DNA from: Acidimicrobiales bacterium | Lineage (GTDB): Bacteria > Actinomycetota > Acidimicrobiia > Acidimicrobiales > CAIXPF01 | Reading direction: 5' to 3' | Assembly (NCBI GenBank): GCA_046153015.1 | Contig: JBJXGF010000407.1 | Span: 1 to 58,000 of the forward strand | Length of the DNA: 58,000 nt | Shown: positions 1 through 58,000 of the stretch, in pieces | How positions within the stretch are numbered: position 1 is the first letter of the stretch | Layout: each line of letters starts with the position of its first letter | Position numbers and translations under genes: made by a program | The notes under the pieces: generated by a model | What the model saw: the letters and a program-made list of their open reading frames with translations, nothing else | Database searches by the model: none | Told to the model about the DNA's origin: nothing

Positions 1-2
1 TG

Positions 3-335
3 CCGTCGCGGCGGGAGGCCCCAGCCGCGGTCGAGCCCAGCGCGCCGGCCGAGCCGGCGAGCGATGTCACGGCGGCCGGCCTCGTGCGCCGCTCGCCTCG
101 CCAGCAGGTGCAGGCCGCGGCGGGCGGCGCGGAGCCCGTGACCCGCGTGTCTGCCAGCGCCCGCAGCCCCGAGGACGTGCGGCGCCTGTTGTCTCGCTAT
201 CGGACCGGGCTGCAACGAGGTCGCGGCGGAGACCTCCAGCCCGGGACGGCCGCCGAAGCGGCGCCCCACGCCGACGAGGCCGCGTCGCCGTCGTCCCAGC
301 CGACCGCCCCGTCCCTCGCGGAGGACACCGAATGA
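3..335 (+). CDS. 3' end of a conservon-type sensor histidine kinase (CvnA-like); the 5' part lies outside the window
   Basis: The frame is open from the window edge. The low-complexity tail contains SPEDVRRLLSRYRTGLQRGR, as seen at the C-termini of kinases preceding Roadblock/DUF742/GTPase genes. Its TGA overlaps the next ATG (ATGA, 332-335). Confidence 0.5.
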   Translation, partial: PSRREAPAAVEPSAPAEPASDVTAAGLVRRSPRQQVQAAAGGAEPVTRVSASARSPEDVRRLLSRYRTGLQRGRGGDLQPGTAAEAAPHADEAASPSSQPTAPSLAEDTE

Positions 336-754
336 CCAACCTCAGCCCCGAAGCGGCCAACCTCAACTGGCTGGTGTCGAGCTTCGTCGAGCGCGTGCCC
401 GGCGTCGCCGAGGCCGTGGTGGTCTCATCCGACGGGCTTCCCATCGCCAAGTCGGTGGGCCTCGACCGCGACGCGGCCGACCGGTTCGCCGCGGTGGCGT
501 CGGGCCTGATCGGCCTGGCCTACGGCGCGGCGGGGCGCTTCGGCGGCGGTCGCGTCAACGAGGTCATCGTGGAGATGGAGAACGCCTTCCTCTTCGTCAC
601 CGGCATCAGCGACGGCTCGTGCCTCGCGGTGGTCGCCGAGGCCGAGTGCGACGTCGGCCTCGTCGGCTATGAGATGGCGCTGCTGTCGGAGAAGACCGGG
701 CCGGCCCTCACGCCTGAGCTGCGGGCCGAGCTGCAGGCGGCGCTGCTGCGATGA
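332..754 (+). CDS. cvnB: Roadblock/LC7 domain protein (conservon component B)
   Basis: 140 aa. It has NLNWLVSSFVERVPGV...AVVVSSDGLPIA...FLFV, typical of Roadblock/LC7 (MglB-like) proteins. It is translationally coupled to the upstream ORF. Confidence 0.9.
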   Translation: MTNLSPEAANLNWLVSSFVERVPGVAEAVVVSSDGLPIAKSVGLDRDAADRFAAVASGLIGLAYGAAGRFGGGRVNEVIVEMENAFLFVTGISDGSCLAVVAEAECDVGLVGYEMALLSEKTGPALTPELRAELQAALLR

Positions 755-812
755 GCCGCCTCGTCCCCCGCCCGCGGGCCCTGGGCCCGCCGACCAACCC
801 CCGACTCGAGCC

Positions 813-1181
813 ATGACCGACGGCGACGAGCTCGCGAACGACGCCCTCTCCGGGCGGATCCGGCCCTACGCCCTCACCGGCGGCCGCACCCGCTCCGAGG
901 TCGAGCTGCCCCTCGAGACGCTGGTGCGGCGCACCGCGCTCGGCGCCGGCGCCGTCGAGCGTCTGGTCCACGAACGGCGTCGGATCCTCGAGCTCGCCGC
1001 GGCCCCTCTCTCCATCGCCGAGATCTCGGCGTACCTAGGCGTGCACCTCGGCGTCGCCCGCGTGCTCGTTGGCGACATGAAGGCCGAGGGCCTACTCGAC
1101 GTGCACCGGCCGCCCACCCCCGGCGACCGACCGGACATCAAGCTCCTCGAAAGGGTCCTCGATGGTCTTCAGGCGCTCTGA
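813..1181 (+). CDS. cvnC: DUF742 domain protein (conservon component C)
   Basis: IRPYALTGGRTRS...LSIAEISAYLGVHLGVARVLVGDM is the DUF742 signature. The ATG at 813 was chosen inside the longer 669-1181 ORF because the upstream part is Pro/Arg-rich. Confidence 0.8.
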   Translation: MTDGDELANDALSGRIRPYALTGGRTRSEVELPLETLVRRTALGAGAVERLVHERRRILELAAAPLSIAEISAYLGVHLGVARVLVGDMKAEGLLDVHRPPTPGDRPDIKLLERVLDGLQAL

Positions 1182-1785
1182 GGCCTCACGACGCCAGCCG
1201 CCCCCCGAGCCGGCGGCCGCGCCGCTGCCGGTCAAGATCATCATCGCCGGCGGCTTCGCAGTGGGCAAAACCACGTTCGTGGGCGCGATCTCCGAGATCA
1301 CCCCGCTCACCACCGAGGCGGCCATGACCTCGGTGGCCGACGGGGTGGACGACCCGGGCTCCGCCCAGGCGAAGACCCACACCACCGTGGCGCTCGACTT
1401 CGGCCGCATCACGCTCGGCGAAGACCTGATCCTCTACCTGTTCGGCACCCCTGGCCAGGACCGATTCCGGTTCCTATGGGACGACCTGGTGCGCGGCGCG
1501 ATCGGCGCCGTGGTGCTGGTCGACACCACCCGCCTCGCCGACTGCTTCCCCGCCGTCGACTACTTCGAGGGCTCGGGCATACCGTTCATCGTGGCGGTGA
1601 ACTGCTTCAACGGCGTCATCTCCCACCGTCTAGAGGACGTGCGCGAGGCGTTGGCGGTGCCCGCCGACGTGCCGATGCTCTACATCGACGCCAGGGAGCG
1701 GCCCTCGGCCAAGACGGCGCTGATCGACGTGGTGCAGCACGCGCTGGTGCGGGCCACCGGCGACCCGGCGGCCGCCCGGAGCTGA
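1162..1785 (+). CDS. cvnD: small Ras-like GTPase / ATP-GTP-binding protein (conservon component D)
   Basis: It has the P-loop GGFAVGKTTF and DxxG (FGTPGQ), with the architecture typical of the fourth conservon gene. It overlaps cvnC by 20 nt. Confidence 0.9.
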   Translation: MVFRRSEASRRQPPPEPAAAPLPVKIIIAGGFAVGKTTFVGAISEITPLTTEAAMTSVADGVDDPGSAQAKTHTTVALDFGRITLGEDLILYLFGTPGQDRFRFLWDDLVRGAIGAVVLVDTTRLADCFPAVDYFEGSGIPFIVAVNCFNGVISHRLEDVREALAVPADVPMLYIDARERPSAKTALIDVVQHALVRATGDPAAARS

Positions 1786-1845
1786 GCCCCCCGCCACCGG
1801 CTGGGGCCCGTCTCCAGCCGGGATTCGGGTTCTCGATCGTTGAGC

Positions 1846-1967
1846 GGGAGCAAACGTCACGGGCCCGCCGGCAGAAGCGCCCGAATTGTCGACGCTGCGT
1901 GAGGGTGCTTTCTCGGAGTGTCGACAATCGAGGCGTTTGCCGTCGCAGAGCCGTGACGTTTGCTCCC
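1846..1967. repeat. 122-nt near-perfect long palindrome (intergenic)
   Basis: The perfect 17-bp arms gggagcaaacgtcacgg (1846-1862) and ccgtgacgtttgctccc (1951-1967) are separated by 88 nt. Nested inner arms (cgaattgtcgac / gtcgacaatcg, ggcagaagcgcc / ggcgtttgcc) make most of the interval self-complementary. Confidence 0.85.
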
Positions 1968-2076
1968 ACTCATGTGGTTCACGGCCGTCAACGTGGCCGA
2001 TGACGGGCCGCGACTCGTATCAACGGCGAGCCGGGTGCGCTCACTACCGGGGTCCGACCACTAAGGGGGAACCACC

Positions 2077-3864
2077 GTGCACGTCGAGCGAGAGCCTTTG
2101 CCTCAGTTGACCCGTCGAGCGGTCCTGCTCGGCGGCGCCGCCGCCGTCGCCGCCCTGGCGAGGGTCGGCGGGTTCGGGGGCATGGTCGGCGCGGCGGGCG
2201 CCGTCACCGCGGGGGCGCCCTGGATCGCGAGGCACGGGATCGACGCCGCCGCCTACCAGGCCGCGTTCGACGCCAACCTCGCCGCCGGGTACCGCCTGGT
2301 GCACGTGGCCGGCTACGACACACCGGCAGGCGCGCGCTACGCGGCGATCTGGGAGAAGGCGGCCGGCCCGGCGTGGGCGGCCCGTCACGGCCTCGACTCG
2401 GCGGGCTATCAGGCGGCGTTCACCTCGTTCGCGCAGCAGGGCTACCGCCTGCGCACGGTCAGCGGCTACGCGGTGGGCGGCGTGGTCCGCTACGCCGCGG
2501 TGTGGGAGCAGGCGGGCGGGCCGGCGTGGACCGCCCGCCACGGCCTCACCGCGGCCCAGCACCAGAGCGAGTTCGACGCGCTCCTCGCCAACGGCTATCG
2601 GCCCGTGCACGTGTGCGGCTACGCCACCCTGCAAGGGCCCCGCTTCGCCTCGATCTACGAGCAGACGGGCGGGCCGGCGTACGAGGCGCGCCACGGCCTG
2701 GCCGGGGTCACCTACCAGGAGGCGGTCGACACCTGGGCGGTCTGGGGCATGCGGCCCGTCACCGTCTCGGGCTACTTCGACGGCGCCCGCGACCGCTACG
2801 CCACGATCTGGCAGGCGGACGGGCCGGCGGCGGCCAGCCTTCTCGGCCTGCAGGGTGTGATCGACCGGTTCGTCAGCACCCGCGCCGGCGCCGCCTCCCA
2901 GTTCGCGTTCGCCAAGGCGGGGCGTCTCGTCTACGCCCGTTCGTTCGGCGTGGTGGACCCCGCCGGCAGCGAGCCGGTGAGCCTGCGCCATCGGCTGCGC
3001 ATCGCCAGCGTCTCCAAGCCGGTCACCGCGGCGGCGGTCTTCTCCCTCGTGGACGCGGGGAGGCTCACGCTCGACCAGCGGGTGTTCGGCTCGGGCGAGA
3101 TCCTCGGCGCCACCTACGGAACCAAGCCCTACAACAACCACCTGCGGGCCATCACCGTGCGCCATCTGCTCGAGCACAGCGTGGGCACGTGGACCAACGA
3201 CGCCAACGACCCGATGTTCCTGGCCAACAACCTCACGCAGGCGCAGATCATCACGACGACGCTCGACACTCGGCCGCCCACCCAGGCGCCCGGGGCCGGG
3301 TTCCTGTACTCGAACTTCGGCTACTGCCTGCTCGGCCGGGTCATCGAAGCGGCGAGCGGCCAGAGCTACGCCGCCTACACCTCGGCGGTGCTGGCCGGCG
3401 CCGGCGTGACCCGCATGGCCATCGCCGGCAACACGCTCGCCGAGCGCCAGCCCGACGAGGTGGTCTACCAGGGCCGGGACGGCGCCGACCCCTACAGGTG
3501 GAACATCGCCCGCATGGACAGCCACGGCGGCTGGATCGGCGCCGCGCCCGACCTCGTCCGCTTCGCCCTGCGCGTCGACGGACGCACCCCGCCAGCCGAC
3601 ACCCTCTCGGCCGCGTCGCAGGCGGCGATGGACCAGCCCTCCACCGACGGCCGGGCAGCCCGCGGCTGGCTGGTGAACGGGGCCAACCGCTGGCACAACG
3701 GGGCGCTCGACGGCACGTCGGCCATCCTCGTGCGCACTGGCGACCTCTGCTGGGCCGGCCTGCTCAACACCCGCGACGCATCGCTCGTCGGCGATCTCGA
3801 CGCCATGATGTGGAACGCGGTGGGCGCCGTGAGCCGCTGGCCCGACAGCGCGCTCGCCGGCTGA
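2077..3864 (+). CDS. Tat-secreted serine hydrolase with four N-terminal ~51-aa tandem repeats plus a beta-lactamase/PBP-fold domain
   Basis: A GTG start follows the RBS aaggggga. It has a twin-arginine signal (LTRRAVLLGGAAAVAAL). Four repeats have the form P-x-W-x-ARHG...GYR...YAA-W-E. Beta-lactamase-family motifs are SVSK (SxxK), YSN (YxN) and HGG (HxG). Confidence 0.85.
   Translation: MHVEREPLPQLTRRAVLLGGAAAVAALARVGGFGGMVGAAGAVTAGAPWIARHGIDAAAYQAAFDANLAAGYRLVHVAGYDTPAGARYAAIWEKAAGPAWAARHGLDSAGYQAAFTSFAQQGYRLRTVSGYAVGGVVRYAAVWEQAGGPAWTARHGLTAAQHQSEFDALLANGYRPVHVCGYATLQGPRFASIYEQTGGPAYEARHGLAGVTYQEAVDTWAVWGMRPVTVSGYFDGARDRYATIWQADGPAAASLLGLQGVIDRFVSTRAGAASQFAFAKAGRLVYARSFGVVDPAGSEPVSLRHRLRIASVSKPVTAAAVFSLVDAGRLTLDQRVFGSGEILGATYGTKPYNNHLRAITVRHLLEHSVGTWTNDANDPMFLANNLTQAQIITTTLDTRPPTQAPGAGFLYSNFGYCLLGRVIEAASGQSYAAYTSAVLAGAGVTRMAIAGNTLAERQPDEVVYQGRDGADPYRWNIARMDSHGGWIGAAPDLVRFALRVDGRTPPADTLSAASQAAMDQPSTDGRAARGWLVNGANRWHNGALDGTSAILVRTGDLCWAGLLNTRDASLVGDLDAMMWNAVGAVSRWPDSALAG
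2218..2823 (+). repeat. coding tandem repeats (4 x ~150 nt) inside the hydrolase gene
   Basis: The four repeat units begin PWIARHGIDAAAYQAAFDANLAAGYRLVHVAGY, PAWAARHGLDSAGYQAAFTSFAQQGYRLRTVSGY, PAWTARHGLTAAQHQSEFDALLANGYRPVHVCGY and PAYEARHGLAGVTYQEAVDTWAVWGMRPVTVSGY. Confidence 0.85.
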
Positions 3865-3929
3865 GGGCGGGCCGAGGTCGCCCCGCGCCGCGGGCCGCGC
3901 CGCTAGCCTCTACCCGCGTAGGAGGTTGC

Positions 3930-4883
3930 ATGCGCAAGGCGTTGGTGTGCGGTGCGGGCGGCTTCATCGGCGCCCATCTGGTCCGCCGGCTGGTCGGCGA
4001 GGGCGCGTGGGTGCGCGGGGTCGACGTGAAGGAGCCGGAGTTCTCACCCAGCGCCGCCCATGAGTTCGTGCTGGCCGACCTGCGCGAGCGCGACGAGTGC
4101 GCCAAGGCCGTGCACGGCGGGTTCGACGAGGTCTACCAGCTCGCCGCCGACATGGGCGGCATGGGCTTCATCCACTCGGCGGTGTGCGAGATCATGCGCA
4201 ACAACGTGCTGATCAACGTGCACATGATCGACGCCGCCGCCGAGGCCGGGGTGAGCAGCTACTTCTACTCCTCCTCGGTGTGCGTGTATCGAGACATGGC
4301 GCCGGGGGAGCCGGAGCTGTCCGAGGCCGAGGCGTACCCGGCGCTGCCCGACAACGACTACGGGTGGGAGAAGCTCTACTCCGAGCGGGTGGTCACCGCC
4401 TACGGCGAGCGCCACGGCATTCGGACCAGGATCGCCCGCTTCCAGAACACCTACGGCCCGGAGGGCACCTGGACCGGCGGCCGGGAGAAGGCCCCGGCGG
4501 CGATCTGCCGCAAGGTGGCCGAGGCGGCCGACGGGGGCGAGGTGGAGATCTGGGGCGACGGCAGCGCGATCCGCTCCTACACCTACGTCGACGACCTGCT
4601 CGACGGGATCCTGCTGCTGATGGCCTCCGAGCGGGCCGAACCGGTGAACATCGGCAACCCCGAGTACGTGTCGGTGCGCGATCTCGTCGACACGGTCGCC
4701 GCGGTGGCCGGCAAGCGGGTCACGATCCGCTCGGTCGACGGCCCCGTCGGGGTCCAGTCCCGCAACTTCTCCAACGCGGCCATCGAGGCGCTCGGCTTCC
4801 GGGCCCGCTACCCGCTGAACCGCGGGATCGAGCTCACCTACCCGTGGGTCGAGGCGCAGGTGAAGGCCGCCGCCCGGGGCTGA
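3930..4883 (+). CDS. NAD-dependent epimerase/dehydratase (GDP-mannose 3,5-epimerase-like SDR)
   Basis: The ATG at 3930 is preceded by ggagg. It has the GAGGFIG Rossmann motif and the YGWEK (YxxxK) catalytic motif. The 2373-4883 ORF is an over-extension. Confidence 0.9.
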   Translation: MRKALVCGAGGFIGAHLVRRLVGEGAWVRGVDVKEPEFSPSAAHEFVLADLRERDECAKAVHGGFDEVYQLAADMGGMGFIHSAVCEIMRNNVLINVHMIDAAAEAGVSSYFYSSSVCVYRDMAPGEPELSEAEAYPALPDNDYGWEKLYSERVVTAYGERHGIRTRIARFQNTYGPEGTWTGGREKAPAAICRKVAEAADGGEVEIWGDGSAIRSYTYVDDLLDGILLLMASERAEPVNIGNPEYVSVRDLVDTVAAVAGKRVTIRSVDGPVGVQSRNFSNAAIEALGFRARYPLNRGIELTYPWVEAQVKAAARG

Positions 4884-4909
4884 GCGGGCCCGCGGGCGGC
4901 CGGCTGGCG

Positions 4910-5131
4910 CTACGGCTCGAGCTCGCCGACCTCGTGCTTGAACGAGAGCCGCACCTTCGAGCGGTAGGCGAGCACCTTGCCGTCCTCGATCAGCACGTCC
5001 ATCTCGGTCACCTCGGCCACCCGGAGATCGCGCAGCGTCTTGGCGGCCTCGGCGATGGCGTTGGCGGTGGCCTTCTCCCACGACTCGCTGCTCGAGCCGA
5101 TCAGCTCGATCACGTTGTAGACGCTGTTCAT
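4910..5131 (-). CDS. dodecin-family (flavin-binding) small protein
   Basis: 73 aa: MNSVYNVIELIGSSSESWEKATANAIAEAAKTLRDLRVAEV...VRLSFK, the typical dodecin signature. It is the only credible part of the 4910-5989 ORF. Confidence 0.85.
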   Translation of the reverse strand: MNSVYNVIELIGSSSESWEKATANAIAEAAKTLRDLRVAEVTEMDVLIEDGKVLAYRSKVRLSFKHEVGELEP

Positions 5132-5230
5132 CTCGCTCCTCTTGTTTTCGCCCCAGGCCGGGCGCCGAGCTCGCCGGCATGGTATCTCTAGGCGCCCCTG
5201 CGTGGGGATGAGCACCACGGGTGGTGACGC

Positions 5231-5983
5231 ATGGCGACTCCGATGCGCTTCGGGGAGCAGTTCGACGTAGACAGCGTCTACAAGGTGATCCAGCTGGTGG
5301 GGAGCCATCCCGACTCGTGGGAGGCGGCCGCGGAGGCGGCGCTGCAGGAGGCGATGAAGACGATCCGCGATCTGCGGGTCGCGCAGGTGATCGAGATGGA
5401 CACCCATCTCCTCGACGGGGTCATCCACCAGTACCGGGTACGTCTGAAGGTGTCGTTCCGGGTGGACCGGGGCCGCCGGGCGCCCACCGGTGAGCGGGTG
5501 GAGGTGCGCCGCTACCTGGTGGTGGCCAACCAGACCACCGGCGGGGCCGAGCTCAACGCCGCGATCGAGAAGCGGGTGGCCGCCGGGCCGAGCGAGTTCC
5601 ACGTGCTGGTCCCGGCCACCTGGTCGAAGGACTACGCCGCCGCCCGCCGGCTCACCAGCCTCGGCGTGGACCCCGCCTCGGGTTTCGCGGTGGCCGACCT
5701 CAGCGTGCTGAACGCGGCCGATGAGGAGGGCGAGCGGATCGCCCGCGAGCGGCTCGACCGCCAGCTCGCCCAGCTGCGCAGCGTCGGCGCCCATCCCACC
5801 GGCGAGGTCGGCCCCGCCGACCCGATCGGCGCGATCGCCGCCGTGCTCAGCCGCGGCTCGTTCGACGAGATCATCCTCTCCACCCTCCACGCCTCGGCGT
5901 CGCGCTGGCTGCGCATGGACCTGCCGAGCCGCGTCGAACGCCGCTTCGGCCTGCCGGTCACCGTGATCGAAAGCGAACGCTGA
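5231..5983 (+). CDS. dodecin domain fused to a C-terminal USP-like alpha/beta domain
   Basis: The N-terminal ~75 aa are paralogous to the divergent dodecin (VYKVIQLVGSHPDSWEAAAEAALQEAMKTIRDLRVAQV...VRLKVSFRV). The C-terminal ~160 aa (YLVVANQTTGGAEL...EFHVLVPA...FDEIILST) resemble actinobacterial USP-like domains of unknown function. Confidence 0.8.
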   Translation: MATPMRFGEQFDVDSVYKVIQLVGSHPDSWEAAAEAALQEAMKTIRDLRVAQVIEMDTHLLDGVIHQYRVRLKVSFRVDRGRRAPTGERVEVRRYLVVANQTTGGAELNAAIEKRVAAGPSEFHVLVPATWSKDYAAARRLTSLGVDPASGFAVADLSVLNAADEEGERIARERLDRQLAQLRSVGAHPTGEVGPADPIGAIAAVLSRGSFDEIILSTLHASASRWLRMDLPSRVERRFGLPVTVIESER

Positions 5984-6025
5984 CCCCAACCCGTATCAGG
6001 CCGGCGGCCAGGGCCTCGATGTGAC

Positions 6026-6214
6026 ATGACCCAGAAGAAGCAGCTTGTTGGCCTGGTCGCGCTAGTGGTCGCGGTCGGCGTGGCGGCCGGTGTGATCTCC
6101 GGCCTGACCGGCGTCGGCGAAACGATCGGACCTCTGGTGGCGGGCGCGCTCGCCGGCGTGGTGGCCCCCGTCATTCTGGGCCGGCGCCGCCAGCAGCAAC
6201 GCAATGCCGGCTGA
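6026..6214 (+). CDS. possible small membrane protein
   Basis: 62 aa with two hydrophobic Gly/Val/Ala-rich segments followed by RRRQQQR. It has no recognisable family and a weak RBS. Confidence 0.3.
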   Translation: MTQKKQLVGLVALVVAVGVAAGVISGLTGVGETIGPLVAGALAGVVAPVILGRRRQQQRNAG

Positions 6215-6244
6215 GTGAGCGCGCCGGCGGCGCCGCCCGTGGGG

Positions 6245-7318
6245 TCAGGCCGGCTTGTGGGACACGAAGTAGGTGTTCATGCGGTCGAAGGGCCTCGTGG
6301 TGACCGTGGTGTCTCGGAACCCGGCGGTGTGCAGGCGCTCGCGGGCCAGCTGCTCGCCCCACGCGCTGCCCAGGCCTTCACCGCCGTACGCGAGCGAGAC
6401 CGGCATGCAGTGCATGGTCGACACGCTGTAGATGAACGGACCCATCGGGTGGGCGAGGTTGTCGGCGAGGACGCTCGACGCCCTGGGCTCGACGCAGAGG
6501 TACGCGCCGCCGGGGCGCACCGCGGCGAACACCCCTTGCAGCATTCGGCCGCAATGGGCCTGGTCGTGGATGGCGTCGAAGCTCGTGACGTAGTCGAAGC
6601 GAGCTTCGAGCCCCAGGTCTGCGGCGTCGCGCCGTTCGAAGCGGGCGTTGGCCAGTCCCGCCGCGCCGGCCTCGGCCGCCGCGGCGCGGATCGCCTCCTC
6701 GGAGAAGTCGAACCCGACGAACTGGGATCGCGGGAACGCTGCGGCGAGCAGCAGCACGGCGCGGCCCCGACCGCAGCCGACGTCGGCCAGCTCACCGCCG
6801 TCGCGCAGCTTCTCCACCGCGCCGGGCAGGAGCGGGATGACCTGGTCGACCAACCCGAGGGTGAAGCGAAGCCCGCTCGTCTCGGCCATCAGCTCCACGA
6901 AGCGGGCGTAGCGGTCGTACGGAACGCCGCCGCCTGACCGGAACGCCTCGACGATCTCGGTCTCCACCTCGCCGAACTGGCCGATGAACTGGCAGTAGTG
7001 GGAGATCGCCGTCGGGCCGGCGGCCTTGGTGAGCAGGCCCGCGTGCTCGGCGGGGAGGCGGAACGTGTTGCGCCCGGGGTCGTGCTCGACGATGCCTCCG
7101 CAGGCCATGGCCGCCAGCCATTCCCGCACGTACCGCTCGTTCAGCCCCGCCGCATCAGCGATGTCCGCCGAGGTGGCCGCAAGCATCGACGCCATGGTGT
7201 CGAACAGCCCGGTGCGCCGGCCGATGCTGCACATGAGCGCCAGCGCGCCCCCGTTGAGCACGCCCATCATCGTGGCGGCGAACGCGTCGGCCTTGTCCTG
7301 GTCGAACGCCGCGCTCAC
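6245..7318 (-). CDS. SAM-dependent methyltransferase with an N-terminal winged-helix-like domain
   Basis: It has the SAM motif LADVGCGRGRAV and DYVTSFDAIHD. The GTG start at 7318 overlaps the stop of the upstream hydrolase (GTGA). The 432-aa ORF extension is Arg/Pro-rich. Confidence 0.85.
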   Translation of the reverse strand: MSAAFDQDKADAFAATMMGVLNGGALALMCSIGRRTGLFDTMASMLAATSADIADAAGLNERYVREWLAAMACGGIVEHDPGRNTFRLPAEHAGLLTKAAGPTAISHYCQFIGQFGEVETEIVEAFRSGGGVPYDRYARFVELMAETSGLRFTLGLVDQVIPLLPGAVEKLRDGGELADVGCGRGRAVLLLAAAFPRSQFVGFDFSEEAIRAAAAEAGAAGLANARFERRDAADLGLEARFDYVTSFDAIHDQAHCGRMLQGVFAAVRPGGAYLCVEPRASSVLADNLAHPMGPFIYSVSTMHCMPVSLAYGGEGLGSAWGEQLARERLHTAGFRDTTVTTRPFDRMNTYFVSHKPA

Positions 7319-8127
7319 GACAGCGGGTGGCGGGCGAAGAACGCGGCCAGCTCGCCGGCGAGGGGAGCGGGGTTGCACATCTGCAGCATGTGCGTGGCGT
7401 CGCTCAGCACGTAGCCGGTGACGTTGGGCAGGTGCTGCTGCTGCCAGGTGAAGCCCTGCTGGAACAGCTCCGACGAGTCGGCGCCGACCACGGCGAGGCT
7501 GGGCTGGGTCACCTGTGCGGCGTCGGCGGTGGTGAAGCTCCACTCGCCGAGGGCGGGCAGCTCGACCTCGAAGAACTGGTCGATGTCGGCGACGGCCCGT
7601 TCGAACCAGCCGGAGCGGAGCGTCTTGTCGAGCGTGGGCCGGTAGTCGGGCCCGCCGACCGCCTGGAGGAACGCGTCGGTGGCCCCGGTCTTGTCGCCGC
7701 CCTGCCAGATGGCGGCGATCGTCGCGGCGCCCTCGGCGAAGCCGGCCGCGGCGGGCACGTCGAAGATGCCCGGCTCCAGCAGGCCGAGGGTGTGCACCAC
7801 CGCGGGGTCGTCGAGCGCGAGCTGCAGCGCGGTGGAGCCGCCGTAGGAATGGCCGACGATGTGGGCCCGCTCGACGCCGAAGTGGGCGAGCACGGCCCGG
7901 GCGTCGGCCGCCTGCTGGGCGATCGAGAACGGCCCGCTGTGCTTGACGGTGCCCGAGAAGCCGCGGCGGCGGTAGTAGATCAGCCGATGGCGGGCGGCCA
8001 GCGCCGGTTCGGTCCGGAACGGGTCGTACGCGTCGTCGATGAACGCGCCGTGGATCAGAAGCACCGGGTCGCCCGAGCCGACCGCCTCACCCTCGAGGTT
8101 GCCGCCGGCGACGGGAATGCGTTCCAT
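7315..8127 (-). CDS. alpha/beta hydrolase (tandem copy 2)
   Basis: 270 aa starting MERIPVAGG, with the nucleophile elbow GHSYGG and LLIHG. It is a paralog of the gene immediately upstream. Confidence 0.9.
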   Translation of the reverse strand: MERIPVAGGNLEGEAVGSGDPVLLIHGAFIDDAYDPFRTEPALAARHRLIYYRRRGFSGTVKHSGPFSIAQQAADARAVLAHFGVERAHIVGHSYGGSTALQLALDDPAVVHTLGLLEPGIFDVPAAAGFAEGAATIAAIWQGGDKTGATDAFLQAVGGPDYRPTLDKTLRSGWFERAVADIDQFFEVELPALGEWSFTTADAAQVTQPSLAVVGADSSELFQQGFTWQQQHLPNVTGYVLSDATHMLQMCNPAPLAGELAAFFARHPLS

Positions 8128-8146
8128 TGGTTCTTCTCCTGTTCGG

Positions 8147-8959
8147 TTACGGGATCGGGCGGCGGGCGAAGAACGCGGCCAGCGCGGCGGCCAGCGGCGT
8201 CGGGTTGCACATCTGCAGCAGGTGAGTGGCGTCGGCCAGTGTGTAGGCCTCTGCCTGCGGGAGATGCTCTCGAAGCCAGGCGGCGCCTTGCTGGTCTGCC
8301 TCGGTGGAGGCCGCGCCGGCCACCACGAGGCTGGGCTGGGCGACCCGTCCGGCCTCAGCCGCCGCGAAGCTCCACTCGTCGAGGGCGGGCAGCTCGACCG
8401 CGAAGAAGTGGTCGATGTCGGCCACCGCACGGTCGAACCACCCCGGGAGCAGGGTCTTGTCGAGCGTGGCGCGGTAGTCGGGCCCCGCCACCGCCTGAGC
8501 GAACGCGTCGGTGGCGGCCGCCTTGTCGCCGCTCTGCCAGAGGGCGACGAGGGCGACCAAACCCTCGGCCGTCTCGATGGCCGCCGGCACATGGGTGATC
8601 ACCGGCTCCAGCAGGCCGAGGGTGTGCACCGCAGCGGGGTCGTCGAGCGCAAGCTGCAGCGCGATGCAGCCGCCGTAGGAATGGCCGACGATGTGGGCCC
8701 GCTCGACGCCGAAGTGGGCGAGCACGGCCCGGGCGTCAGCCGCCTGCTGGGCGATCGAGAACGGCCCGCTGTGCTTCACGCTGCCCGAGAAGCCGCGGCG
8801 GCGGTAGTAGATCAGCCGATGGCGGGCGGCCACCGCCGGTTCGGTCCGGAACGGGTCGTACGCGTCGTCGATGATCGCGCCGTGGATCAGCAGCACCGGG
8901 TCGCCCGAGCCGACCGCCTCGCCCTCGAGGTGGCCGCCGGCGACGGGTATGCGTTCCAT
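8147..8959 (-). CDS. alpha/beta hydrolase (tandem copy 1)
   Basis: 270 aa starting MERIPVAGG, with GHSYGG. It is the same length as copy 2. The N-terminal ~115 residues differ at only about 7 positions. Confidence 0.9.
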   Translation of the reverse strand: MERIPVAGGHLEGEAVGSGDPVLLIHGAIIDDAYDPFRTEPAVAARHRLIYYRRRGFSGSVKHSGPFSIAQQAADARAVLAHFGVERAHIVGHSYGGCIALQLALDDPAAVHTLGLLEPVITHVPAAIETAEGLVALVALWQSGDKAAATDAFAQAVAGPDYRATLDKTLLPGWFDRAVADIDHFFAVELPALDEWSFAAAEAGRVAQPSLVVAGAASTEADQQGAAWLREHLPQAEAYTLADATHLLQMCNPTPLAAALAAFFARRPIP

Positions 8960-8961
8960 GG

Positions 8962-9288
8962 TCAGCTCCCCGGCGGCCGGAACGCCGCGCTCTTGGCGAT
9001 GGCCCGGTCGACCGAGTCGGCGTCGAGCAGCTTGATGGCGTCGGCCCAGCTCGTGCCGGGCACGCTGGTCACGGTGAGCACGATGGCGTGCGCCGCCTCG
9101 TCGTCGGGCAGCTCCATCAGCACGTAGGACTCCGTGCCGCCGAAGGCCCAGCGGATCTCGTCGATCACCGAACCGCCCACGCTGGCGGCCAGCGCCTGCA
9201 CCGCGTCGCGCCGGCTGGCCGCGCCGCCGGCGAGCAGGCCCTGGGTCATCTGGGCGTCGTAGCGCCCGTGGAGCAGATAGCGCGCCAT
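8962..9288 (-). CDS. GYD-domain protein (copy 2 of the operon)
   Basis: 108 aa starting MARYLLHGRYDAQMTQGLL..., a GYD-family layout of about 100 aa. Its stop lies 2 nt before the hydrolase start. Its ATG overlaps the stop of the preceding GYD gene (TGATG). Confidence 0.7.
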   Translation of the reverse strand: MARYLLHGRYDAQMTQGLLAGGAASRRDAVQALAASVGGSVIDEIRWAFGGTESYVLMELPDDEAAHAIVLTVTSVPGTSWADAIKLLDADSVDRAIAKSAAFRPPGS

Positions 9289-9620
9289 CAGCTCGCCGCC
9301 CCCGGTGGCCGCCAGTCGGCCCCGGCCGCCGCGGCTCGGTCCATCGTTGCGCTCTCGAAGATCTCGGAGCTGGTGGTGCGGGCGAACGCGCCGCTAGCCG
9401 CGGACAACGCGGCGATGCGCAGCAGCGCCTCGGAGGTGGGCGCGTCGACCACGACCGCGAAGTCCCACTCGCCCCAGTCGAGCCACAGCCAGCTCTCGAC
9501 CTTGCCGCCGACCGACTCAAACGCCTTCGAGCCTTCGGCCTGGCGGACCGCGTAGCCGTCGGACCGGGCGCCGGCGGCGCCCTGAGCTGTGTACTTCGCG
9601 TGGATCAGGTATCTCGCCAA
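9288..9620 (-). CDS. GYD-domain protein (copy 1 of the operon)
   Basis: ARYLIHAKYTAQGAAGA...GEWDFAVVVDAP is the GYD-like core. I prefer the TTG start at 9620, which has ggaagg 8 nt upstream. An alternative ATG lies at 9680. Confidence 0.65.
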   Translation of the reverse strand: MARYLIHAKYTAQGAAGARSDGYAVRQAEGSKAFESVGGKVESWLWLDWGEWDFAVVVDAPTSEALLRIAALSAASGAFARTTSSEIFESATMDRAAAAGADWRPPGAAS

Positions 9621-9671
9621 GGTTGAATGCCTTCCGCTTGCGTACCGCCGGGCGGCGGTGTCGTGTGTGGT

Positions 9672-9818
9672 ATGGCTCATCGGCTGGTGAAGACGAGCGT
9701 CACCGTGCCGGCCGACGAAGATCTCGAGCGAGCAGCCATGGAGTACGAGGCGGCGTTCGCCGAGTGGGACGAGACGGCTTGGGACCATCTCGCCGGTGAG
9801 GGTCTTGACCCGCGGTGA
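9672..9818 (+). CDS. putative short antitoxin (RHH/MazE-like N-terminus)
   Basis: 48 aa: MAHRLVKTSVTVPADEDLERA... followed by an acidic tail. It sits immediately upstream of, and overlaps, a MazF-like reading frame. The family assignment is weak. Confidence 0.4.
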   Translation: MAHRLVKTSVTVPADEDLERAAMEYEAAFAEWDETAWDHLAGEGLDPR

Positions 9819-10153
9819 GCTCCACGTAGCTGACCTCGAGCCGACTCTCGGTTCGGAGGCTGACAAGTGGCGCCCGGTTGTAGTGGTGGCAACGAGGTGT
9901 CGCTGAGAGCGGTGCAACGGGCAGGTCGCGGCGTCGTCACATCGTGCTGTGCACATCGAACGCGAGCATCCGAGGCCGCATGCACGTCGCGCTGGCGCCC
10001 ACTCGCCTGAACGGCTTGCGCCTGGCGTCGAAGGCGCAAGCCGAACAGGTCCGCTCGATCGATGTAGGCCGGCTGCGCCAGCGGCTGGGCAAGCTGTCCG
10101 CGGCCGATCTGGCGGCGCTCGACGCGGCCTTGCGCTATCACCTCGCGCTCTGA
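9796..10153 (+). pseudogene. MazF/PemK-like toxin gene disrupted by one or two frameshifts
   Basis: The N-terminal MazF-like segment (V/L)TRGELHVADLEPTLGSEADKWRPVVVVA in frame 1 stops at 9904. The C-terminal segment IVLCTSNASIRGRMHVALAPTRLNGLRLASKAQAEQVRSIDVGRLRQRLGKLSAADLAALDAAL is in frame 2. A middle piece, NEVSLRAVQRAGRGVVT, reads best in frame 0. Confidence 0.65.
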
Positions 10154-10167
10154 GCGCGGCGCGTCGC

Positions 10168-10500
10168 TCACGACGTGCCCGGCGCGCGATAGCTCTTCCA
10201 CGGTTGGGCGTTGGCGGCTCGATCGGCGTCTGCGCTCGTCATGGCGATGACGACCTCGGAGCGTTCGACCCCGCCGCTGGCGCCGACCTGTTGGGCCATG
10301 TCGAACGCCGCCTCCAGGCTCGGCACCTCGGCCACGTTGATGGCGTGCCACTCGCCGGTTGCGGTCCAGTTGAAGGCGACGACGGCGCCCCCCAGCGCGG
10401 CGAACTGCTCGGCCGCCCACCGCTCCCGGGCCTCGAAGCCGTCTCGGCGCAAGCTGGCCAGGGCCTGCGGGGTGTACTTCACAAGGTGGACAATGCGCAC
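10168..10500 (-). CDS. GYD-domain protein (third paralog)
   Basis: 110 aa from the GTG at 10500: VRIVHLVKYTPQALASL...ATGEWHAINVAEVPS. The remainder of the 258-aa ORF is Arg-rich artefact. Confidence 0.6.
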   Translation of the reverse strand: MRIVHLVKYTPQALASLRRDGFEARERWAAEQFAALGGAVVAFNWTATGEWHAINVAEVPSLEAAFDMAQQVGASGGVERSEVVIAMTSADADRAANAQPWKSYRAPGTS

Positions 10501-10683
10501 GGCGCCTGCTTTCGTTGCTCGCTCGCGAGGTGGTCCCCCAGATCGAGGAACGGTCCCCACCCAGGAGGCGTGCCACGGGCTGTGCCGCGGGACGGCACAG
10601 CGGAGGAGGCGCTCGACCGCGCCCGGTGTCGGTGTGGATGCTCGGTGGCGACGGCGGGTCTGTCGAGCGGCCTCACTCGCGGC

Positions 10684-10800
10684 TTGTGGCGGGTTGTTCG
10701 CGGGGCCCGAAGTATTGACCGCGCGTACAACGTTCTGACCTGCGGCTTTGCGGGTCCTCCCCGGCGCGCTGCTCGCCCCAGCGCGAACAACCCGCCACAA
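10684..10800. repeat. 19-bp perfect inverted repeat flanking a 79-nt AT-richer core (intergenic)
   Basis: The arms are ttgtggcgggttgttcgcg (10684-10702) and cgcgaacaacccgccacaa (10782-10800). It lies in the 434-bp divergent gap between the third GYD gene and the SnoaL-like gene. Confidence 0.85.
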
Positions 10801-10934
10801 CCTCGTCCGCCGGCAGCTCACCGAACCCAGCGGCGTGGCCCTGCGTACCTCGGGCATGGCCGCTGTCGGGCGCGGCGCCGTCGCCGTGGCGCTCGAACGC
10901 TCCCGGCCACCTGAGCACCGCCTTTGGAGGATCG

Positions 10935-11477
10935 ATGACCTCACCGACCATGCCCGTCGATGCGGGCGAGCTCGCCGCCCTCGTGGCCGGCGGGCTCGAC
11001 GCCATGGCCCACGGCGCCCGGGCCGACATCGAACGGTTTGTCGCGCCGCACGCCGTGAACCGGGAGGCGGTCGCCGAGCCGCTCGACTGTCGAGCGCCTG
11101 GGCCGTCGGGGTTCTTCGCCACGGCGCAATGGCTGCGCAGGGCCTACTCCGACCTCAGCTTCGAGGTCCACGAGATCGTTGCCGCCGGCGATCTCGTCGC
11201 CGTCCACTGCACGATGCGCGGCCGCCACACCGGGCCCTTCGTCACGTACCGCTCGGACGGGTCCGTGACCGATGCGTTTCCGCCAACGGGCCGGACGTTC
11301 GCGGTCACCCACACCCACTGGTTGCGCTTCGACCGCGGCCTGATCGTGGAGCACTGGGCCAACCGGGACGACATCGGCCAGGCGGTGCAGCTGGGTTGGG
11401 TACCGCCCACGCCCATGTACCTCGTCCGCATGGCGCTGGCCAAGCGGCGCGCCCGCAGGAGCAGCCGGCAGTCGTGA
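10935..11477 (+). CDS. SnoaL-like / ester cyclase (NTF2-fold) protein
   Basis: 180 aa with the signature of the ester-cyclase/SnoaL polyketide cyclase family: AYSDLSFEVHEIVAAGDLVAVHCTMRGRHTGPF...PTGRTFAVTHTHWLRFDRGLIVEHWANRDD. Confidence 0.8.
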   Translation: MTSPTMPVDAGELAALVAGGLDAMAHGARADIERFVAPHAVNREAVAEPLDCRAPGPSGFFATAQWLRRAYSDLSFEVHEIVAAGDLVAVHCTMRGRHTGPFVTYRSDGSVTDAFPPTGRTFAVTHTHWLRFDRGLIVEHWANRDDIGQAVQLGWVPPTPMYLVRMALAKRRARRSSRQS

Positions 11478-12514
11478 AACCGCGTTCCCAACCGAACCAA
11501 GGGCGCGGCGAGGCGCCCCCTCCCGCCGATCTCGCCGCGCTCAGCCGGCTCGCCGACGGGTTCCTCATCACCCAACTGCTGGGCGTCGCGGTCGAGCTCG
11601 GCATCGGCTCGGCGCTGGCGGCGGGGCCGCGCCGAGGGGCGGAGCTCGCCGCCGCCGTGGGCGCGGACCCCGATCGGCTCACCCGCGTGCTGCGCGGCCT
11701 CGCCGCCGAAGGCGTGCTCGACGAGGCGGCCGACGGCAAATTCGCGCTCACGAGCTGCGGGGCGGCGCTGCCGCTGCTCGAGGGGGCGATCCGCGTTCGG
11801 GCCGGGCTGTACAACCACGCCGCCGGCCGTCTGGTCGACGCCGTCCGCGCCGGAGGCGTGCCCTTCGAGCTGGCGCACGGCGTGTCGCTCTTCGCGCACC
11901 TCGACGGCCAACCGGAGCACGCCGCCGCCTTCCACGCCTCGATGGCCGACCGCTCCCAGCAGGAGGCCCGTGAGGTGGTCGCCGCGTACGACTTCGGCGG
12001 CGTCGGACGCGTCGTCGACGTCGGCGGCGGCGTCGGTCGCCTGCTCGCCGAGATCCTCCTCGCCGCGCCCGACGCAACCGGCGAGCTGATCGACCGCCCC
12101 GCCGCGGTCGCCGCCGCCCGATCCACGCTCGATGCCGCCGGTGTCGGCCCGCGGGCCTCGTGCACAGAGGGCGACTTCTTCGAGGCCTTGCCCACGGGCG
12201 GCGATGTCTACCTGCTCTCGCGCGTGCTGCACGACTGGGCCGACGACGACGCCCGCCGGATCCTGAGGAGCTGCAGCCTGGCGATGACCCCGGCGGCCAG
12301 GCTGCTCATCGTCGACGTGGTGCTCGGGCGCCGGCCGGCCGACAACCCGGCGGCGGTGCGCATGGACCTGCTCATGATGGTGCTTCTCGGCGCCCGGGAA
12401 CGCACCGAGGCCGAGCTCGCGAGCCTGCTGGCCGACACAGGCTTCGCCCTCCGCCGCTGCGTCGACACCGGCTCGGCCAGCGGCATCGCCATCCTCGAGG
12501 CGAGCCTGTGCTGA
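11474..12514 (+). CDS. class I O-methyltransferase (family 2, with an N-terminal dimerisation/wHTH domain)
   Basis: It has the SAM motif VVDVGGGVGRLL and LSRVLHDWADDDARRIL, typical of PF00891-type OMTs. The GTG at 11474 overlaps the cyclase stop (GTGA). Confidence 0.85.
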   Translation: MKPRSQPNQGRGEAPPPADLAALSRLADGFLITQLLGVAVELGIGSALAAGPRRGAELAAAVGADPDRLTRVLRGLAAEGVLDEAADGKFALTSCGAALPLLEGAIRVRAGLYNHAAGRLVDAVRAGGVPFELAHGVSLFAHLDGQPEHAAAFHASMADRSQQEAREVVAAYDFGGVGRVVDVGGGVGRLLAEILLAAPDATGELIDRPAAVAAARSTLDAAGVGPRASCTEGDFFEALPTGGDVYLLSRVLHDWADDDARRILRSCSLAMTPAARLLIVDVVLGRRPADNPAAVRMDLLMMVLLGARERTEAELASLLADTGFALRRCVDTGSASGIAILEASLC

Positions 12515-12526
12515 CCCCGTAGGCAG

Positions 12527-12557
12527 CAGCGGCGCGGTCGGAAGCGGCCCGCCGCTG
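12527..12557. terminator. possible bidirectional hairpin between convergent genes
   Basis: cagcggcg (12527-12534) pairs with cgccgctg (12550-12557). There is no clear U-tract. Confidence 0.3.
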
Positions 12558-12564
12558 TGAGTGT

Positions 12565-13455
12565 TCAGCTCGGCGAGTTGAGGCCTACGAAGCCGGCGCT
12601 GATCGCTCGTTCGCCGTTCTCGGTCAGCACCTCGAACGGCACGCCGACCCCGTCGCCCGCTTCGACCCGGTCGTAGAGGCGGACCGTGATCGTGGAGGGC
12701 ATCAGCACCATGGCGGTGAAGCGGGCGCTGACCCGGCGCACGAGGGCCGGGTCGCCGCCGCAGGCCTCGTCGACCACCGTGGTCACCCCGTGGGCCAGGG
12801 TGGCGGTGCCGTGCAGGATCAGCTCCGGCAGCGCCGCCGCCTCCGCCACCGCGATGTCGGTGTGGATGGGGTTCCAGATCTGCGCGCACTCGGTGTAGGT
12901 GTGCGCCGCGCCCCGGGCGATCGAGACGCGCCGCTCGTGCACGGGCGCGGCCCCGGAGGGCGGGCCCGGCGCCGGGGGCGCCAGCGGCGGTGCCGGCCGG
13001 GCCGGCCCGTCGAGCTCCACGCCGAGATACAGCGAGCCGTTGTCCGTGACGCACACCACCTCGCCGGCGGCGTCGACCGTGGTCTCCCGCAGCACCGTGT
13101 ACACCCCGGGCTTGCGGGCCTCGACGCCGACGACCTCGGCGTGGGTGGTGAGCACGTCGCCGGCGCGCACCAGGCGATGCACGACCGAGTCATGGGTGGC
13201 GTGCACGCCGCGGCGGGCCTCGTCGGCGCTGAGCACCGCCTCGTAGAGGGGGAGGCGGCGGGCGGCGAGCATCGAGTCCCACTCCACGCAGACCGGGAAG
13301 AGCGGATGGCCGACCACGCCTCCTGGACGGCGGGTGTCGAGGTAGGCGGGGTTGTAGTCGTCGAGCGCCGCGGCGTAGGCCATCAGCCAGCGGGCGGTCA
13401 CCTCGTGGGTGATCACCTCGACCGGCACGCCGACCGCGGCGGAAGGGACGGGCAC
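12565..13455 (-). CDS. MaoC-like double hot-dog (de)hydratase
   Basis: 296 aa with two hot-dog halves joined by a Pro-rich linker. It has a hydratase-type motif region (IHTDIAVAEAAALPELILHGTATLA). Confidence 0.75.
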   Translation of the reverse strand: MPVPSAAVGVPVEVITHEVTARWLMAYAAALDDYNPAYLDTRRPGGVVGHPLFPVCVEWDSMLAARRLPLYEAVLSADEARRGVHATHDSVVHRLVRAGDVLTTHAEVVGVEARKPGVYTVLRETTVDAAGEVVCVTDNGSLYLGVELDGPARPAPPLAPPAPGPPSGAAPVHERRVSIARGAAHTYTECAQIWNPIHTDIAVAEAAALPELILHGTATLAHGVTTVVDEACGGDPALVRRVSARFTAMVLMPSTITVRLYDRVEAGDGVGVPFEVLTENGERAISAGFVGLNSPS

Positions 13456-13457
13456 GG

Positions 13458-14543
13458 CTACTCGAAGACGATGACCGAGCGGTTCACCCCGCCGCCCTTC
13501 ATCGCCTCGAAGCCCTCGTTGATCTCGTCCAGCGTGATGCGGGCCGAGACCATCTCGTCGAGCTTGAGGCGGCCCTGCAGGTAGAACTCGATGTAGCGGG
13601 GCATGTCGACCCGGAAGCGGTTGGAGCCCATGCTCGAGCCCATCAGCCGCTTCTCGCTGAGCAGCTCGGGCCCGTGGATCTCGACCTTCTGGCCCACCGG
13701 GATCATGCCGATCACCACCGCCGTGCCGCCCGGGCGCAGCATCTTCCAGGCCTGCTCGGCGGCGACCTTCAGCCCGATCGCCTCGAACGCGTAGTGCACC
13801 CCGCCGCCGGTGAGCTCACGCACCTGGCCGATCGGGTCGCCGTCGGCCGGGTTCACCACGTCGGTCGCGCCGAACGAACGGGCCACCTCGAGCTTGGAGG
13901 GCACCATGTCGATGGCGATGATGCGGGCCGCGCCGGCCAGCAGGGCGCCCTGCACGGCGGACAGGCCGATGCCGCCGCAGCCGATCACCGCCACCGTGGA
14001 GCCCGGCTCGACCTTGGCCGTGTTGAGCACCGCCCCCACCCCGGTGGTGACCCCGCAGCCGATCAGCGCGGCGCGGTCGAGCGGCATGTCCTCGCGGATC
14101 TTCACCACCGCGTTCTCGTGGACGAGCAGACGCTCGGCGAACGAGGACAGCAACGCGAACTGCGCCATCTTCTCGTCGCCCTTGGACAGCCGGGGCGGCG
14201 CCCCCTTGGGCCGGGTGACCGCGCCCTTGTTGTTGCACAACGCGAGCCGGCCGGTGAGGCAGTACTCGCAGCCGCCGCAATACACCGAGGGGCAGGTGAT
14301 CACGTGGTCGCCGGGCTTGACGTAGCTCACCTGATCGCCGACGGCCTCGATCACGCCGGCGGACTCGTGGCCGAGCACGGCGGGCAGCGGATGCGGGTAG
14401 AGCGCCTCCATGTAATGCAGGTCGCTGTGGCACAGGCCGGCCGCGGCGGTGCGCACGACCACCTCGTGGGGGCCGGGCTTGTCGTGGCTGATGTCTTCGA
14501 TGCTGAGCTGGCCCGGCTGCTCCCGGAGAACGGCGGCGCGCAT
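13458..14543 (-). CDS. zinc-dependent alcohol dehydrogenase (MDR family)
   Basis: It has GHESAG, a structural-Zn Cys cluster (CGGCEYCLTGRLALC) and the Rossmann motif GCGGIGLS. The ATG start is at 14543. Confidence 0.9.
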   Translation of the reverse strand: MRAAVLREQPGQLSIEDISHDKPGPHEVVVRTAAAGLCHSDLHYMEALYPHPLPAVLGHESAGVIEAVGDQVSYVKPGDHVITCPSVYCGGCEYCLTGRLALCNNKGAVTRPKGAPPRLSKGDEKMAQFALLSSFAERLLVHENAVVKIREDMPLDRAALIGCGVTTGVGAVLNTAKVEPGSTVAVIGCGGIGLSAVQGALLAGAARIIAIDMVPSKLEVARSFGATDVVNPADGDPIGQVRELTGGGVHYAFEAIGLKVAAEQAWKMLRPGGTAVVIGMIPVGQKVEIHGPELLSEKRLMGSSMGSNRFRVDMPRYIEFYLQGRLKLDEMVSARITLDEINEGFEAMKGGGVNRSVIVFE

Positions 14544-14632
14544 TGAACAACCCCCTGAGACTGTGCTTCGGTGAGCATGGCACATCTCGCCCGGGCTCGG
14601 CGCGAGTGCGCGGCCGGGGAGGGGCCAACGCC

Positions 14633-15367
14633 ATGACCACCGAGATCTCACTGCTCGACGCGCTCGCGACCACCCGCTCGATCCGCCGATACCGGCCCGA
14701 TCCGATCCCCGAGGCCGACCTCAACCGCATGCTGTGGGCGGCCACCCGAGCGCCGCAGGGCTCGAACCGGCAGGGGTTCCGCTTCCTCGTGCTGCGCGAC
14801 GGACCCCGCGCCCAGGCCGCCCGCCGGCTGATCGGCGACGCGGCCCAGTCGATGTGGAACGCCAAGCGGGCCATCGACCGCTACGACGAGGGCTCAGGGG
14901 CGGCCGCCGACACCCCCAAGGCGCGCATGGCCGCCACCATGGCGCACTTCGTCGACCACGTGCACGAGGCGCCGGTGATCGTGGTCGCCTGCCTCCACCT
15001 GCATCACCGGCCCGAGCTCTCCCTCGGCGGCGCCGTCTACCCCGCGGTGCAGAACCTGCTGCTGGCCGCCCGCGCCATGGGCTACGGGGGCTGCATCACC
15101 GGCTTCTACCGGTCGGTGGAGCCCGAGCTGCGCCGGGTGCTCGCCATCCCGGAGAACCCCGACGAGGTGGCGATCGCCGCGGTGATCACGCTCGGCCGCC
15201 CCGCCGGCCGCCACGGCCCGGTGCGCCGCCGCCCGATCGCCGAGCTCGTCTACGAGGACGGTTGGGGGGAGGCGCCGGCGTGGGCGCAGGACCCGCCCGG
15301 CGCCCGCTTCACCAGCGCCGGCCCGCCCCGGCGCACCCGGGGCCAGGAGCCCTTCCCCGGCGAGTAG
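14633..15367 (+). CDS. nitroreductase-family protein
   Basis: TTRSIRRYRPDPIPEADLNRMLWAATRAPQGSNRQ is typical of the NADH/FMN nitroreductase fold. The ATG at 14633 follows ggggagggg. Confidence 0.8.
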   Translation: MTTEISLLDALATTRSIRRYRPDPIPEADLNRMLWAATRAPQGSNRQGFRFLVLRDGPRAQAARRLIGDAAQSMWNAKRAIDRYDEGSGAAADTPKARMAATMAHFVDHVHEAPVIVVACLHLHHRPELSLGGAVYPAVQNLLLAARAMGYGGCITGFYRSVEPELRRVLAIPENPDEVAIAAVITLGRPAGRHGPVRRRPIAELVYEDGWGEAPAWAQDPPGARFTSAGPPRRTRGQEPFPGE

Positions 15368-15439
15368 CGGCCGGTTCGGGGGCGCGGCCGATGCACTACG
15401 GTTCGGCGGACCGCGGAGGTCAGGGGGAGGCGCACCAAC

Positions 15440-16303
15440 ATGCTGCAGTGGAAGGTCGGCGACGCGACGATCACCTCCATTCCCGAGAGCGAGGGGCCGA
15501 CCTCGCCCCGGTTCCTGTTCGAGGGCCTGAGCAAGCAGGACGTGCTGGCCCGCGCCGGCGCCGCGCCGTGGCTGCGCCCGCACTTCGTGAGCGACGACGG
15601 CTACCTGCTGATGCGCATCCAGTGCCTCGTGATCGAGGCCGGAGGTCACCGCATCGCGGTCGACACCTGCGTCGGCAACGACAAGGCGCGCCACAGCCCC
15701 GACTGGAACAACCTCCAGCTTCCCTTCCTGGAGGACATGGACGCGGCGGGCCATCCGCCGGAGTCGATCACCGAGGTGGTCTGCACCCACCTCCACGTCG
15801 ACCACGTCGGCTGGAACACGCGTCTGGTCGACGGGCGCTGGACGCCGACCTTCACCAACGCCCGCTATCTGTTCGCCCGGCCCGAGTTCGAGCACTGGAA
15901 GAGCGCCCCGGATCTGTTCGGCGACGACGTGTTCGGCGATTCGGTGGCGCCGATCCACGAGGCCGGCCTGGCCGATCTGGTGGCCGTCGACCATCGCATC
16001 AGCGAGAACGTGTGGTTCGAGTCGACGCCGGGGCACACCCCCGGGCACATCTCGGTCGTCGTCGAGTCCGCCGGTCAGCGGGCGGTGATCACCGGCGACA
16101 TGGTCCACTCGCCGATGCAGATCGACGACCCGGAGCTCGCCGCGGTGGTCGACACCGACCAGGTGGAGTCCCGCGCCAGCCGGCGCGCCGCGTTCACGCG
16201 GTGGGCGGAGGCGAACGCGCTGGTGATCGGCACGCACTTCGCCGATCCCTCGGCGGGCCGGTTGGCAAAGCTCGACGGCGGCAAGTTCCGCCTGGAGGTG
16301 TGA
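15440..16303 (+). CDS. MBL-fold metallo-hydrolase
   Basis: It has the HxHxDH motif (CTHLHVDHVGW) and downstream His/Asp ligands (TPGHTPGH, HF). Confidence 0.85.
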   Translation: MLQWKVGDATITSIPESEGPTSPRFLFEGLSKQDVLARAGAAPWLRPHFVSDDGYLLMRIQCLVIEAGGHRIAVDTCVGNDKARHSPDWNNLQLPFLEDMDAAGHPPESITEVVCTHLHVDHVGWNTRLVDGRWTPTFTNARYLFARPEFEHWKSAPDLFGDDVFGDSVAPIHEAGLADLVAVDHRISENVWFESTPGHTPGHISVVVESAGQRAVITGDMVHSPMQIDDPELAAVVDTDQVESRASRRAAFTRWAEANALVIGTHFADPSAGRLAKLDGGKFRLEV

Positions 16304-16308
16304 CGCGC

Positions 16309-18186
16309 ATGACCTCGCAAGGTGTTCCCGCGGTTCGGATCGATCCCGGCACCGGGCGCAAGCTGTTCAACACCCGGGCGGAGAAGGCCTCGGACCGAAT
16401 CGTCGGCAAGGGCTACGACGTGGTCGACGACCCGGACAAGCTGGCGCTGCCCGCCGCCAAGCCGGGGGCGGTGTTCGGCGCCGAGGAGCAAGCGCGGTAC
16501 CGCGAGTTCAACGAGGTCCGGCGCGGCGCCGACGACTACATGCCGATGCGGGGCGCGTTCGCCCGCTACCTCGAAGACCATTACTCCGCGGCGCCCGTCC
16601 CCCGTGAAGCGCTGACCGACGAGTGCGAGATCATCGTGGTCGGCGGCGGCTTCGCCGGGCTCCTGCTCTGGTACAAGCTGGCCGCCGCAGGCTTCACCGA
16701 CATCCGCTTCTGCGAGAAGGGCGGCGACGTCGGCGGCACCTGGTACTGGAACCGCTACCCCGGGATCGCCTGCGACGTCGAGTCGTACTCCTACCTCCCG
16801 CTGCTGGAGGAAATGGACTACTTCCCGACCATGAAGTTCGCGTCCGGCTTCGAGATCTTCGAGTATTGCCAGAAGATGGCCGAAAAGTTCGGCTTCTACG
16901 ACCACTGCCTGTTCCATACCGAGGTGACCTCGGTCGACTGGGACGACGCCGCCGAGCGCTGGACGATCCGCACCAACCGGGGCGACGCGATGCGAGCCCG
17001 TTTCGTGATGCTCGCCAACGGCGTGCTCACCACTCCGAGGCTGGCCCGCATCAACGGCATGGAAACCTTCGGCGGCGAGTCGTTCCACACCTCCCGCTGG
17101 AATTATGACGTCGAGCTGCAGGGCAAGCGGATCGGCGTGATCGGCACCGGCGCCACCGCGGTGCAGGCCATCCCCGAGCTGGCCAAGGTGGCCGGCCAGC
17201 TCTACGTGTTCCAGCGCACCCCCTCGACCATCGACGTGCGGGACCAGCGGGCGACCGCACCGGAGCAGATCGAGGAGTGGAAGAACGAGCCGGGCTGGGC
17301 GCGGGCCCGCCGCACCCGTTTCGCGCAGCTCATCGGCCGCCGGGCGCTGCAGGCGAACGACGAGTTCCTCGCCGGCAAGGCGCCGTTGCCGGAGCGCCGG
17401 CGCGCCAAGGAGGGCCCACGTCCCACTCGTGAGGAACGCACCCAACGCGAGCTCGAAGCGAGCTTTCGCATCATGGAGCAGATCCGGGCCCGCATCGACG
17501 CCATCGTCGAGGACCCGAAGACCGCAGCCGCGCTCAAGCCGTACTACCCCTACGGGTGCAAACGGCCGACGTTCCACGATGAGTACCTGCCGACGTTCAA
17601 TCTCCCTCATGTCACGCTGGTCGACGTCGCGCCGCTCGGCGTGCAGGAGATCAACGAGCGAGGCGTGGTGCACGACGGCGTCCAGTACGACCTCGACGTG
17701 CTGATCTACGCCACCGGATTCGACTTCATGTCGCGGGAAGCGGTGGGCCACGTGCGAGGCCTCGGCGGGCGGACGATCGCCGAGAAATGGCAGGAAGAGG
17801 GCACGCGAACGTTCCTCGGTCTGCACACCAACGGCTTCCCGAACCTGTTCATCGTGGCCGGCCCGCAGGGCACCGGAGGGAGCTTCAACTTCACCGACGC
17901 CATCGAGGAGCACACCGATTACGTCGTATGGCTGCTCTCGACGATGCGCGACGCCGGGCACGGCGTGGTCGACGTGACCGAGCAGGACGAGGCGAGCTGG
18001 TCGCAGCACTGCGCGGAGGCCGACATCGCCACCGCTCCGCTGCGGAACTGTCTGTCCAACTTCAACGGCTACGGACGGGCCGAACCGGGCGCGCTCGCCT
18101 ACTACGGCGGCCGGGAGGCGCTGCGCCGGCGGGCCGCGGCCCAGGAGACGCTGGCGCCCTACCTCTTCCGGCCCGTTAGAACGTGA
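16309..18186 (+). CDS. Baeyer-Villiger (flavin-containing, type I) monooxygenase
   Basis: It has the FAD motif VVGGGFAG, the BVMO fingerprint FGGESFHTSRW (FxGxxxHxxxW), the NADPH motif GTGATA and ATGFD. The ATG at 16309 was chosen because the 1150-aa ORF is an over-extension. Confidence 0.9.
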   Translation: MTSQGVPAVRIDPGTGRKLFNTRAEKASDRIVGKGYDVVDDPDKLALPAAKPGAVFGAEEQARYREFNEVRRGADDYMPMRGAFARYLEDHYSAAPVPREALTDECEIIVVGGGFAGLLLWYKLAAAGFTDIRFCEKGGDVGGTWYWNRYPGIACDVESYSYLPLLEEMDYFPTMKFASGFEIFEYCQKMAEKFGFYDHCLFHTEVTSVDWDDAAERWTIRTNRGDAMRARFVMLANGVLTTPRLARINGMETFGGESFHTSRWNYDVELQGKRIGVIGTGATAVQAIPELAKVAGQLYVFQRTPSTIDVRDQRATAPEQIEEWKNEPGWARARRTRFAQLIGRRALQANDEFLAGKAPLPERRRAKEGPRPTREERTQRELEASFRIMEQIRARIDAIVEDPKTAAALKPYYPYGCKRPTFHDEYLPTFNLPHVTLVDVAPLGVQEINERGVVHDGVQYDLDVLIYATGFDFMSREAVGHVRGLGGRTIAEKWQEEGTRTFLGLHTNGFPNLFIVAGPQGTGGSFNFTDAIEEHTDYVVWLLSTMRDAGHGVVDVTEQDEASWSQHCAEADIATAPLRNCLSNFNGYGRAEPGALAYYGGREALRRRAAAQETLAPYLFRPVRT

Positions 18187-18973
18187 ACGCCAGCTTGGTG
18201 GCGGCCTTGCGGGCGAGGTCCGGGTCGCCCCGCAGGGTCACCGTTCCGGCGGCGAGCTGAGCCTCGGGGTCGATCCGGCCGCAGCAGAGCAGCATGAACG
18301 TGAGAAAGTCCACGCTGAGCTCGGCCGTGGGCTCGGCGAGCGCCTCCACGGGCCGGGCCCGCCCCTCGACGACGGTGGCCGAGAGGTCCCGGGCGTAGGG
18401 GCCGGTCACGTGCACGGTGACCGACTCGCCCTCGGTGAGGCCCACCTTCTTGCCCATGACGAAGCCCCAGGACAGCTCCACCTCGCGGAGCGACAGCTCC
18501 GCGGCGGGGCCGTCCTCGTGGCCGGGCCGGTCGAGCGGCGTCCGCATGTCCTGCTCGTGCACCCAGCAGTCGAACACCCGCACCTCCTGGAAGCGGCCCC
18601 AGGTGTGCACCCCGACCGGGGTCCACGACGGGCGCGCCCAGGCGGTGTCGTCGGCGGCGGCCAGCTGGGCCCGGCGGCGTTCGACGGCGGCCCGGAACCG
18701 CTCGAGCAGCTCGACGCCGGACCACGCCTTGGCGTCCTTGTGGAACTGCGCGAGCCCGCCGAAGGGGCCCGTCTCGGTCTCGACGGTCCAACCGGCGAGG
18801 GCCTCCTCGATGCCGGTGAGATGGGTCATCACGCCGTGCACGGTCCAGGCCGGGCACAACGACGGCGTCTGCCAGTCGGCGGGGGACAGCGCGGCGCAGA
18901 ACTGCTCGAGGGACGACCAGCACCCGTCGAGCGCGGCGACGGTCTCGGCCCGGGTGGGCGCGGCGACCGGCAT
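18176..18973 (-). CDS. maleylpyruvate isomerase-family, mycothiol-dependent (DinB-like) protein
   Basis: It has an N-terminal DinB-like helix bundle (CPAWTVHGVMTHLTG) and a C-terminal SCP2-like segment. Its ATG overlaps the stop of the upstream hydrolase (TAATG). Confidence 0.7.
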   Translation of the reverse strand: MPVAAPTRAETVAALDGCWSSLEQFCAALSPADWQTPSLCPAWTVHGVMTHLTGIEEALAGWTVETETGPFGGLAQFHKDAKAWSGVELLERFRAAVERRRAQLAAADDTAWARPSWTPVGVHTWGRFQEVRVFDCWVHEQDMRTPLDRPGHEDGPAAELSLREVELSWGFVMGKKVGLTEGESVTVHVTGPYARDLSATVVEGRARPVEALAEPTAELSVDFLTFMLLCCGRIDPEAQLAAGTVTLRGDPDLARKAATKLAFTF

Positions 18974-19656
18974 TACACGGCCTCGAGGAACTGCATCGCC
19001 GAGTCGATGAACTTGAAGTCCTTCGGGGTGGCGAAGTGGTCGCAGCGACGCAGCACCACCAGCTTGGCGTTGGGCAGACGGTCGAGCAGCGGGTCGGGCG
19101 GGCCGGCGAAGTCCTGGTCGCCGAGCACCACCAGCACCGGCTGGGTGAGCTTGGCGAGGCCCTCGTCGGTGATCGGCCACGCGTGCTTGCGCTTGAGCAG
19201 GGCGGTGAGCGCCTGGCGGTCGATCTCGGGGCTGTCGGCCAGCATGTTGAAGTGGTACGCCTCGGGGTTGGTCACGTCGGGCTTGCCGGCGATGGCCTCG
19301 GCGATCTTCTTGCCCCGCTCCTCGTCCCGGCGGAACAGGTTGTCGCCCACGCCGGACACGATGATGCGGTTGAACCGCTCGGGGTGGCGGCAGGCGATGG
19401 CCAGGATCGTGCGGGACCCGAGCGAGAAGCCGATGGCGTCGACCGGCTCGTCGGGCAGCGCGTCGACCACCAGCTGCTCGAGCGCCTCGTAGGCCTCGGG
19501 GTCATGCGGCTTGTCGGCGTTGCCGTGGCCGAGCAGGTCGAGCGCGAGCACCTCTCGGCCGGCCTCGCTCAGCAGGTCGATCCAGCCGTTTTCCCGCCAG
19601 GTGCGGTCGGCGGAGGTGGCGAAGCCGTGCAGAAGCAGGACGGGCGGTGCGCTCAT
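18973..19656 (-). CDS. alpha/beta hydrolase
   Basis: 227 aa with LLLHGF, the nucleophile elbow GFSLGS and a C-terminal His region (CDHFA). Confidence 0.85.
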   Translation of the reverse strand: MSAPPVLLLHGFATSADRTWRENGWIDLLSEAGREVLALDLLGHGNADKPHDPEAYEALEQLVVDALPDEPVDAIGFSLGSRTILAIACRHPERFNRIIVSGVGDNLFRRDEERGKKIAEAIAGKPDVTNPEAYHFNMLADSPEIDRQALTALLKRKHAWPITDEGLAKLTQPVLVVLGDQDFAGPPDPLLDRLPNAKLVVLRRCDHFATPKDFKFIDSAMQFLEAV

Positions 19657-19682
19657 GGCCGGCGAGCCTAGTGTTTTGGGTT

Positions 19683-20087
19683 GTGACCCTGCGGGTGAAC
19701 GCCGAGCTCGAGATCCCCGACGACGAGCTCGTCTGGCGCTTCACCCCCTCGGGCGGTCCGGGCGGTCAGCACGCCAACCGCAGCGCCACCCGAGTCGAGC
19801 TCGCGTGGAGCGTGGCCGAGTCCGCCGCGCTGAGCGAGGGGCAGCGAGCCCTGCTGCTCACCCGCCTCGGCCCGTGGGCCCGGGCCGCCGCCGACGACGA
19901 GCGTTCGCAGCTGCGCAACCGCGGCCTCGCCGCGCAGCGCTTGGCGGCGCGGGTGGCGGCTGCGCTGCAGGTCGAGCCGCCGCGGCGGGCCACCAAGCCC
20001 ACCCGCGGCTCGCAGGTGCGTCGCGTGGAGGCCAAGCGGCGGCGCTCGGAGCTCAAACGCGGCCGCGGCTGGCGAGGCGACGAGTAG
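19683..20087 (+). CDS. arfB: alternative ribosome-rescue factor ArfB (GGQ peptidyl-tRNA hydrolase)
   Basis: It has the GGQ motif (SGGPGGQHANRSATRVEL) and a basic C-terminal tail (KPTRGSQVRRVEAKRRRSELKRGR). I prefer the GTG at 19683 because the ATG at 19647 would overlap the divergent gene. Confidence 0.85.
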   Translation: MTLRVNAELEIPDDELVWRFTPSGGPGGQHANRSATRVELAWSVAESAALSEGQRALLLTRLGPWARAAADDERSQLRNRGLAAQRLAARVAAALQVEPPRRATKPTRGSQVRRVEAKRRRSELKRGRGWRGDE

Positions 20088-20114
20088 GGCGGCAGCGCCT
20101 GGCCGCGTCCGCCT

Positions 20115-20621
20115 TCAGCCGGCGAGGTCCCGGCCGAACCACCGCTCGACGGTGTTCGAGAGGTCGTGGAGCTCGCGCAGGCCGCCGGGCTCGTAGCCGA
20201 GCCGGGTGTACAGGCGGTGGGCGTCGACGAAGCGGGTGTCGCTCCACAGGATCATCCGCCGAGCGCCGAGCTCGCGCCGGGCCACGCCCTCCGCCCACGC
20301 CACCAGCGCCGCGCCGAGGCCGCGCCTGCGGGCGGAGCGGGCCACGTACAGCGTTTTCAGCTCGGCGGTGGGCCCAGCGTCGTCGGGCACGGGGCGCACC
20401 GCGATCGAGGCCGCCAGCGACCCGCCGGTGTCGTCGTCGAGCACCCACAGCCGCTTGCCCTCGGCGGCCGCGAAGAACGCGGGGGCCCGCAGCCACGGCT
20501 CCTCGGCGTCGATATCGAGGACGCAGCCGGGGTGCTCGCTCCAGCACGCCTCGATCAGCGCCGCCAGGGGCCCGGCGTCGGCGTCGCGCACCGGCCGCAG
20601 GCCCAGGAGCTCGGGCGCCAC
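20115..20621 (-). CDS. GNAT-family N-acetyltransferase
   Basis: It has the acetyl-CoA motif RRRGLGAAL (Q/RxxGxG/A) and the beta-strand pattern typical of GNAT. Confidence 0.85.
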   Translation of the reverse strand: MAPELLGLRPVRDADAGPLAALIEACWSEHPGCVLDIDAEEPWLRAPAFFAAAEGKRLWVLDDDTGGSLAASIAVRPVPDDAGPTAELKTLYVARSARRRGLGAALVAWAEGVARRELGARRMILWSDTRFVDAHRLYTRLGYEPGGLRELHDLSNTVERWFGRDLAG

Positions 20622-20622
20622 C

Positions 20623-21858
20623 TCAGCTGATGCCCTTGGTGTGGGCGGGGCGGGGCTCGGGCGCCTCGGGCAGCTCGGTCACGCCGGCCTCGGCCAGCAC
20701 CTCGAGCGTGTGCTCCCCGAGGATCGGCGGGCGGCGGCGCACCCCCGTGGGCGTCTCGGTCATCTTGATCGACGTGCCGACCACGGTCATCGGCCCGACG
20801 CCGGGCTGGTCGATCTCGACCAGCATGTCGCGCGCCGCCACGTGCGGGTCGGCGAGGATGTCCTCGGCGGTGTTCACCGGCCCCACCGGCACCTTGCCGC
20901 CCAGCTCGGCCAGCACCTGGGCCTTGGAGCGCACGCTGGTCCACGCTGCGATGGCCTCGGTGAGCGGGCCGCGGCGGCGGATGCGGTCGCGATTGCGGCG
21001 GTAGTCGGGGTGATCGGCCAGCTCGGGACGGCCGATCAGCCCGCACAGCGTCGACCACTGATGGTCGAGCGGGCAGGCGATCACGCAGCCGCCGTCGGTG
21101 CAGGGGTACACGTCGTAGGGGGCGAGGAGCGGGTGGCCGTTGCTCATCGGCACGCTCGACAAGGCCCCGTACGTGTACCGGAACATCAGCGATTCGCACA
21201 GCGCGAGGCAGGCGTCGTACATGGCGATGTCGACGAACTGGCCCTTGCCGGTGCGGTGGGCGCACAGCACGGCCGACACCAGGCCCAGCGCAGCCATCGT
21301 CCCGGGGTAGATGTCGCCCACCGATGGGCCGCACTTGGTGGGCGGCCCGCCGGCCGGGCCGGTCATGCCGACCACGCCGCCCATCGCCTGGCCCACCAGG
21401 TCGAACGCCGGCCAGTCCGCGTACGGGCTGGCGCCGGTGCGCGGGTCGCCGAAGCCCCGGATCGCCACGTAGGCGAGGCGAGGGTTCACGTGGCGCAGCA
21501 CGTCGTAGCCGACGCCCAGCTTGTCCATCACCCCGGCCCGGGCGTTCTCGATGACGGCGTCGGCCGACTCGACCAGCTTGCACAACAGCCGGCGGCCCGC
21601 CTCGTCGTTCAGGTCGAGCACCACCGAGCGCTTCGAGCGGTTGATGCTGGCGAAGTAGCCGCCGTAGAAGCGCTCCTCGTCGCCCGGGGCGTAGGGGCCG
21701 GAGAAGCGGGTCATGTCGCCGTGCGGCGGCTCGACCTTGATCACGTCGGCCCCGAGGTCGCCGAGCAGCATGGTGGCGAAGGGCCCGGCCAGGGCCTGGG
21801 TGAGATCGATCACCCGCACCCCGTCGAGAGGGCCGGGCGCCAACGCGCGGTCTGCCAC
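20623..21858 (-). CDS. family III CoA-transferase (CaiB/BaiF), copy 1
   Basis: It has LDGVRVIDLTQALAGPFATMLLGDLGADVIKVEPP. I chose the GTG start at 21858; the exact start is uncertain. Confidence 0.85.
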   Translation of the reverse strand: MADRALAPGPLDGVRVIDLTQALAGPFATMLLGDLGADVIKVEPPHGDMTRFSGPYAPGDEERFYGGYFASINRSKRSVVLDLNDEAGRRLLCKLVESADAVIENARAGVMDKLGVGYDVLRHVNPRLAYVAIRGFGDPRTGASPYADWPAFDLVGQAMGGVVGMTGPAGGPPTKCGPSVGDIYPGTMAALGLVSAVLCAHRTGKGQFVDIAMYDACLALCESLMFRYTYGALSSVPMSNGHPLLAPYDVYPCTDGGCVIACPLDHQWSTLCGLIGRPELADHPDYRRNRDRIRRRGPLTEAIAAWTSVRSKAQVLAELGGKVPVGPVNTAEDILADPHVAARDMLVEIDQPGVGPMTVVGTSIKMTETPTGVRRRPPILGEHTLEVLAEAGVTELPEAPEPRPAHTKGIS

Positions 21859-21928
21859 GGGCGACCGTTCGCCCGGCCCACCGACCCGGCGGTGGGCCGG
21901 CCGGCCGGCGGGCGGGTCGACCGACCGG

Positions 21929-21977
21929 GAGGTTGTGTGCGCCAACCCCCGCCCGTGGGGTTGACGCGCACAACCTC
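21929..21977. promoter_or_regulatory. strong stem-loop upstream of CoA-transferase copy 1
   Basis: gaggttgtgtgcgccaacccc (21929-21949) pairs with ggggttgacgcgcacaacctc (21957-21977) at 19 of 21 positions around a 7-nt loop. Confidence 0.6.
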
Positions 21978-22070
21978 GCCCACGCGGGCGGCCGGTGCTC
22001 CGGACGCTCGAGCTGGGAAGGCGCGGCGGGCCGTCCGCGGCCCTACGCCACAGAGAGTGCCGGCGTGCTG

Positions 22071-22116
22071 GCTTGTGGCGCCGAGTTGCGTCACCGGAGA
22101 ATCTCAAGGGCGAGGG
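22071..22116. repeat. direct repeat copy A in a non-coding gap
   Basis: It shares ttgtg...cgtcaccggagaatc...gggcgaggg with copy B. The identical 15-mer lies at 22089-22103. Confidence 0.5.
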
Positions 22117-22186
22117 CGCAGGAGCGGAGCCTGCTTTGGGTCCGGACCACGCGCCTGCTCAATTGACCGGGGGTGGGCGGGCGGCG

Positions 22187-22237
22187 GCGTTGTGTGACGG
22201 GTTTCGTCACCGGAGAATCCCGACAAGCGGGCGAGGG
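22187..22237. repeat. direct repeat copy B in a non-coding gap
   Basis: The 15-mer cgtcaccggagaatc lies at 22205-22219 and gggcgaggg at 22229-22237. A local hairpin gtgacg-ggttt-cgtcac is present. Confidence 0.5.
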
Positions 22238-22280
22238 AGGCGACGAGCGGGCTCGGGGGGCGGGCGGCCGCCGGCGCCGG

Positions 22281-22514
22281 TCAGGCCGAGCGCAGCGCAG
22301 CGACCGCCGAGGCGGTCGCCGCCGACTCCAGGCGCCGGATCATCAGGATCTCGCTGGTGCGGATCGACGCCACCCGCACTGCCCACGCGTCGACGGCCGC
22401 CCGCTCCTCACGGGTGCGGAAGAACGTGGTCATCTGACCCTCCTGGGTGTAGGCGTCCGCGCCCTCGATCAGCTCGACCGTGCGGTCCTTCAGCGTCACC
22501 TCGAAGCGGGTCAT
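22281..22514 (-). CDS. small conserved-looking hypothetical protein (77 aa)
   Basis: MTRFEVTLKDRTVELIEGADAYTQEGQMTTFFRTREERAAVDAWAVRVASIRTSEILMIRRLE has balanced, non-artefactual composition. The ATG is at 22514. Confidence 0.55.
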   Translation of the reverse strand: MTRFEVTLKDRTVELIEGADAYTQEGQMTTFFRTREERAAVDAWAVRVASIRTSEILMIRRLESAATASAVAALRSA

Positions 22515-22560
22515 GGGGGCACTGTGAAGGATGTGGCCTGTGTGGTTCCAGGGGTTCAAG

Positions 22561-22588
22561 CCTGTGGATTGCTGCGGTTGTCCACAGG
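22561..22588. promoter_or_regulatory. 8-bp perfect inverted repeat in a divergent promoter region
   Basis: cctgtgga (22561-22568) pairs with tccacagg (22581-22588). It lies between the divergent small genes starting at 22514 and 22633. Confidence 0.35.
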
Positions 22589-22632
22589 CCGGTCCGCGCC
22601 CGCCTCGATGCGCGGCGCCACACTGACCGTCC

Positions 22633-22809
22633 GTGGAATTCACCTGCCCGCGCTGCGCCGCCGCCGTCGACGACGAGTACTACGGCCCATGCCTCGGCTG
22701 CCGGGGGACGCTGCGGGAGCAGTACGCCGGCCGGCAGCGCGCGGTCGAAGCCGAGGCCTACGAGCCGAAGATGAACGTGACCCCGAACGCGGTGGCCCTG
22801 AAGGAGTAG
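22633..22809 (+). CDS. 58-aa zinc-ribbon-like small protein (absent from the supplied ORF track)
   Basis: GTG at 22633 to TAG at 22809: (M)EFTCPRCAAAVDDEYYGPCLGCRGTLREQYAGRQRAVEAEAYEPKMNVTPNAVALKE. It has two CxxC pairs and balanced composition. An in-frame stop lies at 22624-22626, just upstream. Confidence 0.5.
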   Translation: MEFTCPRCAAAVDDEYYGPCLGCRGTLREQYAGRQRAVEAEAYEPKMNVTPNAVALKE

Positions 22810-22813
22810 CGCG

Positions 22814-24460
22814 CTACGCGCTCACCTGCTCCTTGGCCCAGCGGTAGTCGGCCTTGCCCGAGGGTGAGCGGACCACCTGCTCCACGTACACGTAGGCCTT
22901 GGGCAGCTTGTAGCGGGCGATGTGCTGCGCCGCCGCATCGGTGAGGCTGTCGTCGTCGGCCGCAGCGTCGGGGCGCAGCGCCACCACCGCCACCACCTCG
23001 TTGCCCCACCGGCTCGAGGGCCTCCCACACACCACCACGTCGTATACCGCGGGGTGGGTGCGCAGCGCCTGCTCGACCTCCTCCGCGAAGATCTTCTCGC
23101 CGCCGGAGTTGATCGTGACCGAATCCCGGCCATACAGCTCGATCGAGCCGTCGTCCATCCAACGGCCCCGGTCGCCCGGGACCGCGTACCGCACCCCGTC
23201 GATGACCGGGAACGTGCGCTCGGTCTTCGCCTGATCTCCCAGGTAGCCCCGCGGGCAGCGGCCGAGCTGACCGATCCAGCCCATCTCGTGGTGGCCGGGC
23301 GTGAGCACCTGGGTGAGGTCTTCGGAGAGCACGACGGTGTTCGCGGACGGCGCAAACGAGCCGGAGCTGGCGCCGGTCTTGGCCGAGCTCGTCTGCATGC
23401 CCTGGCGGCCCGTCTCCGAGGAGCCCAGCACGTCGATCACGGTCACCGTGGGCAGCAGCTCGAGGAACGCGGCCTTGAGATGAGCCGAGAGCACCGCACC
23501 CCCGGTCATGAGGAACCGCAGGCCCGACAGGTCGTAGGCGCCAGGGCTGCGGCGCAGCTCGTCGACGAGGGGCACCGCGAACGCGTCGCCCACGATCAAC
23601 AGCGAGCTGGCCCGCTCGCGCTCCACCGTGCGCCAGATGTCCGCCCCGTCGAGACGGTTCGGGTGGTCCTGGAGCACGATCGTGCCCCCCGCCGCCCAGC
23701 ACGACATCGCGTTCCAGTGCCCAGCGCCGTGCATGAACGGCGGCGCCGGCAGCGCCCGCAGCTTCGAGCCCGGGGCGGCGGCGGCGAACTCGTCGTAGGA
23801 CTCGTACTCGCTGCCGTCCTTGCGGCGCAGGCCGAGCGCGGCCAGCAAGAAGTCGGCCTGGCGCCAGAGCACGCCTTTGGGCATGCCGGTGGTGCCGCCG
23901 GTGTAGACGATGTACAGGTCGTCCCCGCTCCAGCCGGCGCTGAGCTCGGCGGGCAGCTCAGCCGGCGTGACGGCCAGCGCCTCTTCGTACCACCGGGCGC
24001 CGGGCAGCAGCTCGTTGCCCGAGTCGTCGGCCACCTGCAGCAGCACCTCGACCCTGGGGAGCTCACCCAGCACCTCGGCCAGGGTGGGGGCGAACGCCGA
24101 ATGGAACACGATGGCCTTCGCCGCCGAGTCGGTGAGCAGGTACTGGAGCTCCTCGGCCACGTACCGGTAGTTGACGTTGAACGGCGCCAGACGGGCCTTG
24201 TAGGCGCCCACCATGCACTCGAGGTACTCGTTGCCGTTGTGGAGATAGATAGCCAGGTGATCCTGGCCGGATTCCCAGGGGGCGAGCTCCGCGGCCGGCC
24301 GGCGCACCCCGAGCCCCCGATCGTGCAGGTAGCGCGCCAGGCGGCGGGTGCGGTCGGTGACCTCGGCCCAGCTGAGCCGGCGCGGCCCCCACACCAGGCA
24401 CTCCCGGTCGGGCACGGCGGCGGCGACCGCCTCGTGGATCGCGGCGAAGTTGAGCTCCAT
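22814..24460 (-). CDS. acyl-CoA synthetase / AMP-dependent ligase (FadD-like)
   Basis: It has the AMP-binding motif IVYTGGTTGMPKGV, GSSETG, and a C-terminal GEKIF...KxPK region. Confidence 0.9.
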   Translation of the reverse strand: MELNFAAIHEAVAAAVPDRECLVWGPRRLSWAEVTDRTRRLARYLHDRGLGVRRPAAELAPWESGQDHLAIYLHNGNEYLECMVGAYKARLAPFNVNYRYVAEELQYLLTDSAAKAIVFHSAFAPTLAEVLGELPRVEVLLQVADDSGNELLPGARWYEEALAVTPAELPAELSAGWSGDDLYIVYTGGTTGMPKGVLWRQADFLLAALGLRRKDGSEYESYDEFAAAAPGSKLRALPAPPFMHGAGHWNAMSCWAAGGTIVLQDHPNRLDGADIWRTVERERASSLLIVGDAFAVPLVDELRRSPGAYDLSGLRFLMTGGAVLSAHLKAAFLELLPTVTVIDVLGSSETGRQGMQTSSAKTGASSGSFAPSANTVVLSEDLTQVLTPGHHEMGWIGQLGRCPRGYLGDQAKTERTFPVIDGVRYAVPGDRGRWMDDGSIELYGRDSVTINSGGEKIFAEEVEQALRTHPAVYDVVVCGRPSSRWGNEVVAVVALRPDAAADDDSLTDAAAQHIARYKLPKAYVYVEQVVRSPSGKADYRWAKEQVSA

Positions 24461-24483
24461 CCTCCCCCTCCTCGGCGCGTGCC

Positions 24484-24960
24484 TCAGGCGCGGGCGCGCT
24501 CGACCACGGTGACCGACTGCATGACGTCGCCGACCTGCACGGCCTGCGCCGCGTCGATCCCGCTCGTCACGTGGCCGAACAGGTTGTACAGCTTGTCGAG
24601 CTTTCGGCGGCAGTCGTCGATGCAGATGAAGAACTGCGAGCCGTTGGTGTTCGGCCCCGCGTTGGCCATAGCCACGGCGCCGAGCAGGTACTCGCCCTGC
24701 ACCGGCTCGTCGGGCCAGCGGTAGCCCGGCCCGCCGCGGCCGCTGCCCTCGGGGTCGCCGCCCTGGATCACGAACTCGGGGACCACCCGGTGGAAGACGA
24801 GGTTGTCGTAGAAGCCGGCCCGGGAAAGGGCGACGAAGTGATTGACCGAGTTCGGGGCGAGCGCCGGGTCGAGATCCATCACGATGTCGCCGCGCACGGT
24901 GGCGATCGTCACCTGATAGATCTTGTCGAGGTCGATCTCCATCGGGGGAGGGGAAGCCAT
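24484..24960 (-). CDS. cyclophilin-type peptidyl-prolyl cis-trans isomerase
   Basis: It has FHRVVPEFVIQGGDP, MANAGPNTNGSQFFI and GHV. The ATG is at 24960. Confidence 0.9.
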   Translation of the reverse strand: MASPPPMEIDLDKIYQVTIATVRGDIVMDLDPALAPNSVNHFVALSRAGFYDNLVFHRVVPEFVIQGGDPEGSGRGGPGYRWPDEPVQGEYLLGAVAMANAGPNTNGSQFFICIDDCRRKLDKLYNLFGHVTSGIDAAQAVQVGDVMQSVTVVERARA

Positions 24961-24993
24961 GGGTGTGATGCTGTCACATCTGGCGCGGCGCCG

Positions 24994-25626
24994 GTGAGCC
25001 TGCCGGCACGCCTCCGCGACTACCGCACCGCCGCGCAGGCGCTCGCCGCCGCCGACGCGGTGATGGCCGAGCTGGTCGCCGCCCACGGCTGGCCGGCGCT
25101 GCGCCGGCCGTCGGGCACCCCGTTCGAGGCGCTGGCCCGGGCCATCGTGTTCCAGCAGCTCGCCGGCGCCGCGGCCACCGCCATCTGGGGGCGGCTGTGC
25201 GCGTTGGCCGGTGAGGGCGAACCGCTCACCCCGGCGGTGGTGCTCGCGGCGAGCGACGAGGCGCTGCGGGCGGTCGGGTTGTCGGCCAACAAGGCCGCGT
25301 CGGTGCGCGACCTCGCGGCCCGCACCGCGCGCGGCGAGCTGCGCCTCGGCCGGCTCGGCGGCGTGGCCGACGAGGAGGTGATCGCCCGGCTGACGACCGT
25401 GCGGGGCATCGGCGTGTGGTCGGCGCAGATGTTCCTGATGTTCCAGCTCCGCCGTCTCGACGTGTGGCCGGTGCTCGATCTGGGCGTGCGCAACGGGTAC
25501 GGCCGCGCCTACGGGCTGGCGGCCCCGCCCACGCCCAAGGAGCTCGAGGTCGTCGGGGAGCGCTTCCGGCCCCATCGCTCGGTGGCGGCGTGGTACTGCT
25601 GGCGGGCGGCCGAGACCGTGCTGTGA
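24994..25626 (+). CDS. HhH-GPD DNA glycosylase (3-methyladenine glycosylase II / AlkA-like)
   Basis: It has a helix-hairpin-helix (LTTVRGIGVWSAQMFLMF) followed by the catalytic Asp region (WPVLDLGV). The GTG at 24994 is the first start in frame. Confidence 0.8.
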   Translation: MSLPARLRDYRTAAQALAAADAVMAELVAAHGWPALRRPSGTPFEALARAIVFQQLAGAAATAIWGRLCALAGEGEPLTPAVVLAASDEALRAVGLSANKAASVRDLAARTARGELRLGRLGGVADEEVIARLTTVRGIGVWSAQMFLMFQLRRLDVWPVLDLGVRNGYGRAYGLAAPPTPKELEVVGERFRPHRSVAAWYCWRAAETVL

Positions 25627-25644
25627 CCCGCCCGGCGAGGCCTT

Positions 25645-26280
25645 TCAGCGGGGGAGGCGCACCACCGTGTCGGCCGCCGGCAGCTCGAGCGTGAGGCGGC
25701 CGCTCTCGAGCAGGGGGCCGAGCCCTCGCGACAGCAGCTCGTGCAGCAGCTCGACCGTGCGCTCCTCGCTCGGCTCGCCGGTGACCAGCCGATCGGACAG
25801 CGCCGCCTCGATGGCGCCGATGGCGGCGCCGAGCGCGGTGCGCGCCTCGGGCGTTGCGCCCCAGGCCGCAGCCAGCGCGTCGAGGCGGGCCCGGCGGGCG
25901 GCGAGCACCGCCGGGTGGCCGTGCGCCGCAGCGATGCCGAGCAACGCCCAGGACCCGGCGCGTTCGCGGGCGTGGCGGGCGCAGACCTCGACCACGGCGA
26001 GGAGCGGGTCGCCGGCGGCCCGCCCCAGCGTGAGCGCCTGGGCCAGCTCGGCGTCGAGCTCGGCGAGGCTGGCCCCGTAGACCGCAGCCAGCAGCCCGCC
26101 CTTGTCGCCGAAGTAGTTGTAGACCAACGCCCGCGACACCCCGGCCTCGGCGGCGATCTCCTCGAAGGTGACCTCGCCCGGGTCGCGACGGGCGAACACC
26201 CGGGCCGCGGCGTCGACGATCTGGGCTCGGCGCTGGTCGGGGGTGAGGCGCCGTCGAGCGCTCCTGCGTATCGCCGCCAT
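25645..26280 (-). CDS. TetR-family transcriptional regulator
   Basis: It has the N-terminal HTH FEEIAAEAGVSRALVYNYFGDKGGLL. Confidence 0.9.
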   Translation of the reverse strand: MAAIRRSARRRLTPDQRRAQIVDAAARVFARRDPGEVTFEEIAAEAGVSRALVYNYFGDKGGLLAAVYGASLAELDAELAQALTLGRAAGDPLLAVVEVCARHARERAGSWALLGIAAAHGHPAVLAARRARLDALAAAWGATPEARTALGAAIGAIEAALSDRLVTGEPSEERTVELLHELLSRGLGPLLESGRLTLELPAADTVVRLPR

Positions 26281-26346
26281 GAGCCGTGCCGTCCCGGTCG
26301 CTCTGCCCGCAGCCCGGCGCTAGCGGCGCTCGGCTCGAGGGCGGCG

Positions 26347-26373
26347 CGCGTTGGCCGCGTTGGCCGCGTGGGC
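26347..26373. repeat. 3 x 9-bp tandem repeat in the TetR upstream region
   Basis: The three units are gcgttggcc, gcgttggcc and gcgtgggcc. Confidence 0.6.
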
Positions 26374-26455
26374 CGCGCCGGCGTCCGCCGGTGAGCCGCT
26401 CGGCCCCAGCACCCCGTTGCCAGTCACCAAGCGCACCCCCGACCACGCTCCAATG

Positions 26456-26477
26456 GCATGTGACCTCTGGCACATGC
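26456..26477. promoter_or_regulatory. candidate operator palindrome (possibly for the adjacent TetR)
   Basis: gcatgtg (26456-26462) pairs with cacatgc (26471-26477), separated by 8 nt. It lies in the divergent region between the TetR gene and the DUF5522-like gene. Confidence 0.3.
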
Positions 26478-26534
26478 TCGCCCCGGCGGACGCTACGAGG
26501 CTCTTGTCACGTTGTCAACTTTGTCGAGCGGCGC

Positions 26535-26804
26535 GTGGGGACGGCGGTCGGCTCGGTAGCGTCGGGGCCCGTGCCCGCACCGACCCGAGCCCACGCGCTG
26601 CTGCGACCGCACTCGGACCGGTTCGACGCATCGGCGCCGGGCGCAGCGGCGACGCTGGCCGCACACGCCGACGCGGTCGCCGCCGGCCGGCCGCTGTACC
26701 GCGACCCGGCCAGCGGCCTGTGGGTGATGACCGCGGCCGAGCTCATCCGGCGGGGGTGGTGCTGTGAGAACGGTTGCCGGCACTGCCCCTACGTGGGGGC
26801 GTGA
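26535..26804 (+). CDS. DUF5522-like small Cys-rich protein
   Basis: It has the C-terminal signature YRDPASGLWVMTAAELIRRGWCCENGCRHCPY. The start is uncertain (GTG at 26535 or 26571). Confidence 0.6.
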   Translation: MGTAVGSVASGPVPAPTRAHALLRPHSDRFDASAPGAAATLAAHADAVAAGRPLYRDPASGLWVMTAAELIRRGWCCENGCRHCPYVGA

Positions 26805-26809
26805 ACGCG

Positions 26810-26850
26810 CCGGATCCCGGCGCCGCTGCGCTGAGCGGGCCGGGATCCGG
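26810..26850. terminator. hairpin between convergent genes
   Basis: The 11-bp perfect stem is ccggatcccgg (26810-26820) with ccgggatccgg (26840-26850), around a 19-nt loop. Confidence 0.4.
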
Positions 26851-26869
26851 GCAGGTCGGACGGCGACGG

Positions 26870-28219
26870 TCAGACGGAGCTAGCCGCGCCGAGCTTGATC
26901 GTCTCGAGCACGCTGCGGTCCACCACCGGCTCGCGCTGGCTGCCGGCGACGTACTTACGCGACATCGGCGCCCGCTGGAAGGGATCGGTCAGGCCGATCT
27001 CGTTGCCCCATTCACGAATGGCCGGCATGACCTCGTTGGCGATGAGGCGGATGCTGGTCATGCGGTCCTCCGGCTCCACCGGGCCCTGCACCGAGAAGAA
27101 CACGAAGATCGAGGGGCGGATCACCGAGAGGATGGCCTTGGCCTTCTCGATCACCTGGTCCGGCGTGCCGATGAGGAGCTGGTAGGCGTTCTGGGCCTTC
27201 TCATAGCCCGAGAGCAGCTTGCCCCGAACGTCATCGAAGTTGACCTGCTCCTCGACGTCCTTGCCCTGCGCAGAGCTCATGAGCTTGTCGCGGTTGACGC
27301 CGAGCCAGCTGCCGCCCGGCTGCTTGGCGAGGCGCTGGATCGCGGCGCGCGAGTTGTAGCCCGGGGGCAGGGTGTGCTCGGGGCGGGAGAACGCGTTCTG
27401 CCCGCCGCCGTAGACGAAGCCCCGACCGAGCTCCTGCGCCTTCTCCTCGGTCTCGGCCACGAAGGTCGGGATGAGGTAGCCGAAGTTCTCCGGACCGGCC
27501 TGGTAGCCGAGCTTGGCCGCGGTGTCGGCGTAGATGTCCCACATGTCGCACGTGGCGCCCAGATGGGTGCCCAGGCCGAGGTAGGGGTAGCCGTGCTCGG
27601 CGCACCACACGATGGTCTCGGGCGACAGCACGCCGGGGATCCACATCGGCGGGTGCGGCTTCTGGTACGGCAGCGCCCACGGGTTCACGTGGCGATAGTG
27701 GAAGTGCTTGCCCTCGTACCGCCACGGGCCGGGACGAGTCCACGCCTCGACGATGAAGTCGTGCGCCTCGTTGAACAGCTCCCGGTTGTAGGCCGGGTTG
27801 GCGTTGTTGAAGTACTGCTCCGAGCCGGCGCCGCGCACCCAGCCGGTGACCAGGCGGCCCCGGGAGATGCAGTCGATCGTGGCCAGCTCCTCGGCCATGC
27901 GCAGCGGGTGCTTGATGACCGGCAGCGGGTTGCCGATCAAGACGATACGGGCGCGCTTGGTCTGGCGGGCGAGGATCGCCGCCTCGACGTTCATCACGTT
28001 GCCCATGCAGAACGGGTTGCCGTGATGCTCGTTGAGCGCGATGGCGTCGAAGCCGAGCTCCTCGCAGTAGATCGCCTCGTCGAGGTAGTAATTGAAGTTG
28101 TCGGCGCCGACCTTCTCGTCGAAATAGCTGTTGGAGACGGCGAAGAAGGCCTTGTTCTTGAGGACGACGTCCTCGGGTACCTGGCGGTACGGCCGTTCGG
28201 TGAAATGCGCGATCTGCAT
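26870..28219 (-). CDS. LLM-class (luciferase-like) flavin-dependent oxidoreductase
   Basis: 449 aa from the ATG at 28219, with a TIM-barrel LLM pattern (ALNEHHGNPF..., IVLIGNPLP..., RLVTGWVRG). Confidence 0.8.
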   Translation of the reverse strand: MQIAHFTERPYRQVPEDVVLKNKAFFAVSNSYFDEKVGADNFNYYLDEAIYCEELGFDAIALNEHHGNPFCMGNVMNVEAAILARQTKRARIVLIGNPLPVIKHPLRMAEELATIDCISRGRLVTGWVRGAGSEQYFNNANPAYNRELFNEAHDFIVEAWTRPGPWRYEGKHFHYRHVNPWALPYQKPHPPMWIPGVLSPETIVWCAEHGYPYLGLGTHLGATCDMWDIYADTAAKLGYQAGPENFGYLIPTFVAETEEKAQELGRGFVYGGGQNAFSRPEHTLPPGYNSRAAIQRLAKQPGGSWLGVNRDKLMSSAQGKDVEEQVNFDDVRGKLLSGYEKAQNAYQLLIGTPDQVIEKAKAILSVIRPSIFVFFSVQGPVEPEDRMTSIRLIANEVMPAIREWGNEIGLTDPFQRAPMSRKYVAGSQREPVVDRSVLETIKLGAASSV

Positions 28220-28250
28220 GTGCTGCCTCTGCTCCCTTACGTCCTCGACA

Positions 28251-29063
28251 TCAACCCAGGAACTTCGTGACCGCAGCCACGAACTTGTCGGTGTTCTCGA
28301 TCTCGGGCCGGTGCCCTGCACCTTCGATCTCGGCTACCTCGGCGTGCGGGATGGCCTTACGATACGCCTCGATGCAGCCGTACGGCGTGTAGGTGTCGGC
28401 CGTGCCCCACACGAGCAGCGTCGGCGTGGTGATCCCGCCGAGCAGGTGCGGCAGGCTCGGGTTGAACATGAACGGCTCCCAGCCGATCCGGCTGGTCTCG
28501 GTGCGGGCGTCCTCGAACATCTCGAACTGCTCGGGGGTCATCTCGCCGCCGTAGATCTTCCCGAAGAGGGGGGTCTCCCAGTTGGCGACCGTGGCCCGCA
28601 GATGGGTGCGGATGGTGAGCGCCAGGAAGTCGGTGATCTCGCCCTCGGTCGGGCGCAGGCCCATCGGGCCGGTGAGCACGACCTTGGAGAACACGTCGGG
28701 GTCGGCGGCCAGCATCTCCGCGGCGGCGAACGCGCCGCCGGAGAAGCCCATGCCGACTGCGCCGCTCACGTTCATCGCCCGCAGCATCTGGGCGTAGAAG
28801 CCGCCGAGGTCGCGGTAGCTCATGATCCAGTCGACCTTCGGGGTCTTCCCGTAGGCCGGCTGCAGCGGGATGATGAACTCGTAGTTCTTCGCGAGCTCGT
28901 CGTTCCACGGCATCCAGCCCGGGTAGCCGAGCTCATCGTGGAGCATCAGCAGCGGCTTCCCCGTTCCGCCGCGCAGCACGGTGACATCGACGCCGCCGAC
29001 ATTGACAGTCGTTTCGACAGGTTCGGCCAAGTGCCTCGCCCCCTTCACGTCGTGGCGCCGCAC
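28251..29063 (-). CDS. alpha/beta hydrolase (C-C hydrolase / esterase-like)
   Basis: It has LMLHD, the nucleophile elbow GFSGGA and a C-terminal GAGHRPE. The start is uncertain: GTG at 29063, GTG at 29048, or TTG at 29030 preceded by aaggggg. Confidence 0.8.
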   Translation of the reverse strand: MRRHDVKGARHLAEPVETTVNVGGVDVTVLRGGTGKPLLMLHDELGYPGWMPWNDELAKNYEFIIPLQPAYGKTPKVDWIMSYRDLGGFYAQMLRAMNVSGAVGMGFSGGAFAAAEMLAADPDVFSKVVLTGPMGLRPTEGEITDFLALTIRTHLRATVANWETPLFGKIYGGEMTPEQFEMFEDARTETSRIGWEPFMFNPSLPHLLGGITTPTLLVWGTADTYTPYGCIEAYRKAIPHAEVAEIEGAGHRPEIENTDKFVAAVTKFLG

Positions 29064-29291
29064 CCGGTGGCGGAACGGCCGACCAATGAGGACGGACCGC
29101 AGCCAGCGGGCCGGTCGCCGGACCCCTGGACAGGCGGCCCAACCTAGTCAGGACAGGCGTCCCGCCGCCATTTCCCCATGCGGCGCCGGTCCGGGACTTT
29201 TGTCACAATCTGGCGATCGGCGCGCACCGCACCCGGCTGCGCCCACCGAGCCGAGATAGACCACGACAGACCACCACAGGGGGGATCATCC

Positions 29292-30509
29292 ATGCCTGGA
29301 CCGCTGGAGGGCATCAAGGTCATCGAGTGCAACCGGGTCGCCCCGGGTTCGCTCACCACCGTCCTGCTCGCCGACATGGGGGCCGACGTGATCCGCGTGG
29401 TGGAGCCCACCTCGGCCAACCCCGACCTCACCGACCAGGGCGGCGGCGCCAAGGCCGCCGAGCAGCGCCGCCGGCGCGCCGGGTTCTGGGTGGACCGCAA
29501 CAAGCGCAGCCTCAGCCTGGACCTGAAGAAGCCCGAGGCCCAGGAGGTGCTGCGCAAGCTGGCCGCCGAGGCCGACGTGCTGGTGGAGGGGTTCCGTCCG
29601 GGCGTGATGAAGCGCCTCGGGGCCGACTACGCCACGCTGGCCGCGCTGAACCCGCGGTTGATCTACTGCTCGCTGTCGGGCTTCGGCCAGGACGGCCCGT
29701 ACCGGGACTTCCCCGCCCACGACATCAACTACCTGTCGCTGGCGGGGGTGCTCGGCCAGCTCGGCCAGCCCGACGAGCCGCCGACGATCCCGCTCAACCT
29801 CGTGGCCGACTACGCCGGCGCGTCGATGCACGGCGCGCTGGGCGTGATGTTCGCCCTCTTCGCCCGGGAGCGGACGGGCAAGGGCCAACTCGTCGACGTG
29901 GCGTACCTCGACGCCACGATCTCGCTGTTGTCGGCGGTGCCCTCGTTCATGGCGTACTTCGCCGGGGCGCCCGAGCCGCGTCGCGGCGTCGGCACCTTCG
30001 ACGGCAGCCGGCCCTACTACACCACCTACGAGTGCGGCGACGGCAAGCTCCTCTCGATCGGCTCGACCGAACCGCACCTCTGGTACAACTTCTGCGACGC
30101 GGTGGGCCGGGAGGATCTGAAGGCCGCCGCCCTTGGCCCCGGCGAGGCGCTGCGAGGCCCGCGCCCCGAGCAGGTCGAGGCCAAGCGGGAGGTCGAGGCG
30201 CTGCTGCGCACCAAGCCCCGCGACGAGTGGTTCGACATCCTCACCAAGGCCGACGTGTGCGTGGGCAAGGTCTACGAGCCCCACGAGGTGTTCGAGGACC
30301 CGCAGGTGCGACACCGTTCGATGGCCGTGGAGCTCGACCTCGACGGGGCCACCGCGCTGAACCCGGGCGTGGCGATCAAGCTCTCCGACACGCCCGGCGA
30401 GGTGCGCTTCCCGACCCCGCTCTCGGGAGCCCACACCGACGAGATCCTCGGCGAGCTCGGGTACTCGGGCGACCAGATCGGCGCCCTGCGCGCCGCCGGC
30501 GCCGTCTAG
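29292..30509 (+). CDS. family III CoA-transferase (CaiB/BaiF; alpha-methylacyl-CoA racemase-like), copy 2
   Basis: MPGPLEGIKVIECNRVAPGSLTTVLLADMGADVIRVVEP has an N-terminus very like the MCR/AMACR type. The ATG is at 29292. Confidence 0.85.
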   Translation: MPGPLEGIKVIECNRVAPGSLTTVLLADMGADVIRVVEPTSANPDLTDQGGGAKAAEQRRRRAGFWVDRNKRSLSLDLKKPEAQEVLRKLAAEADVLVEGFRPGVMKRLGADYATLAALNPRLIYCSLSGFGQDGPYRDFPAHDINYLSLAGVLGQLGQPDEPPTIPLNLVADYAGASMHGALGVMFALFARERTGKGQLVDVAYLDATISLLSAVPSFMAYFAGAPEPRRGVGTFDGSRPYYTTYECGDGKLLSIGSTEPHLWYNFCDAVGREDLKAAALGPGEALRGPRPEQVEAKREVEALLRTKPRDEWFDILTKADVCVGKVYEPHEVFEDPQVRHRSMAVELDLDGATALNPGVAIKLSDTPGEVRFPTPLSGAHTDEILGELGYSGDQIGALRAAGAV

Positions 30510-30516
30510 GCGCCTG

Positions 30517-31452
30517 GTGAGCCGGCCGGCGGCGGGCGCAGTTCGTCCGTTGGGCGCGGCGGCCGCGTTCGCCGCGTTGGTGTTCTGGGGCGGCCAGGCC
30601 GTGATCGCGAAGGGGGTCGACCTCGACCCCCTTCCGCTCGTGCTCTACCGGATCTGGCTGGCCGCCGCCTGGACCGTGCTGTTCCTGCGCCTCACGGGCG
30701 GGAAGCTCTCCCGCCGGGTGCTGCGCATCTGCCTCTGGGGCGGGGTGGCCTTCGGCGCCGACCTCATCCTGTTCTTCACCGCGCTCAAGCACACGACGGT
30801 GGCGAACACCACCGTGATCGCCTCGATGCAGCCGGTGCTGCTCGTGTTCGCCGCTCCGCGCCTGTTCGGCGAGCGGATCCGCCTCCCCGACCTGGCGTGG
30901 GCCGCCGTGGCGATCGCCGGCGTGGCCGCGGTGGTCTTCGGCTCACGGGACGCGTCGCCCGAATGGAGCCCCAGCGGAGATCTGTGGGCGGTGGCCACCT
31001 TGTTCGCGTGGACGGGCTATTTCGTGGCCTCGAAGCTGGCCCGCGCCGAGGTGTCGGCGGCGGAGTTCACCGCCGCGGCCTCGGTCGTGGCCGCGGTGTT
31101 CGTGACCCCGTTCGTGCTCGCATCCGGACAGGACCTCGGCCCGCCGACGGCGGACCAGTGGTTCTGGATCACGATGATGGCGATCGGCCCCGGCTGGGCG
31201 GGCCACTACCTGATGAACTGGGCGCTCGGGCACATCCCGATCTGGTTGGGCGGCGTCGCCGCGCTCGCCTCACCGGTGGTGTCGGCGGTGATGGCCTGGA
31301 TCTTCCTCGACGAGGCCCTGGTGGGCGCGCAGCTCGTCGGCATGGGCATCACGCTCGGGGCGCTGACCGCGATCACCCTGCGGGCGCAGGCCGCGCCGGC
31401 GCCAGCTTCGGCGCAGCCCGACCCCGCCGCTGACCCCGCTGGCGCCGCCTAA
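30517..31452 (+). CDS. DMT-superfamily (EamA-type) transporter
   Basis: It has about 10 predicted hydrophobic helices in two EamA-like halves. The start is approximate. Confidence 0.75.
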   Translation: MSRPAAGAVRPLGAAAAFAALVFWGGQAVIAKGVDLDPLPLVLYRIWLAAAWTVLFLRLTGGKLSRRVLRICLWGGVAFGADLILFFTALKHTTVANTTVIASMQPVLLVFAAPRLFGERIRLPDLAWAAVAIAGVAAVVFGSRDASPEWSPSGDLWAVATLFAWTGYFVASKLARAEVSAAEFTAAASVVAAVFVTPFVLASGQDLGPPTADQWFWITMMAIGPGWAGHYLMNWALGHIPIWLGGVAALASPVVSAVMAWIFLDEALVGAQLVGMGITLGALTAITLRAQAAPAPASAQPDPAADPAGAA

Positions 31453-31523
31453 CCGGGCGAACGAGCAACGACGATAGGGTCGGAGCCGGGATCGCGTCGC
31501 GAGGCGCAGGGGAGGGCGGGCAC

Positions 31524-32258
31524 ATGCCGTTTTGCACATCGCTGGCCGTGCGGCACCTCGACGGGAAGGCGTGGCAGCTCACCTCGCCGCTCGTGTGGGA
31601 AGGCGGCGAGCAGCTCTACGTGATCCGCAGCGGCTTCGAGACCGACTTCGCCTCGATCCCCAAGCCGATGCGGTGGCTGCTCGACAACGCCGGCGCCAAC
31701 AGCGAGGCGGCGGTGCTGCACGACGCGGTGTGGCGGGAGTCGAAGCGGCCCGACAGGCCCCGGGTCGACCCCGCCGACGCCGACGGCATGTTTCGCCGAG
31801 CCCTGCGCGAGACCGGCGCCACCGCGCTCACCCGGGGGCTGATGTGGTTCGGGGTGCGGGCCGCGGCGATCGTGAAGGGCCGCTACGGGGCCGCCGGGCC
31901 GCCGCGGGTCACCAAGCTGGCGCAGCTCACCGGCATGGGGGTCCTCGGGTTGGTGACCGCGGGCGTTCCCACGGTCATCGCCGCCGTGGGCCTCGTGCTG
32001 TTCTGGCCGTGGAACTGGCTCGTGGCGCTGGTGTGGCGGGGCTACGAGAAGCGGCGCTTCCCGGGCTTCGCCGGCAACTGGCCCTGGCCCAGCGCCGCCC
32101 GCTCCACCCGCAGGTACCCGCCGCTGGAGGAGCGGCTGGTGATCCTGCCGTTGGCGTCGGAGCAGGCGGCGCAGGTCATTCAGGCGATCGTCGACCGCAT
32201 GATCGACGACGAGGCCCTCGACCCGATCCTGGGCGAGGGCGTTCGGTCGTCCCGCTAG
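31524..32258 (+). CDS. DUF1353-domain protein with C-terminal transmembrane segments
   Basis: It has the DUF1353 core IRSGFETDFASIPKPMRWLL...EAAVLHDAVW and the hydrophobic stretch LTGMGVLGLVTAGVPTVIAAVGLVLFWPW. The RBS is ggggaggg. Confidence 0.7.
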   Translation: MPFCTSLAVRHLDGKAWQLTSPLVWEGGEQLYVIRSGFETDFASIPKPMRWLLDNAGANSEAAVLHDAVWRESKRPDRPRVDPADADGMFRRALRETGATALTRGLMWFGVRAAAIVKGRYGAAGPPRVTKLAQLTGMGVLGLVTAGVPTVIAAVGLVLFWPWNWLVALVWRGYEKRRFPGFAGNWPWPSAARSTRRYPPLEERLVILPLASEQAAQVIQAIVDRMIDDEALDPILGEGVRSSR

Positions 32259-33964
32259 CGGCGGGCCAGGGGGCCGCGCAGCAGTTGGCCGGGGGCGGCG
32301 CCGGTGGGCTCGCCGTCGCGCAGCAGCACCTCGCCGTTGACCACCGTGGCCTTGAACCCCACGGCCTTCTGCACCAGGCGGCGGCTCCCGCCGGGCAGGT
32401 CGTGGCGCACCGTCGGCATGGCCGGCGCCACCCGCTCGGGGTCGAACACGTTGAGGTCGGCGGCCATGCCGACCCGCAGCAGCCCGCGGTCCTGGAACCC
32501 CCAGGCGCTGGCCGGCTCCAGCGTGAGCATCCGGACCGCCTCCTCCAAGCTGAACGCTTGGCGGTCCCGCACCCAGTGCGAGAGCAGGTGGGTCTGGATC
32601 GAGCTGTCCATGATCTGGCTCACGTGGGCGCCGGAGTCCGAGAACGTGACCACCGTGCGCGGGTGGCGCATCGTGGCCAAGAGGGCGTCCTGGTTCCAGT
32701 TGGCGATGACCTGCATGAACAGCTGGTCGAAATCGCTGTTCACGGCCAGGTCGATCATCAGCTCGACCGGGTCGAGACCACGCTCGGCGGCGACCTCGGC
32801 GACCGAACGCCACGGCGGGGTGGTGCGGTCCATGATCATGATCTCGTCGTAGCGGGGGGCGCGGGTCTCGGCGCCGATGCCCCGCCCGTACTGGCCCTCG
32901 TGCGCGGCCTTCACCAGCCAGGCCCGGGTCTCCGGGTCGGTGAACGCCCGCTTCTGGTCCTCCAGCGGCCGGCCTCGCACCTCGGCCCACTCGGCCAGCC
33001 CGTCGAAGGGCAGGCGGGTCTTCCACGAGAGCAGCACCGAGAACTCCCGGGCGTGGGCCTGGCCGAACATGCGCCCGCCGGCCGCGGCGGTCTCGTCGAT
33101 CAGGTCGAGCAGCCATTGGGAATCGGACCCGTCGGGCCGGGTGACGATCACGCCGAAGGTCACCGGGCGGCCCGTCTCGACCGCAAGGTCGCGGATGCGC
33201 CCGAAGTACTCGCCGCGCACCTCGGGGTCGCGGGTGCGGGCGGCCTGCTCGCTGGCGATCTCGAAGATGCCGGCGCCGAGGTCGCCCATGACCCCGACGA
33301 GGGCGCGCACCTCGTCCCAGGCGGCCAGGCGGCTGGCGACGGGGCGGTCGTCGGAGGTGGCGTGGTTGATCGTGCGGGAGGTCGAGAAGCCGATCGCGCC
33401 GGCCCGCAGCGAGTCGCGGAGCTCACGGGCCATGACGGCCAGGTCGTCGGGCGTGGCCTCGGCTTCGAAGGCGCGCTCGCCCATGGCGAAGGTCCGCAGC
33501 GCGGAGTGGCCCACGTAGCCGGCGTAGTTGATGCCCTTCGGCACCCGCTCCAGGGTGTCGAGGTACTCGGGGAAGGTCTCCCAGCTCCAGGTGATGCCCT
33601 GGGCCATCGCCTCGGCCGAGATGTCCTCCGCCCGTTCGAGGTTGCGCACCACGAGCGGGCGCTCATGGGAGCGGGCCGGGGCCAGCGTGAAGCCGCAGTT
33701 GCCCATGACCACGCTGGTGACGCCGTGGTACACCGAGCACTCGCCGAGGCCGTCCCACATGATCTGGGCGTCCATGTGGGTGTGGCCGTCGACGAAGCCG
33801 GGGGTGACCACGTGGCCCTCGGCGTCGATCTCCTGGCGGCCCTTGTCGCTGATGCGGCCGAGCGCGGCGATGCGCCCATGGCGCACGCCCACATCGGCCC
33901 GCCAGCGGGGCAGGCCGGTCCCGTCGATCACGACGCCGTTGCGGATGACCAGGTCGTACTGCAT
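32255..33964 (-). CDS. N-acyl-D-amino-acid deacylase (D-aminoacylase) family amidohydrolase
   Basis: It has MQYDLVIRNGVVIDGTG...GRI and the metal motif PGFVDGHTHMD. The 569-aa length is typical of the family. Confidence 0.85.
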   Translation of the reverse strand: MQYDLVIRNGVVIDGTGLPRWRADVGVRHGRIAALGRISDKGRQEIDAEGHVVTPGFVDGHTHMDAQIMWDGLGECSVYHGVTSVVMGNCGFTLAPARSHERPLVVRNLERAEDISAEAMAQGITWSWETFPEYLDTLERVPKGINYAGYVGHSALRTFAMGERAFEAEATPDDLAVMARELRDSLRAGAIGFSTSRTINHATSDDRPVASRLAAWDEVRALVGVMGDLGAGIFEIASEQAARTRDPEVRGEYFGRIRDLAVETGRPVTFGVIVTRPDGSDSQWLLDLIDETAAAGGRMFGQAHAREFSVLLSWKTRLPFDGLAEWAEVRGRPLEDQKRAFTDPETRAWLVKAAHEGQYGRGIGAETRAPRYDEIMIMDRTTPPWRSVAEVAAERGLDPVELMIDLAVNSDFDQLFMQVIANWNQDALLATMRHPRTVVTFSDSGAHVSQIMDSSIQTHLLSHWVRDRQAFSLEEAVRMLTLEPASAWGFQDRGLLRVGMAADLNVFDPERVAPAMPTVRHDLPGGSRRLVQKAVGFKATVVNGEVLLRDGEPTGAAPGQLLRGPLARR

Positions 33965-34046
33965 GCAACCCCCCTGCGCTCTGCCGGTTCGCCGGCGGCC
34001 ACCACGTTACGGCGCCAAGCTCGGGTGGGGGAGGGCGGCGCAGGTG

Positions 34047-34178
34047 ACGGTGAGCGGAGCGAACCGCCCGAGCGGCGGAGAGCGGGAGACACGGTGAGCG
34101 GAGCGAACCGCCCGAGCGGCGGAGAGCGGGAGACACGGTGAGCGGAGCGAACCGCCCGAGCGGCGGAGAGCGGGCAGA
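34047..34178 (+). repeat. 44-bp tandem repeat, about 2.9 copies (VNTR/MIRU-like)
   Basis: The unit is acggtgagcggagcgaaccgcccgagcggcggagagcgggagac. Copies at 34047-34090 and 34091-34134 are identical. The third copy (from 34135) is identical for 40 nt and runs into the CoA-transferase coding sequence. Confidence 0.95.
34050..34141 (+). promoter_or_regulatory. two chained 15-codon uORFs created by the 44-bp repeat
   Basis: The uORFs run from GTG 34050 to TGA 34095-34097 and from GTG 34094 to TGA 34139-34141. Both encode (M)SGANRPSGGERETR. Each stop overlaps the next GTG (GTGA). GGGAG lies 5 nt upstream of the second and third GTG. Confidence 0.4.
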
Positions 34179-35397
34179 ACGAGATACCCAGCGCGGGCGG
34201 CTGCTGGAGGGGTACCGGGTGCTCGACCTGTCGCAGTACGTGGCCGGCCCGGGGGTGACCCGGATGATGGCCGAGCTGGGCGCCGACGTGATCAAGATCG
34301 AGACCGCGCCCGACGGCGACGCGGCGCGGCTGCTGCCGGTGGTGGTCGACGGCCGCTCCAGCCTGTTCGTGCACCAGAGCCGCGGCAAGCGCTCGGTGTG
34401 CGTGGACTGGTCGCAGCCTGAGGGCCTCGCCCTGATCCGGGAGCTCGTGCCGGCCTGCGACGCGGTGGTGGAGAACTTCGGCCACGGCGTGCTCGAGCGC
34501 CGTGGGCTCGATTACGAGTCGCTGCGGCCGCTGCGGCCCGACCTCGTGTACGTGTCGATCTCGGCGTTCGGCCGGCGCTCGCCGTGGGCGGACCGCCCCG
34601 GCTTCGACGGTGTGGTCCAAGCGTTCTCCGGGCTCATGCACATGGCCGGCGACCCCGACGGGCCGCCCCAGGCGGTGGGCTTCGCCATCGTCGACAACTC
34701 GGCCGCCGTGCACGCCTTCGCCGCCCTCGGCTACGCGCTGCTGCACCGGGAACGCACCGGGATCGGCCAGCACATCGACATCGCGATGGCCGACGTGATG
34801 CTGCACCTGCAGGAGGTGCTCCCCAGCTGGCACGCCAGCGGCGGGTCGTACGTGCCCAACCGGATGGGCCGCCAGCATCCGCTCGTGTTCCCCGTCGGCT
34901 TCTACGAGGCGCACGACGGCTGGTTCTTCATGCTCTGCCTCGACCGCCAGTGGCCGAACCTGTGCCGGGCGATGGGCCGCCCCGAGCTGGCCGAGGACCC
35001 GCGTTACGCCGAGGGGCCCTCTCGCGCCGCCAACCAGGCCGACCTCGTGCCGATCGTGCAGGCGTGGCTGCTGTCGTTCCCCGACGACGACGCGGCCCTC
35101 GCCGCCTGCCTCGAGCACCGGGTGCCGATCTCGAAGGTGAACTCGCCGGTGGACCTCGTGACCCACCCGCACTACCTGGCGCGCGACATGATCCGCTACG
35201 TGCCCGACCCGGTCCTCGGCGAGGTGCTGATTCCCGGGTTCCCGTTCAAGTTCGGCGCCGAGCCGCCGGCCGCCGAGCTGCACGCCCCGCTCCTCGGGCA
35301 GCACAACCGGGAGGTGCTGGGGGAGCTGCTCGGCTACGACGAAGCCCGCACGACTGCGCTGGAGAAGGCCGGGGTGCTCGTGACCGGGCCCCGCTGA
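34138..35397 (+). CDS. family III CoA-transferase (CaiB/BaiF), copy 3
   Basis: It has LEGYRVLDLSQYVAGPGVTRMMAELGADVIKIE. The N-terminal 12 residues are encoded by the third repeat copy. Confidence 0.85.
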   Translation: MSGANRPSGGERAERDTQRGRLLEGYRVLDLSQYVAGPGVTRMMAELGADVIKIETAPDGDAARLLPVVVDGRSSLFVHQSRGKRSVCVDWSQPEGLALIRELVPACDAVVENFGHGVLERRGLDYESLRPLRPDLVYVSISAFGRRSPWADRPGFDGVVQAFSGLMHMAGDPDGPPQAVGFAIVDNSAAVHAFAALGYALLHRERTGIGQHIDIAMADVMLHLQEVLPSWHASGGSYVPNRMGRQHPLVFPVGFYEAHDGWFFMLCLDRQWPNLCRAMGRPELAEDPRYAEGPSRAANQADLVPIVQAWLLSFPDDDAALAACLEHRVPISKVNSPVDLVTHPHYLARDMIRYVPDPVLGEVLIPGFPFKFGAEPPAAELHAPLLGQHNREVLGELLGYDEARTTALEKAGVLVTGPR

Positions 35398-35431
35398 CCC
35401 GCCGCTGACCCCGGGCGCGGCGCCAGGCGCC

Positions 35432-36256
35432 ATGCTCGCCGCCATGACCGACCGAGTCACGATCCAGATCGAGCGCGGCGTGGCCGACGTCCGCCTCAAC
35501 CGCCCCGAGAAGCTCAACGCGCTCGACCTGCCCATGTTCGCCGCGCTCATCGAGGCCGGCGAGGCGGTCGCCGCCGACCCCACCGTGCGCGCCGTCGTGC
35601 TCTCGGGCGAGGGGCGGGGGTTCTGCTCCGGGCTCGACTTCAGCGCGTTCCAGGCCATGAGCGGGGAGCGGCGCGGCGAGGGCGGCGGCGGGGTGGGCGA
35701 GAACCTGTTCGCCAAGCGCTTCGGCGTCGCCAACGCCGGCCAACAGGCCGTGTACGTGTGGAGCTCGATGGCGGCGCCGGTGATCGCCGCGATCCACGGC
35801 CCGGCCCTCGGCGGCGGCGCGCAGCTCGCCCTCGGCTGCGACCTGCGCATCGTGTCACCCGACGCCCAGCTCTCGATCCTCGAGATCCGCTGGGGCCTGG
35901 CGCCCGACATGACCGGCACCCAGACGCTGCCCCGCCTCGTGGGCCTCGACGTGGCGAAGGAGCTCACCTTCACCGGGCGGATGGTGAGCGGCGAGGAGGC
36001 GCTGCGCATCGGTCTCGCCACCCGGCTCTCGGAGCGCCCGCGGGACGACGCGCTCGCCCTGGCGCAGGAGATCGCGGCGAAGAACCCGCACGCCATCCGG
36101 GGGGCCAAGGCCCTGCTCGACCAGTCCTGCCGCGTGAGCCTCAGCGAGGGCCTGGCCGCGGAGGAGCGGACGATCAAGGCGCTGATCGGCAGCCCCAATC
36201 AGCGCGAGGCGGTCAAGGCGTTCTTCGACAAGCGAGACCCGGTGTTCGAGGACTGA
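35432..36256 (+). CDS. enoyl-CoA hydratase/isomerase (crotonase) family protein
   Basis: It has VADVRLNRPEKLNAL and the oxyanion-hole region LSGEGRGFCSGLD. An alternative ATG lies at 35444 (MTDRV). Confidence 0.9.
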   Translation: MLAAMTDRVTIQIERGVADVRLNRPEKLNALDLPMFAALIEAGEAVAADPTVRAVVLSGEGRGFCSGLDFSAFQAMSGERRGEGGGGVGENLFAKRFGVANAGQQAVYVWSSMAAPVIAAIHGPALGGGAQLALGCDLRIVSPDAQLSILEIRWGLAPDMTGTQTLPRLVGLDVAKELTFTGRMVSGEEALRIGLATRLSERPRDDALALAQEIAAKNPHAIRGAKALLDQSCRVSLSEGLAAEERTIKALIGSPNQREAVKAFFDKRDPVFED

Positions 36257-36291
36257 CCGAACGCGCGGCGACCCACCGGATCAGCTTCAGC

Positions 36292-37491
36292 TCAGAGGCC
36301 GAGGAGCTCGGCCAGGTTGGCGCGCATGATCCGTTCGACGTCGCCTTCGGACAGGCCGGACAGGCCCTGCGCGAAGTCGTTCGGCTCGGCCAGGCCCTCG
36401 GGGTGGGGGTAGTCGCTGCCGAACAGCACCCGGTCAGCGCCGATGAGCTCGACCAGACCGCGGATGTCCTCCTCGTGGAAGGGCGACACGTACACGTGCT
36501 CGCGGAAGATCTCGCTCGGCCTGGCCGGGAGCCGTCCGCCCGGCCAGGGCCCGCCCCGCCCCATGCCGACCATCTTGTCCATGAGCTTGAGCAGGTAGCC
36601 GACGAAGAGCGAGCCGTTCTCGACGCTGACCACCTTCACGTTGGGGAAGCGCCCGAAGAGGTTGCCGTAGATCAGGGCGGAGATCGTCTCCATGATCGGG
36701 CGGTCGCCGAAGCAGTGCGTCCACTGGAAGGCCGATTGGGAGTGGGTGGCCGGACGCGCCTCCTCGCCCCACGCCGCGGCTTCGCGCCGGTTGTAGCCGG
36801 CGTCGCCGACGTGGATCGCGCACAGGACGCGGGCCTCGTGCATGCGGGCCCAGAACGGGTCGAACACCGGGTCGGCGGGTGAGCGGCCATACGCCGGGCC
36901 GGCGGCGAGGTTCACCGCCCGGCAGCCGCGCGCGAGCGCCCACTCGAGCTCGGCGACGGCGACGTCGGCGTCGACCAGGCTGATGAGCGGCGTGCCGAAG
37001 AGCCGGCCGTCGGCGCCGAGGCCCCAGTCCTCGGCCAGCCAACGGTTGAACGCTCGGAAATTGGCGCAGATCGTGGTCTTGTCGCCCTCGAAGGCCGGCT
37101 CGACGGTGACCCCGGTGCTGGGGAACAGCAGCGTCGCCTCCACGCCCTGGGCGTCCATCAGCTCCAGCCGGGCGCCGCGCTCGAACCACGAGGGCTGCGA
37201 CGGGCCAACGGCGGGGTTGGTCTCGTCGAGCATCGCCTGGGAGACGCCCTGCTTCAGGTTGCGCATCATCTGACGCAGCGAGCCCGGCTGGGCGATGTTC
37301 CCGGGCAGGAAGAACCCTGTCGGGATGAGCGTGTGGACCGGCTTGCCGTCGATCACCGTGCACGGCGCTCCGTCGACCTCGCCGAGCCGGAACGCCAGGT
37401 GCGCCTTGTCGCGCTCGATGTGCCTGCTGAAGCAGTCCGGCGGCTCGTAATAGTGGTTGTCCGCGTCGACGCTGCGGTATCCGAGCTCCAC
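36292..37491 (-). CDS. amidohydrolase-2 family (ACMSD-like metal-dependent hydrolase/decarboxylase)
   Basis: It has an N-terminal VDADNHYYEP (HxH-equivalent) and a C-terminal VLFGSDYPHPEG. Confidence 0.8.
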   Translation of the reverse strand: MELGYRSVDADNHYYEPPDCFSRHIERDKAHLAFRLGEVDGAPCTVIDGKPVHTLIPTGFFLPGNIAQPGSLRQMMRNLKQGVSQAMLDETNPAVGPSQPSWFERGARLELMDAQGVEATLLFPSTGVTVEPAFEGDKTTICANFRAFNRWLAEDWGLGADGRLFGTPLISLVDADVAVAELEWALARGCRAVNLAAGPAYGRSPADPVFDPFWARMHEARVLCAIHVGDAGYNRREAAAWGEEARPATHSQSAFQWTHCFGDRPIMETISALIYGNLFGRFPNVKVVSVENGSLFVGYLLKLMDKMVGMGRGGPWPGGRLPARPSEIFREHVYVSPFHEEDIRGLVELIGADRVLFGSDYPHPEGLAEPNDFAQGLSGLSEGDVERIMRANLAELLGL

Positions 37492-37669
37492 GATGGTCCC
37501 CCCTTGCTCACCGGCCCCGCCACGCTAACCCGGCCGCCGCCGAGAGGCCTCGAACACCAAGCTGGGGAACGGCGGGGCACGCTGAGTGATCTGGCCCGCG
37601 GACGTGGATTCTGCAGCGCCGCTGCGTACCCTTGCCCCAGAATTTCACTCTTAGCGGTGGAGGCGCCAC

Positions 37670-38416
37670 ATGGCCCCAATGATCGGCGAGTTGACGCAAG
37701 CGCCTGGTCAGCTCCTCGTGAAAGGCGTCGAGCGGGTGATCGAGCTGCGCTACCCGGCGGCTCAGGACTTCGTCGAGCGCGCCCGGGCGCGACAGCCGCA
37801 AGCGACCCCCGCACAGATCGGCGCACTCGCTATCGCGCGGGCTGAGAAGGAGCTGATGACGCTGGGGGCCGCGTCCGGCGGCTCTGCCGCGGTGCCCGGC
37901 GCCGGCACCGCGGTGGCCATAGGGGCCATCGGCGCCGACCTCATTGCGAGCGGGGCCCGTCTCACCGAGATGACCATGCGAATCGCCGTGGCCTATGAGC
38001 ACCCGATGGAGGATCTCGAGGCGCGGCGAGCGGTCGTGCTCACGATCATGCTCGGCGGCGTGGGCGGTCAGAAGGTCGTGAACAAGGCCGCCGCAGAGCT
38101 GGGAAAGGGCCTGTCGAGCCAGGCGCTCAAGCACATCAGCGGCCAACAGCTCAGGGTGATCAATCGGTTCCTCGGGCGCACGATCATCACCAAATACGGC
38201 ACCAAGCGGGGGGTCATCTCGCTCGGTCGAGCGCTCCCCTTCGGCGTCGGCGCGGTGATCGGCGCGGGAGGCAACTACCTCGTCGCCCGCAGCACCGGCC
38301 GCTATGCCATCCGCTTCTTCGACGAGGGCGACTGGAGCGCCGACCCGGGCGAGGACGTGATCGACGTCGACGAGGCCGGCCTCGACGACGAGTCGGAAAG
38401 CCGCGACGCCGACTGA
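37670..38416 (+). CDS. hypothetical protein, possibly EcsC-like
   Basis: 248 aa with Gly/Ala-rich hydrophobic segments and an acidic tail (DVDEAGLDDESESRDAD). The EcsC assignment is from memory and is weak. Confidence 0.6.
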   Translation: MAPMIGELTQAPGQLLVKGVERVIELRYPAAQDFVERARARQPQATPAQIGALAIARAEKELMTLGAASGGSAAVPGAGTAVAIGAIGADLIASGARLTEMTMRIAVAYEHPMEDLEARRAVVLTIMLGGVGGQKVVNKAAAELGKGLSSQALKHISGQQLRVINRFLGRTIITKYGTKRGVISLGRALPFGVGAVIGAGGNYLVARSTGRYAIRFFDEGDWSADPGEDVIDVDEAGLDDESESRDAD

Positions 38417-38524
38417 AGCAAGACGGGCCTGCCACGCGCCAGGGTCGATGGTCCGGTCCCTCCTCAACATCGGGTACCTACCCTCCGCGCCGCCCTTGGC
38501 GCTGCGCTGCTCGTACCCTCGCGG

Positions 38525-40633
38525 GTGGCCGAGGCGAACATCTCGGGCTTGTTCGCGTCCAACGACGCGGCGGACATCCTCGTCGACACGTTCCGCTCCG
38601 ACGAGGCGTTGTTCGCCTATGTAGTGACCGACATCGTGGGCGGCGAGGTCTGCATCGTCGACGCAACGGTGGAGGACCCGGCTGCGGCGAGCTGCGACGA
38701 TCCGGCCTGGGGATCACCCAATCGGGTCTTCGGCATCGGCACGCTGCACACGCTGCTGGAGGGGCCGGGATTGGCGCCGGGCACCTGGAAGCTCCTGGGG
38801 ACGATGCCCAACGGCGCGCCCGGCGGGCGGGTGCTCAGCGCCCCCTTCACGGTCGTGCCGTGCGGCGCGACGTGCAACTACGAGTTGGGCGCAGCCGCGG
38901 CGGAGGCGTTCAAGGCGCCGGCTCGGCAGTTGGCCGCCGGCACCAAGGCGGCCTGCATCGGCTTCGGGGTCGCCGACTGGGTGGGCGGCGGGGTCGACGC
39001 CAGCGAGTACTGGGGTATGGCCAAGACGCTGCGGGGGACGGTCGACGACACCGCTGGCGCGGTGTCGGCCAGCGCCAGCCGGTCCCCGGGCGGTGGGACC
39101 GTGCTCGCCGTCGGCGCCGCGGCCTTCGGCCCGGTGCTGCTCGGTCTGCCGATGTCCTACAACGAGGCCGTCATCGACATCGGCAAGCAGCTTCTGTGCG
39201 CGCAGAACGAGATGTTCACCGACATCGTCAACGACCCGCCCCGGGCGGACTACACGGTGTTGCACGAACCTCGACCCCGGCCGATCGCGGAGACCTACAA
39301 CGCCCTCGGCAACGAATTCGTCGATTCCCTCGAGGCCACCCTGGCCGTCGACCGCGGGATGTTGATCACCTACGAGCGCTACCTGGGCGCCGTGTTGGCC
39401 GGCAATGCCGAATGGACGCGTCGCCAGGCGCAGCACCTGCACACCTTGAGCCTCGCCGCCGGCGACGCGATGCGGGCCTCGGCCGCCAAGCTGGCCGAGG
39501 TGTCCGCCGCGCTCGGGGCCAACCCCGAACCGCTCGCCCCCATGCTGACCGAGGCCGAGCTCGTGGAGCTCAAGGCCCTCGCCAACCGGGTCGCGACGGC
39601 TGGGCTGCTGCCCGAGGAGCTGGCATCGTTCGCCGCCGCCGGCGCCACAGAGGCCGAACGCGACCGGGTCGTGGCCGAGATCGTGGCCCTCGGGTCGACG
39701 CCGGACGCGGACTTCCCCGTCGGCCGCTCCCTCGTCGACATCGTCGACGCGCTGGCGGCAGAGCTGCGCTCGGCGTCCTACGAGTTCGAGCGTTTCGGCC
39801 GGTTCGCGTTCGCCGGCCCCGGCGCCGCCGCCGCGGTCAACCGGGCGCCGGTGGCCGGCCCCGACAACGTCACGACGTCGGAAGACGCCGACGTGGCGGT
39901 GTCCGTCCTCGACAACGACGTCGACCCCGACGGCGACGCCCTCACCCTGCTGGCCGTTTCACCCCCCACGCGCGGCAGCGCCGCCCTGCTCGGCAATCGG
40001 GTGATCTACACCCCGGCGCCCGACTCCTCCGGCGCCGATTCGTTCACCTACACGATCTCGGATGGGAACGGGCAGACGGCGACCGCGGCGGTGCTCGTCA
40101 CGGTCACGCCGCTGCCCGATACACCCGTTGCCCGCGACGACGACGTCCTCGGCAGCGTGGGTGTGGCCTCGCTGGTCGACGTGCTGGCCAACGACGCCGA
40201 CGCCGATGGGGAGCCGCTCGTCGTCACCGTGCTGACCCCGCCGGCCAGCGGGCTGCTGGAACCGGTCAGCAACGGCGTCTTCCGCTTCACCCCGGCCCGT
40301 CGGGGGGCAGCGAGCTTCACCTACCTGGTGACCGACCCGACCGGCCGCACCGCCACTGCGACCGTGCGCATCGCGTCGGGCAACACGGCGCCGGTGGCCC
40401 TCGACGACGTCGCGGCGACCGATGAGGACATCGCGGTCACGGTGGACGTCCTGGCCAACGACGCCGACGCCGACGGCGACCCGTTGACGATCAGCATCAC
40501 GTCCGCGAGCCGCGGGCTCCCCGTCGTCAACGGTGACCGCATCCTCTATGTCCCGGCGCCCGACTACGCCGGTGCCGACAGCTTCACCTATCAGGTCTCC
40601 GACGGTGTGGGACGTCGGCCCCGGCCACGGTGA
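38525..40633 (+). CDS. giant repeat protein, N-terminal fragment: unknown ~435-aa region plus three cadherin-like repeats (frameshifted gene)
   Basis: The repeats carry (V/L)xNDxDxDGDxL and FTYxxSDG motifs. The third repeat is cut mid-domain at ...FTYQVSDGVG and continues in the next ORF's frame. Confidence 0.75.
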   Translation: MAEANISGLFASNDAADILVDTFRSDEALFAYVVTDIVGGEVCIVDATVEDPAAASCDDPAWGSPNRVFGIGTLHTLLEGPGLAPGTWKLLGTMPNGAPGGRVLSAPFTVVPCGATCNYELGAAAAEAFKAPARQLAAGTKAACIGFGVADWVGGGVDASEYWGMAKTLRGTVDDTAGAVSASASRSPGGGTVLAVGAAAFGPVLLGLPMSYNEAVIDIGKQLLCAQNEMFTDIVNDPPRADYTVLHEPRPRPIAETYNALGNEFVDSLEATLAVDRGMLITYERYLGAVLAGNAEWTRRQAQHLHTLSLAAGDAMRASAAKLAEVSAALGANPEPLAPMLTEAELVELKALANRVATAGLLPEELASFAAAGATEAERDRVVAEIVALGSTPDADFPVGRSLVDIVDALAAELRSASYEFERFGRFAFAGPGAAAAVNRAPVAGPDNVTTSEDADVAVSVLDNDVDPDGDALTLLAVSPPTRGSAALLGNRVIYTPAPDSSGADSFTYTISDGNGQTATAAVLVTVTPLPDTPVARDDDVLGSVGVASLVDVLANDADADGEPLVVTVLTPPASGLLEPVSNGVFRFTPARRGAASFTYLVTDPTGRTATATVRIASGNTAPVALDDVAATDEDIAVTVDVLANDADADGDPLTISITSASRGLPVVNGDRILYVPAPDYAGADSFTYQVSDGVGRRPRPR

Positions 40634-43600
40634 GCCTCACCGTCCGAGCGGTGAACGACGCGCCGCAGATCCTCGCGCTCAACCGGACGGCCATCATCGG
40701 GCGGCCGATCCCGCTGGCGGTTTCCGTGACCGACCCCGACACCGCGGCCGAGCGGCTCACGGTCGGCGCCACAGCGGCCCATGGCTCGGTGTCGGGCGCG
40801 TACCCTGAGCTCACCTACACGCCGGGGCCGGGCTTTCGCGGTGACGACACGGTGACGGTGACCGCGTCCGACGGGCTCGTCACCTCCAGCGCCGAGGTCG
40901 TCGTCCGCGTGGTGACCGTGATCGACAACGGCGTCGTCCAGCTCGGCATCAACCCCACCGGTGAGCTCAACGTCGACAGCGGTGATCTCCTGCCCTCCCT
41001 CAACGGGACGAGCGCTGTCGGGCTGCGCTACCTGCCGACCACCGCCGAGGCCACCGCGCCCGGCTGCCTGTGCGAAGGCTGGGGCGTGGCCGACGCCACG
41101 AGCGGCGTGACCGGCTACGCCAATCAGTCAAAAGGCACGGCCAACATCACGCCGGTGTCGATGACGGTGACCTCCTCGACGGCGACTGTCGTGGTCCGCG
41201 TCGGCGACACGTTCCTCGTGACCCACCGCTACCGGCCGTCGACCGCCACCCCGAACCTCTACGAGGACGAGGTGACCATCGAGAACATCTCCGCCGCCCC
41301 GACCGAGGTCCGCTACCGGCGGGTGATGGACTGGGACGTCGAACCCACCGCCTTCACTGAGTACGTGACGATCGTCAAGGGCGACTCGCCGGAGCTGGTC
41401 TTCACCTCCGACGACGGCTTCGCCACCTCCGACCCGCTCGGCGGTCCGAGCTCGATCCGCTTCACCGGCGCCGCCGCCGACGACGGCCCCATCGACCACG
41501 GCGCGCTGTTCGATTTCGCCTTCGGCGCCCTGGCCCCGGGCGCGTCCCGGACCTTCGTGACGTTCTACGGCGCGGCAGGCAACGAGGCGGCCGCCCTGGC
41601 CGCGCTGCGGGCGGTGGGGGCGGAGGCCTACTCGCTCGGCCAGCCGTCCACGCCCGGCGGGGCCGACCTGGGCGAGCCGAACACGTTCGTGTTCGCCTTC
41701 GGGCGGGTCGGCGGCACGCCGGTGTTCAACCGGCCGCCGGTGGCCAACGCCGGCGCCGCCACCACGCCAGCCGGTGCGCCGACGCCGGTGCTGCTGAGCG
41801 GCAGCGACCCCGACGGCGACCCGCTCACGTTCGCGGTGGCGTCCGGCCCGGCGCACGGCGTCCTGTCGGGCACGGCGCCGGCGCTCGTCTACACCCCCGA
41901 CGCGGGCTTCTCGGGTGAGGACACGTTCACCTTCACCGCCTTCGACGGCGAGGTGCTGTCCGCGCCGGCCACCGTGCGTCTCACGGTCCGCCCCGCCGCC
42001 CCGCCGAACCGGCCGCCCGTCCTGGGCGACGATGCGTACACCGTGGCGGAGGACGCCGCCCTGATGGTTCCCGCCCCGGGCGTGTTAACCAACGACTCCG
42101 ACCCCGACGGCGATGCGCTCGCGATCACCGTCTGGGGCGCGGCCGCCCACGGCACGGTCGTCGGCGGCCCCGGCGGGTCGGTCACCTACAACCCGGCGGC
42201 GGACTTCCACGGCGCCGATGCCTTCACCTACACGGCGTCGGACGGTCATGGCCACACGGCCACCGCGACCGTGCGGGTCACGGTGACCCCGGTCAACGAC
42301 CCGCCGCAGGTCACGGCCAGCATCCCGGCCTCGGGGGTCGAGGGCACGCCCATCGCGGTGTCGGCGGCCGGCGCCGACGCGGACGCAGACGCGCTCACGT
42401 TCACCTGGTCCGTCTCCGGCGGCCCGTGCACGCTCACCCCGGTCACGGGGACGGCCGCGAGCCTGGTGTGCACCGACGACGCCGCCGCCGCGCTGGTGAC
42501 CGTCACGGCCTCCGACGGCCACGCGGCCACCCCGCTGACCCGGGAGGTGACCACCCGGAACGCGCCGCCGTCGGTCGCCGTGCGGCCGATCGCCGCTGGG
42601 GGGACCGCCCCGGCGCCGGTGACGGTGGAGGCGGTGGTCTCCGACCCCGCGCGGCCGACGTGCTGCGCTGTTCCATCGACTTCGGCGACGGCACGCCGGC
42701 CCACTCGGTGCTCCCGGCCGGGGGCGTCTGCTCCGCAACGGCGACGGTGCTGGCCGAGGGCCACCCTGACGGTCACCGACGACGACGGCGGTGTGGCCAG
42801 CGGGTTCGGCGACTTCCTCCTGCGTCAGGCCAACCGGCCGCCGACGGTGACGTTGAGCGGGCCGGCCAGCGGCGCCGAAGGCGCACCGCTGGCGGTGAGC
42901 GCGACCGTGGCCGACCTCGACCGTGATTTCGTGGCCGTCTTGTGGACGATGACCGCGAGCGGTCTCGACGCCGGCGGCGTCTGCACGTTGTCGGCCACGA
43001 ACGGTCTCTCGACGAGCGTCCGTTGCACCGACGACGCGACGGTCACGCTGACGGCGTTGGCGGGCGACGGGCAGTCGTCGACGAGCGCCACCACCACGAT
43101 CCTGGTGGGCGACGCGGTCCCGTCGATCGCGTTGGCGCCCGTGGCGATCTCCGGGCCGGCGCCGGCCGAGGTCACCGTCACGGCCGGCGTGAGCGACCCC
43201 GGCGCGAATGACGTGCTGTTCTGCCGGTTCGCCTTCAGCGACGGCGCCGTCCGGATCGCAGACGCGGCCTCCGGCGTCTGCCGGGCGACCGTTCCCGGCC
43301 TCGGCGCCGGCAGCTTCCGGGTCACGGTCACCGTGACCGACGACGACCACGAGTCAGCGACGGCGTCGAGCGAGTTCACCGTGGCGGCCCCGCCGCCGCC
43401 GTCGTCGTGCACGACCGTCAGCGGCGAGGCGTCCCTGGCGGGCAAGCCCTGGCGCCTCGAGGTGGAGAAGGGCCGTGGCGGCGCCCGTCGTGTGGAGGTG
43501 TACGGCCCCAGGCGCCAGCACTGGCACGGCCGGGTCGCCTCGACCACCGGGGTGGACACGACCGCCACCCTGACCACCGCGCCGTCGAAAGAGGGGACGG

Positions 43601-43827
43601 TCCTGACCATCGTCATCGAGGACCGTCACAAGGCCGACCGCTTCTCGGTCAAGGTCACGCGGCGGGGCCGGGTCCTGGCGTCGACCGACGGCTTGCAGAA
43701 GACGTCCCGATCGACCCTGCGGGTCGATCTGTCAGCGTGCCATGCCTGCCCCTGGGAGCCCCACGAGGGCCACGAGGGGCACGAGGGCCACGACGGGCAC
43801 GAGCACTGGGCGCGGCCGCACGACTGA
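40630..43827 (+). CDS. giant repeat protein, C-terminal fragment: cadherin-like repeats, unknown ~270-aa central domain, two PKD-like double modules, His-rich tail
   Basis: The frame is open upstream to about 40609, giving GTSAPATVSLTVRAVNDAPQ, which completes the repeat broken in the previous ORF. It has further NDSDPDGDAL/FTYTASDG repeats, two ~180-aa duplicated modules, and ends HEGHEGHEGHDGHEH. Confidence 0.75.
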   Translation: MSLTVRAVNDAPQILALNRTAIIGRPIPLAVSVTDPDTAAERLTVGATAAHGSVSGAYPELTYTPGPGFRGDDTVTVTASDGLVTSSAEVVVRVVTVIDNGVVQLGINPTGELNVDSGDLLPSLNGTSAVGLRYLPTTAEATAPGCLCEGWGVADATSGVTGYANQSKGTANITPVSMTVTSSTATVVVRVGDTFLVTHRYRPSTATPNLYEDEVTIENISAAPTEVRYRRVMDWDVEPTAFTEYVTIVKGDSPELVFTSDDGFATSDPLGGPSSIRFTGAAADDGPIDHGALFDFAFGALAPGASRTFVTFYGAAGNEAAALAALRAVGAEAYSLGQPSTPGGADLGEPNTFVFAFGRVGGTPVFNRPPVANAGAATTPAGAPTPVLLSGSDPDGDPLTFAVASGPAHGVLSGTAPALVYTPDAGFSGEDTFTFTAFDGEVLSAPATVRLTVRPAAPPNRPPVLGDDAYTVAEDAALMVPAPGVLTNDSDPDGDALAITVWGAAAHGTVVGGPGGSVTYNPAADFHGADAFTYTASDGHGHTATATVRVTVTPVNDPPQVTASIPASGVEGTPIAVSAAGADADADALTFTWSVSGGPCTLTPVTGTAASLVCTDDAAAALVTVTASDGHAATPLTREVTTRNAPPSVAVRPIAAGGTAPAPVTVEAVVSDPARPTCCAVPSTSATARRPTRCSRPGASAPQRRRCWPRATLTVTDDDGGVASGFGDFLLRQANRPPTVTLSGPASGAEGAPLAVSATVADLDRDFVAVLWTMTASGLDAGGVCTLSATNGLSTSVRCTDDATVTLTALAGDGQSSTSATTTILVGDAVPSIALAPVAISGPAPAEVTVTAGVSDPGANDVLFCRFAFSDGAVRIADAASGVCRATVPGLGAGSFRVTVTVTDDDHESATASSEFTVAAPPPPSSCTTVSGEASLAGKPWRLEVEKGRGGARRVEVYGPRRQHWHGRVASTTGVDTTATLTTAPSKEGTVLTIVIEDRHKADRFSVKVTRRGRVLASTDGLQKTSRSTLRVDLSACHACPWEPHEGHEGHEGHDGHEHWARPHD
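43762..43806 (+). repeat. 5 x 9-bp coding tandem repeat (His-Glu/Asp-Gly tail)
   Basis: The units cacgagggc, cacgagggg, cacgagggc, cacgacggg and cacgagcac encode HEG HEG HEG HDG HEH. Confidence 0.9.
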
Positions 43828-43860
43828 GGCACACCCGCCCACAACCTGAGCTGGCGATCT

Positions 43861-43899
43861 GCTCGGGGCGCTCGCACCATCGGTGCGGGCGCCCCGAGC
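43861..43899. terminator. bidirectional intrinsic-terminator-like hairpin between convergent genes
   Basis: gctcggggcgctcgcacc (43861-43878) pairs with ggtgcgggcgccccgagc (43882-43899) at 17 of 18 positions around a 3-nt loop. Confidence 0.6.
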
Positions 43900-43938
43900 C
43901 GCGTCCGGCCGCCGGGTCAGGTCAGCGCTGCGCCTGGC

Positions 43939-45579
43939 TCACCAGGCGGCCACGCCCCCGGTGAGGGCGCGAGGGTCGCTGGCGCCGGCCAGCACGCCGT
44001 CCGCGCCGACCGTGATGCAGTGCGCGTGGCCCCAGTTCCAGCGGGCCGGCGACACCACCGCGTGGCCCCGGGCGGCGAGGCCGGGCGCCCAGGCCGCCGG
44101 GGCGTGGGGCTCCACGACCACCTGGGCCCGGTCGGGCTCGTCCCAGGTGTCGAACAGGTTGGAGTCGGGCGCGGCGAGGACCCAGCGGGGCCCCCACACC
44201 GCGTCGCCCGGTGAGCCGCCGCGGCCGAGCAGCCGGGCGAGCAGCTGCAGCACGATCTGGGGCTGGGAATCGGCGCCCATCGTGCCGAGCACGCTGTGCA
44301 GCGCGCCGTCGGCCTCGGTCACGACGGCGGGGGCGAGCGTGTGCGGCGGCCTCCGGCCGGGCCCGTACTCCGCCGGGTGGCCGGGCGTCAGCGAGAAGCC
44401 CATGCCCCGGTTCTGCAGGAACACCCCGACCGAGGGCACCGCCACATCAGTGCCGAAGCCGGATGCGTTGGACTGGATGAGCGCCACGCCCCGGCGCTCC
44501 TCGTCGACCGCGCAGAGAAAGATCGTGCCGCCGCCCCGGTACGTGTCGCCGAGCACGGCGGCCCGCTCCGGTGAGATCGCCGCCAGCCGGCGTCCGAGCC
44601 GCTCGGGGGCGAGCAGCGCCGCGCCGTCGGCGTGCTCGTGCAGCGCCGCCGGCCGGTCGAACGCGGCGTGGCGGGCGGCCTCGATCAGGAGGTGGGGCCA
44701 CGCCGGGTCGTCCTCGGTGTCGGGCAGGTCGAGCCGTTCGGCCAGCCAGGCGCCGGCCAGGCTGAGATACCCCTGCGAGTTGGGCGGCGGCGTCCACACC
44801 CGCCGGCCCCACACCTCGAGCCCCAGCGGCGCGACCCACTCGGCCTGGGAGCGGGCGAGGTCGGCCTCGCAATACTCGCCCCCGCCCAGCTCGATCAGGC
44901 CCTCGCCGAATTCGCCCCGGTAGAACCCGTCCCGCCCCTGCGCCGCGACGACCTGGAGGCAGCGGGCCACGCCCGGCCGGCGCACCAGCCCGCCGGGGCG
45001 GGGCCGGCCCAGCTCGCCCGGTTCGGCCAGGCCTGCGGCGGCCGCCGCGAGCAGCGGCGAGGCGGGGAACCCGTGACGGGCGGCGTCGAGCGCGGGGGCC
45101 AGCACATCCTCCAGCGCCAGGCGCCCGAAGCGGGTGTGGAGCTCCACCCACCCGTCGACGCAGCCCGGGATCGTCGCCGAGCGGATGTCGCCCTTGAACG
45201 GCATGGCCGTGCGGCCCTCGGCCCGCAGCCGGTCGGGGTCGGCGCCCGAACCGGCCCGGCCCGACGCGTTGAGGCACCAAGGCTCGGCGCCGCCGGGCTC
45301 GGCGACCAGCGCGAACAGGTCGCCTCCCATGCCGCACATGTGCGGCGTGGTGACCGCCAGCAACGCGCTGGCCGCCACCGCGGCGTCGACCGCCGAGCCG
45401 CCGGCCCGCAGCATCGCCGCCCCCGCCGAGGAGGCGAGGTGGTCGACGCTGCACACCATGCCGCGCCGGGCCCACACGGTGGCGTGGGGCGAGGGCGCAG
45501 GCACGGGCGCCATCATGGCCCCCGTGAGCGCAACGAGCACGAGCGCCGGCGGGGCGCTGCTCGACCGGCTGGCCGGCAT
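43939..45579 (-). CDS. ggt: gamma-glutamyltransferase-family Ntn hydrolase
   Basis: It has a signal-like N-terminus and MCGMGGDLFALV, typical of the GGT family, plus a processing-site region (GGGTIFLCAVD). The length fits the family. The start may instead be an internal Met at 45516 or 45513. Confidence 0.8.
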   Translation of the reverse strand: MPASRSSSAPPALVLVALTGAMMAPVPAPSPHATVWARRGMVCSVDHLASSAGAAMLRAGGSAVDAAVAASALLAVTTPHMCGMGGDLFALVAEPGGAEPWCLNASGRAGSGADPDRLRAEGRTAMPFKGDIRSATIPGCVDGWVELHTRFGRLALEDVLAPALDAARHGFPASPLLAAAAAGLAEPGELGRPRPGGLVRRPGVARCLQVVAAQGRDGFYRGEFGEGLIELGGGEYCEADLARSQAEWVAPLGLEVWGRRVWTPPPNSQGYLSLAGAWLAERLDLPDTEDDPAWPHLLIEAARHAAFDRPAALHEHADGAALLAPERLGRRLAAISPERAAVLGDTYRGGGTIFLCAVDEERRGVALIQSNASGFGTDVAVPSVGVFLQNRGMGFSLTPGHPAEYGPGRRPPHTLAPAVVTEADGALHSVLGTMGADSQPQIVLQLLARLLGRGGSPGDAVWGPRWVLAAPDSNLFDTWDEPDRAQVVVEPHAPAAWAPGLAARGHAVVSPARWNWGHAHCITVGADGVLAGASDPRALTGGVAAW

Positions 45580-46930
45580 CGTGGGCGCCGCCCACGTGCT
45601 GACCGAGCCCGACGTGACCGCCGGCTACACCCGAGACTGGACCGGCCGGTTCCGGGGCGCCACGCCCGCCGTGGTGCGCCCCGCCGACACCGAGCAGACC
45701 GCGGCGGTGGTGGCCGCCTGCGCCGCGGCCGGCGCGCCGCTCGTGCCCCAGGGCGGCAACACCGGCCTGGTGGGTGGCGGCGTGCCCCTGGCCGGCGAGC
45801 TGGTGCTGAGCCTGCGCCGGCTCACCCGGCTGGACCCCGTCGACCGTCTGGCCTCCCAGGTCACCGCCGGGGCCGGGGTCACGATCGCCGCCCTGCAGGC
45901 CCACGCCTCCGCCGCCGGCCTGGCCTATGGCGTGGACCTCGGCGCCCGCGACAGCGCCACGCTCGGCGGCACGATCGCCACGAACGCCGGGGGGCTGCAG
46001 CTCCTGCGCTACGGCGGAACCCGGGAGCAGCTCGTCGGCTGCGAGGCGGTGCTGGCCGACGGGTCGATCGTGCGCCACCTCGACGGGCTCCTGAAGGACA
46101 ACACCGGCTACGACCTGGGCAAGCTGCTGTGCGGCAGCGAGGGCACGCTGGGGGTGGTGACCGCGGCGAGGGTGAGGCTCCACCCCGCCTACGCCGAGCG
46201 GGTGGCGGCGCTGCTCGCCTTCGCCTCCGTGGAGGCGGCGGTGGCGGCCGTGATGGGCGTGAAGCACCGGCTCGAGTCGCTCGAGGCGGCCGAGCTGTTC
46301 TTCGGCGACGGCCTGGCCCTGGTGTGCGACGCCCTCGGTCTCCCCGCGCCGTTCCCGCAACGCCATCCCGCCTACGTGCTGCTCCAGTGCGCCGCTCATC
46401 ACGACCCGACCGACGAGCTGGCCGCCGCCCTCGGCGAGCTCGACGGCCTGGTCGACGCGGCGGTCGCCGCCGACACGGCCCGGCGCCGGGAGCTGTGGCG
46501 CTACCGGGAAGGCCACACCGAGGCCATCAACTCGCTCGGCGCGCCGCACAAGCTCGACGTGACGATCCCCGCGGCGCGCATCGCCGAGTTCGTGGCCGCC
46601 GCCCCCGCCGTGGTCGCCGCGGCGGCGCCGGCCGCCCGCACGTGGCTCTTCGGCCACGCCGCCGACGGCAACGTCCACGTGAACGTGACCGGCGTGGCCC
46701 CCGAGGACGACACGGTCGACGACGTGGTGCTGCGCTGCGCCGCCTCCTTCGGCGGGTCGATCAGCGCGGAGCACGGCATCGGCACCGCCAAGAAGCCGTG
46801 GCTGCACCTCAACCGGAGCCCGGCCGAGCTGGCCGCGTTCGGCGCCATCAAACGGGCGCTCGACCCCGCCGGGGTCCTCAACCCGAACGTGCTCCTGCCC
46901 GCCGCCGGGACAGGATCGGAGGCCCCGTGA
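45515..46930 (+). CDS. FAD-linked oxidase (GlcD / D-2-hydroxyacid dehydrogenase-like)
   Basis: It has an FAD_binding_4-type region (VVRPADTEQTAAVVAACAAAGAPLVPQGGNTGLVGG) and a C-terminal SAEHGIG. The ATG is at 45515. Confidence 0.85.
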   Translation: MAPVSATSTSAGGALLDRLAGIVGAAHVLTEPDVTAGYTRDWTGRFRGATPAVVRPADTEQTAAVVAACAAAGAPLVPQGGNTGLVGGGVPLAGELVLSLRRLTRLDPVDRLASQVTAGAGVTIAALQAHASAAGLAYGVDLGARDSATLGGTIATNAGGLQLLRYGGTREQLVGCEAVLADGSIVRHLDGLLKDNTGYDLGKLLCGSEGTLGVVTAARVRLHPAYAERVAALLAFASVEAAVAAVMGVKHRLESLEAAELFFGDGLALVCDALGLPAPFPQRHPAYVLLQCAAHHDPTDELAAALGELDGLVDAAVAADTARRRELWRYREGHTEAINSLGAPHKLDVTIPAARIAEFVAAAPAVVAAAAPAARTWLFGHAADGNVHVNVTGVAPEDDTVDDVVLRCAASFGGSISAEHGIGTAKKPWLHLNRSPAELAAFGAIKRALDPAGVLNPNVLLPAAGTGSEAP

Positions 46931-47742
46931 GCGCCGCGCCCGAGCTGCCCTACGAGGTGCACCCCGGCGAGGGGCCCTTCTGCCTGCTCGTGCACGGCAT
47001 CCTCGCCAGCCGGGCCAACTGGCGCCCGAACCTCGCCGCCCTGGGCGCGGTGTGCCGCCCGGTGGTGGTGGAGCTGTGGGGCCACGGCCGGTCGCCCTCC
47101 CCGGACGAACCGGCCGCGTACCGGCCCGACGCCTACGTGGCGCAGTTCGAACGCATCCGGACCGAGCTCGGCGCGCCGCGTTGGCTGCTGGTCGGCCAGT
47201 CGATGGGTGCCGGGCTCACGCTGCGGTACGCGCTCGACCACCCGGAGCGGGTCATCGCCCAGGTGTTCACCAACTCCACCTCCGGCACCTGGCGGCGTTG
47301 GGAGGCCGACCGGGCCCGGCCGATCGTGGCCAAGGACGCCGACGCGTTCCGCAGCCGGGGCCGCGCGGCGCTGGAGGACCACATGTTCAACCCGGCGAAG
47401 GCCCGCCGGGTTGACCCAGAGCTGAAGGCCGAGATGGTGGCGCAGTTCGCCGAGCACGACCCCCACGGCGTGGCCCACGGCATGGTCGAGACGATGTGCG
47501 GGGTGGGCGACGCCGAGCGCTTCGCCGAGATGGCGCCCCCCACGCTGTTGGCGCTCGGCGAGGAGGAGAAGGGGTTCCTGGCCCGCGTGGAGCTGTGCCG
47601 GCGGATCCCGGGCCTGGAGCTGAGCGCGCACCCGGCCGGCCATTCGGTCAACCTGCACGACCCCGCCGGGTTCAACGCCGCGGTCACGGCCTTTTTCAGG
47701 CGCTGGCTGACCGACCCGCCCGCTCGTCCAGGATCTGCCTGA
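46927..47742 (+). CDS. alpha/beta hydrolase
   Basis: It has LLVHG, the nucleophile elbow GQSMGA and a C-terminal AGHS. The GTG overlaps the upstream stop (GTGA, 46927-46930). Confidence 0.85.
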   Translation: MSAAPELPYEVHPGEGPFCLLVHGILASRANWRPNLAALGAVCRPVVVELWGHGRSPSPDEPAAYRPDAYVAQFERIRTELGAPRWLLVGQSMGAGLTLRYALDHPERVIAQVFTNSTSGTWRRWEADRARPIVAKDADAFRSRGRAALEDHMFNPAKARRVDPELKAEMVAQFAEHDPHGVAHGMVETMCGVGDAERFAEMAPPTLLALGEEEKGFLARVELCRRIPGLELSAHPAGHSVNLHDPAGFNAAVTAFFRRWLTDPPARPGSA

Positions 47743-48493
47743 GCAGGGTCAACTCGTCGGTGATGATGCCGTCCACGCCGAGATCGAGCAGCCGCTCGAG
47801 CTCGGCCCGGGTGTTCGGCGTCCACACGTGGACCTGGATGCCCCAGCGGCGGGCGGTGCGCAGGAAGCGCCGGTCGGCGACCGGCACGCTGACCCCGAGG
47901 ACCCGGCGCCGCTCCGGCACCTGGGCGGCGTCGCCCTTCGGCCGGGGGACGGGCAGCCCGTAGGAGCGCAGCCGCACCGCCAGCACCCCGAACAGGGTGA
48001 GCGCGCTCGCCGCCTCAGGCCCGAGCGCCCCGCGCAGCCGGCGCAGCCGCTTGGCCGAGAACGACGCCACCAGCACCCGGTCGGCCGCCCCGGCGGCCCG
48101 CAGCGTGGCGATCAGCGGCGCCACCACGCGGTCCTCCTTGGCGTCGATGTTGAGGAACGCGTCGGGCAGGCGGGCCAGCACGTCGCTCAGCAACGGCACC
48201 CTCGCGTCGGTGGGCGCGCCGTCGGGGCCGCGCAGGCGCGCCTCTCGGATCTCGGCGTAGGTGAGCTGCGCCACGAGCCCAGCCCGGTCCGAGACCCGGC
48301 CCAGCCGATCGTCGTGGATCAGCACCACCTGACCGTCGGCGGTGAGGCGGGCGTCGGTCTCGAGATGGGTGTAGCCGAGCCGGACCGCCCGCTCGAAGGC
48401 CTCGAGCGAGTTCTCCGGGGCTTCACGGGCGCCGCCCTGGTGGGCCAGCGCCAACGGAACGGGGTGGTCGAGAAAGCGGCGCGTGGGGCTCAC
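47696..48493 (-). CDS. glycerophosphodiester phosphodiesterase family protein
   Basis: It has the GDPD signature LAHQGGAREAPENSLEAFERAVRLGYTHLETDARLTADGQVVLIHD. The GTG at 48493 overlaps the stop of cfa (GTGA). Confidence 0.85.
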   Translation of the reverse strand: MSPTRRFLDHPVPLALAHQGGAREAPENSLEAFERAVRLGYTHLETDARLTADGQVVLIHDDRLGRVSDRAGLVAQLTYAEIREARLRGPDGAPTDARVPLLSDVLARLPDAFLNIDAKEDRVVAPLIATLRAAGAADRVLVASFSAKRLRRLRGALGPEAASALTLFGVLAVRLRSYGLPVPRPKGDAAQVPERRRVLGVSVPVADRRFLRTARRWGIQVHVWTPNTRAELERLLDLGVDGIITDELTLLRQILDERAGRSASA

Positions 48494-49821
48494 GAGCCCG
48501 GCACGCTGCCAGCCAGGCGCGCGTCGGTCAACTCCGCCCCCTCCCAGCGCTCGGACAGCGGCGCCGCGTCCCAGCGGGGCCGCCAACCGAGCCCCGAGGG
48601 CCCCCGCCCGGGCGGCTGGTTCACGGCCAGGACCTGGTGCACGCCCACCGTGCCCCGCTCGAAGTTCACCGCCGAGCCGGCCATGTAGAGCCGCCACACC
48701 CGGGCGCGGGACAGCCCGACCTCGGCCACCGCCGCCTCCCAGTTCGCCTCCAGGTTGGCCACCCACGCCCGCAGCGTGCGGGCGTAGTGCTCCCGCAGGG
48801 ACTCCTCGTGACGGGCCTCGAACCCGCAGCGCTGCAGCGCCGAGATCACCTGGCCCAGCTCCAGCGCCTCGCCGTCGGGGAACACGTACCGGTTCATGAG
48901 CCCGGGACGCTGGCCCCGCAGGCGGCGCTTGTACGGCGGGCGGGCGATGGCATGGTTCAGCAGCCGGCCCCCGGGCCTGAGCACCTGGGAGAGGTGGGTG
49001 AAGTACTCGGAGAGGCGGGCGGCGCCGACGTGCTCGAACATGCCGATCGAGGACACCGCGTCGAACGGGCCGTCCGACACGTCCCGGTAGTCCTGGAAGC
49101 GGATCTCGACCTTGCCGCCGAGGCCGGCCTCCACGACCCGCTGGCGGGCGAGCTCCACCTGGCGCTGCGAGACCGTGATGCCCACCGCCTCCACGCCGTA
49201 CCGGCGGGCGGCGTGCATCACCATGCCGCCCCACCCACAGCCCACGTCGAGCAGGCGCATGCCCGGCTCGAGGCCGAGCTTGCGGCAGATCAGCTCGTAC
49301 TTCTGCTCCTGGGCCAGGTCGAGCGGGTCGTCGTCGTGCTCGAACACCGCGCACGAGTACGTCATCGTGGGGCCGAGGAACAGGCGGTAGAACTCGTTCG
49401 ACACGTCGTAGTGGTGGGCGATGGCGGCGGCGTCGCGCTCGCGGGAGTGGCGCCGGCCCCGTATCCGAGCCTCCTCGGGGGGCGGGGGCAGCCGGTGCAG
49501 GGCGTCGAGGCCCACCGCCCGGGCCAGCTCGGCGAGACGGGTGGGGCTGAGCTTGACGTCGGCCATGCGGTCCTGCTCGACGAGCGCGGCGTAGAGGTCA
49601 CCCTCGATGTCGAGATCGCCGGCCACGTAGGCGCGTACGAACCCGAGCTCGCCCGGCGCTTGGAGGATGCGGATCAACGCCGCTTTCGAGTTGATCACCA
49701 CGGCGGCCGGCGCGTCGGGCGGACCCAGCTCCGTGCCGTCGTAGGCGCGTATGGCGATGGGGGGATCTTCCCCCAGCAACCCCGCTATGAGCGGCCGCAA
49801 CGACGCCGACGGTGATGCCAT
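48490..49821 (-). CDS. cfa: cyclopropane-fatty-acyl-phospholipid synthase family methyltransferase
   Basis: It has HYDVSNEFYRLFLGPTMTYSCAVF and the SAM motif LLDVGCGWGG. The 443-aa length is typical. Confidence 0.9.
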   Translation of the reverse strand: MASPSASLRPLIAGLLGEDPPIAIRAYDGTELGPPDAPAAVVINSKAALIRILQAPGELGFVRAYVAGDLDIEGDLYAALVEQDRMADVKLSPTRLAELARAVGLDALHRLPPPPEEARIRGRRHSRERDAAAIAHHYDVSNEFYRLFLGPTMTYSCAVFEHDDDPLDLAQEQKYELICRKLGLEPGMRLLDVGCGWGGMVMHAARRYGVEAVGITVSQRQVELARQRVVEAGLGGKVEIRFQDYRDVSDGPFDAVSSIGMFEHVGAARLSEYFTHLSQVLRPGGRLLNHAIARPPYKRRLRGQRPGLMNRYVFPDGEALELGQVISALQRCGFEARHEESLREHYARTLRAWVANLEANWEAAVAEVGLSRARVWRLYMAGSAVNFERGTVGVHQVLAVNQPPGRGPSGLGWRPRWDAAPLSERWEGAELTDARLAGSVPGS

Positions 49822-49955
49822 ACCCGGTCCCTCCTAGGGCAGCGCAGAACCGTTCCCTACCATCTCATATCACCGGCCCGGCGGGGCCAGGCCAGGCCAT
49901 TCCTCCCCATGGTGGCGCCCGGCCGAGGCTCACGACACGAGAGTTGCGCAACGGG

Positions 49956-49961
49956 TAACAT
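49956..49961 (+). promoter_or_regulatory. possible -10 hexamer (TAACAT) giving a near-leaderless transcript
   Basis: TAACAT ends 9 nt upstream of the ATG at 49971, and no RBS is evident. This is pattern only. Confidence 0.2.
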
Positions 49962-49970
49962 CGAAATGAC

Positions 49971-50789
49971 ATGACTGCGAGCGATCGCCCCGAGCCGCCC
50001 GAAGCCCCGGGCGAGGCGACGGCCAGCTTCTGGGCGTTGGTGGCCCCCGACGGCCCGGCGACCCTCGACGAAGGGGCGTTGCTGATCGCCGCGCACGCGT
50101 ACCCCGAGCTCGACGTCGCCCGGGAGCTCGGCCAGCTCGACCAGTTGGCCGAGAAATCGACCGGCGCCACGCTCGACGCGCTGTGCCAGCTGCTGTTCGA
50201 CGACCTCGGATTCACCGGCAACACGGCCGCCTATTACGACCCACGCAACTCGTTCCTGAACGACGTCATCGAACGACGGACGGGCATTCCCATCACGCTT
50301 GCCGTGGTCATGATCGAGGTCGGCCGGCGGATCGGCGTGGGGCTCGACGGGGTGGGCATGCCCGGCCATTTCCTCGTGCGTACACGCGCCGAACCGGTCG
50401 AGTTCGTCGACGTGTTCGCCGGCGGTCGCCGCATGGACGCCGCCGGCGCGCAGCAGGTTTTCGCCGCGCTCGCCCCTCCCGGCGCGCCGTGGGACCCGGC
50501 CTACCTGAACCCGGTCGACTCGCGGGCGATCCTCGCCCGGATCCTGGGCAACCTGAAGGGCCGGTACCGCAGCGACAAGGACCGGCGGGGCCTCGAGTGG
50601 GTGCTGCGCCTGCGCAGCCGCATCCCCGGGGTGCCCCTCTCCGAGCGCCAGGAGCTGGCCGCGGTGCTCGCCGCGCTGGGCCGGTTCGACCGCGCCGCGG
50701 CCGAGTTGGAGCTGTTGGCCGAGCTGTCGCCCGAGGCGAAGGGCGATCATCAGGCCGCCGCCGCCCGCCTGCGGGCCAACCTCAACTGA
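49971..50789 (+). CDS. SirB1-like protein (transglutaminase-like N-domain plus TPR-like C-domain)
   Basis: It has YYDPRNSFLNDVIERRTGIPITLAVVMIEVGRRIGVGLDGVGMPGHFLVR. Confidence 0.8.
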   Translation: MTASDRPEPPEAPGEATASFWALVAPDGPATLDEGALLIAAHAYPELDVARELGQLDQLAEKSTGATLDALCQLLFDDLGFTGNTAAYYDPRNSFLNDVIERRTGIPITLAVVMIEVGRRIGVGLDGVGMPGHFLVRTRAEPVEFVDVFAGGRRMDAAGAQQVFAALAPPGAPWDPAYLNPVDSRAILARILGNLKGRYRSDKDRRGLEWVLRLRSRIPGVPLSERQELAAVLAALGRFDRAAAELELLAELSPEAKGDHQAAAARLRANLN

Positions 50790-50808
50790 ACCAGGCGCAG
50801 GCCAGCCG

Positions 50809-51402
50809 GTGATCGAGCCCGCGCTCAAACGCTGCCTGGGGCAGATGATCAAGGGCGTGCAGGTGGTCGGCGCCGCGCACGGCGGGCTGGTGCGGGCCTA
50901 CACCTCGCACTGGGTGTGCCAGGTCAGCTTCGAGGAGCCGATCCTGCTGGCCTCGGTGTCGCCCAAGCACGACACCCATCCCCTCATCGTGGGGAGCGGG
51001 CGCTTCGCCGTGTCGATCCTGGCCGCCGATCAGCTCGCGGCCGGGCAGTACTTCTCCTATCCCGGCCGGCGGTTCCGCCGTTTGGCCGCCGACCAGTTGG
51101 AGCTGGTGGAGGGTTGGCCGGTCACGCCGGGCTGCATCGCGTGGCTCGGCTGCGAGGTGACCGAGCGCCTCGAGCGCTACGACCACGACCTGTTCTTCGC
51201 CCGGGTGACCGCCGCCGGCGAAGGCCGGCTCAAGGCGCCGCCGCTGCTCTACAGCTCCCGCCTCGGCTGGCGGGTCACCGGCGGGCCGGCCCGCGAACCC
51301 GGCGTCTCGATTCGAGACCAGCTCCTCGCCCGCCTCGCCGCCCTGGAACCCGAGGCCGACGGGGCCGACGGGGCCGACGAGCCGGGCCCCGCCACGAACT
51401 AG
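50809..51402 (+). CDS. flavin reductase-family protein
   Basis: It has a PF01613-like pattern (GVQVVGA...SFEEPILLASVS...FAVSIL). It starts with GTG. Confidence 0.75.
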   Translation: MIEPALKRCLGQMIKGVQVVGAAHGGLVRAYTSHWVCQVSFEEPILLASVSPKHDTHPLIVGSGRFAVSILAADQLAAGQYFSYPGRRFRRLAADQLELVEGWPVTPGCIAWLGCEVTERLERYDHDLFFARVTAAGEGRLKAPPLLYSSRLGWRVTGGPAREPGVSIRDQLLARLAALEPEADGADGADEPGPATN

Positions 51403-51442
51403 GCTGAGCCCCTCCGCCCCAGCGCCGCTCGGAGTCAGCCTC

Positions 51443-52636
51443 ATGGCCGCAGTCATCGACGAAGCTCACGTCAGCCAGCTCTGTGACCAGCTCCTTTCCG
51501 AGCTCGACCCGAAGGCCACGCGCCCCAAGGAGTTCCTCGGCCGCCAGTTCGACCTCGGTCTGGCGTGGGTGCACTTCCCGGTGGGCGAGGGTGGCCTCGG
51601 GGCGTCGCCCAAGCTGCAGCGCACGATCGCCCAGCGGCTGCAGGAGGCGGGCGCGCCGAACTCCGCGTACCGAAACCCGATCGGCTACGGCATGTGCGCA
51701 CCCACCGTGGTGGTGCACGGCTCGCCCGAGCAGCGCCGCCGCTACCTCCGGCCGCTGTTCACCAGCGAGGAGATCTGGTGCCAGCTCTTCAGCGAGCCCG
51801 GCGCCGGGTCCGATGTGGCCGGGCTCGCCACCCGAGCCGTGCGCGACGGCGACGAGTGGGTGGTGAACGGGCAGAAGGTGTGGACCACGCTGGCGCACCT
51901 CTCCCGCTGGGGGCTGCTCCTCGCCCGCACCGACCCGAACGCGGCGAAGCACAACGGCATCACCGCGTTCGTGATCGACATGCACCAGCCCGGCGTCGAG
52001 GTGCGCCCGCTGCGCCAGATCACCGGGGAGGCCGAGTTCAACGAGGTCTACTTCACCGACGCCCGCGTGCCCGACGCCGAACGCCTGGGCGAGGTCGGCG
52101 AGGGTTGGCGGGTGGGGCTGACCACGCTGATGAACGAGCGGGTGGCGATCGGCGCCGGCGGCGCGCCGGCCCGGGGCTCGGGCACGATCAGCCTGGCGGT
52201 GAAGGCCTGGAACCAGCTTCCCGAGGACCGCCGCGACCCCGCCCACAAGGACGAGCTGATGCGGCTGTGGGTGGAGGCGGAGGTGACCCGGCTCACCAAC
52301 ATCCGCGCCGGGGCGATGCGCAAGATGGGCACGCCCGGCCCCGAGGGCTCGGTCGGCAAGCTGTCCTTCGCCGAGCTGAACAAGCGGATCTCGAGCTTCG
52401 CCCTCAACCTCATGGGCGCCGAGGCGATGCTGTACGGCAGCTACGAGCTGGTCCGCCCCGAGATCGCGATGAGCTTCGAGAGCGTGCAGAAGCTGTTCCT
52501 GCGCTGCCGGGCCAACTCGATCGAGGGCGGCACCTCGGAGATCATGAAGAACATCCTCGCCGAGCGCACCCTCGGCCTGCCGGGCGACGTGCGGGCCGAC
52601 AAGGACCTGCCCTGGAGCCAGGTGCCCCGCAGCTGA
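51443..52636 (+). CDS. acyl-CoA dehydrogenase
   Basis: It has FSEPGAGSDVAGL, EWVVNGQKVWTT and GGTSEIMKNILAE. Confidence 0.9.
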   Translation: MAAVIDEAHVSQLCDQLLSELDPKATRPKEFLGRQFDLGLAWVHFPVGEGGLGASPKLQRTIAQRLQEAGAPNSAYRNPIGYGMCAPTVVVHGSPEQRRRYLRPLFTSEEIWCQLFSEPGAGSDVAGLATRAVRDGDEWVVNGQKVWTTLAHLSRWGLLLARTDPNAAKHNGITAFVIDMHQPGVEVRPLRQITGEAEFNEVYFTDARVPDAERLGEVGEGWRVGLTTLMNERVAIGAGGAPARGSGTISLAVKAWNQLPEDRRDPAHKDELMRLWVEAEVTRLTNIRAGAMRKMGTPGPEGSVGKLSFAELNKRISSFALNLMGAEAMLYGSYELVRPEIAMSFESVQKLFLRCRANSIEGGTSEIMKNILAERTLGLPGDVRADKDLPWSQVPRS

Positions 52637-52651
52637 CGGGCGGCCCGACCC

Positions 52652-53035
52652 TCAGCGGGCGATGACCTTGACCTGCTTGACCAGCGTCTTGGCCACCGGG
52701 CAGCGGGCCACGGTGGCCACCAGCCGGCGTCGGTCGGCGGCGGAGAGCTCGCCCGTCAGCTCCACCTCGCAGGTGAACACCGCGTCGTCGTCGCCGCGCT
52801 CGAGGGTCACGGTGACCGCCGCCTCGTGCAGCGCGAGGCCGTACTTCTCGGCGGCGATGCGCAGCGTGATCGCGGCGCAGCCGGCGAGGGCCGCCTCGAG
52901 CAGCTCGTGGGGGCCGAAGCCGGCTTCCCCCGCCTCCCGCGCCGAGCCCGAGTTCACCAGCGCCTCGGCGACGCCGTTGGCGATCAGCGCGTGATGGCCG
53001 GCGGCGTTCGAGCTGAGGCCCGCCCGGATCGTCAC
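52652..53035 (-). CDS. OsmC-family peroxiredoxin-like protein
   Basis: It is 127 aa and has the two conserved Cys contexts LAGCAAIT and ARCPV. Confidence 0.8.
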   Translation of the reverse strand: MTIRAGLSSNAAGHHALIANGVAEALVNSGSAREAGEAGFGPHELLEAALAGCAAITLRIAAEKYGLALHEAAVTVTLERGDDDAVFTCEVELTGELSAADRRRLVATVARCPVAKTLVKQVKVIAR

Positions 53036-53640
53036 GCCCCGGCCCCCGAGCCGTAGGGCCCGCCGAGGCGGCGCAGGAACGGCGCCTCGTTAACGGTGAC
53101 GATCGATCGCAGCCCGGCGCGAGCGGCGCGCACCCGGTTGAGGCCGCAGTACCACGGCTCGAAGAACACGTGCTGATCCACGCCGAGCACCGCGGCGAGG
53201 AACGCATTGATCACCCCGCCGTGACACACGGCGGCGACGGTCTCACCCGGATGCGCCTCGACGATCCGGTCGAGCGCGGGGAGCACCTCGGCTCGCCAGC
53301 GGACGCGCTCGGGGCCGTCGGCGGTGAGCGCGAACCAGCGTTCGTCCTTGGCCGCCTTGAGCTCCTCGATCGGCACGTACACCGCGTGGCTGCGGTCGTA
53401 CTCGGCGATCTCGTCCACCACCACGGCGGCCAGGCCGAGGGCCGCCTCGAGCGGCGCCGCGGTCTGGCGGGCGCGGGCCAACGGGCTCACGTACAGCGCC
53501 GACACCGGCTCGGCGGCGAGCCAGGCGGCCATCTCCTCGGCCTGCGTCCGCCCGAGCGCCGACAGCGGCGGGTCGGCCGGGCGGCCGTCGAGGTTCTCGA
53601 CACGCTCGGGCTGGCCGTGACGGATGAGGATCAGCTCCAT
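53032..53640 (-). CDS. histidine phosphatase (phosphoglycerate mutase-like) family protein
   Basis: It has the RHG motif (LILIRHGQPE) and a later CHGG. It overlaps OsmC by 4 nt. Confidence 0.85.
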   Translation of the reverse strand: MELILIRHGQPERVENLDGRPADPPLSALGRTQAEEMAAWLAAEPVSALYVSPLARARQTAAPLEAALGLAAVVVDEIAEYDRSHAVYVPIEELKAAKDERWFALTADGPERVRWRAEVLPALDRIVEAHPGETVAAVCHGGVINAFLAAVLGVDQHVFFEPWYCGLNRVRAARAGLRSIVTVNEAPFLRRLGGPYGSGAGA

Positions 53641-53758
53641 GACCGGCCGGAGATTAACGCGGGCCGCGGGGCCCAGGGTCGTGAGACGGGATGCCGATGG
53701 CCCTCACACCACTCACCAGGCGCGATGGCTTCGACGCGTGGCCGGTAGCGTAAAGACG

Positions 53759-55189
53759 GTGCAGCGCAGGACCAAGATCATCGCCACGATCGGCCCGGCG
53801 TCAGAACGTGAGAGCGTCCTGCGTCAGATGATCGAGGCCGGCATGGATGTCGCCCGCATCAGCCTCTCGCACGGCAACCTCGACGAGGCGCTCGGCCGGT
53901 ACGAGGCGGTGCGCAAGCTCGGCGCCGAGGCCGGACGGCCGATCGGCTGCCTGGTCGACCTGCCGGGTCCGAAGATCCGCGCCGCCAGCTTCGGCGACGA
54001 GGGCGTGGTCTTCGCCGACGACCAGCTGTTCCGCCTGGTCCCGGGCCGGGTGCACAGCACCTCGGAGGTGGTGGAGGTCGCGTACGACGATCTGCTGCGC
54101 GACGTCGAGATCGGCGACCACCTGGCCTTCGGCGACGGCGCCATCGACTTCGAGGTGGTCGACGCCAACCGGGAGGGGCTCACCGCCAAGGTGCTCCATG
54201 GCGGGCGCGTGCAGGGCCGGCCCGGCGTGTACATCCCCTCGGACCGGCTGCGCATCCCTTCGCCCACCCCCGACGACCTGCGGATGCTCGACGCGTTCGT
54301 GGAGGCCGGGGTCGACATGGCGGCGCTGTCGATGGTGCGCTCGGCGCACGACGTGCGCCGGGTGGGGACCGAGCCGCACCCGGCGGGCCCGCTGATCGTG
54401 GCCAAGATCGAGACCAAGGCCGCGGTGCAGAACCTGGCCGGCATCATCGACGCCGCGGGGGCGGTGATGATCGCCCGCGGCGATCTCGGCAACGAGATGC
54501 CGATCGAGGAGCTGCCGCACCTGCAGAAGCGGATCATCATGGAGTGCATCGCCCACGGCCGCCCGGCGATCACCGCCACGCAGATGCTCGAGTCGATGAT
54601 CCACGCGCCCGCGCCCACCCGCGCCGAGGCGAGCGACGTGGCCAACGCCGTGTTCGACGGCAGCTCGGTGGTCATGCTCTCGGCCGAGACCGCCGTGGGG
54701 GCCGACCCGGCGTTGGCGGTGCGCACCATGGCCACGCTCGCGGCGCGAGCCGACCAGGAGTTCGACTACGTCGGGTGGGGCCAGCGCTTGGCCGACCTGC
54801 GCATCACCGAGAGCGGCGACCACGACCCGGACGTGACTGACGTGATGACGATGGCCGCCTGGCGGGCCGCGGCGCAGATCAACGCAACGGCGATCCTGTG
54901 CATCACCCGCACCGGCTTCACCGTGCGGGCCATGGCCCGGTTCCGGCCCGACACCCGCATCCTCGGCTTCACGCCCGACGAACGCACGATCAACCAGCTC
55001 ACCCTGTCCTGGGGGGCCACGCCGATGCCGCTGGCCCGCTTCGGCTCCAACGAGGAGATGGTCGACGAGGCGGTGCACCGGGCCCGCAACGACGGCTACG
55101 TGCGTTCGGGCGAGGTCGTGGTGGTGCTGGCCGGCTCGAGCGAACGGGCGACCGCCACCGACGTGCTGCGCGTGGTCTACGTCCCGTGA
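53759..55189 (+). CDS. pyk: pyruvate kinase
   Basis: It has RRTKIIATIGPAS, MIARGDLG and VMLSAETA. I prefer the GTG at 53759; an alternative GTG lies at 53738. Confidence 0.9.
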   Translation: MQRRTKIIATIGPASERESVLRQMIEAGMDVARISLSHGNLDEALGRYEAVRKLGAEAGRPIGCLVDLPGPKIRAASFGDEGVVFADDQLFRLVPGRVHSTSEVVEVAYDDLLRDVEIGDHLAFGDGAIDFEVVDANREGLTAKVLHGGRVQGRPGVYIPSDRLRIPSPTPDDLRMLDAFVEAGVDMAALSMVRSAHDVRRVGTEPHPAGPLIVAKIETKAAVQNLAGIIDAAGAVMIARGDLGNEMPIEELPHLQKRIIMECIAHGRPAITATQMLESMIHAPAPTRAEASDVANAVFDGSSVVMLSAETAVGADPALAVRTMATLAARADQEFDYVGWGQRLADLRITESGDHDPDVTDVMTMAAWRAAAQINATAILCITRTGFTVRAMARFRPDTRILGFTPDERTINQLTLSWGATPMPLARFGSNEEMVDEAVHRARNDGYVRSGEVVVVLAGSSERATATDVLRVVYVP

Positions 55190-55229
55190 GCGCAGGACCG
55201 CTCGGCCGCCGCGCCGGCTCGGCCGGCGG

Positions 55230-56024
55230 GTGAGGTCGGTCTTCCAGACCCGGCCCGTCCAGCGTCGCAGCCCGTCCGGGCTGGCGGTGTGGGAAGACGG
55301 CCCGGCCGAGGCGGCGGTGGCGGTGCTGGTGCACGGCACGATGGACCGCGCCCGGAGCTTCGCCAAGACGATTCGCCGCCTGCCCCACGTCCGGCTGGTG
55401 AGCTACGACCGGCGCGGCTACGGGGCCTCGCTGGAGGTGGCCCCCGCCGGCTTCGACCGCCAGGCGGCCGACCTGCTCGAGGTGCTCGACGGGCGCCCGG
55501 GCGTGTTGGTGGGCCACAGCTTCGGCGGCGCACTGGCGCTCGCCGCGGCGGCGCGGGCGCCCGGGCAGGTGGGCGCCGTCGCCGCGTTCGAGGCCCCGAG
55601 GCCGATCCGGCCCGGGCAGGCCGCGGGCGCCGTGCCGCCGCCCGCCGACGACGACCCCGCAGCCGCCGCCGAGCGGTTCCTGCGCCGCCTGTTCGGCGAC
55701 CGCATCTGGGAGCGCCTGCCGGCCGAGGTGCGAGAGGAGCGCCGCCGGGAGGGCGCCGCCATGCGGGCCGACCGCGCCGCGCTGTCGGGCGTGGGGGCGC
55801 CCGGCGCGCGCTACGACGACGGCGCGCTCACGATGCCGGTGCTGGCCGGGCGGGGCAGCGCATCCGAGGAGCGGCTGCGCCGAGCCGCCGACGACCTCGC
55901 CGCCGCGGCTGCGAAGGGCGAGCTGTTCGTGTGCGAGGGGGCCGCCCACGCCGCCCACCTGACCCACCCCGACTGCTACGCCGCGTTCGTGGCCACTGCG
56001 CTCCAGCGCGGCGGCTGCGGCTAG
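55230..56024 (+). CDS. alpha/beta hydrolase
   Basis: It has VLVHG, the nucleophile elbow GHSFGG and a C-terminal AAHAAH region. Confidence 0.8.
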   Translation: MRSVFQTRPVQRRSPSGLAVWEDGPAEAAVAVLVHGTMDRARSFAKTIRRLPHVRLVSYDRRGYGASLEVAPAGFDRQAADLLEVLDGRPGVLVGHSFGGALALAAAARAPGQVGAVAAFEAPRPIRPGQAAGAVPPPADDDPAAAAERFLRRLFGDRIWERLPAEVREERRREGAAMRADRAALSGVGAPGARYDDGALTMPVLAGRGSASEERLRRAADDLAAAAAKGELFVCEGAAHAAHLTHPDCYAAFVATALQRGGCG

Positions 56025-56094
56025 CCTCGCGCCGCCAGCCGGCGAAGCCGGCCGCACGCGCCAGCGGGGCGGCGGCGGGGCGGCGAGGAGGTTC

Positions 56095-57369
56095 ATGCGC
56101 ACGCGCGACGCTCGATTGTTCTACGGCTGGATCGTGGCCCTCGCCGCTTTCGCCATCCTGGCCGTGTCGTACGGGCTCACGTTCAGCTACGGCGTGTTCA
56201 TCAAGAGCCTCAGCGCCGACCTCGGCTGGAGCAAGGCGGAGGTGACGCTGCCGTACTCGATCTACATTCTCGTGTACGGCCTGCTCGGCAGCGTGGCCGG
56301 CTGGGCGACCGACCGGTCGGGGCCCCGCGCGGTGATCGCCGTCGGCGCGGTGTTCCTCGGCGTGGGGTTCGCGCTGGTGGGCCTCACCCACCACCTGTGG
56401 CAGCTCTACCTCTCCCTCGGCGTCGTCGCCGCCATCGGCATGAGCGCGGCGTGGGTGCCCTGCAACGCCACCGTGGTCCGGTGGTTCCGGCTCAAGCGGG
56501 GCCGAGCGCTGTCGATCAGCTCCACCGGGGGGAGCTTCGGCAACGTGCTCGCCCCGATCGTGGGCGCCGCGCTGGTCGCCTCGATCGGTTGGCGCTGGAG
56601 CTTCGCCGCGCTCGGCGCGTTCGCCACCGTGGTGATGCTGGCGTTGTCCCGTCTGATGGTGCGTGACCCGGAGCGGATGGGCCTCACCGTCGACGGCGCG
56701 CCGCCGGCCCCGCCGGGCGCCCCCGCCCCCGCGCCCGAGGCGAGCATGACCATGGCCGAGGCCCGCCGCACCCGGTCGTTCTGGGTGATCTTCGCCCTGT
56801 TCAGCGTGGTCTGGCTGGTGGTCTTCGTCCCCCAGATCCACCTGCCCGGCTTCGTGGAGGATCTCGGCTTCTCGAAGTTCGCCGGGGCGGCGGCAGTCTC
56901 CTGCGTGGGCCTCGGCGGCATGGCCGGGCGGCTCACGATGGGCGGCCTGTCCGATCGGCTGGGCCGCCTGCCGTGCCTCGGGGCGCTCCTCGGGCTGCAG
57001 ACCGTCTCGTTCGTGTCGTTCGCGCTCACCGGCTCGCTCGGGGTGCTCTATCCCACTGCGGTGGCCTTCGGCTTCGCCTACGGCGGCGGGGTCGTGATCT
57101 TCCCGGCGCTGGTCGGCGACTACTTCGGGCGGGAGCACGTCGGCGCCATCGTGGGGATCATCTTCGCCGGGGCCACGCCCCCCGGCGCGTTCGCGCCGTT
57201 CCTCGCCGGCTGGCTCTACGACGTGACCGGCGGGTATCGGATCTCGTTCGTGCTCGGCGTGGTGGTGAGCGTGGCCGCGCTGGCGCTGCTGGCGCTGCTG
57301 CGGGCCTCCGCGCCCGCCGGCGCCGCGCGGGACGCGCCGAGGGCCGCGGCCGCCCCCACCAGCGCGTGA
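56095..57369 (+). CDS. MFS transporter (oxalate/formate antiporter-like)
   Basis: It has about 12 hydrophobic helices and an N-terminal FYGWIVALAAF...YGVFI pattern typical of OFA-type MFS. Confidence 0.85.
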   Translation: MRTRDARLFYGWIVALAAFAILAVSYGLTFSYGVFIKSLSADLGWSKAEVTLPYSIYILVYGLLGSVAGWATDRSGPRAVIAVGAVFLGVGFALVGLTHHLWQLYLSLGVVAAIGMSAAWVPCNATVVRWFRLKRGRALSISSTGGSFGNVLAPIVGAALVASIGWRWSFAALGAFATVVMLALSRLMVRDPERMGLTVDGAPPAPPGAPAPAPEASMTMAEARRTRSFWVIFALFSVVWLVVFVPQIHLPGFVEDLGFSKFAGAAAVSCVGLGGMAGRLTMGGLSDRLGRLPCLGALLGLQTVSFVSFALTGSLGVLYPTAVAFGFAYGGGVVIFPALVGDYFGREHVGAIVGIIFAGATPPGAFAPFLAGWLYDVTGGYRISFVLGVVVSVAALALLALLRASAPAGAARDAPRAAAAPTSA

Positions 57370-57422
57370 GCGCCGCGTCCGCGACCGGCCTTGACCGGTC
57401 TGGTGGGAGGAATACTGGTTGG

Positions 57423-57896
57423 ATGAACACGGTGACGTTCCGGGCGCCGTTCGCTCAGCTCTGGGGGGTTCTCACCTGCCTCTACCTCGCCATCGGCGCG
57501 GCCGTGGCCACCGGGGGAACGGGGCCCGACAACCCCAAGGGCACCCCCGCGCAGAACGCGATGCTGACCGCCATGGCCCTCCTGCAGCTCACCGCGGCGG
57601 CGCGCTTCGCGCTGCTCGGCGTGCGCCTCGAGGGCGGCGAGGTCCGGGTCCGCAACCTGCTGCGCACCCGGCGGGTCCCCGCCGGCGAGGTGGAGCGGGT
57701 GGAGCTGGCCGGCCCGGGCCGGCTCGGCGAGGCCTACGGACGGCTCGTGCTGCGCGACGGCTCGACCATCCGCCTCGACGTGGTGAACCCGGTGCTGGCC
57801 CACCGTTACACGAGCGGCCGGCTCGCCGAACGGCACGGCCCGCACCTCGTGGCCGAGCTCGAGCAAGCGCTGGCCGAGGCCAGGGTGCGAGGATGA
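57423..57896 (+). CDS. hypothetical membrane protein with a C-terminal PH-like segment
   Basis: 157 aa with two N-terminal hydrophobic helices followed by EVRVRNLLRTRRVPAGEVERVEL...LVLRDGSTIRLD. The ATG is at 57423. Confidence 0.55.
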   Translation: MNTVTFRAPFAQLWGVLTCLYLAIGAAVATGGTGPDNPKGTPAQNAMLTAMALLQLTAAARFALLGVRLEGGEVRVRNLLRTRRVPAGEVERVELAGPGRLGEAYGRLVLRDGSTIRLDVVNPVLAHRYTSGRLAERHGPHLVAELEQALAEARVRG

Positions 57897-57900
57897 GCCG

Positions 57901-57999
57901 GTGACCGACCAGCCGGTGACCTTCAGCGCGTCCGGCCCACCCGAGACCGTGCTCGACCCGGAGCCGGCGGCCGCGCTCGAGGCGTTGGCCGCCGCCGCC
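57901..57999 (+). CDS. 5' end of an unidentified ORF running off the window
   Basis: A GTG at 57901 lies 5 nt after the previous stop, and the frame is open to the window end. It is too short to classify. Confidence 0.25.
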   Translation, partial: MTDQPVTFSASGPPETVLDPEPAAALEALAAAA

Positions 58000-58000
58000 G

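Follow-up and report, generated by a model that had tools for sequence, protein, structure and literature searches.

Tandem units at the translation start of a CoA-transferase gene as probable members of a dispersed, MIRU-like minisatellite family

The 58-kb stretch of DNA analysed here (the window) contains a CoA-transferase gene whose 5' end is a tandem repeat with a start codon in each unit. The locus raises the question of where this beginning came from, that is, whether the gene duplicated its own ribosome-binding site (RBS), start codon, and first codons, as the preliminary description of this DNA held, or whether the start was supplied by an element that also occurs in front of other genes. 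Tandem Repeats Finder reported the repeat at positions 34047-34174 (period 44, 2.9 copies, 100% matches, score 256), which is by far the strongest repeat of the window, and a base-by-base check gave perfect 44-nt periodicity across these 128 nt, corresponding to two full units plus 40 nt. The 44-bp tandem repeat described earlier at the 5' end of the CoA-transferase is therefore real; its span had been given as 34047-34178, of which the start stands, but the array stops at 34174 and its third copy is partial (37 nt). No other copy of the 44-bp unit was present in the 58-kb window at up to 3 mismatches, where the chance expectation is also 0.

When the units are counted from their GTG codons, repeat analysis gives unit 1 at 34050-34093 (plus strand, 44 nt), unit 2 at 34094-34137 (plus strand, 44 nt, 100% identical with unit 1), and the partial unit 3 at 34138-34174 (plus strand, 37 nt from its GTG). 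Unit 1, which falls into subfamily A of the dispersed family described below, is made up of GTGAGCGG, a 28-nt core, and GAGACACG. Unit 3 departs from this canonical ending in that it has neither the terminal linker nor the GTGA and continues in frame into the CoA-transferase. A candidate GC hairpin or palindrome (CCGCC-CGAGC-GGCGG), proposed from family-wide covariation of the pair 16-28, lies at 34064-34078 of the plus strand in unit 1, with equivalents at 34108-34122 in unit 2 and 34152-34166 in unit 3. The unit length of 44 nt is 2 mod 3, and as a result the TGA that closes each unit ORF overlaps the following start codon. The translations from GTG 34050 and GTG 34094 both read VSGANRPSGGERETR followed by the stop (15 codons each), and the stops form part of a GTGA at 34094-34097 and 34138-34141, all of which agrees with the peptides and overlaps reported earlier for copies 1 and 2. 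Unit ORF 1 (34044-34097, plus strand) ends on TGA 34095-34097, overlapping GTG 34094, and unit ORF 2 (34094-34141, plus strand, 15 codons) ends on TGA 34139-34141, overlapping GTG 34138.

A GGAGG Shine-Dalgarno (SD) sequence at 34030-34034 (plus strand) is likely to be the native RBS of the locus; it is spaced 9 nt from GTG 34044 and 15 nt from GTG 34050. Since this stronger motif stands 9 nt 5' of the in-frame GTG 34044, the first small ORF may have 17 codons (VTVSGANRPSGGERETR, then the stop) and not the 15 counted from GTG 34050. SD-like GGGAG motifs at 34084-34088 and 34128-34132 (plus strand) lie 5 nt 5' of GTG 34094 and GTG 34138, respectively. The earlier statement that GGGAG precedes each GTG by 5 nt is thus correct for copies 2 and 3 but not for copy 1, which is preceded by the GGAGG. 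With an NTGA overlap, the same strand, and an SD-like motif upstream, the restart codons of the array fit the layout of coupled ORF pairs; the termination-reinitiation geometry named in the preliminary description is present in these stop/start overlaps, and coupling itself may be proposed from it. As RNA, the window array folded no better than shuffled sequence (z = -0.10), and Rfam 15 held no family matching it or nine representative other arrays. A scan for E. coli-type promoters and terminators found nothing, a result that is uninformative at 73% GC, and there was no match among annotated plasmids. A GCAG direct repeat around the whole array and an ancestral GTG at 34025 were both considered and dropped as too weak.

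The third GTG opens a predicted family III CoA-transferase of 419 aa (34138-35397, plus strand), assigned by Pfam (CoA_transf_3 at residues 23-390, E = 1.6e-113) and by homologs, with its conserved part starting at residue 22-23. An enoyl-CoA hydratase/isomerase gene follows (35432-36256, plus strand; Pfam) and is probably co-transcribed with the transferase. On the other side lies an amidohydrolase gene (32255-33964, minus strand; ORF list and Pfam) that is divergent, so that the array is promoter-proximal, in the intergenic region between two divergent genes, and not part of an operon. The nearest homologs of the enzyme (64-66% identity) come from Acidimicrobiia/Acidimicrobiales MAGs; an exact-protein look-up returned no record of the window enzyme, its closest protein being 66% identical, and no orthologous locus was found. 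In an N-terminal alignment, the homologs started 0-21 residues before the conserved MLEGYRVLDLS with variable, unconserved extensions, and the repeat-encoded N-terminus was missing from all of them. Nearly all homologs have Met right before LEGYRVLDLS, and several begin there; the window enzyme has Leu (CTG) at this position. The in-frame candidates between 34138 and the conserved domain are two CTGs and one GTG within the RVLDLS motif, and with only these as alternatives, no canonical start but GTG 34138 is plausible. The preliminary description had likewise assigned the 419-aa enzyme to the third GTG. The unit and the enzyme do share this start, but the stretch in common is 12 codons and not the roughly 13 given before.

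The unit was found beyond the window as well. We compared its 26-nt core with one genome per GTDB species, and the exact 26-mer had a single match, a 3.4-kb contig of an Acidimicrobiia MAG (L001); against metagenomes, the exact 26-mer had 0 matches. The L001 contig carries the identical 39-nt core, GTGAGCGGAGCGAACCGCCCGAGCGGCGGAGAGCGGGAG, as a 42-bp array of three units, in frame, at the 5' end of uppS, the gene for undecaprenyl-diphosphate synthase. A second array, of 44-bp units, lies between uppS and recO on the same contig and agrees with the window unit at 33 of 44 positions in an ungapped comparison, against a best value of 29 among 5000 shuffles in all rotations. In that array, the uppS TGA overlaps the first unit GTG, every unit ORF terminates on the GTG that follows, and the last GTG is the start of recO, whose RecO_N domain aligned from residue 1. 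When the repeat was translated in all open frames and used to search a protein collection, further arrays were recovered from ENA assemblies: between rimI and tsaD, in front of hisC, and as arrays of 9-10 units miscalled as spurious antisense proteins. A degenerate 28-nt core pattern of our own design, AGCGARYSGCCYSAGCGGCSRRGAGCGG, occurred in at least 120 JGI contigs, the majority of them from soil and rhizosphere. After dereplication, the matches listed comprised 135 arrays at about 106 distinct loci, counts that are not fully independent in that the loci come from a self-designed pattern and the metagenome populations are possibly related. L001, L002, and L005 have 2 to 4 sites per contig, and the window has one in 58 kb. 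The genes that bear units are functionally unrelated (ribosomal proteins, enolase, recO, tsaD, maf, and ABC ATPases, for example). Host assignment rests for L001 on its name, "MAG: Acidimicrobiia bacterium", and for the window on the best named homologs of the enzyme. We conclude that, judged by its sequence, the window array is a member of a widespread, dispersed small-repeat family of uncultured soil actinobacteria.

Across the family, 1 to 10 units occur per site, strictly head to tail, in four length subfamilies (42/44, 50/51, 53, and 71 nt) with a common 28-nt core. Each unit combines a start codon in [AG]TGAGCG, the 28-nt core with its small GC hairpin or palindrome, a purine-rich SD-like stretch, and a short linker ending at the next [AG]TGA. 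The purine-rich GAGCGG(A/G)GA is conserved throughout and stands 4-9 nt 5' of the start codon that follows it. Subfamily A reads the core in frame 2, subfamily B in frame 1, and subfamily D in frame 0; use of the core in all three frames implies constraint on the nucleotide sequence and not on a peptide. Unit positions 16 and 28, each free to be C or G in the search pattern, were C-G at 43 loci, G-C at 63, and unpaired at 2, and positions 15 and 29 were C-G or T-G in 98 of 108. This pattern fits a 5-bp GC hairpin or palindrome in the unit core, although the covariation may reflect one or two ancestral changes alone. Off-pattern units contribute little to it.

To relate the arrays to the genes behind them, each chain was walked from the first unit start codon through the overlapping stop/start links, and we recorded whether the walk led into a long ORF in the coding frame of the same strand. 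That frame was inferred independently from the codon-position composition downstream. GC3 is blind to strand and was therefore replaced by a classifier using position-1/position-2 composition, which requires higher GC at codon position 1 than at position 2 together with G enrichment at position 1; this classifier assigned 29 of 29 test windows, drawn from five Pfam-supported genes of the window, correctly. Among the matches listed, the chain rule was obeyed at 55 of 70 assessable distinct loci (binomial p = 8e-30 against a chance rate of 1/6) and, in the subfamily of the window array, at 18 of 21, again among the matches listed; the remaining 15 of the 70 loci break it. The downstream gene was co-oriented with the array in 66 of 70 loci among the matches listed. 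The starts reached at chain ends are native: Ribosomal_L14 aligned over 1-122 of 122, Enolase_N from residue 4, and MoeA_N, Pyr_redox_2, and Sua5 begin within 5-12 residues. Five of seven predicted proteins that were looked up exist as exact sequences in a public collection, which means that independent gene callers picked the same starts. Cluster names provided functions and no taxonomy. Upstream, the stop of a co-oriented gene overlaps the first unit start codon at 34 of 66 loci, and a divergent upstream gene, as in the window, was seen at thirteen of 66. The unit is fused in frame to the gene in 12 of the 55 well-behaved loci, and locus L113 has a layout identical to that of the window array. 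Modal unit lengths in 49 short-read arrays were 2 mod 3 in 25, 0 mod 3 in 17, and 1 mod 3 in 7. The chain rule extends to essential ribosomal-protein and enolase genes, and adherence to it suggests that uninterrupted translation is under selection.

Insertion and copy-number change can be followed most closely at the junction of the S17 and L14 genes, where contigs with an identical L14 protein carry 0, 1, or 2 units. The protein is identical in L126-L129 and 97% identical in L131, L133, and L135. The empty junction (L128, L131, L133, and L135) reads ...GAGCGTGCCAAGTGATCCAG, also given as ...CCAAGTGATCCAG, with the S17 TGA overlapping the L14 GTG. Contig L129 has exactly one 44-nt unit between CCAA and GTGATCC, and two units are present in L107 and L127 (42 + 44 nt) and, as a variant pair, in L126. 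Every filled site shows a GTGA direct repeat at both borders of the insert. The number of units differs at six or more orthologous loci; at the rimI-tsaD junction, 6 units were counted in L002, a long-read assembly, and 1 in L016, a short-read contig. Perfectly identical adjacent units, as in the window, recur in seven other independent short-read arrays (L008, L114, L030, and L099 among them). At least [AG]TGA is common to the 5' end of the unit and all downstream genes. A long, locus-specific target-site duplication was considered and rejected, as units of subfamilies A and D matched their own genes no more closely than they matched permuted partners; in subfamily B the match was weakly better (p = 0.017), and the general match between unit and gene is restricted to the shared [AG]TGA(GCGA). 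Empty and filled sites and variation in copy number are hence established at the level of the family, at loci other than that of the window.

On this evidence, we consider it likely, with good confidence, that the array consists of three units of a dispersed MIRU-like minisatellite element located at the translation start of the CoA-transferase. The presence of the unit at unrelated genes reverses the line of descent that had been proposed: the start and first codons of the gene were not copied into a repeat, and the start codon of the enzyme and its first 12 codons are, as far as sequence can tell, derived from the element by way of the fused unit 3. The wider reading is that this is the first sighting of a large MIRU-type mobile minisatellite family outside mycobacteria, inserting precisely at NTGA start codons or stop/start junctions, and we give it an even chance. 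Under this reading, the family would be widespread in uncultured soil Actinomycetota, at least Acidimicrobiia, and would carry a start codon, an SD motif, a hairpin, and an overlapping stop, signals whose self-supply would let even ribosomal-protein and glycolytic genes tolerate it.

Translational coupling, neutrality for expression, and the way in which the element spreads can be proposed from this arrangement. Ribosomes recruited at the native GGAGG would first translate unit ORF 1 (15-17 codons, from GTG 34044 or 34050), stop at the UGA contained in GUGA, and begin again on the GUG that overlaps it, with the aid of the GGGAG 5 nt upstream; alternatively, a fresh 30S subunit might be recruited at the junction by the unit's own GGGAG. 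The same cycle through unit 2 would bring translation to the enzyme start at GTG 34138. Such a coupled architecture could allow the element to occupy start codons and grow by slippage while burdening the host gene little. The downstream genes are unrelated, with ribosomal-protein, glycolytic, DNA-repair, and tRNA-modification functions among them, and the element is on that account probably not a regulator that evolved for this operon. A change in unit number might, as the preliminary description proposed, tune expression of the transferase/crotonase pair. As every junction has an SD-like motif of its own, independent initiation would serve equally well.

That last point leads to the alternative that weighs most, in which the element is the same but its unit ORFs are irrelevant for translation: initiation would occur independently at GTG 34138 via GGGAG, and the overlaps would be a by-product of insertion at NTGA. 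We regard this as possible though doubtful. The SD-like motif of each junction is well spaced, one third of arrays have 0 mod 3 units that would give in-frame read-through with no stop/start chain, units are fused to the gene in the 12 of 55 loci mentioned, and the array RNA lacks any unusual fold that would have to be opened. Chained translation is favoured, however, by the rarity of 1 mod 3 lengths (7 of 49), which break both arrangements, by the chain rule in 55 of 70 loci with essential ribosomal-protein and enolase genes included, and by the -4 overlap with an upstream SD, which is the classic configuration for coupling (PMC12548453). A different doubt concerns the number of units, as a perfect repeat of 128 nt could represent a single or another number of units that was inflated or collapsed in assembly. 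The units are perfectly identical, a 44-nt period is too short for typical k-mers or reads to resolve unambiguously, and the two rimI-tsaD counts, 6 in the long-read L002 and 1 in the short-read L016, point in the same direction. We nevertheless judge such an artefact unlikely: the seven further short-read arrays, which are independent, also have identical adjacent units, one 150-nt read can cover 128 nt, and 1 or 4 units would place the first GTG in frame with the enzyme, whereas the observed 3 obey the chain rule of the family.

The two readings that dispense with a dispersed element are both very improbable. Private slippage could have duplicated the transferase's own RBS, start, and first codons, and the 100% identity of units 1 and 2 is what a recent local duplication predicts; the third copy also runs on into coding sequence, and the window has a single array. 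This account, which is that of the preliminary description, was overturned by the identical 39-nt core in front of uppS elsewhere and by diverged units at about 100 unrelated genes, and it does not sit with the absence of the repeat-encoded N-terminus from all homologs of the enzyme. Slippage probably accounts for the step from one to three units but not for the origin of the unit. Least probable of all, by a small step, is a dedicated cis-regulatory leader of the transferase/crotonase operon, whether a uORF attenuator, a riboswitch, or a structured 5' UTR. Small ORFs do occupy the 5' leader of a metabolic operon here, but neither the window array nor the nine others had an Rfam match, folding was no better than that of shuffles, the peptide is unconserved with the core read in three frames, and the unit stands before functionally unrelated genes. 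The MIRU-like element thus remains our preferred explanation.

MIRUs are a mainstay of tuberculosis typing, and their biology is unsettled after more than 25 years, including their way of spreading, the reason for their start-codon sites, and the coupling of their small ORFs to the host gene. An independent family with the same architecture in another actinobacterial class would make start-codon-riding minisatellites a general phenomenon and not a mycobacterial oddity. The present family offers many natural series of insertions, empty sites, and copy numbers, ribosomal-protein operons included, and its conserved 28-nt core with hairpin provides a handle for finding the mobilising activity. If the reading is true, MIRU-like movement would become tractable, for example as the work of a trans-acting enzyme that recognises single strands or hairpins and targets NTGA, as would the question of whether chained termination-reinitiation carries ribosomes through the units. 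The arrays also mislead gene callers, giving rise to fused proteins (RimI-TsaD and S17-L14), false N-terminal extensions, and long spurious antisense ORFs. In the window itself, the CoA-transferase would now rely on a start codon derived from the element and bear 12 residues of the same origin.

Several known systems share part of this architecture. REP/BIME/REPIN elements (PMC3184786) are likewise short, GC-rich, dispersed sequences with a small stem-loop, non-autonomous and with no transposase coding. The present units differ from them in being always head to tail in one orientation and never in inverted pairs, in having a stem of only about 5 bp, in lying where genes begin, at 5' ends and start codons, and not at 3' ends, and in holding start and stop codons in fixed register; the palindrome-dominated unit, the inverted pairs, and the position downstream of genes that mark REP/BIME/REPIN sequences were not found. 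With gene pairs that undergo termination-reinitiation at ATGA or GTGA overlaps (Huber et al. 2019, 2023; reviewed in PMC12548453), the array shares the 4-nt overlap, the common strand, and an SD-like motif inside the end of the upstream ORF. The upstream "genes" in this case are ORFs of 15-17 codons supplied by the repeat and chained in twos or more, with coupling suggested by the geometry. The synthetic bicistronic design, cited in PMC12548453 (its ref. 78), also uses a short upstream ORF that has an SD inside it and whose end falls on the gene's start codon, and this leader ORF delivers ribosomes independently of sequence context. Here, the comparable arrangement is natural, repeated, and apparently mobile, with a putative function.

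The closest parallel is with the MIRUs. MIRUs are described as 40-100 bp long, single or tandem, dispersed in intergenic regions, and transcribed with their flanking genes, which the ends of their ORFs overlap. Filled MIRU sites have tetranucleotide direct repeats, and GC-rich inverted repeats lie within the elements (PMC3184786); their insertion sites are start codons, with the internal ORF coupled at -4 spacing, according to PMC12548453, which cites Supply 1997, and one review places them only in mycobacteria (PMC6286618). Similarity at the level of sequence was not detected. Pairwise local alignment with one published 53-bp MIRU sequence (PMC6286618) gave p values of 0.03-0.2 against shuffles, the family profiles scored the MIRU 53-mer at 1.6 bits or less, which is no better than shuffles, and homology through a shared GAGCG-N-AGCGA ... 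GAGCGGCG spacing was rejected on the same non-significant pairwise and profile tests. The family therefore has MIRU architecture without detectable MIRU sequence similarity and is possibly very distantly related. A literature search that covered a minor part of the subscription journals returned no MIRU-like element outside mycobacteria and no paper with the core sequence, and the family is apparently previously undescribed.

The likeness to MIRU-type VNTRs noted in the preliminary description was strengthened at the family level, where placement, orientation, -4 overlaps, empty and filled sites, and copy-number variation all correspond. Compared with MIRUs as described in the literature (Supply et al. 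1997, Mol Microbiol 26:991, via PMC12548453, PMC3184786, and PMC6286618), the units are alike in size and in their tandem or single occurrence, in having the same orientation as the flanking genes with ORF ends that overlap the upstream stop and the downstream start, and in their 2 mod 3 lengths (53 bp in MIRU; 44, 50, 53, and 71 bp here). The tetranucleotide direct repeat at filled sites and the copy-number differences are shared as well, again for the family as a whole, together with the GC-rich internal inverted repeat and the phylum Actinomycetota. The present family differs in its host class, which, judged from the name of the MAG and from best hits, is Acidimicrobiia and not Mycobacterium, in its several length subfamilies with one 28-nt core read in three frames, and in its sites, as many of the arrays are promoter-proximal, some stand on apparent leaderless starts, and some, like that of the CoA-transferase, are fused in frame to the gene they precede.

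The CoA-transferase of the window appears now to depend on GTG 34138, a start codon derived from the repeat element. In nearly all homologs of this enzyme, a Met residue lies immediately N-terminal to LEGYRVLDLS, and in several of them it is encoded by the start codon; at codons 22-23 of the window gene (34201-34206) this Met is replaced by Leu (CTG). Compared with units 1 and 2, the third unit of the array, which supplies this GTG, carries a compact change of 4 nt at 34171-34184 (GGGAGACACGG versus GGGCAGAACGA), with the result that the terminal GTGA stop/start is lost and the unit ORF stays in frame with the CoA-transferase. The change may have arisen by mutation after insertion or may represent the original junction.

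The first unit of the window array is preceded by a Shine-Dalgarno sequence, not by a TANNNT hexamer. Such hexamers (TAGCGT, TACGAT) were located 6-8 nt 5' of the start codon of the first unit at 6 of 75 loci among the matches listed, versus a frequency of 0.2% at control positions. The loci were L001 (∼2492-2497, in an Acidimicrobiia MAG), L005 (both arrays), L063, L112, L125, and L026. The hexamer suggests that some elements occupy leaderless start codons.

The 71-nt subfamily (L006, L009, L011, L026, L035, L040, L049, L106, and others) carries a second module 3' of the common core (GAAGCACAGAGCGAACGCACGGAGTGCGGC), and this module contains a separate short inverted repeat, CGCAC...GTGCG. Its unit ORFs lead onto the gene start in the coding frame less often (11 of 16 loci among the matches listed).

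The 12.5-kb long-read contig L002 contains three or four element sites (140-372, 1941-2187, 4489-4532, and ∼11804-11831), a density far above the single site in the 58-kb window. These comprise 42-nt arrays and single 50-nt units; thus, the two subfamilies coexist within one genome. Arrays of about 10 units were present in two other long-read assemblies (L003, 10462-10860, and L004, 10369-10791), with many single-base length differences among units that could be real or sequencing errors. More than four units per array are rare in short-read contigs, and short-read assemblies may therefore collapse long arrays.

The arrays also misled gene callers, as seen for the predicted proteins P0121 (L002, 1539-2522), P0122 (L003), P0123 (L004), P0126 (L005), and P0219/P0220. 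The errors included a RimI-TsaD read-through fusion, antisense readings of 9-10-unit arrays annotated as 300-aa "proteins," and repeat-derived N-terminal extensions of L14 proteins.

At the S17-L14 junction (L126-L135 and L107), zero, one, or two units lie precisely where rpsQ and rplN overlap in a GTGA stop/start, in genomes whose L14 proteins are identical or 97-99% identical. This junction constitutes a natural empty/filled series within an essential ribosomal protein operon.

Follow-up and report, generated by a model that had tools for sequence, protein, structure and literature searches.

Large, repeat-rich surface proteins are common, and their genes are often frame-broken in metagenome assemblies. 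In cadherin-like repeats, motifs of the NDxDxDGDxL type bind Ca2+, and known phase-variable loci carry tracts of about 7 bases or more. Frameshift 'wounds' and 'scars' in Mycobacterium tuberculosis were described by Gupta and Alland in 2021 (PMC8339072), and in that actinobacterium pairs of indels that compensate each other are on record as genuine events (PMC8339072). The gene analyzed here lies on the forward strand at positions 38448-43827 (5.4 kb) of a stretch of 58,000 nucleotides from an uncultured Acidimicrobiales bacterium, which is referred to below as the window. Like the sortase-anchored adhesins of Gram-positive bacteria, its product combines a predicted signal peptide, a distal head and a stalk of Ig-like repeats; unlike them, it has no sorting signal and carries a His-rich tail at its end. 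With the surface proteins of the tandem-95/Big_9/Cadherin_5 type (NF012211, PF17963, PF17892) it shares six repeats above the cut-offs and a multi-domain, predicted secreted build, whereas the repeats account for only about a third of the protein here, and the head, the supersandwich, the PKD-like modules and the C-terminus all lie outside those models.

The initial annotation had read two adjacent open reading frames, ORF1 (702 aa) and ORF2 (1,065 aa), as one gene, and both exist with the coordinates it gave. That they belong together is confirmed: a repeat broken at FTYQVSDGVG at the end of ORF1 continues as TSAPATVSLTVRAVNDAPQ one frame over, repair of the junction completes a Big_9 match, and the homologues are single ORFs, those that are intact and carry the head at their start being 1,472-2,174 aa long. 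The proposed break at the junction of the two ORFs is also present in the sequence as recorded, but repair is needed at four places instead of one, namely near 38474, 40611, 42649 and 42738-42763. With these repairs, the product has 1,793 aa (roughly 1,790 in round figures) with no internal stop, instead of ~1,770 aa, and its C-terminal part measures about 145 aa, not ~110. The five-part layout stands, except that four of the six repeats precede the central domain and two follow it. Taken together, we read 38448-43827 as a single gene for one large, secreted, adhesin-like surface protein, whose frame is broken by lesions that are slightly more likely to be a real and recent inactivation than consensus errors (probability about 0.6 for this reading as a whole). 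Nothing more can be made from the recorded sequence than a 58-aa peptide or cytoplasmic fragments of 702 and 1,065 aa, none of which has a signal peptide. The features are listed in Table 1.

Table 1. Features of the broken gene and its upstream neighbour, in window coordinates
Feature	Position	Strand	Remarks
Upstream neighbour, weakly EcsC-like	37670..38416	+	ends 32 nt before ATG 38448
Start codon and signal peptide	38448..38533	+	MVRSLLNIG / VPTLRAALGAALLVPSRVAE(A), split over two frames
Lesion a	38472..38475	+	probably one base lost at GGG run, frame 0 to frame 2
ORF1	38525-40633	+	702 aa
Head domain (aa 30-464, 435 aa)	38534..39838	+	Ig-like beta-sandwich, then helical bundle
Head, Ig-like beta-sandwich	about 38525-38869	+	part of head
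Head, helical bundle with Gly/Ala-rich hydrophobic loop	about 38882-39829	+	part of head
R1 tandem-95/Big_9/Cadherin_5 repeat	39839-40108	+	Big_9, NF012211
R2 tandem-95/Big_9/Cadherin_5 repeat	40109-40378	+	Big_9, NF012211
R3 tandem-95/Big_9/Cadherin_5 repeat	40379-40650	+	contains ORF1/ORF2 lesion
Lesion b	40609..40612	+	one base lost at GGG run in R3, frame 2 to frame 1; makes ORF1/ORF2 split
ORF2	40630-43827	+	1,065 aa; GTG overlaps ORF1 stop
R4 tandem-95/Big_9/Cadherin_5 repeat	40651-40917	+	Big_9, NF012211
Central domain (aa 825-1094, 270 aa)	40918..41727	+	unannotated, highly conserved beta-supersandwich
R5 tandem-95/Big_9 repeat	41728-42003	+	after central domain
R6 tandem-95/Big_9 repeat	42004-42291	+	after central domain
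A1 module	42292-42558	+	first half of double module 1
B1 module, PKD-like	42559-42828	+	second half of double module 1
Lesion c	42649..42650	+	one G missing: GACCCC-GCGCGG vs GACCCCGGCGCG in B2; frame 1 to frame 0
Lesion d	42738..42763	+	frame 0 back to frame 1; B1 11 nt shorter than B2 (gaps 7 + 4 nt)
A2 module	42829-43110	+	first half of double module 2
B2 module, PKD-like	43111-43389	+	second half of double module 2
C-terminal beta-rich domain and Cys/His-rich tail	43390..43827	+	tail CHACPWEPHEGHEGHEGHDGHEHWARPHD at 43738-43824
Stop TGA	43825-43827	+	end of gene

As in a frameshifted pseudogene, the frame was found to be disrupted relative both to intact homologues and to the internal paralogous copies, and all four lesions could be mapped. 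Lesion a is the least certain of them. The ATG at 38448 opens frame 0, which runs into a stop at 38622 after 58 codons, and the hydrophobic and AxA part of the signal peptide lies in frame 2, where no ATG, GTG or TTG is found between the stop at 38414-16 and the GTG at 38525; a rare CTG start at 38429 (frame 2) would make the lesion unnecessary. At the place equivalent to the end of the signal peptide, the homologue P0123 reads ...ATPAHA/NISNVIPAD. For lesion b, one base added at the GGG of 40609-40611 completes R3, which then matches Big_9 over positions 1-89 of 89 with 83.7 bits and equals R1 and R6 in length, while the unrepaired tail of ORF1 covers only positions 1-79 of 89. Lesion c was placed by a DNA alignment of B1 with B2 and by three-frame translation; PKD_4 and PKD matches are regained by B1 upon repair and are missing from it otherwise. 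Lesion d is either a deletion of 11 nt or a loop shorter by 12 nt combined with one extra base, and it leaves B1 short of four residues relative to B2, P0142 and P0163. Between c and d, 36 codons of a PKD-like module are out of frame before the frame is restored. The lesions are confined to one gene and lesion d is larger than one base, observations that speak for real inactivation; three lesions are alike in being the loss of a single G from a short G run, which is also the signature of consensus errors and speaks against real decay.

Outside the gene, a codon-score frame plot revealed no frame switch in any of the other coding runs, of which the window has roughly 55, and 10 flanking genes match Pfam models end to end. 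The product itself shows no sign of relaxed constraint, with no excess loss of conserved residues and no stop in 1,793 codons after repair: it deviates at 1 of 88 conserved columns in the central domain and at 2 of 36 in the head, as compared with 0-13 and 0-4, respectively, when the other members are left out one at a time. Because no other frame break occurs in the window and the protein has not decayed, the lesions are either a recent, real inactivation or local consensus errors. A uniform indel error rate was rejected, the rest of the window being free of other lesions, and so was programmed frameshifting, there being four different sites and no slippery heptamer seen at them. Collapse of repeats during assembly is ruled out as well, since the internal repeats of the gene are only 60-77% identical in DNA sequence and hence too divergent for it. 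Long minus-strand ORFs within 38.4-43.8 kb have no sustained coding signal and were dismissed as opposite-strand genes. When 37500-44100 was scanned for promoters and terminators, no signal exceeded that of shuffled sequences.

Why, then, is the frame of an otherwise well-preserved gene broken four times? That nothing is broken at all, ORF1 and ORF2 being two genuine genes for cadherin-like proteins of 702 and 1,065 aa, is very unlikely. NCBI did release ORF1 as a 'cadherin-like domain-containing protein', and the GTG of ORF2 overlaps the stop of ORF1. However, such a boundary would fall within a Big_9 repeat, at position 79 of the 89 in the profile, and ORF2 would start inside a beta-sandwich repeat; ORF2 would also include the out-of-frame PKD-like module, a signal peptide is found in neither ORF, and no homologue is divided in this way. 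An exact look-up of the ORF1 product among recorded gene positions gave no match. The protein collection contains neither ORF2 as translated from GTG 40630 nor any protein with the central domain of this contig, for which the best match there is 65% identical, suggesting that ORF2 was not released as a protein.

The more serious alternative is that the gene is intact in the organism, that the full 1,793-aa secreted protein is made, and that all four lesions arose as errors of assembly or consensus, for instance when a hypervariable surface gene was polished with mixed strains or low coverage. The source is a metagenome-assembled genome, mixed strains spoil the consensus in variable surface genes, and in three of the lesions a G run has lost a single G. 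Domain matches regain their full length upon single-base repairs, conserved residues are not excessively changed, and no stop remains after repair. Yet errors of this kind should not be limited to one gene when the other roughly 52 kb are without any; the G runs are just 2-3 bases long, about 11 nt are involved in lesion d, and the divergence of the repeats argues against misassembly driven by them. We hold this explanation to be a substantial possibility at somewhat under even odds, and consider real, recent inactivation of an accessory gene slightly likelier than consensus errors. A switch, regulated or reversible, that works through slippage in the short G runs, with c and d as the 'frameshift scar' of an earlier cycle of switching off and rescue, appears improbable. 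Lesions c and d are each disruptive and jointly restore the frame, as the definition of a scar demands (PMC8339072), conservation is good downstream of the pair, and in M. tuberculosis, another member of Actinomycetota, adaptation is reported to proceed frequently through indels in homopolymer tracts. Against a switch, the tracts reach only 2-3 bases (GGG, GGG and a single G after CCCC, with no long homopolymer at any of these sites), most reported scars are shorter than 10 nt while c and d span about 100 nt and wreck the core of a domain, and two or three simultaneous 'off' lesions exceed what a switch needs.

The protein opens with a head domain and contains a large central domain, both of which the initial annotation had left without a family. 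Neither has a match in Pfam, NCBIfam or PDB sequences, but neither is an orphan, both being members of recurring families. The head is a conserved family, unnamed in Pfam and NCBIfam, that opens giant secreted proteins. An exhaustive HMMER search collected 187 representative proteins at E<=0.001 with 30-37% identity, mostly intact, secreted and 1,200-2,500 aa long, some of them with the same architecture as the broken gene. In the listed matches that cover the domain, it begins within about 130 residues of the N-terminus. A word-indexed homologue search, with the head alone or with a 15-sequence profile, returned the query itself and one weak match, its candidate limit having probably been taken up by frequent Ala-rich words, and a search of plasmids found no head. 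Cluster records listed no taxonomy for members of the head family. Two alignments reveal six conserved Cys and the motifs DPPDP and ERYxGA. The AlphaFold2 model of the head has a pLDDT of 81, with residues 156-209 unmodelled; Foldseek matched the Ig-like part only (E 0.02) and gave no match for the helical part.

The stalk is built from six repeats with the motifs NDxDxDGDxL and FTYxxSDG. Over the whole protein, they belong to Big_9 (PF17963; 365 bits in 6 stretches, cut-off 23.6) and to tandem-95 (NF012211; 308.3 bits in 6 stretches, cut-off 90), and the best Big_9 stretch, at aa 1188-1279 in the R5-R6 region, covers profile positions 1-89 of 89. They are followed by two double modules, each an A/B pair that is also present in P0163, P0142, P0128, P0125 and P0168. 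PKD (PF00801), with its cut-off of 23.5, is matched by the whole protein at 33.9 bits, most strongly over aa 1568-1644, while single B modules reach 24 bits for PKD_4 (PF18911), under the cut-off of 27; the B modules are PKD-like, not clear PKD members. The BapA/Bap/LapF model NF045619 gave 48.3 bits against a cut-off of 180, which places the protein outside that family, and no HemolysinCabind match of the RTX kind was found in it.

The central domain is a widespread and very strongly conserved family that is likewise unnamed in Pfam and NCBIfam. It comprises at least 797 clusters, 55-66% identical across phyla, most of which have no Pfam domain; this is the level of identity between Actinomycetota and Cyanobacteria, and copies on plasmids of Rhodobacteraceae and Bacillus are 37-48% identical. 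The domain occurs either alone with interchangeable anchors or embedded in giant adhesin-like proteins, and the stand-alone proteins have PEP-CTERM, VPLPA-CTERM, RTX or membrane-anchor tails. Neighbours of the stand-alone genes are varied or housekeeping and gave no functional clue. A profile search against PDB found nothing at E<=10. The AlphaFold2 model (pLDDT 96.9) was matched by Foldseek to the N-terminal domains of GH94 phosphorylases and cyclic-glucan synthases and to galactose-mutarotase-like folds, with TM 0.48-0.58 and E down to 4e-5. The likeness is at the level of fold only, and no (alpha/alpha)6 catalytic domain is present in the protein, so that it does not belong to GH94 or the galactose mutarotases. 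Given the resemblance of the model to the galactose-mutarotase-like supersandwich of GH94 phosphorylases, the central domain probably binds carbohydrate. As a counterpoint to any functional reading, the fold likeness is moderate (TM about 0.5) and is to a non-catalytic domain. In the family, 36 columns are invariant, including E56, Y136-R-R, W142-D, D196-H and D202. Tentatively, the domain may represent an undescribed secreted family in which E56, YRR136-138, WD142-143, DH196-197 and D202 would form the glycan-binding or catalytic site of a new class of lectin or carbohydrate-active enzyme.

At the other end, the C-terminal domain is similar, among the proteins compared, only to the C-terminus of P0163. 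A post-COAP-1 identity (NF041523), for which the relative P0129 scores 58.3 bits, was rejected for the C-terminus of the broken gene, with no match at E<=1 and no significant pairwise BLASTP alignment. The protein ends in ...LRVDLSACHACPWEPHEGHEGHEGHDGHEHWARPHD, with neither a hydrophobic stretch nor a charged tail, and there is no LPXTG-type sortase signal, just as had been noted earlier. The relatives P0123, P0125, P0154 and P0159 have a C-terminal LPxTG or LAxTG, and after it both a hydrophobic stretch and a charged tail. The His-rich tail probably binds metal.

The locus is accessory, as first proposed: around the neighbouring gamma-glutamyltransferase (GGT) gene, the broken gene is found at 0 of 80 related loci, and the GGT/FAD-oxidase gene pair is kept at 30 of them. 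None of the collections searched contains a close ortholog; in species-representative genomes and JGI metagenomes, a search with the single protein found no relative, and a second assembly of a close relative was not found either. The upstream gene described as EcsC-like does adjoin the broken gene, but its match to EcsC (PF12787; 27.1 bits, E 3.9e-6) falls below the curated cut-off of 30.4 bits. It is absent beside the homologues in loci L001 and L002 and from the 80 related loci, and no conserved link is therefore found. The genomic context of the homologues offers no functional clue, as their neighbours differ.

From these features, a working picture of the intact protein can be drawn. A Sec signal peptide would direct its export, and a surface location is suggested by that repaired peptide, the LPxTG/LAxTG ends of relatives and the anchor tails of the stand-alone central-domain proteins. 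The six tandem-95/Big_9 cadherin-like repeats, which putatively bind Ca2+, and the four PKD-like modules would form a stalk presenting two putative binding modules, the N-terminal head and the embedded beta-supersandwich. The latter, modelled as a carbohydrate-binding, galactose-mutarotase-like fold, would contact glycans. The small beta-rich domain and the probably metal-binding His-rich tail would close the protein in place of the sortase signal that some relatives have. The gene type itself is ordinary; two of its domains come from conserved families that no database names, and a 435-aa head and a supersandwich central domain with a near-certain fold model are now delimited for curation. 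With four lesions in a single gene, an otherwise lesion-free window and an undecayed protein, the locus has value as a test case: together with reads, it could separate recent gene loss, or actinobacterial scarring outside Mycobacterium, from consensus errors caused by strain mixture.

Compared with the scars of M. tuberculosis (PMC8339072), the lesions are similar in comprising single-base indels and a pair that jointly restores the frame; here the pair spans about 100 nt, against mostly <10 nt there, and the tracts are very short. The supersandwich at the N-terminus of GH94 phosphorylases and of cyclic beta-1,2-glucan synthase, with the galactose-mutarotase-like fold (8bou, 4zlf, 8rf0, 3dcd), has the same overall fold as the central domain (Foldseek probability 1.00, TM 0.48-0.58, about 280 columns), but the identity is 8-15% with no match at the sequence level, no (alpha/alpha)6 domain follows, and the central domain, an extracellular one, often occurs by itself with a sorting tail. 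Among the nearest counterparts are three metagenomic PKD repeat proteins, P0128 (1,672 aa), P0142 (1,803 aa) and P0163 (1,988 aa), which are single intact ORFs with the same head at 30-37% identity, a family-level likeness only, so that they are not orthologs. They differ from the broken gene in their genomic contexts and in their payloads, which are IgGFc_binding, post-COAP-1 ends and sortase signals. The central domain (62% identity to L001) and the double modules of the broken gene recur in P0128 and P0142, and P0163 shares with it the double modules and the same C-terminal domain.

Translation and an ORF scan returned both reading frames as the initial annotation had described them, ORF1 (38525-40633) encoding 702 aa and ORF2 (40630-43827) encoding 1,065 aa, with one repeat split between two frames: ORF1 ends in ...FTYQVSDGVGRRPRPR followed by a stop, and the adjacent frame continues as ...GTSAPATVSLTVRAVNDAPQ. 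A single base inserted at GGG 40609-40611 (lesion b) connects the two texts. The repeat repaired in this way is equal in length to its sister repeats and covers positions 1-89 of the 89-position Pfam Big_9 profile, whereas the tail of ORF1 reaches only 79/89. Neither ORF carries a signal peptide, ORF2 starts within a repeat, and the architecture is unbroken in homologues, so two separate genes are ruled out. The homologous proteins P0128 (1,672 aa, a single intact ORF in locus L001) and P0142 (1,803 aa) present the head, the repeats, the central domain and the double modules in the same order as in the window; together with the Big_9 repeat completed across the ORF junction, they bear out the claim of one gene. 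A third homologue, P0163 (1,988 aa), has a double module and a C-terminal domain like those of the window protein.

Three further frame breaks were located. Near the start (lesion a, ~38474), ATG 38448 begins frame 0, which meets a stop after 58 codons, and the hydrophobic part of the signal peptide with its AxA motif (VPTLRAALGAALLVPSRVAEA, followed by NIS...) sits in frame 2, where no ATG, GTG or TTG lies upstream of GTG 38525. One base inserted at GGG 38472-74 links ATG 38448 with this part, and the homologue P0123 reads ...ATPAHA and then NISNVIPAD at the equivalent point. Since a rare CTG start at 38429 offers an alternative, lesion a is only a probable frame break. In the first PKD-like module (B1), 36 codons (ADVLRCSIDFGDGTPAHSVLPAGGVCSATATVLAEG) are in frame 0, flanked by frame-1 stretches. 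DNA alignment of B1 with the second copy reveals that one G is missing at 42649/50 (lesion c) and that B1 is 11 nt shorter between 42738 and 42763 (lesion d); at the latter site P0142, P0163 and copy B2 have four more residues. Unrepaired B1 matches neither PKD_4 nor PKD, whereas repaired B1 matches both about as well as copy B2 does. The four repairs yield a 1,793-aa product with no internal stops.

Parts of the frame-repaired protein and their positions in the window
Feature	Residues	Position	Strand
Signal peptide	1-29	38448-38533	+
Head domain	30-464	38534-39838	+
Repeats R1-R4 (tandem-95/Big_9/Cadherin_5)	465-824	39839-40917	+
Central domain	825-1094	40918-41727	+
Repeats R5-R6	1095-1282	41728-42291	+
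Double modules A1-B1-A2-B2 (B, PKD-like)	1283-1648	42292-43389	+
C-terminal domain and Cys/His-rich tail	1649-1793	43390-43827	+

All five parts of the layout proposed in the initial annotation are present, but its block of six repeats is not continuous, as four precede and two succeed the central domain. As had been noted, there is no LPXTG-type signal in the repaired protein. The C-terminal tail (43738-43824, CHACPWEPHEGHEGHEGHDGHEHWARPHD) contains a short HEG repeat rich in His, Cys and Glu; this Cys/His-rich tail has no counterpart in P0163 and looks like a metal-binding one.

Thirteen long ORFs from the window (GC ~72%) served to train a codon-score model, with which the best of the six frames was called along the whole window. 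Within-gene frame switches occur only in the gene at 38448-43827, while each of the ~55 other coding runs stays within one ORF whose start codon precedes or coincides with the onset of the coding signal. In the ten flanking genes, Pfam models are matched essentially end to end in a single stretch (for example, CoA_transf_3 1-366/366 and G_glu_transpept 2-509/512). With four lesions inside 5.4 kb and not one detected across the other ~52 kb, a uniform error rate is ruled out.

Are these lesions real? The product of ORF1 is identical to the NCBI entry 'MAG: cadherin-like domain-containing protein [Acidimicrobiales bacterium]', and the window therefore comes from a metagenome-assembled genome rather than from an isolate. 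The protein collection contains this product and no protein with the central domain of this contig, which suggests that ORF2 was not released by the depositor's pipeline. We favor a real and recent inactivation, with a probability of roughly 0.55, given that the lesions are restricted to one gene, that the internal repeats (60-77%) are too divergent to collapse, and that lesion d is multi-base. Moreover, lesions c and d compensate each other in the manner of the 'frameshift scars' of M. tuberculosis, which have been documented with read support (PMC8339072).

An assembly or consensus artefact, with the gene intact in the organism, is a serious possibility at somewhat less than even odds. Three of the lesions are alike in the loss of a single G from a short G run, the repaired frame is free of stops, and no decay is evident: in a leave-one-out test over columns conserved at ≥90%, the window protein deviates at 1/88 columns of the central domain and 2/36 of the head, and intact homologues deviate at 0-13 and 0-4, respectively. 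Surface genes in metagenome bins are also prone to mixed-strain consensus errors. A switching mechanism is very improbable. For classical phase variation, G tracts would have to be much longer than those found here.

A word-indexed search with the head retrieved only the query itself; exhaustive HMMER searching gave 187 representative proteins at E≤0.001, 42 of them at E≤1e-30. The matches are 30-37% identical to the window head, and nothing in the collections searched exceeds ~37%. Among the matches listed, 25-85 N-terminal residues precede the head and most of the proteins are 1,200-2,500 aa long; in homologues, PKD, Big_9, IgGFc_binding and other modules come after it. Six cysteines and the motifs DPPDP, ERYxGA and RVxxxGFTxxE are conserved. 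AlphaFold2 (pLDDT 81) folds residues 1-115 into an Ig-like sandwich and residues 120-435 into a helical bundle; in Foldseek searches of the PDB the former gave a weak match (E 0.02) and the latter none. The head profile matched no PDB sequence, and 15 family members gave no meaningful Pfam match. Within the bundle lies a Gly/Ala/Val-rich hydrophobic stretch (head residues 156-209, window 38990-39150, GGGTVLAVGAAAFGPVLLGLP), conserved in character across the family and the only long part left unmodelled; it could be a buried or membrane-active loop. Several family members terminate in sortase signals (LPxTG or LAxTG), which puts the head at the outer end of a stalk anchored to the cell wall, where Gram-positive adhesins carry their ligand-binding regions. 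By this analogy, we infer a putative ligand-binding, adhesin-type role for the head. One member, P0125 (1,472 aa, LAxTG-type end; locus L002, 6001-10419), is flanked by ParB and YAcAr genes and a TrwC relaxase gene, so at least one relative resides on a conjugative or integrative element.

The central domain matches at least 797 clusters at 55-66% identity over >90% of its length, spread over Cyanobacteria, Actinomycetota and Binatia and mostly without Pfam annotation; it has no match in Pfam, NCBIfam or PDB sequences. It defines a large unannotated family. Remoter copies (37-48%) occur on plasmids of Rhodobacteraceae and Bacillus; a VPLPA-CTERM protein is encoded on a plasmid of the former, and plasmids of Bacillus thuringiensis encode hypothetical proteins with the domain. 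Most members are stand-alone secreted proteins, typically of 330-500 aa, consisting of a signal peptide, the domain and a variable tail with interchangeable anchors: PEP-CTERM in Okeania and Komarekiella, membrane anchors in Agromyces and Leucobacter, or RTX repeats. Stand-alone genes (loci L003-L006) are single, among housekeeping genes. Across 51 sequences, 36 columns are invariant, many of them charged. AlphaFold2 yields a near-certain model (pLDDT 96.9, pTM 0.93), which Foldseek relates to the supersandwich at the N-terminus of GH94 phosphorylases and of cyclic glucan synthase, as well as to proteins with a galactose-mutarotase-like fold (TM 0.48-0.58, E down to 4e-5, identity 8-15%). From fold and conservation only, the domain is predicted to be carbohydrate-binding and possibly catalytic.

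The accessory status proposed for the locus agrees with a comparison of 80 loci (L007-L086), mostly from Acidimicrobiales, around gamma-glutamyltransferase homologues of 54-65% identity: none has the head, the central domain or an EcsC-like gene. The window carries a divergent gamma-glutamyltransferase (-)/FAD-linked oxidase (+) pair at 43939-46930, and the oxidase is retained in 30 of the 80 loci (Acidimicrobiia and other Actinomycetota). As the best gamma-glutamyltransferase identity is only 65%, the species-representative genome collection holds no close relative. The gene named EcsC-like (37670-38416, +) does adjoin the repeat gene upstream with a 32-nt gap, but its EcsC identity is only sub-threshold (27.1 bits against a Pfam cut-off of 30.4), and no such gene was found beside any homologue of the repeat protein examined. 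Elsewhere in the window, a stretch of lower GC (26870-29147, 0.655-0.676) with luciferase-like monooxygenase and alpha/beta-hydrolase genes, and a strongly negative AT skew at 56-58 kb, coincident with an MFS transporter gene, look ordinary.

The most useful outcome is the delimitation of two unnamed domain families, the head and the central domain, and 38448-43827 offers a clean locus for judging by reads whether lesions are real. The window protein belongs to a known repeat-protein class, frame-broken in the present assembly, and is by score a member of the tandem-95/Big_9 class. Identity with BapA/RTX adhesins was rejected by comparison with NCBIfam models. Also rejected were a GH94 enzyme, with which only a non-catalytic fold is shared, and a post-COAP-1 end at the C-terminus. 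Gram-positive sortase-anchored adhesins differ from the window protein in possessing a sortase signal; in working layout, it is like the head-and-stalk adhesins of Gram-positive bacteria.

Follow-up and report, generated by a model that had tools for sequence, protein, structure and literature searches.

Results

Organization of the giant gene

The window, that is, the whole stretch of 58,000 nucleotides analysed here, carries a giant gene for a repeat surface protein (Table 1). A Viterbi frame tracker, whose codon model was trained on the long ORFs of this genome, found a single continuous coding signal at about 38415-43824. The signal runs in frame 2 (38415-38477), frame 1 (to 40608), frame 0 (to 42645), frame 2 (42646-42759) and frame 0 again (to 43824). 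The reconstructed frame contains no stop codon and has no large deletion. The GC content of the gene is 0.731, the same as the genome median.

The product of the annotated ORF 40630-43827 contains Big_9/cadherin-like repeats and a central domain of 270 aa, together with two A+B super-modules, a C-terminal domain and a His-rich tail. In each super-module, module A is Ig-like and module B is PKD-like. The tail, located at 43735-43827 (HEGHEGHEGHDGHEH), lies 3' of a CHAC motif. The central domain at 40900-41760 has the motifs VIDNGVVQ...CEGWGVAD...GEPNTFVF and matched no Pfam family when the whole ORF was scanned. In this ORF the Pfam PKD domain was found in module B2 only (aa 840-916), with 25.4 bits for the whole ORF, which passes PF00801.

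Table 1. Positions of the giant gene, its modules and its lesions, and of other lesioned genes in the same MAG
Feature	Position	Strand	Remarks
Giant repeat surface-protein gene	38448-43827	+	~1,790 codons if read through; now split over several frames
Probable -1 shift in GGG run	38472-38477	+	Viterbi switch and translations; ATG-led MVRSLLNIG parted from PTLRAALGAALLVPSRVAEA
Upstream ORF, 702 aa	38525-40633	+	N-terminal part of the giant gene; terminates within a Big_9 repeat
Uncompensated -1 frameshift in G run	40607-40612	+	gtgGGGacg one G short; splits the gene into two ORFs
Annotated ORF, 1065 aa	40630-43827	+	Part of the gene that holds modules 1 and 2
Module A1 (PPQVTAS... Ig-like), intact	42301-42558	+	AlphaFold2 pLDDT 85-96
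Module B1, PKD-like, bearing both lesions	42559-42837	+	Paralogue, homologue HMM, Pfam, AlphaFold2
Site 1, one G missing	42645-42652	+	gaccccG^Cgcgg in module 1, gaccccGGCgcg in module 2
Scrambled 37 codons, ancestral frame -1	42651-42761	+	AADVLRCSIDFGDGTPAHSVLPAGGVCSATATVLAEG in the -1 frame (frame 2); ARPTCCAVPSTSATARRPTRCSRPGASAPQRRRCWPR in the ORF frame
Site 2, return to the ORF frame	42759-42766	+	Net +1 (mod 3); frame 0 regained between 42761 and 42763
Super-module 2 (A2 + B2), intact paralogue used as yardstick	42838-43405	+	Pfam, HMM, pLDDT 90-98
mrpA/nuoL-like gene	contig C136, 5344-8127	+	Hidden compensated pair, frames 1 to 2 to 1 at 5719-5811, 31 codons, ORF open
Thiolase (fadA-like) and enoyl-CoA hydratase/dehydrogenase (fadB-like)	contig C283, 28420-31251	reverse	Several frames

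Frame change in the middle of module B1

The sequence-only reading had described two duplicated C-terminal modules, whose ORF (40630-43827) is real and whose quoted peptides are exact as written. It had proposed that in the first of them two compensating frameshifts scramble ~37 codons while the ORF stays open. This proposal is borne out by the paralogue, the homologue HMM, Pfam, GC3, the codon model and AlphaFold2, which all agree. The two ends of B1 are in the ORF frame (frame 0), and the middle, 42651-42761, is in the -1 frame.

When the module 1 readings were locally aligned with module 2 using BLOSUM62, the peptide of the neighbouring frame, which had been claimed to fit module 2, gave the best score of the three frames. 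Frame 2 scored 60 and frame 1 scored 21. The score of 43 for frame 0 was due only to TLTVTDDD, which is outside the scrambled segment. A further comparison used an HMM of 128 module-B domains taken from distant homologues (P0002-P0082), which share the alternating A/B architecture and have ~26-40% identity; the window sequence was left out. This HMM matched module 1 in three consecutive parts: positions 1-32 in frame 0, positions 32-64 in frame 2 (18.0 bits, E-value 1.5e-6) and positions 68-82 in frame 0. Module 2 was matched in a single frame with 75 bits. Thus, the annotated frame of 42651-42761 is not what the homologues conserve.

Pfam gave no PKD match to the annotated reading of B1. When module 1 was read through and X was placed at each junction, it scored 23.1 bits for PKD_4 (cut-off 27) and 18.6 bits for PKD (cut-off 23.5), and module 2 alone scored 24.0 and 20.5 bits, respectively; both modules taken alone are just under the Pfam cut-offs. 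The GC contents of the three codon phases are 0.62/0.94/0.72 at 42652-42760, compared with 0.68/0.60/0.94 in the whole ORF. In the codon-model Viterbi path, positions 42646-42759 are off-frame, and over these 38 codons the model gains 39 nats.

The structure of the annotated reading of 42298-43413 was predicted by AlphaFold2 with a 23-sequence alignment. Modules A1, A2 and B2 had pLDDT values of 85-98, and B1 as annotated had values of 42-72. At residues 122-146 of the annotated reading (nt 42661-42735) the pLDDT was below 50, whereas the equivalent part of B2 had 90-96. As encoded, B1 is devoid of the core strands, and the prediction gives no beta-sandwich fold for it. The two outcomes that the sequence-only reading had named as refuting its proposal, a conserved annotated frame and a well-folded domain, were not obtained, the first being judged on distant homologues.

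High GC content had been suggested to keep the wrong frame open and to make ORF callers miss the scrambled stretch, and both suggestions agree with the data. In this genome, 48% of +1-shifted 37-codon windows contain no stop codon, so an open ORF across the shifted stretch needs no explanation. P0001, the database product of the gene caller, includes the nonsense residues.

The two indel sites

At site 1, module 2 reads GACCCCGGCGCG where module 1 reads GACCCCG-CGCG in the DNA alignment, and a G was lost at 42649/50. The sequence-only reading had placed one missing base near the C-run at 42645-42648. One base is indeed lost, but it is the G after the run; module 2 also has CCCC.

For site 2, the same reading had a return near 42759-42766 by one extra base or two missing bases. 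Its position and the net +1 hold, but the size of the change is probably a loss of 11 bases. Positions 65-67 of the homologue HMM are absent at this site. In module 2 and in the homologues P0008, P0012 and P0018, the conserved Cys and DDD are spaced by 19 residues, and module 1 attains this spacing only if 3 codons and 2 nt (11 nt) are missing. The DNA alignment of module 1 with module 2 has gaps of 7 and 4 columns (total -11) before 42762. Because the Cys-DDD spacing matches these alignment gaps, an 11-nt deletion is our best guess, and judged from the aligned letters site 2 most likely lost 11 bases. A less likely alternative is that the GGG or CCC run gained one base. The two sites are ~113 nt apart, at most 117 nt. 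Neither indel is divisible by three and their sum is, when their sizes are taken from the paralogue rather than from an ancestor.

Further lesions of the giant gene

The Viterbi path switches frame at 40608/9. This shift at 40609 cuts a Big_9 repeat, and a stop codon follows 8 codons on. When the repeat is read to the upstream stop, it covers profile positions 1-79 of 89 with 96.7 bits, and when it is read across 40609, it is complete (1-89 of 89) with 102.9 bits. Since Big_9 is completed only across 40609, the ORFs 38525-40633 and 40630-43827 are one gene. The TGA stop of the upstream ORF overlaps the GTG start of the downstream ORF at 40630-40633 (GTGA), and this arrangement could permit translation of the downstream ORF.

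At 38448-38530, MVRSLLNIG is encoded in one frame, and PTLRAALGAALLVPSRVAEA followed by NISG is encoded in the ORF frame. The frame of the ORF 38525-40633 is open from 38417 and has no start codon before 38525. The translations suggest that the lesion at ~38475 probably splits a signal-peptide-like sequence; it would be the fourth lesion of the giant gene. In all, the frame of this larger, broken gene is disrupted at three or four points, the B1 pair among them.

Searches for homologues and orthologues

Searching the DNA of the module region against 41 related genomes returned short chance matches only. Among 5.8 billion protein sequences, no relative with more than 36% identity was found except P0001, the gene's own product. 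When the central domain was compared with all 15 genomes of the family, the Big_9 repeats alone matched. In metagenomes from soil, sediment and other sources, the central domain was found at at least 79 loci (L023-L101) with 45-64% identity. None of these loci has A/B modules downstream, and they were rejected as orthologues of the lesioned part. Neither an orthologue nor a second assembly of the giant gene was present in the collections searched. Since no orthologue was found, the ancestral state was deduced from the paralogue and from homologues of ~33% identity only. The genome yielded no donor that could explain the 114-nt stretch by gene conversion.

Frame integrity of the rest of the genome

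The 4.46-Mb MAG contains 2454 coding-like ORFs of at least 200 codons, including 37 of at least 1000 codons. We looked for rpoB to serve as an integrity control, but the MAG does not contain it. In a first codon scan with 3 states, 111 "compensated" candidates were obtained, nearly all of which were noise arising in non-coding stretches or spurious ORFs. A 7-state frame tracker adds non-coding and reverse-strand states, which are required to suppress this noise. It detected 666 frame switches on the same strand, of which 617 have the stop codon of the upstream frame at the junction, as is normal for gene boundaries, and at most ~50 other candidate frame switches are left in 4.46 Mb.

Two further loci have several lesions. 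In the mrpA/nuoL-like gene, the hidden pair scrambles FWELTS...LIGF, which is the most conserved motif. The same gene has a nonsense codon, AAG>TAG at 6224-6226, in the Lys of the DLK motif; clearly, the pairing did not rescue its function. The fadA/fadB-like pair has at least 5 shifts, which mostly remove one base from a C or G run of 3-6. A tblastn search with the thiolase paralogue on contig C259 confirmed that the thiolase is split. The clustering of lesions in a few genes, with the remaining MAG clean, is the pattern to be expected from neutral decay of dead genes.

Discussion

Probable decay of the giant gene

The reading that we favor, at a probability of about 0.7, is that the gene is decaying and that its lesions are real mutations of recent date. 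In the proposed course of events, the gene for a giant secreted repeat protein would have gained several small deletions. In B1, one of these would be a 1-nt deletion of G at 42649/50 and another would lie ~113 nt downstream, the two together being a multiple of three. The ribosome would then read 37 B1 codons out of frame and regain the original frame. At 73% GC a shifted frame would be stop-free about half the time and the ORF would stay open, and gene callers would output an Arg/Pro/Cys-rich nonsense stretch in place of the B1 core strands. The event appears to be recent because the segment is still at the GC3 of its old frame (0.94). Because of the uncompensated shift at 40609 and the probable shift at ~38475, the giant gene as a whole has most likely lost its function. 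Its reading frames suggest that it is most likely a pseudogene. On this reading, the case is one of ordinary gene decay missed by gene callers and involves no new mechanism.

Real mutations or assembly artefact

In this MAG, 33 pairs of contig ends have an exact 127-nt overlap. These overlaps, rather than assembly metadata, indicate a short-read de Bruijn assembly at k=127, and they make long-read homopolymer errors unlikely. Since every 127-mer is derived from reads and the sites are at most 117 nt apart, both B1 indels are linked on the same molecules. Thus, the B1 pair is probably a real haplotype.

It is unlikely, then, that the true module is intact and that the indels at 42649/50, 42759-66, 40609 and ~38475 came from sequencing, error correction or consensus. 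Some observations do fit such an origin. The MAG is fragmented (414 contigs, 82% completeness), the lesions of the three multi-lesion loci are mostly -1 in G/C runs, as systematic sequencing or consensus error would give, and they are locally clustered, as errors in low-coverage or repeat-rich regions can be. A survey of compensatory frameshifting mutation pairs (pCFM) in vertebrates and insects began with 624 candidates and retained just 6 after stringent filtering (PMC8935012), and this shrinkage is a warning about artefacts. However, such indels are rare in short-read de Bruijn assembly, and here both sites are inside one k-mer. Elsewhere in the genome, long ORFs are intact, and the giant gene does not deviate from the median GC content. 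Furthermore, neither the apparent 11-nt loss at site 2 nor the nonsense substitution in the mrpA-like gene is an error of the homopolymer type. Overall, it is likely that the lesions are real mutations.

Chance, selection and other origins of the pair

Four lesions placed at random in 5.4 kb would have a smallest gap of 113 nt or less with a probability of 0.23. The chance that the second lesion restores the frame may be put at about one quarter to one third, and the joint chance with closeness would be ~0.06-0.08. This joint chance and the tight pair in the mrpA-like gene leave room for earlier selection or for a single mutational event.

It is rather improbable that the pair was selected and that the protein is in use, in which case the first indel would have shortened the protein, the second would have been fixed by restoring module 2 and the C-terminal domain, and the dead PKD module would be a linker. 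In the same explanation, the 40609 shift would be bypassed via the downstream GTG start, which overlaps the upstream stop at 40630-40633. The B1 sites are unusually close at the above chance of 0.23, the second B1 shift is opposite in direction to the prevailing -1 events, with chance compensation at ~0.06-0.08, and another tight compensated pair exists in the mrpA-like gene; these points are consistent with selection. However, the downstream ORF would be without a signal peptide and the upstream part stops within Big_9. The mrpA-like pair hits the most conserved motif beside a nonsense codon, and there was no rescue there. The frameshifted reading of B1 has no evidence of conservation, and its GC3 shows no adaptation to the new frame.

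It is quite doubtful that the B1 and mrpA-like pairs, instead of having arisen by separate accidents, are the footprint of a process in this lineage which makes or keeps tight compensating indels. In one version of such a process, a single error-prone repair patch may yield both indels at once. In another version, there may be rapid selection for frame restoration, by which a folded PKD domain becomes a disordered linker rich in Cys, Arg and Pro while the protein stays in use.

It is hardly credible that frame 2 is used deliberately, whether by a gene nested (overprinted) in the ORF or through programmed ribosomal frameshifting (-1, then back). Frame 2 is open over 42426-42926 (166 codons, GTG start), but its coding signal is limited to 42646-42759, which is exactly the missing middle (profile 32-64) of a domain whose ends are in frame 0. 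Site 1 (GAC CCC GCG CGG) lacks a slippery heptamer of the form X XXY YYZ. At site 2 there is no +1 shift signal and, in the translated frame, neither an in-frame stop nor a rare codon, and we know of no mechanism for a programmed double shift.

Comparison with known systems

Under the preferred reading of recent decay, the B1 pair is a fresh instance of an already known type of event, within a multi-lesion bacterial pseudogene. As in pCFM, two close indels, neither of which is a multiple of three, jointly restore the frame, and the intervening peptide is unrelated to the ancestral one. The survey required inheritance by several species and kept 1-2-nt indels only (PMC8935012), whereas the B1 pair is from a single bacterial MAG with no orthologue and its second indel is probably 11 nt. 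Unlike pCFM, the host gene of the B1 pair has more, uncompensated lesions, and the pair may thus reflect neutral decay rather than protein evolution.

Like the PKD domain (PF00801 / PF18911), module 1 when read through carries an xDFGDG motif, a conserved Cys and a TVTDDDGG end. The encoded B1, in contrast, is without core strands and predicted to be unfolded.

Multi-lesion pseudogenes are found in bacteria such as Mycobacterium leprae and host-restricted Salmonella. The giant gene resembles them in that small indels, mostly 1-base losses in short homopolymers, have accumulated in one gene, while the neighbours are intact and the coding signature is kept. It differs from them in that its reconstructed frame is free of stop codons and large deletions, and in that its decay is very recent and partly hidden from ORF callers by high GC content.

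Implications

If selection or a process of the lineage did form or keep the pair, it would exemplify, in a bacterium, how a compensated frameshift gives rise to protein novelty. The recent decay of a large adhesin-like gene is documented here in an uncultured actinobacterium-like organism. The main value of this case concerns annotation quality: GC-rich genomes feed databases with proteins that contain nonsense inserts, and pseudogenes in very GC-rich genomes are counted as intact. A codon-phase check is a cheap detector of hidden frameshifted stretches. Across this MAG, it singled out the B1 site and one other.
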